IMG/VR virus record: IMGVR_UViG_2681813236_000005
Reading direction: 5' to 3' (one strand)
DNA: 9,396 nucleotides
Source of the DNA: a virus
Taxonomy: Duplodnaviria > Heunggongvirae > Uroviricota > Caudoviricetes
In this document: one piece after another, positions 1 through 9,396 of the stretch
How the letters are laid out: each line of letters opens with the position of its first letter
Numbering within the stretch: the first letter of the stretch is position 1
Notes under the pieces: model-generated
What the model was told of the DNA's origin: nothing
The model's database searches: none
What the model saw: only the letters and a program-made list of their open reading frames with translations
Position numbers and translations under genes: made by a program

Positions 1-1281
1 GACGGGAAAATCCTGCAGGCAGATTACAACACGCTGATGGCGGCGGCGAAAAAGGATTATGAAGCGACGCTGAAAAAGCCGAAACAGTCCGGCGTGAAGG
101 TGTCTGCGGGCGATCGTCAGGAAGACAGTGCTCATGCTGCCCTGCTGACGCTTCAGGCTGAACTCCGGACGCTGGAGAAGCATGCCGGAGCGAATGAGAA
201 AATCAGCCAGCAGCGCCGGGATTTGTGGAAGGCGGAGAGTCAGTTCGCGGTACTGGAGGAGGCGGCACAACGTCGCCAGCTGTCCGCACAGGAGAAATCC
301 CTGCTGGCGCATAAAGATGAGACGCTGGAGTACAAACGCCAGCTGGCTGCACTTGGCGATAAGGTCACGTATCAGGAGCGCCTGAATGCGCTGGCGCAGC
401 AGGCGGATAAATTCGCACAGCAGCAACGGGCAAAACGGGCCGCCATTGATGCGAAAAGCCGGGGGCTGACTGACCGGCAGGCAGAACGGGAAGCCACAGA
501 ACAGCGCCTGAAGGAACAGTATGGCGATAATCCGCTGGCGCTGAATAACGTCATGTCAGAGCAGAAAAAGACCTGGGCGGCTGAAGACCAGCTTCGCGGG
601 AACTGGATGGCAGGCCTGAAGTCCGGCTGGAGTGAGTGGGAAGAGAGCGCCACGGACAGTATGTCGCAGGTAAAAAGTGCAGCCACGCAGACCTTTGATG
701 GTATTGCACAGAATATGGCGGCGATGCTGACCGGCAGTGAGCAGAACTGGCGCAGCTTCACCCGTTCCGTGCTGTCCATGATGACAGAAATTCTGCTTAA
801 GCAGGCAATGGTGGGGATTGTCGGGAGTATCGGCAGCGCCATTGGCGGGGCTGTTGGTGGCGGCGCATCCGCGTCAGGCGGTACAGCCATTCAGGCCGCT
901 GCGGCGAAATTCCATTTTGCAACCGGAGGGTTTACGGGAACCGGCGGCAAATATGAGCCAGCGGGGATTGTTCACCGTGGTGAGTTTGTCTTCACGAAGG
1001 AGGCAACCAGCCGGATTGGCGTGGGGAATCTTTACCGGCTGATGCGCGGCTATGCCACCGGCGGTTATGTCGGTACACCGGGCAGCATGGCAGACAGCCG
1101 GTCGCAGGCGTCCGGGACGTTTGAGCAGAATAACCATGTGGTGATTAACAACGACGGCACGAACGGGCAGATAGGGCCACAGGCGCTGAAGGCTGTTTAT
1201 GACGTAGCCCGTAAGGCGGCAATGGATGTTGTGACCGGGCAGATGCGCGATGGTGGTCTGTTCTCCGGAGGTGGACGATGA
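1..1281 (+). CDS. H: Tail tape-measure protein, C-terminal part (5'-partial; the frame is open from base 1, so the gene begins upstream of the window)
   Basis: Frame 1 is open from position 1 to the TGA at 1279-1281; the listed ORF 37..1281 is only the first in-window Met. Translation is Ala/Gln/Arg/Glu-rich and coiled-coil-like, followed by a Gly-rich segment (GSIGSAIGGAVGGGASASGG...TGGFTGTGG), typical of the C-terminus of lambda-type tape-measure proteins. It sits immediately upstream of M-L-K-I-J, as in lambda. Confidence 0.88.
   Translation, partial: DGKILQADYNTLMAAAKKDYEATLKKPKQSGVKVSAGDRQEDSAHAALLTLQAELRTLEKHAGANEKISQQRRDLWKAESQFAVLEEAAQRRQLSAQEKSLLAHKDETLEYKRQLAALGDKVTYQERLNALAQQADKFAQQQRAKRAAIDAKSRGLTDRQAEREATEQRLKEQYGDNPLALNNVMSEQKKTWAAEDQLRGNWMAGLKSGWSEWEESATDSMSQVKSAATQTFDGIAQNMAAMLTGSEQNWRSFTRSVLSMMTEILLKQAMVGIVGSIGSAIGGAVGGGASASGGTAIQAAAAKFHFATGGFTGTGGKYEPAGIVHRGEFVFTKEATSRIGVGNLYRLMRGYATGGYVGTPGSMADSRSQASGTFEQNNHVVINNDGTNGQIGPQALKAVYDVARKAAMDVVTGQMRDGGLFSGGGR
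1267..1272 (+). promoter_or_regulatory. Shine-Dalgarno (GGAGGT) for M, located inside the 3' end of H
   Basis: GGAGGT lies 5 nt upstream of the ATG at 1278. Confidence 0.6.
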
Positions 1282-1607
1282 AAACCTTCCGCTGGAAAGT
1301 GAAACCCGGGATGGATGTGACATCGGCTCCTTCCGTCAGGGAGGTGCGCTTTGGTGATGGCTATTCCCAGCGTGCGCCTGCCGGGCTGAACGCTGACCTG
1401 AAAACGTACAGCGTGACGCTGTCTGTCTCCCGTGAGGAGGCCACGGCGCTGGAGTCGTTTCTGGCAGAGCACGGAGGCTGGAAGGCCTTTCTGTGGACGC
1501 CGCCTTATGGTTACAGGCAGATAAAGGTGACCTGCGCAAAATGGTCGTCGCAGGTCAGTATGTTGCGTGTTGAGTTCAGCGCAGAGTTTAAACAGGTGGT
1601 GAACTGA
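1278..1607 (+). CDS. M: Minor tail protein M (tail tip assembly)
   Basis: 109-aa ORF MKTFRWKVKPGMDV...EFSAEFKQVVN, the same length as and closely resembling lambda gpM as I recall it. Its start overlaps the H stop (ATGA) and there is a good SD upstream. Confidence 0.92.
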   Translation: MKTFRWKVKPGMDVTSAPSVREVRFGDGYSQRAPAGLNADLKTYSVTLSVSREEATALESFLAEHGGWKAFLWTPPYGYRQIKVTCAKWSSQVSMLRVEFSAEFKQVVN

Positions 1608-2305
1608 TGCAGGATATCCGGCAGGAAACACTGAATGAATGCACCCGTGCGGAGCAGTCGGCCAGCGTGGTGCTCTGGGAAATCGATCTGACAGAGGTCG
1701 GTGGAGAACGTTATTTTTTCTGTAATGAGCAGAACGAAAAAGGTGAGCCGGTCACCTGGCAGGGGCGACAGTATCAGCCGTATCCCATTCAGGGGAGCGG
1801 TTTTGAACTGAATGGCAAAGGCACCAGTACGCGCCCCACGCTGACGGTTTCTAACCTGTACGGTATGGTCACCGGGATGGCGGAAGATATGCAGAGTCTG
1901 GTCGGCGGAACGGTGGTCCGGCGTAAGGTTTACGCCCGTTTTCTGGATGCGGTGAACTTCGTCAACGGAAACAGAGACGCCGATCCGGAGCAGGAGGTGA
2001 TCAGCCGCTGGCGCATCGAGCAGTGCAGCGAACTGAGCGCGGTGAGTGCCTCCTTTGTACTGTCCACGCCGACGGAAACGGATGGCGCTGTTTTTCCGGG
2101 ACGTATCATGCTGGCCAACACCTGCACCTGGACCTATCGCGGTGATGAGTGCGGTTATCACGGTCCGGCAGTCGCGGATGAATATGACCAGCTGACGTCC
2201 GATATCACGAAGGATAAATGCAGCAAATGCCTGAGCGGCTGTAAGTTTCGCAATAACGTCGGCAACTTTGGCGGCTTCCTTTCCATTAACAAACTTTCGC
2301 AGTAA
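1607..2305 (+). CDS. L: Minor tail protein L (tail tip assembly; Cys-rich C-terminus)
   Basis: 232-aa ORF, the same length as lambda gpL. Its ATG overlaps the M stop (TGATG). A C-terminal cysteine cluster (CTWTYRGDEC...CSKCLSGC, nt 2123-2242) is present. Position between M and K matches lambda. Confidence 0.92.
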   Translation: MQDIRQETLNECTRAEQSASVVLWEIDLTEVGGERYFFCNEQNEKGEPVTWQGRQYQPYPIQGSGFELNGKGTSTRPTLTVSNLYGMVTGMAEDMQSLVGGTVVRRKVYARFLDAVNFVNGNRDADPEQEVISRWRIEQCSELSAVSASFVLSTPTETDGAVFPGRIMLANTCTWTYRGDECGYHGPAVADEYDQLTSDITKDKCSKCLSGCKFRNNVGNFGGFLSINKLSQ

Positions 2306-2309
2306 ACCC

Positions 2310-3053
2310 ATGACAGAAACAGAATCAGCGATTCTGGCGCACGCCCGGCGATGTGCGCCAGCGGAGTCGTGCGGCTTCGTGGTGAGAGCGCCGGAGGGGG
2401 AAAGATATTTTCCCTGCATGAATATTTCCGGTGAGCCGGAGGGTTATTTCCGGATGTCGCCGGAAGACTGGCTGCAGGCAGAAATGCAGGGTGAGATTGT
2501 GGCGCTGGTCCACAGCCACCCCGGTGGTCTGCCCTGGCTGAGTGAGGCCGACCGGCGGCTGCAGGTGCAGAGTGATTTGCCGTGGTGGCTGGTCTGCCTG
2601 GGCGTGATTCACAAGTTCCGCTGTGTGCCGTATCTCACCGGGCGGCGCTTTGAGCACGGAGTGACGGACTGTTACACGCTGTTCCGGGACGCTTACCATC
2701 TGGCGGGAATTGAGATGCCGGATTTTCATCGCGAGGATGACTGGTGGCGTCACGGTCAGAATCTCTATCTTGACAATATGGAGGCAACGGGTTTTTACCG
2801 TGTCGCACTGACAGAGGCGCAGCCTGGCGACGTGCTGCTGTGCTGCTTTGGTTCATCGGTGCCGAATCATGCCGCCATTTACTGCGGCGACGGCGAGCTG
2901 CTGCACCATATTCCTGAACAACTGAGTAAACGAGAGAGGTACACCGACAAATGGCAGCGACGCACACACTCCCTCTGGCGTCACCGGGCATGGCACGCAT
3001 CTGCCTTTACGGGGATTTGCAACGATTTGGCCGCCGCATCGACCTTCGTGTGA
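2310..3053 (+). CDS. K: Tail assembly protein K (JAB/MPN metalloprotease-like plus NlpC/P60 peptidase-like domains); start uncertain, alternative in-frame start at 2454
   Basis: The ORF carries a JAMM-type motif HSHPGGLPWLSEAD (nt 2511-2552) and an NlpC/P60-like Cys (DCYTLF, nt 2670-2672) with downstream His residues (nt 2868-2870, 2904-2909). The ATG at 2310 lies 4 nt after the L stop; the Met at 2454 would give a 199-aa product, matching the length I recall for the lambda K annotation. The Met at 2268 in the ORF track overlaps L and is unlikely to be the start. Confidence 0.85.
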   Translation: MTETESAILAHARRCAPAESCGFVVRAPEGERYFPCMNISGEPEGYFRMSPEDWLQAEMQGEIVALVHSHPGGLPWLSEADRRLQVQSDLPWWLVCLGVIHKFRCVPYLTGRRFEHGVTDCYTLFRDAYHLAGIEMPDFHREDDWWRHGQNLYLDNMEATGFYRVALTEAQPGDVLLCCFGSSVPNHAAIYCGDGELLHHIPEQLSKRERYTDKWQRRTHSLWRHRAWHASAFTGICNDLAAASTFV

Positions 3054-3598
3054 AAACGGGGGCTGAAGTCATCCGGGCGCTGGCCACACAGCTCCCGGCG
3101 TTTCGTCAGAAACTGAGCGATGGCTGGTATCAGATACGGATTGCCGGGCGTGATACAGGTGAAAACGAATTATCAGCCCGTCTGAATGAGCCGCTGGAAA
3201 ATGGTGCCGTGATCCACATCGTACCGCGTCTGGCGGGTGCTAAAAGTGGCGGTATTTTTCAGGCAGTGCTGGGGGCGGCGCTGATTGCGGTTGCATGGTG
3301 GAACCCTGTGGGCTGGCTGGGGGCCGCGGCTGTATCGGGTATGTATGCGGCAGGGGCCAGTATGATCCTGGGCGGTGTTGCACAGATGCTGGCCCCCAAA
3401 CCCAGAACCCCCCGAACACAGACAACGGATAACGGTAAGCAGAACACCTATTTCTCCTCACTGGATAACATGGTTGCCCAGGGCAATGTTCTGCCTGTTC
3501 TGTACGGTGAAATGCGCGTGGGGTCACGCGTGGTTTCTCAGGAGATCAGCACGGCAGACGAAGGGGACGGTGGTCAGGTTGTGGTGATTGGTCGCTGA
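2951..3598 (+). CDS. I: Tail assembly protein I (ubiquitin-like beta-grasp N-terminal domain, hydrophobic Gly/Ala-rich middle, conserved C-terminus)
   Basis: 215-aa ORF MAATHTLPLASPGMARICLYGDLQRFGRR...GDGGQVVVIGR resembling lambda gpI. It overlaps the 3' end of K by 103 nt in another frame, as in lambda. An SD-like AGAGAGG sits at 2933-2939. Confidence 0.9.
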   Translation: MAATHTLPLASPGMARICLYGDLQRFGRRIDLRVKTGAEVIRALATQLPAFRQKLSDGWYQIRIAGRDTGENELSARLNEPLENGAVIHIVPRLAGAKSGGIFQAVLGAALIAVAWWNPVGWLGAAAVSGMYAAGASMILGGVAQMLAPKPRTPRTQTTDNGKQNTYFSSLDNMVAQGNVLPVLYGEMRVGSRVVSQEISTADEGDGGQVVVIGR

Positions 3599-3616
3599 TG
3601 CAAAATATTTTATGTG

Positions 3617-3644
3617 AAACCGCCTCCGGGCGGTTTTATCGTTT
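3617..3644 (+). terminator. GC-rich hairpin followed by a T-rich tract in the I-J intergenic spacer (candidate intrinsic terminator/attenuator or mRNA-stabilising stem-loop)
   Basis: AAACCGCC (3617-3624), loop TCCG, GGCGGTTT (3629-3636) form a perfect 8-bp inverted repeat, followed by TATCGTTT. The T-tract is on the + strand only. Confidence 0.4.
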
Positions 3645-3646
3645 AT

Positions 3647-3650
3647 GGAG
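3647..3650 (+). promoter_or_regulatory. Shine-Dalgarno (GGAG) for J
   Basis: GGAG lies 8 nt upstream of the ATG at 3659. Confidence 0.55.
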
Positions 3651-3658
3651 CATGACGA

Positions 3659-6600
3659 ATGGGTAAAGGCAGCAGTAAGGGGCATACCCCGCGCGAAGCG
3701 AAGGACAACCTGAAGTCCACGCAGTTGCTGAGTGTGATCGATGCCATCAGCGAAGGGCCGATTGAAGGTCCGGTGGATGGCTTAAAAAGCGTGCTGCTGA
3801 ACAGTACGCCAGTGCTGGACAGTGAGGGGAATACCAACATCGCCGGTGTCACGGTGGTGTTCCGGGCTGGTGAGCAGGAGCAGACTCCGCCGGAGGGATT
3901 TGAATCCTCCGGCTCCGAGACGGTGCTGGGTACGGAAGTGAAATATGACACGCCGATCACCCGCACCATTACGTCTGCAAACATCGACCGTCTGCGCTTT
4001 ACCTTCGGTGTACAGGCACTGGTGGAAACCACCTCAAAGGGTGACAGGAATCCGTCGGAAGTCCGCCTGCTGGTTCAGATACAACGTAACGGTGGCTGGG
4101 TGACGGAAAAAGACATCACCATTAAGGGCAAAACCACCTCGCAGTATCTGGCCTCGGTGGTGGTGGGTAACCTGCCGCCGCGCCCGTTTAATATCCGGAT
4201 GCGCAGGATGACGCCGGACAGCACCACAGACCAGCTGCAGAACAAAACGCTCTGGTCGTCATACACTGAAATCATCGATGTGAAACAGTGCTACCCGAAC
4301 ACGGCACTGGTCGGCGTACAGGTGGATTCGGAGCAGTTCGGCAGCCAGCAGGTGAGCCGTAATTATCATCTGCGCGGGCGTATTCTGCAGGTGCCGTCGA
4401 ACTATAACCCGCAGACGCGGCAATACAGCGGTATCTGGGACGGAACGTTTAAGCCAGCATACAGCAATAACATGGCCTGGTGTCTGTGGGATATGCTGAC
4501 CCATCCACGCTACGGCATGGGGAAACGTCTTGGTGCGGCGGATGTGGACAAATGGGCGCTGTATGTCATCGGCCAGTACTGCGACCAGTCAGTGCCGGAC
4601 GGCTTTGGCGGCACGGAGCCGCGCATCGCCTGTAATGCGTACCTGACCACACAGCGCAAGGCGTGGGATGTGCTCAGTGATTTCTGCTCGGCGATGCGCT
4701 GTATGCCGGTATGGAACGGGCAGACGCTGACGTTCGTGCAGGACCGACCGTCGGATAAGGTGTGGACCTATAACCGCAGTAATGTGGTGATGCCGGATGA
4801 TGGCGCGCCGTTCCGCTACAGCTTCAGCGCCCTGAAAGACCGCCATAATGCCGTTGAGGTGAACTGGATTGACCCGAACAACGGCTGGGAGACGGCGACA
4901 GAGCTTGTGGAGGATACGCAGGCCATTGCCCGTTACGGTCGTAACGTCACGAAGATGGATGCTTTTGGCTGTACCAGCCGGGGGCAGGCACACCGCGCCG
5001 GGCTGTGGCTGATTAAAACGGAACTGCTGGAAACGCAGACCGTGGATTTCAGCGTGGGCGCAGAAGGGCTTCGCCATGTGCCGGGCGATGTTATTGAAAT
5101 CTGCGATGATGACTATGCCGGTATCAGCACCGGTGGTCGCGTGCTGGCGGTGAACAGCCAGACCCGGACGCTGACGCTCGACCGTGAAATCACGCTGCCA
5201 TCCTCCGGCACCACGCTGATAAGCCTGGTTGACGGTGAGGGCAATCCGGTCAGCGTGGAGGTTCAGTCCGTCACCGACGGCGTGAAGGTAAAAGTGAGCC
5301 GTGTTCCTGACGGTGTTGCTGAATACAGCGTATGGGGGCTGAAGCTGCCGACGCTGCGCCAGCGACTGTTCCGCTGCGTGAGTATCCGTGAGAACGATGA
5401 CGGCACGTATGCCATCACCGCCGTGCAGCATGTGCCGGAAAAAGAGGCCATCGTGGATAACGGGGCGCACTTTGACGGCGACCAGAGTGGCACGGTGAAT
5501 GGTGTCACGCCGCCAGCGGTGCAGCACCTGACCGCAGAAGTCACTGCAGACAGCGGGGAATATCAGGTGCTGGCGCGCTGGGACACGCCGAAGGTGGTGA
5601 AGGGCGTGAGCTTCCTGCTTCGCCTGACCGTGGCAGCGGATGACGGCAGTGAGCGGCTGGTCAGCACGGCCCGGACGACGGAAACAACATACCGCTTCAG
5701 GCAGCTGGCGCTGGGGCGGTACACGCTGACAGTCCGGGCAGTAAATGCCTGGGGGCAGCAGGGAGACCCGGCGTCGGTATCGTTCCGGATTGCCGCACCG
5801 GCAGCACCGTCGCGGATTGAGCTGACACCGGGGTATTTTCAGATAACGGCGGTCCCGAAACTGGCTGTATATGACCCGACGGTGCAGTTTGAGTTCTGGT
5901 TCTCGGAAAAACGGATTGCGGATATCAGGCAGGTTGAAACCACAGCCCGCTATCTTGGCACGGCGCTGTACTGGATAGCTGCCAGTATCAATATCAGGCC
6001 GGGCCATGATTATTATTTTTACGTTCGCAGTGTGAACACAGTCGGCAAATCGGCATTCGTGGAGGCTGTTGGTCAGCCGAGTGATGATGCATCCGGCTAT
6101 CTGGATTTTTTCAAAGGCGAGATAGGAAAAACCCATCTGGCTCAGGAGCTGTGGACGCAGATTGATAACGGTCAGCTGGCGCCTGATCTGGCTGAAATCA
6201 GGACGTCCATTACGGATGTCAGCAATGAAATCACACAGACCGTCAATAAGAAACTGGAAGACCAGAGTGCAGCGATCCAGCAGATACAGAAGGTTCAGGT
6301 TGATACAAATAATAACCTGAACAGCATGTGGGCTGTGAAGCTGCAGCAGATGCAGGACGGACGCCTTTATATCGCGGGTATCGGTGCCGGTATTGAGAAC
6401 ACCCCTGACGGCATGCAGAGTCAGGTGCTGCTGGCGGCGGACAGGATTGCGATGGTTAATCCTGCGAATGGCAACACAAAACCGATGTTTGTTGGTCAGG
6501 GCGATCAGATATTCATGAACGACGTGTTCCTGAAGCGCCTGACGGCCCCCACCATTACCAGCGGCGGCAATCCTCCAGCCTTTTCCCTGACGCCGGACGG

Positions 6601-7141
6601 GCGGCTGACGGCGAAAAATGCCGATATCAGCGGTAATGTAAATGCGAACTCCGGAACACTCAACAACGTCACGATTAACCAGAACTGCCGGATTCTGGGA
6701 AAACTGTCTGCCAGCCAGATTGAAGGCGATATTGTCAAAACGGTGGGAAAAGCCTTTCCGAGAAACAGCAGTTATGCCAGCGGTACGATAACGGTCACTG
6801 TGTATGATGATCAGGCTTTTGACCGTCAGATAGTGATTCCACCCGTTCTGTTTCGCGGTGGTAAGCATGAAAACTTCAACAGCAACAACCAACAGTCATA
6901 CTGGTATTCAACCTGTAAGCTGCAGGTACTGAAGAACGGACAGGAAATCTTTCACCAACCTGCGACGGATGTCAGTCGGGTATTTTCATCAGTCATTGAT
7001 ATGCCTGCAGGACACGGGCATGTCACCCTGACTTTCAATGTCTCTTCATATGGCGCTAATAACTGGACGCCAACGAGCAGTATCAGTGACCTTCTTGTTG
7101 TCGTGATGAAGAAATCCACAGCTGGTATCAGTATCAGCTGA
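3659..7141 (+). CDS. J: Central tail fibre / host specificity protein J (tail tip, receptor binding)
   Basis: 1160-aa ORF starting [42 protein letters not shown], the lambda gpJ N-terminus as I recall it. The size is typical of gpJ-family proteins, it follows I as in lambda, and it contains FN3-like modules in the middle. The TGA stop at 7139-7141 lies 2 nt before the N run, so the CDS appears complete. Confidence 0.93.
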
Positions 7142-7143
7142 AT

Positions 7144-7536
7144 NNNNNNNNNNNNNNNNNNNNNNNNNNNNNNNNNNNNNNNNNNNNNNNNNNNNNNNNN
7201 NNNNNNNNNNNNNNNNNNNNNNNNNNNNNNNNNNNNNNNNNNNNNNNNNNNNNNNNNNNNNNNNNNNNNNNNNNNNNNNNNNNNNNNNNNNNNNNNNNNN
7301 NNNNNNNNNNNNNNNNNNNNNNNNNNNNNNNNNNNNNNNNNNNNNNNNNNNNNNNNNNNNNNNNNNNNNNNNNNNNNNNNNNNNNNNNNNNNNNNNNNNN
7401 NNNNNNNNNNNNNNNNNNNNNNNNNNNNNNNNNNNNNNNNNNNNNNNNNNNNNNNNNNNNNNNNNNNNNNNNNNNNNNNNNNNNNNNNNNNNNNNNNNNN
7501 NNNNNNNNNNNNNNNNNNNNNNNNNNNNNNNNNNNN
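7144..7536. other. Assembly gap (393 consecutive N); not biological sequence
   Basis: Uninterrupted run of n characters. Confidence 0.99.
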
Positions 7537-8430
7537 GCCGGACAGGCTGCGACGTCGGCTCAGGAGGCTTCTTCCGGCGCAGGAACGGCATCAGCAAAGG
7601 CCGCTGAGGCATCAAAAAGTGCTGCCGCTGCAGAGTCCTCAAAAAGCGCGGCGGCCACCAGTGCCGGTGCCGCGAAAACGTCAGAAACGAATGCGGCAGC
7701 GTCACAACAATCAGCCGCCACGTCTGCATCCACCGCGACCTCGAAAGCGTCAGAAGCTGCCACGTCAGCCAGGGATGCGGCGGCCTCAAAAGAGGCTGCA
7801 AAATCATCAGAAACGAGCGCAGCCTCGAGCGCCGGTAGCGCAGCTTCCTCGGCAACGGCGGCAGGAAATTCCGCGAAGGCGGCAAAGACGTCTGAGACGA
7901 ACGCCAGGTCTTCTGAAACGGCAGCGGAACAGAGTGCCTCCGCAGCAGCAGGCTCAGAAACTGCTGCTGCATCATCGTCCCGTGAGGCGTCAGTTAAAGC
8001 GGAGGAGGCCTCAGCCAGTGCCACCGCCGCCGGAAAATCGGCAGAAAGTGCCGCATCGTCCGCTTCAGCAGCCACAATGAAGGCTGGCGAAGCCACTGAA
8101 CAGGCCACTGCAGCAGCGAGGTCTGCTTCCGCAGCGAGGACATCCGAGACGAACGCGAAAGCGTCGGAAACCCGTGCAGAATCTTCAGAAACGGCTGCTG
8201 TATCGTCCGCCAGTTCGGCGGCGTCATCAGCATCATCGGCGTCAGCTTCAAAAGATGAGGCGGCAAGGCTGGCGTCAGAGGCGCAGGGCAGTGCCACGAC
8301 GGCATCCGCGAAGGCGACAGAGGCAGCTGGCAGTGCGACAGCGGCAGCACAGAGCAAAAGCACGGCAGAATCCGCGGCAACGCGCGCTGAGACTGCGGCA
8401 AAACGGGCGGAGGATATTGCATCTGCCGTG
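7537..8430 (+). repeat. Imperfect in-frame repeat tract encoding Ala/Ser/Thr-rich units (KTSETNA-containing, roughly 70-85 codons apart) within the tail-fibre shaft
   Basis: Related DNA segments recur at about 7672-7700, 7881-7910 and 8137-8165 (gcgaaaacgtcagaaacgaatgcg / gcaaagacgtctgagacgaacgcc / acatccgagacgaacgcgaaagcg). Composition is strongly biased (GCN/TCN/ACN codons), and all three frames on both strands are nearly stop-free here. Confidence 0.6.
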
Positions 8431-9396
8431 GCGCTTGAGGATGCGAGCACGACGAAAAAGGGGATAGTCCAGCTCAGCAGTGCAACTAACAGTACATCTG
8501 AAACACTTGCCGCGACACCAAAGGCCGTAAAAGCCGCCTGTGAGAATGCTGAGAAACGACTGCAGAAAGATAAGAACGGTGCGGATGTCCCCGACAAAGA
8601 CACCTTTACGAAAAATATTGGTGCCTGCCGTGCCTTCGGTGGGGCCGTAAGCACAACGACAGGAGACTGGACGACCGCACAGTTTATCGGGTGGCTGGAT
8701 TCTCAGGGCGCATTTAACCATCCATACTGGATGTGCAAGGGCTCCTGGTCTTACGGTAATAATAAAATCATCACGGATACGGGCTGCGGAAATATTCATC
8801 TCGCCGGCGCTGTCATTGAGGTGATGGGGATAAAGTCAGCGATGACGATCCGCATAACCACACCGACAACATCCAGCGGAAGTGGAACGGCGAATGCGCA
8901 GTTTACCTATATTAATCATGGTGATGGTTATTCCCCTGGCTGGCGTCGTGACTACAACACGAAAAACAAGCCACCGGCCTTTGCGCTGGGAAAAACCGGG
9001 GAAACGCTCGCCGATACAGATGCCGTCGCCTGGAACCTGGACAGTGGCGCTTATTGTGCACAGGATGGTGGCGCATCATCCTTAATTCTTCATTTTAATA
9101 CAGGGGAAGGCAGCTGCCCCGCGGTCCAGTTTCGGGTGAATTACCGGAATGGCGGGATATTTTACCGCTCCGCCCGTGATGGCTATGGCTTTGAGGCGGA
9201 CTGGGAGCGTCTGTTCACGACAACGGGCGGGACCCTGGAAGGTGCTGTGGGTATCGGTGCACAGAATACGCTGGGCGGCCATTCACTTGCGCTGGGGAGG
9301 GGCGACACAGGCCTGAAACAAAACGGCGACGGTAATCTTGATGTTTACGCCGGTAACGCACGTGTAATGCGCTTTACAAACGGCAGCATTCAGGTC
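7537..9396 (+). CDS. stf: Side tail fibre protein (lambda Stf-like), internal fragment: 5' end lost in the gap, 3' end beyond the window
   Basis: The frame starting at 7537 is open for all 620 codons to 9396. It was not reported in the ORF track because it has neither an in-window start nor a stop. Translation is Ala/Ser/Thr-rich with recurring KTSETNA units, then AEDIASAVALEDASTTKKGIVQLSSATNSTSETLAATPKAVK, a conserved phage tail-fibre motif, then a Cys/Gly/aromatic-containing distal domain. Position downstream of J matches the lambda stf locus. Confidence 0.85.

Follow-up and report, generated by a model that had tools for sequence, protein, structure and literature searches.

The window, by which we mean the whole 9,396-nucleotide stretch of phage DNA that was analysed, holds a lambdoid tail tip module with genes in the order M-L-K-I-J (Table 1). 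M and L overlap by one base, and K lies between L and I and upstream of J, the position expected of a TAPK protein. The same gene order is found in locus L097 and in annotated phages, and the order in locus L098 agrees as far as its genes have Pfam matches. In the nearest E. coli genome, which is 99.6% identical over window positions 2200-3100, the same 744-nt coding sequence is annotated as WP_112044343.1. Gene K of the window very probably runs from the ATG at 2310 to the TGA that ends at 3053 and is predicted to encode one two-domain enzyme of 247 residues. The gene boundaries, the domain content, the conservation of the motifs and an indel in the lambda reference sequence are all demonstrated directly in this analysis, and the biology of the long form is already known; the RefSeq annotation of E. 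coli already uses 247 aa.

Table 1. Coordinates of genes and sequence features in and around gene K of the window
Feature	Position (strand)	Remarks
Gene M	1278-1607	lambdoid tail tip module
Gene L, minor tail protein L	1607-2305 (+)	Phage_tail_L PF05100, 332.6 bits
L stop codon TAA	2303..2305 (+)	read directly from the sequence
L-K spacer ACCC	2306..2309 (+)	4 nt, without Shine-Dalgarno sequence
Gene K, full-length CDS	2310..3053 (+)	247 aa + stop, 744 nt, 28.4 kDa
48-codon extension	2310..2453 (+)	helix 3-15, strands 21-27 and 30-36 of the JAB fold (predicted)
Glu19 (GAG) of APAESCG	2364..2366 (+)	predicted JAMM general acid-base Glu; 66/67 homologues
In-frame ATG (Met37), decoy start	2418..2420 (+)	GTG (Val) in 82/88 close relatives
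Internal GGAGG, SD-like	2438..2442 (+)	codons Pro43-Glu44-Gly45; GGAGGG reaches 2443
Internal ATG (Met49)	2454..2456 (+)	legacy lambda K start, = lambda 14276; 199 aa, 23.0 kDa
JAMM zinc-site motif H68-S69-H70-x7-S78-x2-D81 (HSHPGGLPWLSEAD)	2511..2552 (+)	predicted
NlpC/P60 (C40) cysteine peptidase domain	2640..2981 (+)	predicted; residues 111-224; PF00877, 49.8 bits (cutoff 23), profile 1-105/105
Cys121, His187, His199	2670-2672, 2868-2870, 2904-2906 (+)	predicted NlpC/P60 catalytic residues
Gene K stop codon TGA	ending at 3053 (+)	
Gene I, tail assembly protein	2951..3598 (+)	ubiquitin-like N-terminal domain; PF06805 Lambda_tail_I, 85 bits, profile 2-83/83
Gene J	3659-7141	last of the M-L-K-I-J tail tip genes

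Several further observations concern the locus as a whole. K and I share 103 nt (2951-3053) in different frames, so about 34 codons are doubly coding, which may add constraint on the C-terminal helix of K (residues 230-243). The start of gene I is itself ambiguous: some records use a GTG at 3050 (within GTGA at 3050-3053, overlapping the K stop), giving 182 aa, and the lambda reference starts the gene 99 nt upstream of this, inside K, which in the window gives 215 aa. Because the long start covers positions 2-83 of the Lambda_tail_I profile rather than only 26-83, and because it has a Shine-Dalgarno (SD) sequence (anti-SD pairing of −9.3 kcal/mol versus +0.4 for the short start), the long, K-overlapping start looks right. 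A 302-aa open reading frame beginning with ATG (1511-2419, −) lies antisense to the whole of L and the first part of K; it probably arises mechanically from antisense codon bias, the coding region here being rich in GC.

The lambdoid tail module is extremely common in E. coli prophages, with the K region present in 4375 of 5426 complete E. coli genomes at a median of 3 copies per positive genome and up to 13. Among the database proteins are some (P0026, P0035, P0046 and P0048) in which Phage_tail_L (PF05100) is joined to the two K domains, Prok-JAB and NlpC/P60. Such read-through from L into K may reflect assembly errors, or else indels or mutations near the L stop and the 4-5-nt spacer. Fusions of K to I, carrying PF06805, also occur among the database proteins.

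Candidate start codons and their initiation signals

An earlier sequence-only reading of this DNA had described two in-frame starts for K, at 2310 and 2454. Both are present, 144 nt (48 codons) apart, and three more in-frame starts lie between them: GTG 2379, GTG 2382 and ATG 2418. The candidate products of 247, 223, 211 and 199 aa correspond to 28.4, 25.9, 24.4 and 23.0 kDa. As that reading had noted, the upstream ATG follows the L stop by 4 nt and has no recognizable SD; pairing of the 20 nt before it with the 3′-end of 16S rRNA was calculated at +0.7 kcal/mol, which amounts to none. Its placement of a GGAGGG about 11 nt before the ATG at 2454 also holds: GGAGG ends 11 nt and GGAGGG 10 nt before this codon, with an anti-SD pairing energy of −10.0 kcal/mol, and the resulting 199 aa is indeed the length of K annotated in the lambda reference records (14276..14875). 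Weak SD-like pairing (−6.1 kcal/mol) precedes GTG 2379/2382. A TTG at 2268, from which K would overlap L, was rejected as a start; it has no SD, and homologues do not extend upstream. Taken alone, an open extension of 48 codons would be expected by chance in about 10% of cases.

Because ATG 2310 lacks an SD and lies 4 nt after the L stop, we infer that K is initiated there by translational coupling, in which ribosomes finishing L would terminate and reinitiate. The tight juxtaposition of L and the long-form K start that coupling needs is conserved in distant relatives: in homologues at 49% and 41% identity, the end of L either overlaps this start by 4 nt or leaves a gap of 1 nt.

The JAB/JAMM domain and conservation of the first 48 codons

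Comparison of the two forms of K against domain profiles, proposed by the sequence-only reading, showed that the JAB model is not contained within the 199-aa form. The Prok-JAB profile (PF14464) matches residues 4-94 of the 247-aa form over profile positions 4-99 of 114, with 51.6 bits against a cutoff of 25; the 199-aa form, in contrast, aligns only to the last third of the profile (63-100) and, at 22.1 bits, falls under the 25-bit cutoff. The 48-residue extension by itself matches profile positions 3-40 (E = 4.7e-5). The NCBIfam desampylase model covers residues 3-114 of the long form but has no match to the short form, and the PHROG tail families align to K from residue 1. In a phmmer search against the PDB, the JAMM-type protein 2KKS aligns with query residues 7-110, including LAHARxxxPxExCG; no other PDB entry came up as a sequence relative for the N-terminal half of K, and the alignment pairs LAHARRCAPAESCG with LAHARQALPNEACG.

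The JAMM motif has the form E-xn-H-S/T-H-x7-S-x2-D, and its Glu is the general acid-base residue in AfJAMM and Csn5 (PMC300881). All of its elements are present in K (E19, H68, S69, H70, S78 and D81), although, with E19 in the extension, only the 247-aa form has the full motif; likewise, only the long form scores above the gathering cutoff used for JAMM/MPN+ membership. The HSH of the motif occupies residues 68-70 and thus begins about 20 residues after Met49, not about 30 as had been estimated. Two stretches of the extension had been put forward as sources of the missing Glu. APAESCG contains E19, conserved and predicted to be catalytic, whereas the Glu residues of APEGERYF fall in a stretch that looks variable when the alignment is inspected by eye. 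These results support the 48 codons as an integral part of K, with a JAB/JAMM domain of residues about 1-105. With Met49 as the start, the protein would be left with a broken JAB domain, missing the catalytic Glu, one helix and two strands. The peptide TETESAILAHAR is one expected from the 247-aa form.

Structure prediction points in the same direction. A single-sequence AlphaFold model had a pLDDT of 34 and was replaced by an AlphaFold2 model of 247-aa K built with the homologue alignment, for which pLDDT is 96.9 and pTM is 0.91. In this model, the helix and the two strands contributed by the extension are placed within the JAMM fold at pLDDT 96-98. Foldseek relates the modelled N-terminal half to PfJAMM1 (5LD9/5LDA, the latter with the ubiquitin-like SAMP2), 2KKS, AMSH, CSN5 and Rpn11, with a probability of 1.00 to JAMM proteins and TM scores of 0.60-0.67 when normalised on the small prokaryotic targets (0.66 for PfJAMM1); as modelled, K thus has the MPN fold. 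The C-terminal half is matched by MepS/Spr-type and other NlpC/P60 enzymes. This second domain, a predicted cysteine peptidase, spans residues about 111-226; 66 of 67 diverse homologues retain C121, and the same count holds for H187 and for H199, so that both the profile and the Cys/His residues place it in the NlpC/P60 family. The 199-aa form keeps the NlpC/P60 match.

Conservation of the first 48 codons at the protein level, a check that the sequence-only reading had called for, is seen in close and distant homologues alike. The close set consisted of 88 sequences (80 IMG/VR loci plus annotated phages; 74 unique at the nucleotide level). All 88 have an ATG at codon 1, with the L stop 4-5 nt upstream, and a frame that stays open through the 48 codons with no stops or frameshifts. 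Variable sites in codons 1-48 number 10, 5 and 21 at first, second and third codon positions, a third-position bias, and pN/pS is 0.26, somewhat higher than the 0.14 of codons 49-247. This pattern and this ratio indicate that the extension is under purifying selection in the K frame. The elements of the internal start are also largely kept in this set: GGAGG occurs in 85 of 88 sequences, with a synonymous GGAAG in 2, and codon 49 is ATG in 87 of 88 and ATA in 1.

To reach more distant relatives, we scanned 1.84 billion cluster representatives with HMMER, which gave 2840 relatives at E<=1e-3. Among the full-length representatives listed (36-60% identity, 230-260 aa), nearly all have query residue 2-15 aligned to their own residue 2-15, and their N-termini thus appear to coincide with that of the long form. 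An alignment of 67 diverse homologues was then examined; these were picked from full-length matches, which inflates N-terminal conservation a little, and nearly all listed matches below 65% identity were of this full-length kind. Six of the 24 invariant or near-invariant columns of the alignment fall within the extension. Specifically, G22 and N38 are kept in all 67 proteins, E19 and F47 in 66, C21 in 64 and P17 in 63, and conservation in distant homologues reaches up to residue about 3. In the zinc-site motif, H68, H70 and D81 are invariant (67/67), and S69 (63/67) and S78 (62/67) are otherwise Thr. Met49, in contrast, is kept in only 12 of 67 and is Ile in 42, and Glu44, which forms the core of the internal SD, looks variable by eye among the diverse homologues.

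A missing base in the lambda reference and the annotation of K

Lambda gpK (NP_040598 / AAA96551, 199 aa) is the orthologue of the window's K, with the same M-L-K-I-J order and the same JAB plus NlpC/P60 architecture; lambda-like phages are about 94-95% identical in nucleotide sequence to window positions 2200-3100. The K frame of the window is uninterrupted from the upstream ATG onward, whereas that of the lambda reference (NC_001416/J02459) is split by a 1-nt gap after 14266, and the annotated product lacks residues 1-48. Specifically, 143 nt separate the upstream ATG (14133) from the annotated one (14276), which are therefore out of frame, and a tblastn search of the reference with the window's K returns a split match, residues 1-45 and 30-247, in different frames. 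The orphan upstream frame of the reference still matches Prok-JAB profile positions 3-41. Where J02459/NC_001416 reads GGAGGC-TATTTCC, the window, phage 434, ev243 and 569R4 have one more base. The same extra base is present in five independently deposited lambda or lambda-derived sequences (PV340536, OM418626 (lambda imm434), KT232076, DE3 EU078592 and LC730321); all other relatives that we examined carry the G missing from J02459 near 14266, bar OR974322 and OR474059. With the base restored, lambda K matches Prok-JAB profile positions 3-112 of 114 at 52.3 bits, compared with 23.3 bits for the reference protein.

Whole-genome comparison of J02459 with LC730321 placed the additional G after 14266 and also found a compensating loss of G at 138, where J02459 has one G more than LC730321. 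A commercial supplier's note reportedly lists 138 delG and 14266 insG as differences from J02459; these are the same two indels. Relative to LC730321, J02459 also has 12 substitutions and lacks a C at 20833 in the region of the side-tail-fibre reading frame (orf-401). In the literature that was searched, we found no explicit published statement of a lambda K mis-start or of a missing G at 14266.

The two sequences that share the reference state at 14266, OR974322 and OR474059, are identical or near-identical to J02459 genome-wide. OR974322 carries Sam7 (45352) but neither the cI857 nor the ind1 change, and elsewhere hardly differs from J02459; this suggests a consensus built with the reference as guide. 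OR474059, an engineered design, is unverified. Both look reference-derived and were treated as such. A real strain mutation at 14266, instead of a sequencing error, was considered and rejected, as these two records are too weak when set against five independent sequences. OR974322 is described as a 'phage Lambda isolate' from chicken cloacal swabs but is essentially J02459 plus Sam7; what was sequenced may have been control DNA of laboratory lambda and not a phage from the environment.

The G missing from the 1982 reference puts ATG 14133 out of frame, and we propose that annotators then settled on the first ATG in frame that has an SD. The 199-aa annotation of lambda K is accordingly traced to one G absent after 14266 in J02459/NC_001416 and, as the two ATGs are out of frame there, the short form in lambda is a sequence problem and not a free choice between two starts. 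Judged from these sequence comparisons, the 199 aa given for lambda K are an artefact inherited from that record. The suspicion of the sequence-only reading, that the short form might be an N-terminally truncated annotation, is thus supported by profile matches, conservation, the predicted structure and the reference indel.

The effects on database annotation are visible. K is given as 247 aa in the lambda sequence PV340536 (a resequenced lambda that encodes and annotates the same form as the window), phage 434, vB_EcoS-569R4 and RefSeq E. coli WP_112044343.1; as 223 aa in NC_049955; as 211 aa in the lambda record KT232076, whose start is equivalent to ATG 2418; and as 199 aa in NC_001416, J02459, DE3, OM418626 and OR974322. 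The short call has reached thousands of database entries and also stands on some newer lambda records that do contain the extra G (OM418626 and DE3). Clusters of 247-aa proteins with thousands of members dominate the homologue list, and several 199-aa clusters, of 1,700-4,900 members each, persist in the protein database.

The start of K and the role of its two domains

The strong SD before ATG 2454 (−10.0 kcal/mol) keeps internal initiation in play, and some initiation at this codon may occur. One reading of the locus is that K makes two products, the 247-aa enzyme by coupling to L and, from the internal SD, a 199-aa protein whose NlpC/P60 domain follows an inactive stump of JAB, an isoform that could serve a separate purpose, such as scaffolding or regulating full-length K. 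The near-complete retention of both ATG 2454 and GGAGG in the close relatives fits with this, as does the existence of TAPK versions with NlpC/P60 only in some phages (PMC1779556). Nevertheless, we consider two products unlikely. The rarity of Met49 among the diverse homologues and the variable look of Glu44 argue that the signal is not a feature of the family, ATA at codon 49 and GGAAG instead of GGAGG both occur naturally, the 11-nt spacing exceeds the optimum, and, judging by the model, what is left of the JAB domain (residues 49-105) would be unfolded. The GGAGG would most simply be a by-product of the Pro-Glu-Gly codons. A specific extension of this idea, in which the ratio of two K proteins from one reading frame tunes the processing of ubiquitin-like gpI during tail tip assembly, is a shade more doubtful; if true, two K proteins would explain how the short form passed as the gene product for 40 years.

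It is far less probable that the legacy annotation is right, with K starting at ATG 2454 and the upstream 144 nt being an untranslated spacer or a separate small reading frame. The annotation of lambda 14276..14875 in the reference records, the strong SD and the several 199-aa database clusters, each with thousands of members, are what speak for it, yet the first of these is explained by the missing base. In addition, the short form scores under the Prok-JAB cutoff and lacks the catalytic Glu, the 48 codons are under purifying selection and homologous to profile positions 3-40, and the distant homologues are co-terminal with the long form. An intermediate start at GTG 2379, GTG 2382 or ATG 2418 (224, 223 or 211 aa) is the least credible of these readings. 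The 223-aa K of NC_049955, the 211-aa K of KT232076 and the weak pairing before the two GTGs are in its favour, but every intermediate start loses helix 3-15 and E19, the GTGs also lose part of strand 21-27, and ATG 2418 loses both strands; codon 37 is moreover GTG in most close relatives, and the conservation up to residue about 3 in distant homologues is left outside all three products. The reading that we prefer remains the 247-aa protein started at ATG 2310.

A protein with this architecture has been described before: TAPK is a JAB plus NlpC/P60 protein encoded beside the ubiquitin-like TAPI, and its JAB domain was predicted to cut at the C-terminal Gly of the ubiquitin-like domain of I and so to release that domain (Iyer et al. 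2006, PMC1779556). Lambda gpK is needed for tail assembly and is not found in virions, being undetected by mass spectrometry of lambda virions and unresolved in later cryo-EM (PMC10721106, PMC12617516), and in virion gpI the resolved part starts at residue 101 (PMC11101478). The structural work on virions fits with the N-terminal domain of gpI being removed or disordered, though it proves neither. We infer the enzymatic role of K: it would act in tail tip assembly, where, following the standing prediction, its JAB domain would process the ubiquitin-like N-terminal domain of gpI. gpI is the predicted substrate or partner of K.

The closest known systems differ from K in several ways. With the prokaryotic JAMM peptidases (PF14464; PfJAMM1 5LD9/5LDA; AfJAMM; DSY2949 2KKS), K shares the E-xn-H-S-H-x7-S-x2-D motif, a minimal fold of about 110-130 residues according to the model, and a gene position beside that of a beta-grasp/ubiquitin-like protein, here gpI. 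Unlike them, it is fused to NlpC/P60, belongs to tail assembly and not to sulfur-carrier/SAMP pathways, and has a substrate that is predicted. With E. coli MepS/Spr, it shares full-length PF00877 coverage, the conserved Cys-His-His and the fold match; unlike MepS/Spr, it is phage-encoded and apparently cytoplasmic, and may act on gpI or gpH instead of peptidoglycan. No signal peptide or lipobox was evident when the K sequence was inspected by eye.

Apart from the curation of the lambda record, nothing here is surprising, as the JAB plus NlpC/P60 architecture has been in print since 2003-2006. The curation point is that the most-cited phage record, NC_001416/J02459, gives K without its predicted catalytic Glu and about 45% of the JAB domain. 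A gpK cloned, modelled or mutated from the reference coordinates would be truncated and probably have a misfolded JAB domain, which bears on any test of the old prediction that gpI, with its ubiquitin-like domain, is processed by K.

Follow-up and report, generated by a model that had tools for sequence, protein, structure and literature searches.

The distal end of protein J in a lambda-like Escherichia coli prophage carries the phage 21 allele of the specificity module and probably recognises LamB

The receptor-binding module encoded at the 3′ end of gene J in the window, by which we mean the whole 9,396-nt stretch of viral DNA analysed here, represents the phage 21 rather than the lambda allele of the J "specificity module". 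The best explanation, to which we assign a probability of about 0.7, is a phage-21-type module seated on a lambda-like J body, with the maltoporin LamB as the likely receptor. A preliminary description of this DNA had read the unfamiliar C-terminus as the mark of a receptor different from that of lambda, acquired by module exchange. Module exchange is real, because pieces of J have different nearest relatives, a situation already described for J (PMC6646904). The inference of a different receptor is unsupported, because phage 21, the nearest characterised relative and a carrier of the same allele, uses LamB.

The window holds, in order, the 3′ part of H, then M, L, K, I and J, a run of 393 N, and stf, which leaves the window at its end. 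All six gpJ Pfam domains of J are complete and follow the order of lambda gpJ (FNIII-A_GpJ, Phage-tail_3, Ig_J, Ig_J_second, Phage_Tail_Tip and Ig_GpJ_C). The H-M-L-K-I-J gene order and 94% nucleotide identity to the lambda tail module support the placement of the protein as gpJ, and the peptides quoted in the preliminary description are present in J where it had located them. The names used below for the shaft, the beta-prism and the receptor-binding domain are taken from the lambda cryo-EM paper (PMC11101478). The features of the region are as follows.

3659..7141, plus strand: J, tip attachment / central tail fibre protein, intact in the list of open reading frames (1160 aa plus stop)
3659..6118, plus strand: lambda-like J body, residues 1-820, ~94% nucleotide identity to lambda
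6119..6478, plus strand: residues 821-940, the alpha-helical shaft and top of the beta-prism fibre in their phage-21-type form, with 28 residues inserted compared with lambda
6479..6658, plus strand: conserved island in the lower fibre, residues 941-1000, the crossover segment between modules
6659..7138, plus strand: phage-21-type specificity module, residues 1001-1160, comprising the last fibre layers and the receptor-binding domain
6731..6736, plus strand: codons of I1025 and V1026, two residues on the trimer axis directly above the receptor-binding domain
6746..7138, plus strand: Ig-like receptor-binding domain proper, residues 1030-1160 (PF12421, AF2 model, Foldseek)
7144..7536, strand not applicable: 393-N run spanning the spacer between J and stf and the 5′ part of stf, outside the domain

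The identity of the C-terminal domain is supported by both profile and structure comparisons. PF12421 (Ig_GpJ_C), which Pfam describes as [quoted passage not shown], matches residues 1030-1160 at 130.5 bits against a cut-off of 26.2, over profile positions 2-135 of 135, and PF09327 (tail tip fibre) matches residues 872-1000. PF12421 thus sits where the family has it, at the extreme C-terminus of a gpJ of ~1130-1165 aa, after the hub, FNIII/Ig and tail-tip-fibre domains. A sequence search of the PDB with the last 293 residues returned 9wca ("A8 gpJ 713", E 8e-146) and lambda gpJ (8xcj/8iyk, ~1e-96). Residues 990-1160 were also modelled as a monomer with AlphaFold (AF2) from 28 homologues, giving an all-beta domain with a mean pLDDT of 83.5. 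This monomer model is an Ig-like beta-sandwich that superposes on the solved gpJ receptor-binding domains; Foldseek placed 9wcb/9wca first (82% identity, TM 0.83-0.85) and lambda 8xck/8xcj next (49% identity, TM 0.78-0.81), with E-values of 1e-17 to 1e-22 for gpJ structures and no other match close. With E-values between 1e-38 and 1e-146 for the matches to Pfam and to gpJ structures, chance is not a concern. On this profile and model evidence, positions 6650-7141 can be taken to encode the far end of J, the trimeric tail-tip protein, in a lambda-like E. coli prophage, in agreement with the preliminary description, which had called this stretch the receptor-binding, host-range region.

Against lambda, J is alike and unlike in alternating blocks. 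A blastn comparison with lambda (NC_001416) gave 93.8% identity over 1-6155, 76.9% over 6325-6675 and no match in 6676-7143. When J was compared with lambda by a codon-aware nucleotide comparison in 20-codon steps, identity was 80-100% to ~6118, 38-63% over 6119-6478, 80-97% over 6479-6658 and 43-71% over 6659-7141. The two comparisons together place the breakpoint at 6659-6675. The preliminary description had J following lambda closely up to about 6670. The break near that position stands, but the block at 6119-6478, which went unmentioned there, has already diverged. At the protein level, the J body, consisting of the hub domains and two FNIII/Ig domains, is 90-100% identical to lambda per 50-residue window to residue 800 and drops over 801-820; windows within residues 801-950 are 28-58% identical. 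The length of 1160 aa rather than the 1132 aa of lambda J is due to the 28-residue insertion in the block 821-940.

The last 155 residues of J are 45% identical to lambda J (71/159, BLASTP) and carry three indels, at lambda ~1011-1014, 1048-1053 and 1103. The earlier remark that the sequence after ~6670 looks different from lambda is therefore borne out, and the reading that the lambda C-terminus had merely been misremembered is ruled out by the 45% identity. High identity over the C-terminal 160 residues, which the preliminary description had named as the outcome that would overturn its view, was looked for and is absent. Nor does the window show the indel-free, high identity to lambda J ~973-1132 that would place it with the lambda-type specificity modules, a group defined here as lambda, HK630 and DE3. 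The receptor-binding domain of lambda gpJ (PDB 8XCJ with LamB, and 8XCK) is nonetheless a homologous Ig-like domain, at the same position and behind the same upstream island; what separates the two is the low identity and three indels at sites that define natural J lineages. Those lineages are marked by indels at 1012, 1048-1049, 1077-1078 and 1107 (PMC6646904), and the indels of the window relative to lambda fall on three of these four sites.

The comparison with phage 21 has a different outcome. The best phage matches to 6200-7144, at 93% nucleotide identity, are phage 21, mEp460_4F5, several "Lambda_ev" phages and PhiR phages. Phage 21 J (OL657228 CPT_21_21 / UMO75436.1) likewise has 1160 aa and the long shaft block, and is 97% identical to the J of the window overall, with 34 differences. 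Over residues 1006-1160 the two proteins agree at 150 of 155 positions (96.8%) without indels, the near-identity expected of a phage-21-type module. The five changes, written from window to phage 21, are S1019N, S1037G, I1060V, H1099Q and S1140T, and all are conservative (S/N, S/G, I/V, H/Q and S/T). Nucleotide identity to phage 21 is 92-100% over 6119-6478 and 90-100% over 6659-7138; over the latter interval, identity to the prophage of E. coli N18-04097 is 100%.

Other domain types found in phages are more distant over the last 155 residues. Compared with 97% for the phage 21 type, the domain types of Stx phages are 88%, 80-81% (equivalent to A8, discussed below) and 64-66% identical to the window, the Fels-1 domain is 46% identical, and the lambda domain is 45% identical by both tblastn and BLASTP. 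The 434 group stands at 43% by tblastn for 434-like phages and 45% by BLASTP for 434 itself. Phage 434 J has a homologous domain and shares the conserved island, but it has a short, lambda-type shaft; a 434-type domain is ruled out for the window by the 45% identity (73/162) and different indels. The receptor of phage 434 is reportedly OmpC, in work attributed to Hantke (1978).

The DNA behind the phage-21-type domain has changed far more than the protein. Among the codons of residues 1006-1160 that differ from phage 21, 25 are synonymous and five non-synonymous, with dS of 0.30 and dN/dS of 0.047. Drift in the DNA has left the protein constant, and the domain is under purifying selection relative to phage 21. 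This pattern bears on the proposal that J is a decaying remnant of a cryptic prophage whose domain no longer functions, a proposal that could draw on the window coming from a draft assembly, as a 9.4-kb contig interrupted by an N-run, and on the adjacent stf being annotated as a pseudogene in the closest complete genome. We find such decay hardly credible, as J is intact over 1160 codons with its gpJ domains complete, the substitutions are overwhelmingly synonymous, M, L, K, I and the window's portion of H are intact, and stf is open for 620 codons to the contig end.

How the phage-21-type module came to be joined to a lambda-like body is suggested by the island between the diverged blocks. 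The long shaft block is common to phage 21, Stx2a_F349 and VT1-Sakai, each with a different C-terminal domain, and J proteins that end in a lambda, 434 or Fels-1 domain have the short shaft. In protein sequence, the island at 6479-6658 hardly varies among any of the J types aligned. Within it, a 60-nt sub-patch (6539-6598) is 97% identical to lambda and 85% to phage 21, so that phage 21 lacks a lambda-like patch present in the window, and dS relative to phage 21 rises to 0.70 for residues 945-1005. From its sequence, the island has the look of a recombination junction, and the phage 21 specificity module was probably joined to the lambda-like J body by recombination within it. The engineered A8 and 1A2 chimeras were fused inside the same island, at lambda residue 964 (PMC11338833), and Maddamsetti et al. 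2018 described lambda residues 960-1132 as an independently circulating "specificity region" (PMC6646904).

The J body also holds small patches that resemble an E. coli prophage more than they do lambda or phage 21. One example lies within the second FNIII/Ig domain, at 5819-5878 (J residues 721-740); its identity is only 80-82% with either lambda or phage 21 but 100% with the N18-04097 prophage, and a substitution cluster (L685P, R687N and T689R) lies near it. The patch and the cluster at 685-689 would represent further small-scale mosaicism within the lambda-like body.

With the allele established, the receptor can be considered by analogy. The native receptor of phage 21 is LamB, as for lambda (bioRxiv 10.1101/2023.04.13.536812; PMC11336670), and LamB is also given as the Phi21 receptor in PMC12803456. 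Because phage 21 natively uses LamB and differs from the window at only five of 155 C-terminal residues, LamB is the most likely receptor of the domain described here, and we consider this assignment reasonably probable. The laboratory Phi21 used in the LamB assays carries E1071K relative to GenBank (PMC11336670); the window has E1071, as in the GenBank sequence. A single substitution in phage 21, I1025T, is enough to add OmpC use, and 12 of 12 replicate experiments yielded OmpC use through one substitution; OmpF use comes with additional J mutations (PMC11336670). I1025 and V1026 are shared by phage 21 and the window, which thus retains the ancestral, LamB-only state at both residues. For the PhiR lambdoid phages, some of which have a phage-21-type allele, PMC12315714 holds no receptor data.

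Lambda probably shares with the domain of the window both its receptor, LamB, and its triggering mechanism. By analogy with the model derived from cryo-EM of lambda gpJ and LamB (PMC11101478), the variable loops of three copies of the domain would enter a trimeric outer-membrane porin at its extracellular mouth. The domains would then spread apart, the movement would travel up the fibre, and the tail tip would open for DNA ejection.

Four segments of the domain vary among J types or coincide with indels relative to lambda.

6761..6781, plus strand: V1, ~residues 1035-1041 (RNSSYAS), with a 4-residue deletion relative to lambda around S1012
6872..6898, plus strand: V2, residues 1072-1080 (NFNSNNQQS), with a 5-residue insertion relative to lambda at ~1048-1053
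6950..6982, plus strand: V3, ~residues 1098-1108, variable across J types
7049..7090, plus strand: V4, ~residues 1131-1144, with a 1-residue deletion relative to lambda near 1103-1107

V1 is coil in the model, contains S1037 (G in phage 21) and is predicted to be a receptor-contact loop; in lambda, OmpF use depends critically on residue 1012, where one of the lineage-defining indels also lies (PMC6646904). V2 is a loop between strands in the model, matches the 1048-1049 indel site, and is identical in phage 21 and A8. V3 contains H1099 (Q in phage 21) and aligns with lambda 1069-1079, including the 1077-1078 indel site. V4, modelled as a loop and a short helix, contains S1140 (T in phage 21); D1107 is the second lambda residue on which OmpF use critically depends (PMC6646904). 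Three of the five differences from phage 21 (S1037, H1099 and S1140) therefore lie in or beside variable segments, and S1019 is six residues from I1025, which aligns with lambda I997, one of the sites that change toward OmpF use (PMC6646904).

These positions matter for the proposal that the domain binds OmpC, alone or together with LamB, in which case it would act as the related A8 domain does, or as phage 21 with I1025T, and the consequence for host range would differ from that of lambda. At 82% identity, the nearest structure to have been solved is PDB 9wcb, in which A8 gpJ is in complex with OmpC from E. coli EDL933. The A8 gpJ chimera (PDB 9WCA/9WCB) combines lambda 1-964 with the C-terminus of a natural E. 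coli prophage, which demonstrates that this module can be transplanted onto the J body of lambda; the receptor demonstrated for the chimera is OmpC and not LamB. When tested on a lamB deletion strain, A8-type delivery reached 21 of 23 OmpC variants, counting A8, 1A2 or both (PMC11338833). Phage 21 itself is only the I1025T substitution away from OmpC use, and four of the residues at which the window differs from it (S1019, S1037, H1099 and S1140) are near that axis residue or in variable segments. The A8 domain has the same fold and the same length as that of the window, without indels, is 80.6% identical over the last 155 residues, and shares V2 and most of V4. The 30 differences among the 155 residues are concentrated in V1, V3 and several strands. 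At the 33 positions that separate phage 21 from A8, however, the window has the phage 21 residue at 28, the A8 residue at three and neither at two. The A8-like positions are 974, 984 and 1060 only, two of them outside the domain, and an assignment to the A8 type is rejected on this count. In addition, I1025 is unchanged in the window, S1037 and I1060 are common within the phage 21 allele group (cluster P0001, 741 members), and the low dN/dS argues for conserved function. We therefore regard OmpC binding as unlikely.

The distribution of the allele gives a further view of these residues. A look-up of the exact protein showed that the window corresponds in full to NCBI contig LONK01000048.1 (assembly GCA_001575775.1). 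The exact J protein is WP_061357026.1 / KXP35100.1, named "host specificity protein J [Escherichia coli]" in RefSeq. WP_061357026.1 occurs on three contigs, ten E. coli entries are found in UniRef100, and the protein belongs to a 90%-identity cluster of 34,633 members. Among 5,426 complete E. coli genomes, 1,173 records, UTI89 included, have the domain at 90-95% nucleotide identity, and the allele type occurs in about one-fifth of complete E. coli genomes. The exact sub-allele is rare, with at least 99% identity in three records from the 5,426 genomes, one of which, N18-04097, is at 100%. The J of N18-04097 (WP_097725089.1) is identical to that of the window in nucleotides from ~6600 to 7143 and in protein from residue 690 on, with 14 residue differences in the N-terminal 690. 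A scan of one genome per species with the domain found only relatives at ≤65% identity, in Shigella, E. coli, E. albertii and E. ruysiae. Within the phage 21 allele group, S1037 and I1060 are frequent variants, and S1019, H1099 and S1140 are rarer states.

The rarity of the sub-allele, three records compared with 1,173 for the common phage 21 allele, could be taken to mean that the domain recognises another surface protein, or a host-specific LamB variant closed to lambda and phage 21, with the five substitutions marking a true change of specificity, all the more as natural J lineages are thought to diversify through these loops (PMC6646904). The five changes are conservative and come without indels relative to phage 21, intermediate alleles exist in P0001, and the rarity is mostly a matter of synonymous divergence (25 of 30 differing codons), all of which make such a receptor very unlikely. 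A narrower proposal is that S1019, H1099 and S1140, on the S1037/I1060 background, shift or broaden receptor use toward OmpC or a LamB variant of the host lineage. This too is distinctly unlikely; if it were true, the S1019/H1099/S1140 sub-allele would be a natural intermediate between LamB-binding and OmpC-binding J domains.

The phage-21-type module with LamB as its likely receptor carries a methodological lesson, namely that divergence of a gpJ domain from lambda does not predict a different receptor. In the gpJ family, sequence distance does not track receptor and is a poor guide to it: the domains of lambda and phage 21 are only 45% identical yet both use LamB, whereas those of phage 21 and A8 are 81% identical and have different receptors. 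When a receptor is assigned to a prophage J protein, the guide should be the closest allele whose receptor has been determined by experiment, together with the contact residues, and not how far the sequence has moved from lambda. Builders of lambda-based delivery particles gain in this allele a further natural C-terminal module, with lambda residue 964 as a possible fusion point. As a discovery the finding has little weight and is already known: the protein is catalogued and correctly named in RefSeq, its allele is that of a classic phage whose receptor use has been dissected, close structures have been solved, and modular exchange in J is published.

Several observations concern the remainder of the window. 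K is present in a long form (window 2268-3053 and 2951-3598) of 247 aa according to the gene calls of the source contig, as in the phage 21 record, which has 248 codons including the stop, and the K of the lambda reference is annotated at 199 aa only. K overlaps the start of I by ~100 nt, as it does in lambda. Two antisense ORFs, at 4589-6892 (minus strand, 767 codons) and 6505-6738, have no Pfam match. Both were rejected as genes, as they are without a Pfam match and the substitutions are synonymous in the J frame, and the former is taken as a by-product of J composition. No Rfam family match was found anywhere in the window.

Downstream of J, the 393-N run starts directly after the stop codon and is present in the public contig as well. 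It is probably an assembly gap or mask, and it hides the J terminator and the first ~150 codons of stf. The run does not preserve length, because the J-stf interval is ~530 nt in two relatives with the same flanks. On NLHR01000026.1, which has an identical J, the stop codon is followed by a 58-nt spacer (6484-6541) with a terminator-like hairpin, ggtgccagaaatggcacc, and a T-run, and then by the start of stf, MAVKISGVLKDG, with no lom between J and stf. Phage 21 likewise has stf directly after J and no lom, whereas lom is present between the two genes in lambda, 434 and Stx phages. The stf of the window (7537-9396) begins with lambda-like Ala/Ser-rich repeats (87% and 80% nucleotide identity) and continues into a distinct C-terminal part; compared with the stf of phage 21 it gave no nucleotide match. 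Because stf is lambda-like and without a phage 21 match, a second mosaic junction lies at or just after the end of J. In the N18-04097 copy, which is 98% identical, stf is annotated as a pseudogene lacking its C-terminus.

Follow-up and report, generated by a model that had tools for sequence, protein, structure and literature searches.

We studied a stretch of DNA of 9,396 nt (the window) that holds a complete gene J, a run of Ns and a fragment of the tail-fibre gene stf (Table 1). The J product matched the Pfam families FNIII-A_GpJ, Phage-tail_3, Ig_J, Phage_Tail_Tip and Ig_GpJ_C, and its counterpart in related genomes is annotated as gpJ. The N run comprises exactly 393 N and is the only one in the window. 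A comparison with public records showed that the window is byte-identical, Ns included, to the complete NCBI WGS record LONK01000048.1 (9396 b, assembly GCA_001575775.1); since the window is the whole deposited record, the Ns mark a gap within that scaffold, and the two ends of the window coincide with those of the contig.

Table 1. Features at and around the N run, in window coordinates.
Feature	Position	Strand	Remarks
Gene J	3659..7141	+	Complete ORF, 1160 aa, stop TGA 7139-7141
First two bases (AT) of the J-stf spacer	7142..7143	+	Remaining spacer hidden
Scaffold gap, 393 N	7144..7536	none	N run; inferred content ~530 nt
stf codons 159-778 of ~861	7537..9396	+	Open frame, 98% identity to L001/L003

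A previous reading of the letters alone (the sequence-only reading) had noted that J ends 2 nt before the N run and that the sequence resumes inside a Stf-like ORF without a start codon. Both observations were borne out: the J stop codon, the dinucleotide AT and the first N follow directly upon each other, and the frame open after the gap encodes 620 Ala/Ser-rich amino acids with no start codon, beginning at codon 159 of an 861-codon gene as known from relatives (see below). The stf fragment is thus cut at its 5' end by the gap and at its 3' end by the end of the contig, and its 620-aa translation gave no Pfam match at E <= 0.01. Gene calls on LONK01000048.1 differ from this assignment: they consist of an antisense 265-aa ORF at window positions 7560..8357 (-), which lies in the Ala/Ser-rich stretch of stf, and a gene of 323 aa, truncated at its 5' end, at 8428..9396 (+) with the family PF03406 (Phage_fiber_2). 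These are probably two wrong calls where one stf fragment belongs, made because the start codon is hidden in the gap.

Relatives that read through the junction

A megablast search with window positions 6300..8400 against 5426 complete E. coli genomes revealed two architectures. The closest records, from MS 119-7, N18-04097 and SA31-1, were 98.5-99.3% identical to the query over a span of 2217-2238 nt and presented only gpJ and the tail-fibre gene; records of about 88% identity spanned about 2910 nt and carried an Ail/Lom gene in addition. The prophages of MS 119-7, SA31-1 and N18-04097 (L001-L003; NZ_CP146653.1, NZ_CP076276.1 and NZ_CP047277.1) match the window collinearly at 97-98% identity over the tail modules (tape-measure gene, M, L, K, I, J and stf). 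Their J agrees with that of the window at 100% over the last 530 nt, and their stf has 861 codons and is followed by tfa. They are located at different chromosomal sites, either beside a truncated ydfJ gene or beside tRNA-Ser/hyaA, and therefore do not represent one inherited prophage.

All three genomes are closed and without a gap, and they have 530 nt where the window has 393 N. Window positions 1..7143 aligned to 708..7844 of L001-L003 with 97.0-97.6% identity, and positions 7537..9396 aligned to 8375..10234 with about 98% identity, gapless in L001 and L003; the equivalent of the gap is therefore 7845..8374 in their coordinates. Their J stops at 7842, and the 58-nt spacer from there to the stf start at 7901 holds no gene.

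Three further records agreed with this arrangement. The draft contig L007 (AASYUF010000091.1) differs from window positions 3185..7143 by 1 mismatch in 3959 nt and extends into the gap interval by 497 nt, which comprise the rest of the 58-nt spacer and then 147 codons of a gene of the PF08400 family. The contig L005 (NLHR01000026.1) is 99.35% identical to window positions 1596..7143 and has 530 nt before the right flank resumes; the gap-equivalent interval of L004, an IMG/VR contig that shares an exact 44-mer from the end of J with the window, is also 530 nt long. We aligned seven gap-equivalent segments, those of L001-L005 and L007 together with that of a second SA31-1 prophage (L008). The alignment had 0 indels, identities of 97.5-100% and the same stf ATG in all segments. 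Six of them span the whole interval, each with exactly 530 nt, and the seventh (L007) covers the first 497 nt, over which it is 100% identical to L005. The layout is the same in the seven uninterrupted relatives: J, a spacer of 58 nt and stf, without lom.

Note that L005 resembles the window in one part only. Its right flank is just 93.5% identical, and window positions 1..1595 (C-terminus of the tape-measure gene, and M) found no megablast-level match in it, position 1596 being the end of gene M. These changes of identity are putative mosaic recombination boundaries at gene borders.

J has a variable, prophage-specific 3' part of ~580 nt, which is presumed to be the receptor-binding end. A 100% match to the last 530 nt was present in only 3 of the 5426 complete E. 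coli genomes, the next best being 94.5%, and an exact look-up of the 1160-aa J protein found it identical in two other draft assemblies, L007 and L005. The two SA31-1 prophages also differ at this place: their tail modules are nearly identical (mostly 93-100% in 100-nt bins), with a sharp divergence (47-86% identity) confined to the ~580 nt at the end of J (L002 7260..7840), and downstream, in stf and tfa, almost all bins are again 93-100% identical.

Judged from these relatives, the hidden piece would most likely consist of a further 56 nt of spacer with a terminator-like hairpin, followed by stf codons 1-158. In L001 the complete spacer has the sequence ATGTTCAGAAACCAGACCGGGTGCCAGAAATGGCACCTTTTTTATTTGTGGAACGAAT, with the terminator-like hairpin and a T-run, and the first 158 stf codons of the relatives start with MAVKISGVLKDGAGKPVQNC. 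The distance from the stf start to the equivalent of the right gap edge (8375-7901) is 474 nt or 158 codons, so that stf codon 159 begins, in frame, at window position 7537. The tail-fibre gene had indeed been expected to have its 5' end hidden, and this was confirmed: codon 159 of the 861-codon ORF of the relatives is the first one visible. PF08400, the N-terminal domain of prophage tail fibres, occupies amino acids 1-134 (E = 6e-73 in L001 and 5e-74 in L007); the whole domain and the start of the Ala/Ser-rich part would thus most likely lie inside the gap.

The assignment of the visible fragment to stf is given by the gene next to tfa. The stf ORF of L001 is unbroken (7901..10486, 861 codons) and tfa begins at 10490, 3 nt after the ORF; window positions 7537..9396 are collinear, gapless and 98% identical with codons 159-778 of this tfa-adjoining ORF in L001 and L003, which places tfa beyond the end of the window. 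RefSeq annotates stf of the closed genomes (L001, and also L002, L003 and L008) as a pseudogene with a missing C-terminus (7901..9463), with about 1 kb up to tfa left without annotation. The pseudogene call is probably an artefact, arising from an unfamiliar C-terminal part of this tail fibre.

A repeated segment at the break

The 530 nt that correspond to the gap are found at 14401 places in 4856 of the 5426 complete E. coli genomes, with a median of 2 and a maximum of 14. In the same genomes, the 530 nt to the left are present at 4329 places and the 530 nt to the right at 6291, with a median of 1 each. The hidden segment is the most repeated one of the region, and its excess of copies over the flanks pertains to related genomes, not to the source strain. 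SA31-1 gives an example of how such copies coexist: its two prophages, L002 and L008, are 100% identical for 339 nt, beginning 38 nt before the J stop codon, and hence unique sequence ends where the left contig of the window ends. The contig of L007, an independent short-read assembly, also ends within the hidden segment. Tandem or direct repeats within the Ala/Ser-rich region of stf were considered as a cause and discarded: TRF found nothing, and the direct repeats were at most 44 nt long and 60-79% identical, which is too weak.

Taking together that the N run lies in a draft record and that its flanks are collinear, in order and orientation, with L001-L005, we consider it very probable that the run is a scaffold gap caused by a repeat, over a J-stf junction of ~530 nt without lom, in the draft assembly of an E. 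coli lambdoid prophage. The spacer between J and stf and the conserved 5' module of stf would be nearly identical among several lambdoid prophages of one genome, and a short-read assembler would be unable to resolve the segment from the J stop codon on. The unique flanks would then have been joined by read pairs and the distance between them written as an estimated 393 N. Presumably the source strain carries the same ~530 nt as its relatives, with stf codons 1-158 in frame with position 7537 and J directly adjoining stf, with neither lom nor another moron between them, and the repeat may well be what broke this particular assembly. The hidden bases are unreadable and their content is deduced from the relatives; a junction inside the gap is conceivable because lambdoid tail regions are mosaic, as seen in L005 with its left flank at 99.35% and its right flank at 93.5% identity.

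A common repeat could also have led to a wrong join, in which the two sides of the gap come from different co-resident prophages and the stf fragment does not belong to this J. Most E. coli genomes have more than one copy of the hidden segment, prophages of one genome can share it without a difference, and the best matches of the right flank (100%, in E21845/O/A and MB07081) are partly from other strains than those of the left flank. We nevertheless regard a mis-scaffold as very unlikely: in SA31-1 one and the same prophage (L002) matches the left 530 nt with 100% identity and the right 530 nt with 99.8%, 530 nt apart, and the same combination of left and right flanks is present in MS 119-7 and N18-04097. 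Even if the join were wrong, what follows J would be the spacer and the N-terminus of stf, not lom.

The gap is, on the repeat-caused reading, no biological feature but an artefact of assembly in phage sequence that is ordinary and well known, and it implies no new biology. It matters for annotation only, as it removes the start codon of stf and the PF08400 domain that defines the gene.

The ends of the record may have a similar origin. Both contig ends fall inside genes, the tape-measure gene at position 1 and stf codon 778 at position 9396, and the equivalent of the right end in SA31-1 (L002 9220..10720) is 99-100% identical between the two co-resident prophages. The contig ends probably mark repeats too.

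Gap length and the lom cassette

The 393 N fall 137 nt below the 530 nt of the relatives. If the 393 were exact and the spacer were that of the relatives, stf would start at position 7200, which is 337 nt before 7537 and not a multiple of 3; the N count is for this reason best read as a size estimate by the scaffolder. The sequence-only reading had proposed that the missing sequence is longer than 393 nt, and this is probably so, the six spanning relatives all having 530 nt. It had also taken the gap length for a placeholder, which holds in the sense that the number is not exact, given the reading frame; the value resembles, as far as can be inferred, a scaffolder's estimate and no fixed placeholder.

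Alternatively, the N count might be exact, with 393 nt of real sequence, a net deletion of 137 nt compared with all relatives and an stf that is frameshifted, truncated or started elsewhere; the Ns could in that case derive from masking or from a reference-guided consensus instead of scaffolding. It is true that 393 is no conventional placeholder value, that some sequence collections mask with N runs of true length, and that none of the evidence gives the true distance in the source strain. We judge an exact count to be highly unlikely, and a true-length mask likewise unlikely, in view of the six spanning relatives with exactly 530 nt and the seven segments aligned without an indel. In addition, 137 is not a multiple of 3 and its loss would break stf, yet the frame is intact for 620 codons past the gap, and the near-identical L007 has no deletion in its first 497 nt.

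The sequence-only reading had further supposed that a lom-like outer-membrane gene or another moron is hidden together with the 5' end of stf, as in lambda; the true gap would in that case be about 1.2 kb or more. Of this interpretation the hidden stf 5' end and the too short gap stood, and the hidden lom or cargo gene did not; we consider the latter most likely wrong and the lambda-like content as a whole extremely improbable. The order J-lom-stf does exist in lambda and in many E. coli prophages, among them L009, whose interval from J to stf codon 159 is 1202 nt and to which the window flanks match at about 91%. An Ail/Lom ORF (PF06316) between J and stf was present, however, only in relatives at 87-91% identity; it was absent in the seven close relatives, the bases of the window itself being unreadable at this place. 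All relatives with more than 94% identity on the 3' end of J lack lom, including the three complete genomes, the only ones, with a 100% identical J 3' end, and so do the two contigs with an identical J protein, of which L007, with its single mismatch in 3959 nt, goes from J through the 58-nt spacer directly to stf. In all seven uninterrupted relatives J directly adjoined the tail-fibre ORF, the arrangement that the sequence-only reading had itself named as speaking against hidden cargo. Instead of the ~1.2 kb of the lambda-type interval, the window has 393 N (an estimate) and the close relatives 530 nt, and 393 is far closer to 530 than to 1202. Three Ail/Lom proteins (lambda Lom, L009 Lom and the Ail-like protein of L005) gave 0 tblastn matches in the window, L001-L004, L007 and L008. 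The visible AT after the J stop codon is compatible with both layouts and was uninformative as a discriminator: the lom-less relatives and the lom-containing L009 all read TGAATGTT. A small moron other than lom between the post-J hairpin/T-run and the stf start, or a recombination junction giving a hybrid stf N-terminus, is conceivable because the region is mosaic and the hidden bases are unreadable, and it has only a minimal probability.

In the classical picture lom is a moron. When the junction of L001, which lacks lom, was aligned with those of L009 and lambda, which have it, lom proved to be a discrete cassette of about 672 nt that comprises an RBS, the ORF and a hairpin/T-run of its own, located between the T-run of the post-J hairpin and a conserved 'TGTGGnnnGAAT ATG' stf start; the close relatives of the window have an empty lom site. 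In the lambda genome (NC_001416) J occupies 15505-18903, lom 18965-19585 and orf-401 begins at 19650. Lambda shares with the window region the gene order of the tail tip module, an stf that begins with the same MAVKISGVLKDG and the 'TGTGGnnnGAAT ATG' context, and it differs from the closest relatives of the window in that the lom cassette is inserted between the post-J hairpin and the stf start, where theirs is an empty site. The 3' end of the window's J is 77% identical to lambda over 6325-6675 and has no match beyond.

The lom-less layout is also known from phages. Phage 21 (OL657228.1), mEp460, ev017 and 4A7 have only a short, terminator-bearing spacer between J and the side tail fibre gene, and the annotation of phage 21 gives a terminator and an RBS for the J-stf junction. 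A 258-nt junction query retrieved 22 phage records at >= 80% coverage, the best records listed being 89-92% identical. These lom-less phages are only about 90% identical, and the junction of the window, which is not visible, was inferred from the closer prophage relatives. Of the two common layouts, J-lom-stf is the one in lambda. The window provides a caution against presuming lambda gene order, lom being an optional cassette and the nearest relatives having an empty site.

A lom-like gene was also found at another place. L005 carries at 216..752 an Ail/Lom-family gene of 178 aa, about 31% identical to both lambda Lom and L009 Lom, that is positioned just upstream of the tape-measure gene and not after J; a lom-like moron can therefore sit elsewhere in the tail operon. 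The window begins within the tape-measure gene, that is, past this position.

In L009 (2343..3072) and L010 (3905..4650), two hairpin/T-run elements flank the lom cassette; the first follows J, the second lom itself. The 64-nt spacer between lom and stf is almost identical in lambda and L009, though their Lom proteins are only 47% identical.

Follow-up and report, generated by a model that had tools for sequence, protein, structure and literature searches.

Organization of the locus

The 9,396 nt of viral DNA analysed in this work (hereafter the window) come from a lambdoid prophage and carry its late tail module, in which a fibre gene is preceded by H, M, L, K, I and J. The tail tip attachment protein J (1160 aa; 3659..7141, plus strand), encoded directly upstream of the fibre gene, carries seven gpJ Pfam domains (E = 1e-31 to 1e-43), and gpJ is annotated in relatives as well. 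The K-like ORF listed at 2268-3053 of the window starts at a TTG overlapping the end of L, and the true start of this gene is probably a downstream ATG (MTETESAIL...). J is followed by a run of 393 N (7144..7536), past which the fibre frame stays open from 7537 to the end of the window, for 620 codons free of stops.

Both flanks of the gap are matched at ~98% identity by three complete E. coli genomes, in which the run of N corresponds to 530 nt. In these relatives the fibre gene is a single intact ORF, 861 aa long in two of them and 854 aa in the third, which starts 58 nt past the stop codon of J and ends 4 nt before a Caudo_TAP gene (E = 2e-29), the tail-fibre assembly gene tfa. The window ends before tfa. 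The arrangement found in the relatives, with the fibre gene directly after J and the assembly gene next, is that of a lambda-like tail module. The 58-nt spacer between J and stf of the relatives hosts a terminator-like hairpin (GGGTGCCAGAAATGGCACCT, then a T-run; positions 3261-3290 of relative L001), which reads as N in the window.

Residues 1-134 of the 861-aa relative belong to PF08400 ('Prophage tail fibre N-terminal'; E = 6e-73), and residues 1-94 match PDB 9e7m, the lambda StfN collar. In the window copy the region of this collar domain coincides with the run of N, and the domain can be read in the 98%-identical relative only. A Pfam search of the visible 620-aa fragment returned no family, the only Pfam domain of the protein falling in the gap. 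The intact ORF of the relatives, the PF08400 domain and the 9e7m match together identify the gene as a lambda-type side tail fibre gene (stf), in whose first half the tract described below resides.

An uninterrupted tract of heptads

The first-pass annotation of this DNA described some 300 codons past the gap as dominated by Ala, Ser, Thr, Glu and Lys, with recurring KTSETNA-type units. The composition is as described: in the fibre frame of 7537-8430 Ala accounts for 38% of the residues, Ser for 23%, Thr for 10%, and the five residues together for 86%. Pro is missing from the tract, and Gly does not exceed 4%. The units are likewise in place. The first KTSETNA (7675..7695, plus strand) spans two adjacent heptads (...KTS / ETNA...), and belongs to the DNA repeat family D1; a second KTSETNA (7885-7905) and a RSSETAA unit occupy 7885..7926, and a RTSETNA (8137-8157) and a KASETRA unit 8137..8178, all on the plus strand. 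Three sister units, at 7801, 7906 and 8158, accompany the KTSETNA-type motifs.

The regularity of the tract exceeds the three motifs first noted, and uninterrupted heptads run throughout. The visible part (7537..8448, plus strand) is made of 43 consecutive heptads in one register (7537-8439), plus three codons (to 8448). Comparison with relatives places the start of the tract inside the run of N, ~45 codons before 7537. Intact relatives carry 49-50 heptads, 49 of which correspond to residues 117-459 of the full-length relative, with neither stutter nor skip. The heptad consensus is A-[TS]-[AE]-A-[AS]-[TS]-S; position 3 is Ala in 47/49 heptads, position 0 is Ala in 34/49, and position 6 is Ser in 35/49. 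The z score of residue identity is 9.7 at lag 7, and 6.5-8 at each further multiple of 7 up to 56. In the power spectrum of Ala two peaks fall exactly at 3.5 and 7.0 residues, with a power of 35.0 and 14.9 (shuffle maximum 12.1). The internal periodicity anticipated by the earlier reading exists at the residue level, far beyond chance.

The tract is 87% identical to lambda at the nucleotide level over the first 425 nt. When the protein is aligned to lambda orf-401 (the N-terminal part of Stf), the two sequences are collinear, heptad for heptad, and separated by a single gap of exactly 105 aa, corresponding to 15 heptads. A PDB search gave solved matches for the collar and the distal parts of the fibre, and none for the tract. 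The prediction of the structure as a single chain by AF2 places residues 2-132, 142-230 and 238-304 in helix, leaving two short breaks, with a pLDDT of ~70-80 over most of the tract and <50 outside it. In the model the helix is folded back on itself, as tends to happen when a trimeric rod is predicted as a monomer.

DNA repeats and alternative reading frames

The DNA of the tract is barely repetitive, and is without repeats long enough to confuse an assembler. Tandem Repeats Finder, run for DNA REPETITIVENESS on 7400-9396 with a minimum score of 30, reported nothing, not a single row of head-to-tail repeats of high identity. Exact internal repeats do not exceed 12 nt in the window, or 14 nt in the full tract, in line with codon-shuffled sequences, whose longest repeats average 12.2 nt. 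The DNA repeat families found in the tract are only 65-76% identical, and DNA identity at lag 21 is 0.47 vs a baseline of ~0.37. The notion that the region is repetitive at the DNA level has therefore to be abandoned.

The region had also been reported as stop-free in all frames. Within 7537-8430 the fibre frame (+0) has no stops, and frames +1, -1 and -2 have one each, but frames +2 and -0 carry 9 and 23, respectively. Two long ORFs are found besides the fibre frame, an antisense ORF of 364 aa in frame -1 (7560..8654, minus strand), and an Arg/Pro/Gln-rich ORF in frame +1 relative to the fibre (7619..8080, plus strand; 38 R, 31 P and 26 Q in 153 aa). Shuffling whole codons, by which the repeat structure is removed, leaves on average 1.5 stops in frame +1 and 1.3 in frame -1. 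Permuting synonymous codons, by which the protein is kept, gives 1.8 and 0.9 expected stops, respectively, one being observed in each frame. The two frames are nearly open because the protein uses almost no codons with T at position 2 and has no Tyr. Since the shuffled sequences remain nearly open, both the Arg-rich and the antisense ORF are expected by-products of composition. The ORFs pointed out by the first-pass annotation do exist, and are spurious as it maintained, but composition and codon junctions, rather than repeats, are their cause.

Frame -2 has one stop vs 7.8 expected by synonymous permutation (P ~0.001). This frame is nearly open because NCT|A junctions are avoided, which is a general codon-context bias: NCT codons before an A-starting codon number 0/31 vs 43/168 in the tract, and 4/61 vs 117/538 in the other genes of the window (p = 0.004). 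The triplet CTA is avoided across codon junctions, and NC[ACG] codons take an A-starting neighbour in ~22-26% of the cases.

In 68 distinct related tracts the sense frame is never stopped, while stops number 1-3 in frame +1, 0-3 in frame -1 and 0-5 in frame -2. The antisense frame -1 is broken by 1-3 stops in 66 of the 68, and the length of the antisense ORF shifts from one relative to another (364, 482, 357, 206 aa). The GenBank record of lambda (J02459, L004) still lists inside orf-401 an antisense 'orf206b' (20147..20767, minus strand). The register of orf206b is exactly that of the 364-aa antisense ORF of the window, and orf206b is likewise a by-product of composition.

Length of the rod among relatives

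Rod length was measured as the distance from the end of the collar (FELMVEE) to KGIVQLS, both in 119 close cluster representatives and in 69 IMG/VR loci, two samples of best-scoring matches that are biased to this class (the homologues listed are the best 120 of ~8000). The distance is 360 aa in 105 of the 119 representatives, 353 aa in 10 (-7), 346 aa in one (-14) and 357 aa in three (-3, an ASS unit). The viral loci measure 360 aa in 63 cases out of 69. The remainder consists of three loci of 255 aa (-105, the lambda class), and single loci of 248 aa (-112, in a truncated ORF), 364 aa (+4, TSAS being duplicated) and 369 aa (+9, SKSAAAAES being duplicated). Most length variants are whole heptads; at the 21-nt deletion, direct repeats of GGCAGC lie on both sides.

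A broader sample included 61 collar-bearing representatives at 50% identity, scanned with a heptad profile trained on the tract of the window. Rods range in this sample from 0 to 329 aa, and fall into classes near 329, 272-281, 217-224, 150-178, 100-120 and 21-75 aa, figures to be read bearing in mind that some proteins are fragments, and that the profile may miss heptads of other types. Among the 50 representatives with a detected tract, 48 stay in one register throughout. The in-frame variation of length envisaged by the first-pass annotation exists and is large across the family, but is rare among close relatives, as only 14/119 and 6/69 sequences differ, and the tract is not hypervariable. 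Rod length is nearly fixed among close relatives and stepwise variable across the family, and the tract is not a contingency-type repeat.

The distal half and the mosaic structure of the gene

The rod is followed by a conserved motif, KKGIVQLSSATNSTSETLAATPKAVKAA (8455..8538, plus strand), which also occurs in lambda Stf and in the S fibre of Mu; in the full-length relative, residues 443-526 match PDB 5yvq (Mu S). The distal receptor-binding half, of the Mu S/S' type, begins at 8545 (8545..9396, plus strand) and runs past the end of the window within a protein that in relatives is 861 aa long; residues 495-733 match PDB 8ju3 ('Tail fiber protein S, S''; E = 4e-133). The parts of the gene differ in their spread among 5426 complete E. 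coli genomes. Any match to the collar-containing equivalent of the gap is found in 4857 of them, and any match to the rod in 3969; the distal part is covered to at least 80% in 33 genomes, and gives shorter or weaker matches in 701.

The fibre gene is a typical mosaic. In six IMG/VR fibres (L008, L011, L015, L023, L049 and L074) the shared rod stops at the end of a KTSETNA unit, giving way to a different heptad tract, of the SETNAKN type, and to unrelated distal domains. SETNA-type units are sites at which other prophage fibres have had the shaft swapped or deleted, which suggests that KTSETNA-type units are recombination joints between fibres. In RefSeq the fibre gene of the relatives is annotated by PGAP as a pseudogene of 1563 nt ('missing C-terminus'), and ~1 kb is left unannotated (L001 3301-5886; also L002 and L003). 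The gene is intact (861 or 854 aa), and the call is probably false, and due to mosaicism.

Discussion

The tract is a real and highly regular feature, and an already known one, the proximal rod of the lambda Stf/StfR family. The extended fibrous shaft proposed by the first-pass annotation is borne out, and can be defined more precisely as an alpha-helical heptad coiled coil orthologous to a domain of Ur-lambda gpStf. Unbroken heptads with small residues in the core are the signature of alpha-helical coiled coils. The heptad register, the predicted helix, the orthology to lambda Stf and the gene context, all documented above, make it very likely that the tract is the proximal rod of a lambda-type side tail fibre (Stf/StfR), folded as a parallel, three-stranded alpha-helical coiled coil of ~50 heptads. 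Small Ala (and Ser) residues would form the core of the rod. Ala/Ser cores are unusual among coiled coils, and the core here is not the canonical one of Leu, Ile and Val: one core position is Ala in 47/49 heptads, and the other is either Ala in 34/49, with E or K in 12, or Ser in 35/49. The presence of E or K at the presumed 'a' position in 12/49 heptads, along with the small-residue core, makes the assignment of core positions uncertain.

The trimeric state, the collar and the geometry of the hinge are borrowed from the literature on Ur-lambda. According to this scheme, a short linker would join the rod to the N-terminal collar domain, the clamp that would fasten the fibre to the tail where gpV and gpM meet. 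The rod would work as a stiff spacer, and keep both the hinge and the distal, receptor-binding half (of the Mu S/S' type) ~50 nm away from the axis of the tail; we infer from this spacer function that the fibre may reach the cell surface earlier than J. The rise of a coiled coil is ~0.148 nm per residue. At this value the 304 visible residues would span ~45 nm, and the full rod of ~350-360 residues ~52 nm, with the 15 extra heptads making it ~15.5 nm longer than the rod of lambda.

The very low complexity of the sequence (86% A/S/T/E/K) and the missing Pfam match of the visible fragment could alternatively suit an intrinsically disordered Ala/Ser/Thr linker, or a shaft of beta structure. Either is extremely unlikely, because a strict 7.0/3.5 periodicity is maintained in one register over ~350 residues, Pro is absent and Gly scarce, AF2 predicts helix, and the orthologous segment of lambda has been seen as a trimeric bundle and rod. 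A different reading of the tract, derived from the first-pass annotation, focuses on the DNA, and assumes that quasi-tandem repeats keep all frames open, break the assembly at the run of N, and drive frequent changes in repeat number. The weak 21-nt periodicity, the short and degenerate repeat families, and some indels resting on micro-repeats (the 21-nt deletion with GGCAGC flanks, the 9-aa SKSAAAAES and the 4-aa TSAS duplications) are what one would expect. Yet, no array was detected; the longest exact repeats, 12-14 nt, do not exceed those of codon-shuffled sequences, and are shorter than the k-mers of typical short-read assemblers; two frames are interrupted by many stops, and the others stay nearly open after permutations that destroy the repeats; tract length is identical in most cluster representatives and viral loci; and the sequence equivalent to the gap lies mostly upstream of the tract. 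The repeat-based explanation is very improbable, and is to be considered largely refuted already. Similarly, it might be supposed that one of the long alternative frames, either the antisense ORF 7560..8654 or frame -2, is a real overlapping gene, since frame -2 has far fewer stops than expected, and the lambda record annotates orf206b in the -1 register. The chances of such a gene are minimal: other genes of the window avoid NCT|A junctions just as much, an open frame -1 is what the protein and its codons lead one to expect, and both frames are variously broken in the 68 relatives, with ORF ends that shift. An overlapping gene in frame -2 was rejected, given the NCT|A avoidance in other genes and the breaks found in relatives. 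Variability by codon position is unable to separate the sense from the -1 antisense frame, as antisense wobble positions coincide with sense wobble positions, and conservation accordingly provides no independent support to the antisense ORF.

The cause of the gap deserves separate comment. The tract had been held responsible, through its repetitiveness, for the gap and for possible misassembly. The 530 nt that replace the run of N in the relatives are made mostly of other sequences, the 58-nt J-stf spacer, the stf start codon and the collar domain (PF08400), and reach only the first ~45 codons of the tract, so that the repetitiveness of the tract does not account for the gap. With moderate confidence, we favour the idea that the 5' segment of stf, being common to several lambdoid prophages, collapsed in a short-read assembly, and that the 393 N are a scaffolder's estimate of the length missing at the break. 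The 530-nt equivalent occurs in 4857/5426 complete E. coli genomes, where the median number of places is 2 and the maximum 14. Its flanks are rarer, as the 3' end of J together with the fibre was found in three genomes (at least 80% coverage), and the distal part in 33. Compared with 62 other prophage fibres, the gap-equivalent has an identity of 0.88-0.98, a value that falls to 0.80 in the first 60-nt interval wholly past the gap. The run of N is 137 nt shorter than the 530 nt of the relatives, as expected of an estimated scaffold gap. On the other hand, the copies differ by 5-10%, and good assemblers may resolve them. It is also possible that the Ns correspond to a stretch deliberately masked by the data provider. 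A multi-copy segment bordered by rare flanks, along with the drop of identity past the gap, suggests that the collapse of copies shared by prophages would explain the gap better than the heptads.

The occurrence of length classes quantised by heptads may be taken as a sign that such classes are made by recombination between SETNA-type units, possibly as an adaptive setting of the 'reach' of the fibre. The idea is speculative, and we regard it as unlikely. If true, the side fibre would be matched to the thickness of the O-antigen or of the capsule, independently of the swappable receptor-binding tip.

The work adds little new biology, and its value is mainly practical. What is mildly new is the exact 15-heptad difference from lambda, the existence of heptad-quantised variants, and the likely false pseudogene call by PGAP. 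Annotators should be aware that long false ORFs arise from the tract on either strand, and that one of them still survives in the lambda record (orf206b). An in-register rod and natural variants made of whole heptads suggest that rod length could be tuned by heptads in lambda delivery particles carrying chimeric Stf. The assembly gap, in turn, is probably better blamed on sequence shared by prophages than on the heptads.

Comparison with known systems

Alanine-zipper trimeric coiled coils, such as the core variants of Lpp-56, carry Ala in the core positions of the heptad, and form a parallel trimer. The tract described here is unlike them in extending for ~50 heptads, and in having a surface rich in Ser and Thr. 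Discontinuities of coiled coils have been classified as stutters, stammers and nonads (Hartmann et al. 2016, PMC4786415). Set in this scheme, the -3 aa and +4 aa variants of the rod are both equivalent to stutters, and the +9 aa variant to a 2-residue insertion; the reference tract, in contrast, has no discontinuity.

The closest structural counterpart is the side fibre of Ur-lambda. In gpStf of Ur-lambda the orthologue of the tract is the proximal trimeric coiled-coil domain, and a further orthologue is the tract annotated in E. coli stfR genes. Four trimeric Stf fibres are present in the Ur-lambda virion, anchored at the gpV/gpM junction, and gpStf is organized in a collar (residues 1-91), a linker (92-101), a proximal coiled coil (102-393) and a hinge (394-422) (Yu et al. 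2025, PMC12617516). Twelve collar domains, their 10-residue linkers and the trimeric bundle formed by the proximal ~120 residues were resolved, while the proximal coiled coil, the hinge and the distal part were modelled by AF3 plus cryo-ET, the full-length Stf model obtained by AF3 being in disagreement with cryo-ET (Yu et al. 2025, PMC12617516).

The resemblance to lambda Stf involves the collar domain (in relatives), the heptad consensus, the KTSETNA units, the distal KGIVQLSSATNSTSETLAATPKAVK motif and the position after J, and the aligned sequences are nearly identical over most heptads. Unlike in lambda, the rod of the window is longer by 105 aa (15 heptads), and the distal half is of the Mu S/S' type, whereas that of lambda is a gp37-like OmpC binder. 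The lom gene, which in lambda separates J from stf, is absent between J and stf of the relatives.

The resemblance extends to stfR, which in K-12 is the side tail fibre gene of the Rac prophage. The stfR genes of complete E. coli genomes have a tract of the same length, and match that of the window over 894 ungapped nt at 89-90% identity. Tract length is likewise shared by the many proteins annotated 'prophage tail fiber N-terminal domain-containing protein', the anchor distance being 360 aa in 105/119 cluster representatives. Fibres of the stfR type differ, in turn, in their distal receptor-binding parts, and total lengths vary from 652 to 1258 aa.

What the first reader, a model, noticed from the sequence alone, without database searches (positions are those of the whole stretch)
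8449..9396. Mosaic junction in the tail fibre: conserved hinge motif followed by a distinct Cys-containing distal domain
The motif TKKGIVQLSSATNSTSETLAATPKAVK (8449-8532) is a conserved element shared by many phage tail fibres and often marks the boundary where distal receptor-binding cassettes are exchanged. Downstream, the composition changes abruptly: more A/T-rich codons, and Cys, Trp, Tyr and Gly appear (CENAEKRLQKD..., IGACRAFGG, YWMCKGSWSYGNNKIITDTGCGN, NLDSGAYCAQDGG...GEGSCPAVQFRVNYRNGGIFYRSARDGYGFE). As I recall it, the NYRNGG..FYRS..DGYGFE block resembles tail fibres of other enterobacterial prophages rather than lambda Stf. The fibre tip, the second host-range determinant, lies beyond the window.
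Basis: partly seen in the sequence, partly recalled or inferred. Interest (0 to 1): 0.55.

Follow-up and report, generated by a model that had tools for sequence, protein, structure and literature searches.

The report
Mosaic prophage side tail fibre junction
This is the point in a lambda-like prophage tail-fibre gene where a lambda-type shaft is joined, through a short linker shared by many phages, to a receptor-binding end of the phage Mu S'/P1 S'/P2 H type; the junction is real, but it is a textbook kind of phage mosaicism.

Summary
The motif TKKGIVQLSSATNSTSETLAATPKAVK lies at 8452-8532, one codon later than stated, and is a strong match to Pfam PF03406 'Phage tail fibre repeat' (E 9e-21). 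Upstream is a 303-aa shaft with 86% Ala/Ser/Thr/Glu/Lys and no Cys, Trp, Tyr or Phe. Downstream is ordinary globular sequence.

The mosaic reading is supported. DNA similarity to Ur-lambda stf stops at 8531, to an O157 prophage stf at 8544, to K-12 StfR and phage 2H10 at 8597, and to PhiR29-type phages at 8978. From 8438-8573 to 9204 the sequence instead matches Mu Sv', P1 Sv' and P2-like gpH. The solved Mu S' fibre (PDB 8JU3) matches at E 1e-113.

One point is wrong. The GC drop from 62% to 54% comes from amino-acid composition (GC2 0.78 to 0.52). GC3 does not fall (0.52 to 0.57).

No invertase crossover site is present. In the nearest E. coli relative the fibre continues for 83 more residues and is followed by a Mu U-type assembly chaperone. 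The full combination occurs in 33 of 5426 complete E. coli genomes. I rate it a new member of a known kind, of low interest.

The parts
7145..7537 (.). Run of 393 N that hides the J-stf spacer and the 5' end of stf (the baseplate-attachment domain in relatives). Its length is not preserved.
   Evidence: Relatives have 116-138 nt more between J and stf nt 476. The orthologue has PF08400 phage_tail_N at aa 1-134.
7540..8448 (+). Ala/Ser-rich fibre shaft of the lambda Stf / Rac StfR type. It is context for the junction.
   Evidence: 86% A+S+T+E+K with no C/W/Y/F. About 89% DNA identity to StfR, 2H10, PhiR29 and O157 stf, and 87% to Ur-lambda over 7538-7970. Matches phrog_3299 and tail-fibre phrogs.
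8446..8568 (+). Hinge: one copy of the Pfam PF03406 'Phage tail fibre repeat'. The core motif TKKGIVQLSSATNSTSETLAATPKAVK lies at 8452-8532. It is the first and commonest exchange boundary.
   Evidence: E 9e-21. Motif present in 7 comparator fibres. Ur-lambda similarity ends at 8531 and O157 at 8544; P2-like gpH similarity begins at 8438. Endpoint cluster.
8569..8598 (+). Second linker, DKNGADVPDK, shared with Mu Sc, P2-like H, StfR and 2H10. It is the second exchange boundary.
   Evidence: K-12 StfR and 2H10 DNA similarity ends at 8597. About 16 of 60 sampled E. coli records end at 8594-8607. Alignment.
8605..8631 (+). FTKNIGACR, the positional homologue of the Mu gix crossover site (Mu S codons 166-174, FIQNLGLQE). 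It is degenerate here and not a recombination site.
   Evidence: The consensus recovers Mu gix and P1 cix with 1-2 mismatches but gives 0 hits at up to 3 mismatches in the window and in L001. The best match in 8540-8680 is 10 of 18 specified positions, against 16 of 18 for Mu gix.
8599..8979 (+). Module M1, a 127-aa Cys/Trp-containing globular module of the Mu S'/P1 S'/P2-like H type with no Pfam family. It ends in the linker DYNTKNKPPA (NKPPA = 8965-8979).
   Evidence: Part of the 8JU3 match, in which query aa 34-272 align with Mu S' aa 178-418, E 1e-113. 60-90% identity to Mu S'. No Pfam hit. PhiR29-type similarity ends at 8978. Occurs as two tandem copies in Photorhabdus P0005. It is the only part of the AF2 model with pLDDT 60-82.
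8980..9264 (+). Module M2, matching Pfam PF12604 gp37_C, which carries NYRNGGIFYRSARDGYGFE. It ends in a degenerate YTT..G..G linker.
   Evidence: PF12604 at 30.1 bits against a cut-off of 22.5. 50-100% identity to Mu S'. DNA similarity to Mu Sv', P1 Sv' and P2-like H ends at 9204. It precedes M1 in P0005.
9265..9396 (+). Start of module M3, a Gly-rich segment (NTLGGHSLALGRGDTGLKQNGDG...) of the T-even gp37 / P2-L-413C gpH type. It runs off the window. The tip (83 aa) and tfa lie beyond.
   Evidence: S16 gp37 (6F45) aa 19-92, E 3e-4. L-413C gpH is 69% identical over distal-query aa 178-400. P0004 is 71% identical. A weak PF20744 gp37_trimer hit falls below the cut-off. Full ORF and tfa are in L001.

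Best explanation
Region 8449-9396 is the inter-module hinge and most of the receptor-binding half of the side tail fibre (stf) gene of a lambda-like prophage. The protein is a chimera. Its N-terminal attachment domain and Ala/Ser-rich shaft are of the lambda Stf / Rac StfR type. Its distal half is of the type found in myovirus fibres (Mu S', P1 S', P2-like gpH). The distal half is built from discrete modules: hinge, M1, M2, a Gly-rich M3, and the tip. The modules are separated by short conserved linkers: the Phage_fiber_2 repeat, NGADxPxK, and YNTxNKPxA. These linkers stay similar at the DNA level among otherwise unrelated fibre genes. They therefore offer patches of homology where recombination between co-resident phages and prophages can swap everything downstream. 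This retargets the fibre while keeping its attachment to the lambda-type tail. By inference from its homologues, the fibre is a homotrimer that binds the lipopolysaccharide core and speeds reversible adsorption, while J makes the committed contact. Its tip would need the downstream Mu U-type Tfa chaperone to trimerise. What is shown here: the anatomy, the homologies and the breakpoint positions. What is inferred: trimer formation, LPS binding, chaperone dependence and the recombination mechanism.
For: Hinge: PF03406, E 9e-21, present in lambda, Mu and P2-type fibres. Distal homology: PDB 8JU3, the Mu S' fibre, E 1e-113 over Mu S' aa 178-418; tblastn hits to Mu S', D108 S', P1 Sv', P7 S, SfMu and P2-like gpH at 60-77%; 990 homologues, most of the best-scoring hits being 486-aa proteins, two of them named Mu prophage. 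Breakpoints fall in the linkers at 8531/8544, 8597, 8978 and 9204, and endpoints cluster across 4127 E. coli records. The identity profile along the protein shows each comparator switching on or off at these boundaries. The modules are autonomous: Photorhabdus P0005 has the order M2-M1-M1, each ending in an NKPxAxDVG linker. In the orthologue the ORF is intact at 861 aa and is followed by a Caudo_TAP Tfa (PF02413, 103 bits) that is 74% identical to Mu U. Literature: lambda exchanges stf DNA with Rac and Qin by relaxed homologous recombination (PMC3945230). An engineered lambda-P2 Stf chimera joined at lambda R393, 8 residues after this motif, is functional and was designed to target K-12 LPS (PMC11338833). 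Mu fibres recognise the LPS core, and the Mu TFA stays bound at the tip (PMC11821841, PMC9608196).
Against: No experiment or structure exists for this protein. The AF2 monomer model is poor (pLDDT 45.7) and adds nothing. The receptor is inferred only from 65-90% identical homologues, and a few changes in fibre loops can alter specificity. The 5' end of the gene is masked in the window, so attachment to the lambda-type tail rests on the orthologue. RefSeq annotates the orthologue as a truncated pseudogene. The prophage lies beside a truncated ydfJ, which from memory I take to be the Qin site, and it could be cryptic, so expression is unproven.
Confidence: 0.85

Rival explanations
1. The junction is the crossover site of a Gin/Cin/Pin-type DNA invertase. 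The distal cassette would then be one of two alternative, invertible host-range segments, as in the Mu G and P1 C segments.
For: In Mu the gix site lies 25 codons after the same hinge motif, and window 8605-8631 is its positional homologue. The StfR/2H10 break at 8597 lies 8 nt upstream of that position, and both Rac and 2H10 carry an invertase gene after tfa. The literature proposes invertase-driven exchange of stf genes (PMC3945230).
Against: The crossover consensus finds Mu gix and P1 cix but nothing at up to 3 mismatches in the window or in L001. The best local match is 10 of 18 positions. In the orthologous locus tfa is followed directly by ydfJ', with no invertase and no inverted alternative cassette.
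Confidence: 0.05
2. There is no exchange. This is one ancestral gene whose distal half has simply diverged faster under diversifying selection.
For: Receptor-binding ends are known to evolve quickly. 33 E. coli alleles are collinear at 97.6-99% over the whole stretch.
Against: The distal half is 65-90% identical to fibres whose N-termini are unrelated, namely Mu S' and P2-like H. The same shaft, at about 89% DNA identity, is joined to at least four unrelated distal sequences, with similarity ending at defined positions (8531, 8544, 8597, 8978). The modules occur in a different order in Photorhabdus.
Confidence: 0.03
3. The gene is a decaying remnant in a cryptic prophage, as RefSeq's 'pseudogene, missing C-terminus' label implies. 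The junction would then have no current function.
For: The PGAP annotation. The locus is next to a truncated ydfJ, which from memory I take to be the Qin site of K-12. In 32 of the 33 genomes no feature is annotated over the distal part.
Against: The ORF is uninterrupted for 861 aa in L001 and is open throughout the window. The tfa gene is intact. There is 1 mismatch in 864 nt of distal sequence against L001, and nine genomes are 100% identical over 8980-9396. A full set of tail genes lies upstream. The pseudogene label probably arises because the annotation model covers only the N-terminal domain.
Confidence: 0.1
4. The junction is an assembly chimera. Reads from several resident prophage fibre genes were joined at the shared motif, and the nearby N-run hints at assembly trouble.
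For: A 393-N gap lies just upstream. E. coli genomes carry up to 7 places matching this query, and up to 4 copies of the distal cassette.
Against: The identical contiguous arrangement occurs in 33 complete-level E. coli genomes and in an NCBI protein cluster of 164 members at 99% identity.
Confidence: 0.02

Closest known systems
Phage Mu tail fibre S' (gp52, G(-) orientation; PDB 8JU3, Mori et al. 2024 Virology 593:110017, paper not held)
   Same: The hinge, NGAD linker, M1 and M2 are collinear and 65-90% identical (window 8449 to about 9228). Four of the five distal Cys after the NGAD linker are conserved. Mu S' is also followed by a Tfa-family chaperone.
   Different: The Mu N-terminus docks to a myovirus baseplate and is unrelated. 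Mu S' has an extra 27 residues carrying the gix site plus a duplicated NGADIP..NIGACRA stretch. Mu S' lacks the Gly-rich M3. Its tip is only about 33% identical, and its chaperone U' only 50%. Here there is no invertible segment.
P2-like gpH fibres (vB_EcoM-12474III, fiAA91-ss, L-413C) with gpG/U
   Same: These are the best overall relatives of the distal half. fiAA91-ss and P2-type gpH align over the whole distal 400 aa (about 61% identity). 12474III gpH covers 84% of it at 77% and is 80% identical at the tip. The chaperone is 78% identical.
   Different: They have a myovirus N-terminus, 2-3 tandem hinge repeats instead of one, and no Ala/Ser shaft. 12474III lacks M3.
Ur-lambda Stf and E. coli K-12 Rac StfR
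   Same: The N-terminal domain, Ala/Ser shaft and hinge are shared. Protein identity to Ur-lambda is 63% over aa 1-488, and DNA identity to StfR is about 89% up to 8597. The gene position after J is the same.
   Different: Distal to 8531 (lambda) or 8597 (StfR) identity falls to 10-40%. Lambda Tfa resembles this Tfa only in its C-terminal 62 aa, at 42%. Lambda Stf binds OmpC (PMC11338833), whereas this distal type is associated with LPS.
Engineered lambda-P2 STF chimera (Brodel et al. 2024, PMC11338833)
   Same: A lambda Stf N-terminal part is fused to a P2 gpH distal part, 8 residues after the same hinge motif (lambda R393). The chimera is functional and was designed to target K-12 LPS.
   Different: It is man-made and uses the P2 H distal part from aa 251. 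The window carries a natural allele with a different M1/M2/M3 set.
T-even gp37 distal fibre (S16 gp37, PDB 6F45; Pfam gp37_C)
   Same: M2 passes the gp37_C threshold. M3 aligns with S16 gp37 aa 19-92.
   Different: The similarity is weak (E 3e-4) and local. No gp38 adhesin is present. The tip is of the Mu S / P2 H type.

Membership tests
Pfam PF03406 Phage_fiber_2 (phage tail fibre repeat) | Score above the curated gathering threshold (22 bits) over the 42-position profile | tested here: met
   73.6 bits, E 9e-21, profile positions 1-41, nt 8446-8568.
Pfam PF12604 gp37_C | Score above the gathering threshold (22.5 bits) | tested here: met
   27.1-30.1 bits, profile positions 2-70 of 95, nt about 8989-9216. 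The match is partial.
Lambdoid side tail fibre (Stf/StfR) | N-terminal PF08400 phage_tail_N domain, with the gene placed downstream of J | tested here: inconclusive
   The position after J is met. The N-terminus is masked by N in the window. The 99%-identical orthologue has PF08400 at 243.6 bits.
Lambdoid side tail fibre (Stf/StfR) | Ala/Ser-rich shaft homologous to lambda Stf / StfR | tested here: met
   About 87-90% DNA identity to lambda, StfR, 2H10 and O157 stf.
Lambdoid side tail fibre (Stf/StfR) | Lambda-type distal domain and lambda-type Tfa | tested here: not met
   Identity to Ur-lambda Stf is 10-40% after the hinge. Only the C-terminal 62 aa of Tfa resemble lambda Tfa, at 42%.
Mu S' / P1 S' variable-part fibre | Collinear homology to Sv' (M1 + M2) | tested here: met
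   8JU3 E 1e-113. Tblastn identities of 65-70% to Mu, D108 and P1 Sv'.
Mu S' / P1 S' variable-part fibre | Location inside an invertible segment bounded by inverted gix/cix sites, with an adjacent invertase | tested here: not met
   No site at up to 3 mismatches in the window or L001, although the same pattern finds the Mu and P1 sites. The orthologous locus has no invertase.
Mu S' / P1 S' variable-part fibre | S'-type tip with U'-type chaperone | tested here: not met
   In the orthologue the tip is 33% identical to S' but 51% to Mu S and 80% to 12474III H. Tfa is 74% identical to U and 50% to U'. All of this lies beyond the window.
Tfa-dependent fibre (Caudo_TAP, PF02413) | A tail fibre assembly gene immediately downstream | not testable with these tools
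   It lies beyond the window end. In orthologue L001 the gene is at 8115-8645, PF02413 at 102.9 bits. The source contig was not found.
LPS-core-binding fibres | Demonstrated binding to the lipopolysaccharide core | not testable with these tools
   Inferred from the Mu and P2 homologues only (PMC11821841, PMC11338833).

The most novel reading that the evidence does not exclude
M1 (8599-8979) has no Pfam family. It may be an autonomous, copy-number-variable and order-variable carbohydrate-binding 'bead' bounded by NKPxAxDVG linkers (M1-M2 here, M2-M1-M1 in Photorhabdus). This allele pairs a Mu G(-)-type body (M1+M2) with a G(+)-type tip and U-type chaperone. It would then be a natural domain-swap showing whether the body or the tip-plus-chaperone sets LPS specificity in Mu/P1/P2-type fibres.
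Probability: 0.3. Interest if true: 0.35.

Novelty: new member of a known kind. Interest (0 to 1): 0.2.

Why it matters
The finding adds a precisely mapped natural example to a well-established principle: tail-fibre genes are assembled from exchangeable modules joined at short conserved linkers. The nucleotide-level junction map (8531/8544, 8597, 8978, about 9204) and the linker motifs are of practical use. They show where chimeric receptor-binding proteins can be joined when retargeting lambda-derived delivery particles, because nature uses almost the same site as the published lambda-P2 chimera. It also exposes a recurrent annotation error: an intact mosaic fibre gene is labelled a truncated pseudogene. 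It opens no new biological question.

Tried and rejected
- **Invertase crossover site at the junction.** A consensus scan finds the Mu and P1 sites but none in the window, in L001, or in the 2H10 and Rac loci. Rejected.
- **Foreign base composition as evidence of transfer.** The GC drop comes from codon position 2 only, and GC3 is unchanged. Rejected as evidence.
- **AlphaFold2 monomer model of 8449-9396 with a 27-sequence alignment.** Mean pLDDT was 45.7, and only M1 was moderately confident. The Foldseek PDB search returned only 8JU3, at TM 0.35, so there is no extra information on the fold.
- **Retrieving the source contig to read the true downstream sequence.** An exact 57-mer had no match in genome contigs. 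The protein-based scan gave only 7 partial relatives, in Yokenella, Salmonella, Xenorhabdus, Photorhabdus and a MAG.
- **Pfam and NCBIfam scans of the long protein.** These missed the hinge. It appeared only when the hinge was scanned on its own.
- **Primary papers.** The papers for 8JU3 (Mori 2024) and for Tfa-LPS binding (North and Davidson 2021) are not held. Domain-level functional statements for Mu S' therefore rest on secondary citations.

Full report
**Context.** The window carries lambda-type tail genes that end with J (3659-7141). A run of 393 N follows (7145-7537). After that, one frame is open from 7540 to the window end.

The closest complete genome is E. coli ARS-C301, at 99.0% identity over 7538-9396. 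There the open frame belongs to an uninterrupted 861-codon gene directly downstream of J. That gene is followed by a 176-codon tail fibre assembly gene and then by a truncated ydfJ. From memory, I take this to be the Qin attachment locus of K-12.

The orthologue has Pfam phage_tail_N at residues 1-134, and its Tfa matches Caudo_TAP. The gene is therefore the side tail fibre gene, stf. The window ends at residue 778 of 861.

**The observation.** The 27-residue motif lies at 8452-8532, one codon later than stated. Scanned on its own, the hinge matches Pfam PF03406 'Phage tail fibre repeat' at 73.6 bits, E 9e-21. Scans of the long protein had missed it.

The same motif occurs in Ur-lambda Stf, in the stf genes of phages 2H10 and PhiR29, and in the constant part of Mu S/S'. 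It occurs in two or three tandem copies in P2-like gpH.

The change in amino-acid composition is real:

| Segment | Composition |
|---|---|
| Shaft 7540-8448 | 86% Ala/Ser/Thr/Glu/Lys; no Cys, Trp, Tyr or Phe |
| Distal 8533-9396 | 6 Cys, 7 Trp, 10 Tyr, 12 Phe, 43 Gly |

The inference of 'more A/T-rich codons' is not sound. GC falls from 0.62 to 0.54 only because codon position 2 falls from 0.78 to 0.52. GC3 is 0.52 in the shaft and 0.57 in the distal part.

**The junction is a nested series.** Pairwise blastn locates where similarity to each relative starts or stops:

| Comparator | Similarity relative to the window |
|---|---|
| Ur-lambda stf | stops at 8531, the last base but one of the motif |
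| O157 prophage stf | stops at 8544 |
| K-12 Rac stfR and phage 2H10 | stops at 8597 |
| PhiR29-type lambdoid phages | stops at 8978 |
| P2-like gpH | runs from 8438 to 9204 |
| P1 Sv' | runs from 8561 to 9204 |
| Mu Sv' | runs from 8573 to 9204 |

I took an evenly spaced sample of 60 of the 4127 matching E. coli records. About 25 alignments end at 8522-8544, about 16 at 8594-8607 and 9 at 8978. Only 33 genomes are full length. A uniform expectation for the first interval is under one record, although the records are not independent.

The protein identity profile shows the same steps:
- **Ur-lambda** is 95% identical in the motif and 20-40% after it.
- **2H10** drops after about residue 515.
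- **PhiR29** stays at 70-100% to residue 640.
- **Mu S'** stays at 50-100% from residue 463 to 722.
- **The tip** (residues 803-861, beyond the window) is 70-90% identical to a P2-like gpH and 30-63% to Mu S.

**Anatomy of the distal half.** Each boundary falls in a short conserved linker:
- **Hinge.** The Phage_fiber_2 repeat, 8446-8568.
- **Second linker.** DKNGADVPDK, 8569-8598.
- **M1, 8599-8979.** This module has no Pfam family. It carries three of the Cys conserved with Mu S' and ends in DYNTKNKPPA.
- **M2, 8980-9264.** This module passes the Pfam gp37_C threshold. It contains the NYRNGGIFYRSARDGYGFE block and ends in a degenerate form of the same linker.
- **M3, from 9265.** A Gly-rich segment that aligns with S16 gp37 (PDB 6F45) and with P2/L-413C gpH.

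A Photorhabdus protein carries the same modules in the order M2-M1-M1, each followed by an NKPxAxDVG linker. The modules are therefore autonomous units.

**What the distal half resembles.** A sequence search of the PDB gives the Mu S' fibre, 8JU3, at E 1e-113 over Mu S' residues 178-418. It gives the Mu S fibre, 5YVQ, for the hinge and for the tip. Tblastn against phage genomes finds P2-like gpH over the whole distal half, and the Mu, D108, P1 and P7 variable parts over M1+M2. The large protein database holds 990 relatives; most of the best-scoring hits are 486-residue proteins, two of them named as Mu prophage.

The downstream chaperone of the orthologue is 74% identical to Mu U, 78% to a P2-like U and 50% to Mu U'. 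It resembles lambda Tfa only in its C-terminal third. The fibre thus combines three parts:
- a lambda-type attachment end and shaft;
- a Mu G(-)-type body;
- a G(+)/P2-type tip and chaperone.

**Invertase rival.** In Mu, the gix site encodes FIQNLGLQE, which starts 25 codons after the hinge. The window's FTKNIGACR (8605-8631) is its positional homologue. A crossover-site consensus recovers both Mu gix sites and both P1 cix sites. It finds nothing at up to three mismatches in the window, the orthologous locus, 2H10 or Rac. The best local match is 10 of 18 specified positions.

The orthologous locus has no invertase and no alternative cassette. The junction is therefore not a present-day inversion site. 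An old invertase-mediated event at 8597 cannot be excluded, and the literature has proposed such events (PMC3945230).

**Mechanism.** The anatomy, the homologies and the breakpoints are shown here. The rest is inferred. The short linkers keep enough DNA similarity between otherwise unrelated fibre genes for recombination. Lambda demonstrably exchanges stf DNA with Rac and Qin by relaxed homologous recombination (PMC3945230).

Function is inferred from homologues:
- Mu fibres recognise the LPS core (PMC11821841).
- The Mu chaperone remains bound to the fibre tip and aids trimerisation (PMC9608196).
- An engineered lambda-P2 Stf chimera, joined at lambda R393, eight residues after this motif, is functional and was designed to target K-12 LPS (PMC11338833).

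My own structure prediction gave a poor model (mean pLDDT 45.7) that matched only 8JU3, so it adds nothing.

**Other rivals.**
- **Rapid divergence without exchange.** The stepwise identity profile, and the reuse of the distal modules behind unrelated N-termini, contradict this.
- **Pseudogene.** RefSeq labels the orthologue this way. The ORF is nevertheless intact and the distal part is nearly invariant. There is one mismatch in 864 nt against ARS-C301, compared with 16 in 911 nt of shaft, Fisher p = 2.8e-4.
- **Assembly chimera.** The same arrangement occurs in 33 complete genomes, which excludes this.

**Verdict.** The phenomenon is a classic one. This allele is a rare member of a known kind, found in 33 of 5426 complete E. 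coli genomes at 54 places, but it is already sequenced. Interest is low.

Noticed in passing
window 7145-7537: The run of 393 N does not preserve length. The best E. coli relatives have 116-138 nt more between the end of J and stf nt 476, so about 530 nt (the spacer plus the stf 5' end) are hidden.
   Followed up: partly
L001 5526-8111 (orthologue of window ~7063-9396+): RefSeq/PGAP annotates this intact 861-codon stf as a truncated pseudogene ('missing C-terminus', 5526-7088). In 32 of the 33 genomes carrying it, no feature is annotated over the distal part. This is probably an artefact of a model that covers only the N-terminal domain of a mosaic protein.
   Followed up: partly
window 8980-9396: This distal cassette occurs in only 33 of 5426 complete E. 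coli genomes, but at 54 places, with up to 4 copies per genome. It has therefore spread among several resident prophages of the same strains.
   Followed up: no
window 7538-9396 vs L001: Differences from the closest relative are unevenly spread: 16 in the shaft (7 of them clustered at 7557-7590), 1 in the hinge and 1 in the distal half; Fisher p = 2.8e-4. This suggests gene conversion among shaft repeats, or a separate recent history for the distal half.
   Followed up: partly
protein P0005 (Photorhabdus temperata): The same modules occur in permuted and duplicated order (M2, M1, M1). Each ends in a Y(N/T)TxNKPxAxDVG linker.
   Followed up: yes
protein P0002 (Logan assembly, 500 aa): A sequence that appears to be a terminase small-subunit (Nu1, PF07471) N-terminus is fused in frame into the middle of the hinge motif (…LSRLVQLSSATNSTSE…). 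This looks like a deletion within a decaying prophage that ends inside the conserved motif. An E. coli hit annotated 'phage tail protein | DNA-packaging protein' looks similar (H170).
   Followed up: no
window 37-7141 vs 7540-9396: The whole stf has lower GC3 (0.52-0.57) than J, L and the upstream tail gene (0.66-0.67). The fibre gene as a whole, not just its distal half, differs in codon usage from the rest of the tail module.
   Followed up: no
window ~6900-7141 (J C-terminus): The last part of J differs from that of the closest stf relative, ARS-C301. Only 3 genomes match both the J end and stf at 89% coverage or more, so J and stf alleles are also reassorted.
   Followed up: no
Mu S' (L002 1694-2651) vs window 8533-8640: Mu S' carries two copies of the NGADIPxK..F..N(I/L)G stretch, one in Sc that overlaps gix and one at the start of Sv'. 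The window, P2-like gpH and PhiR29 have a single copy. The non-invertible fibres therefore look like Mu S' with the gix-bearing 27 residues removed.
   Followed up: partly
L005 (phage 2H10) 6552-7057 and L017 (Rac) 7557-8147: Both loci encode a DNA invertase after tfa, yet no gix/cix-like site is found within 3 mismatches of the consensus (best 11-13 of 18). Their crossover sites, if any exist, are divergent or lost.
   Followed up: partly
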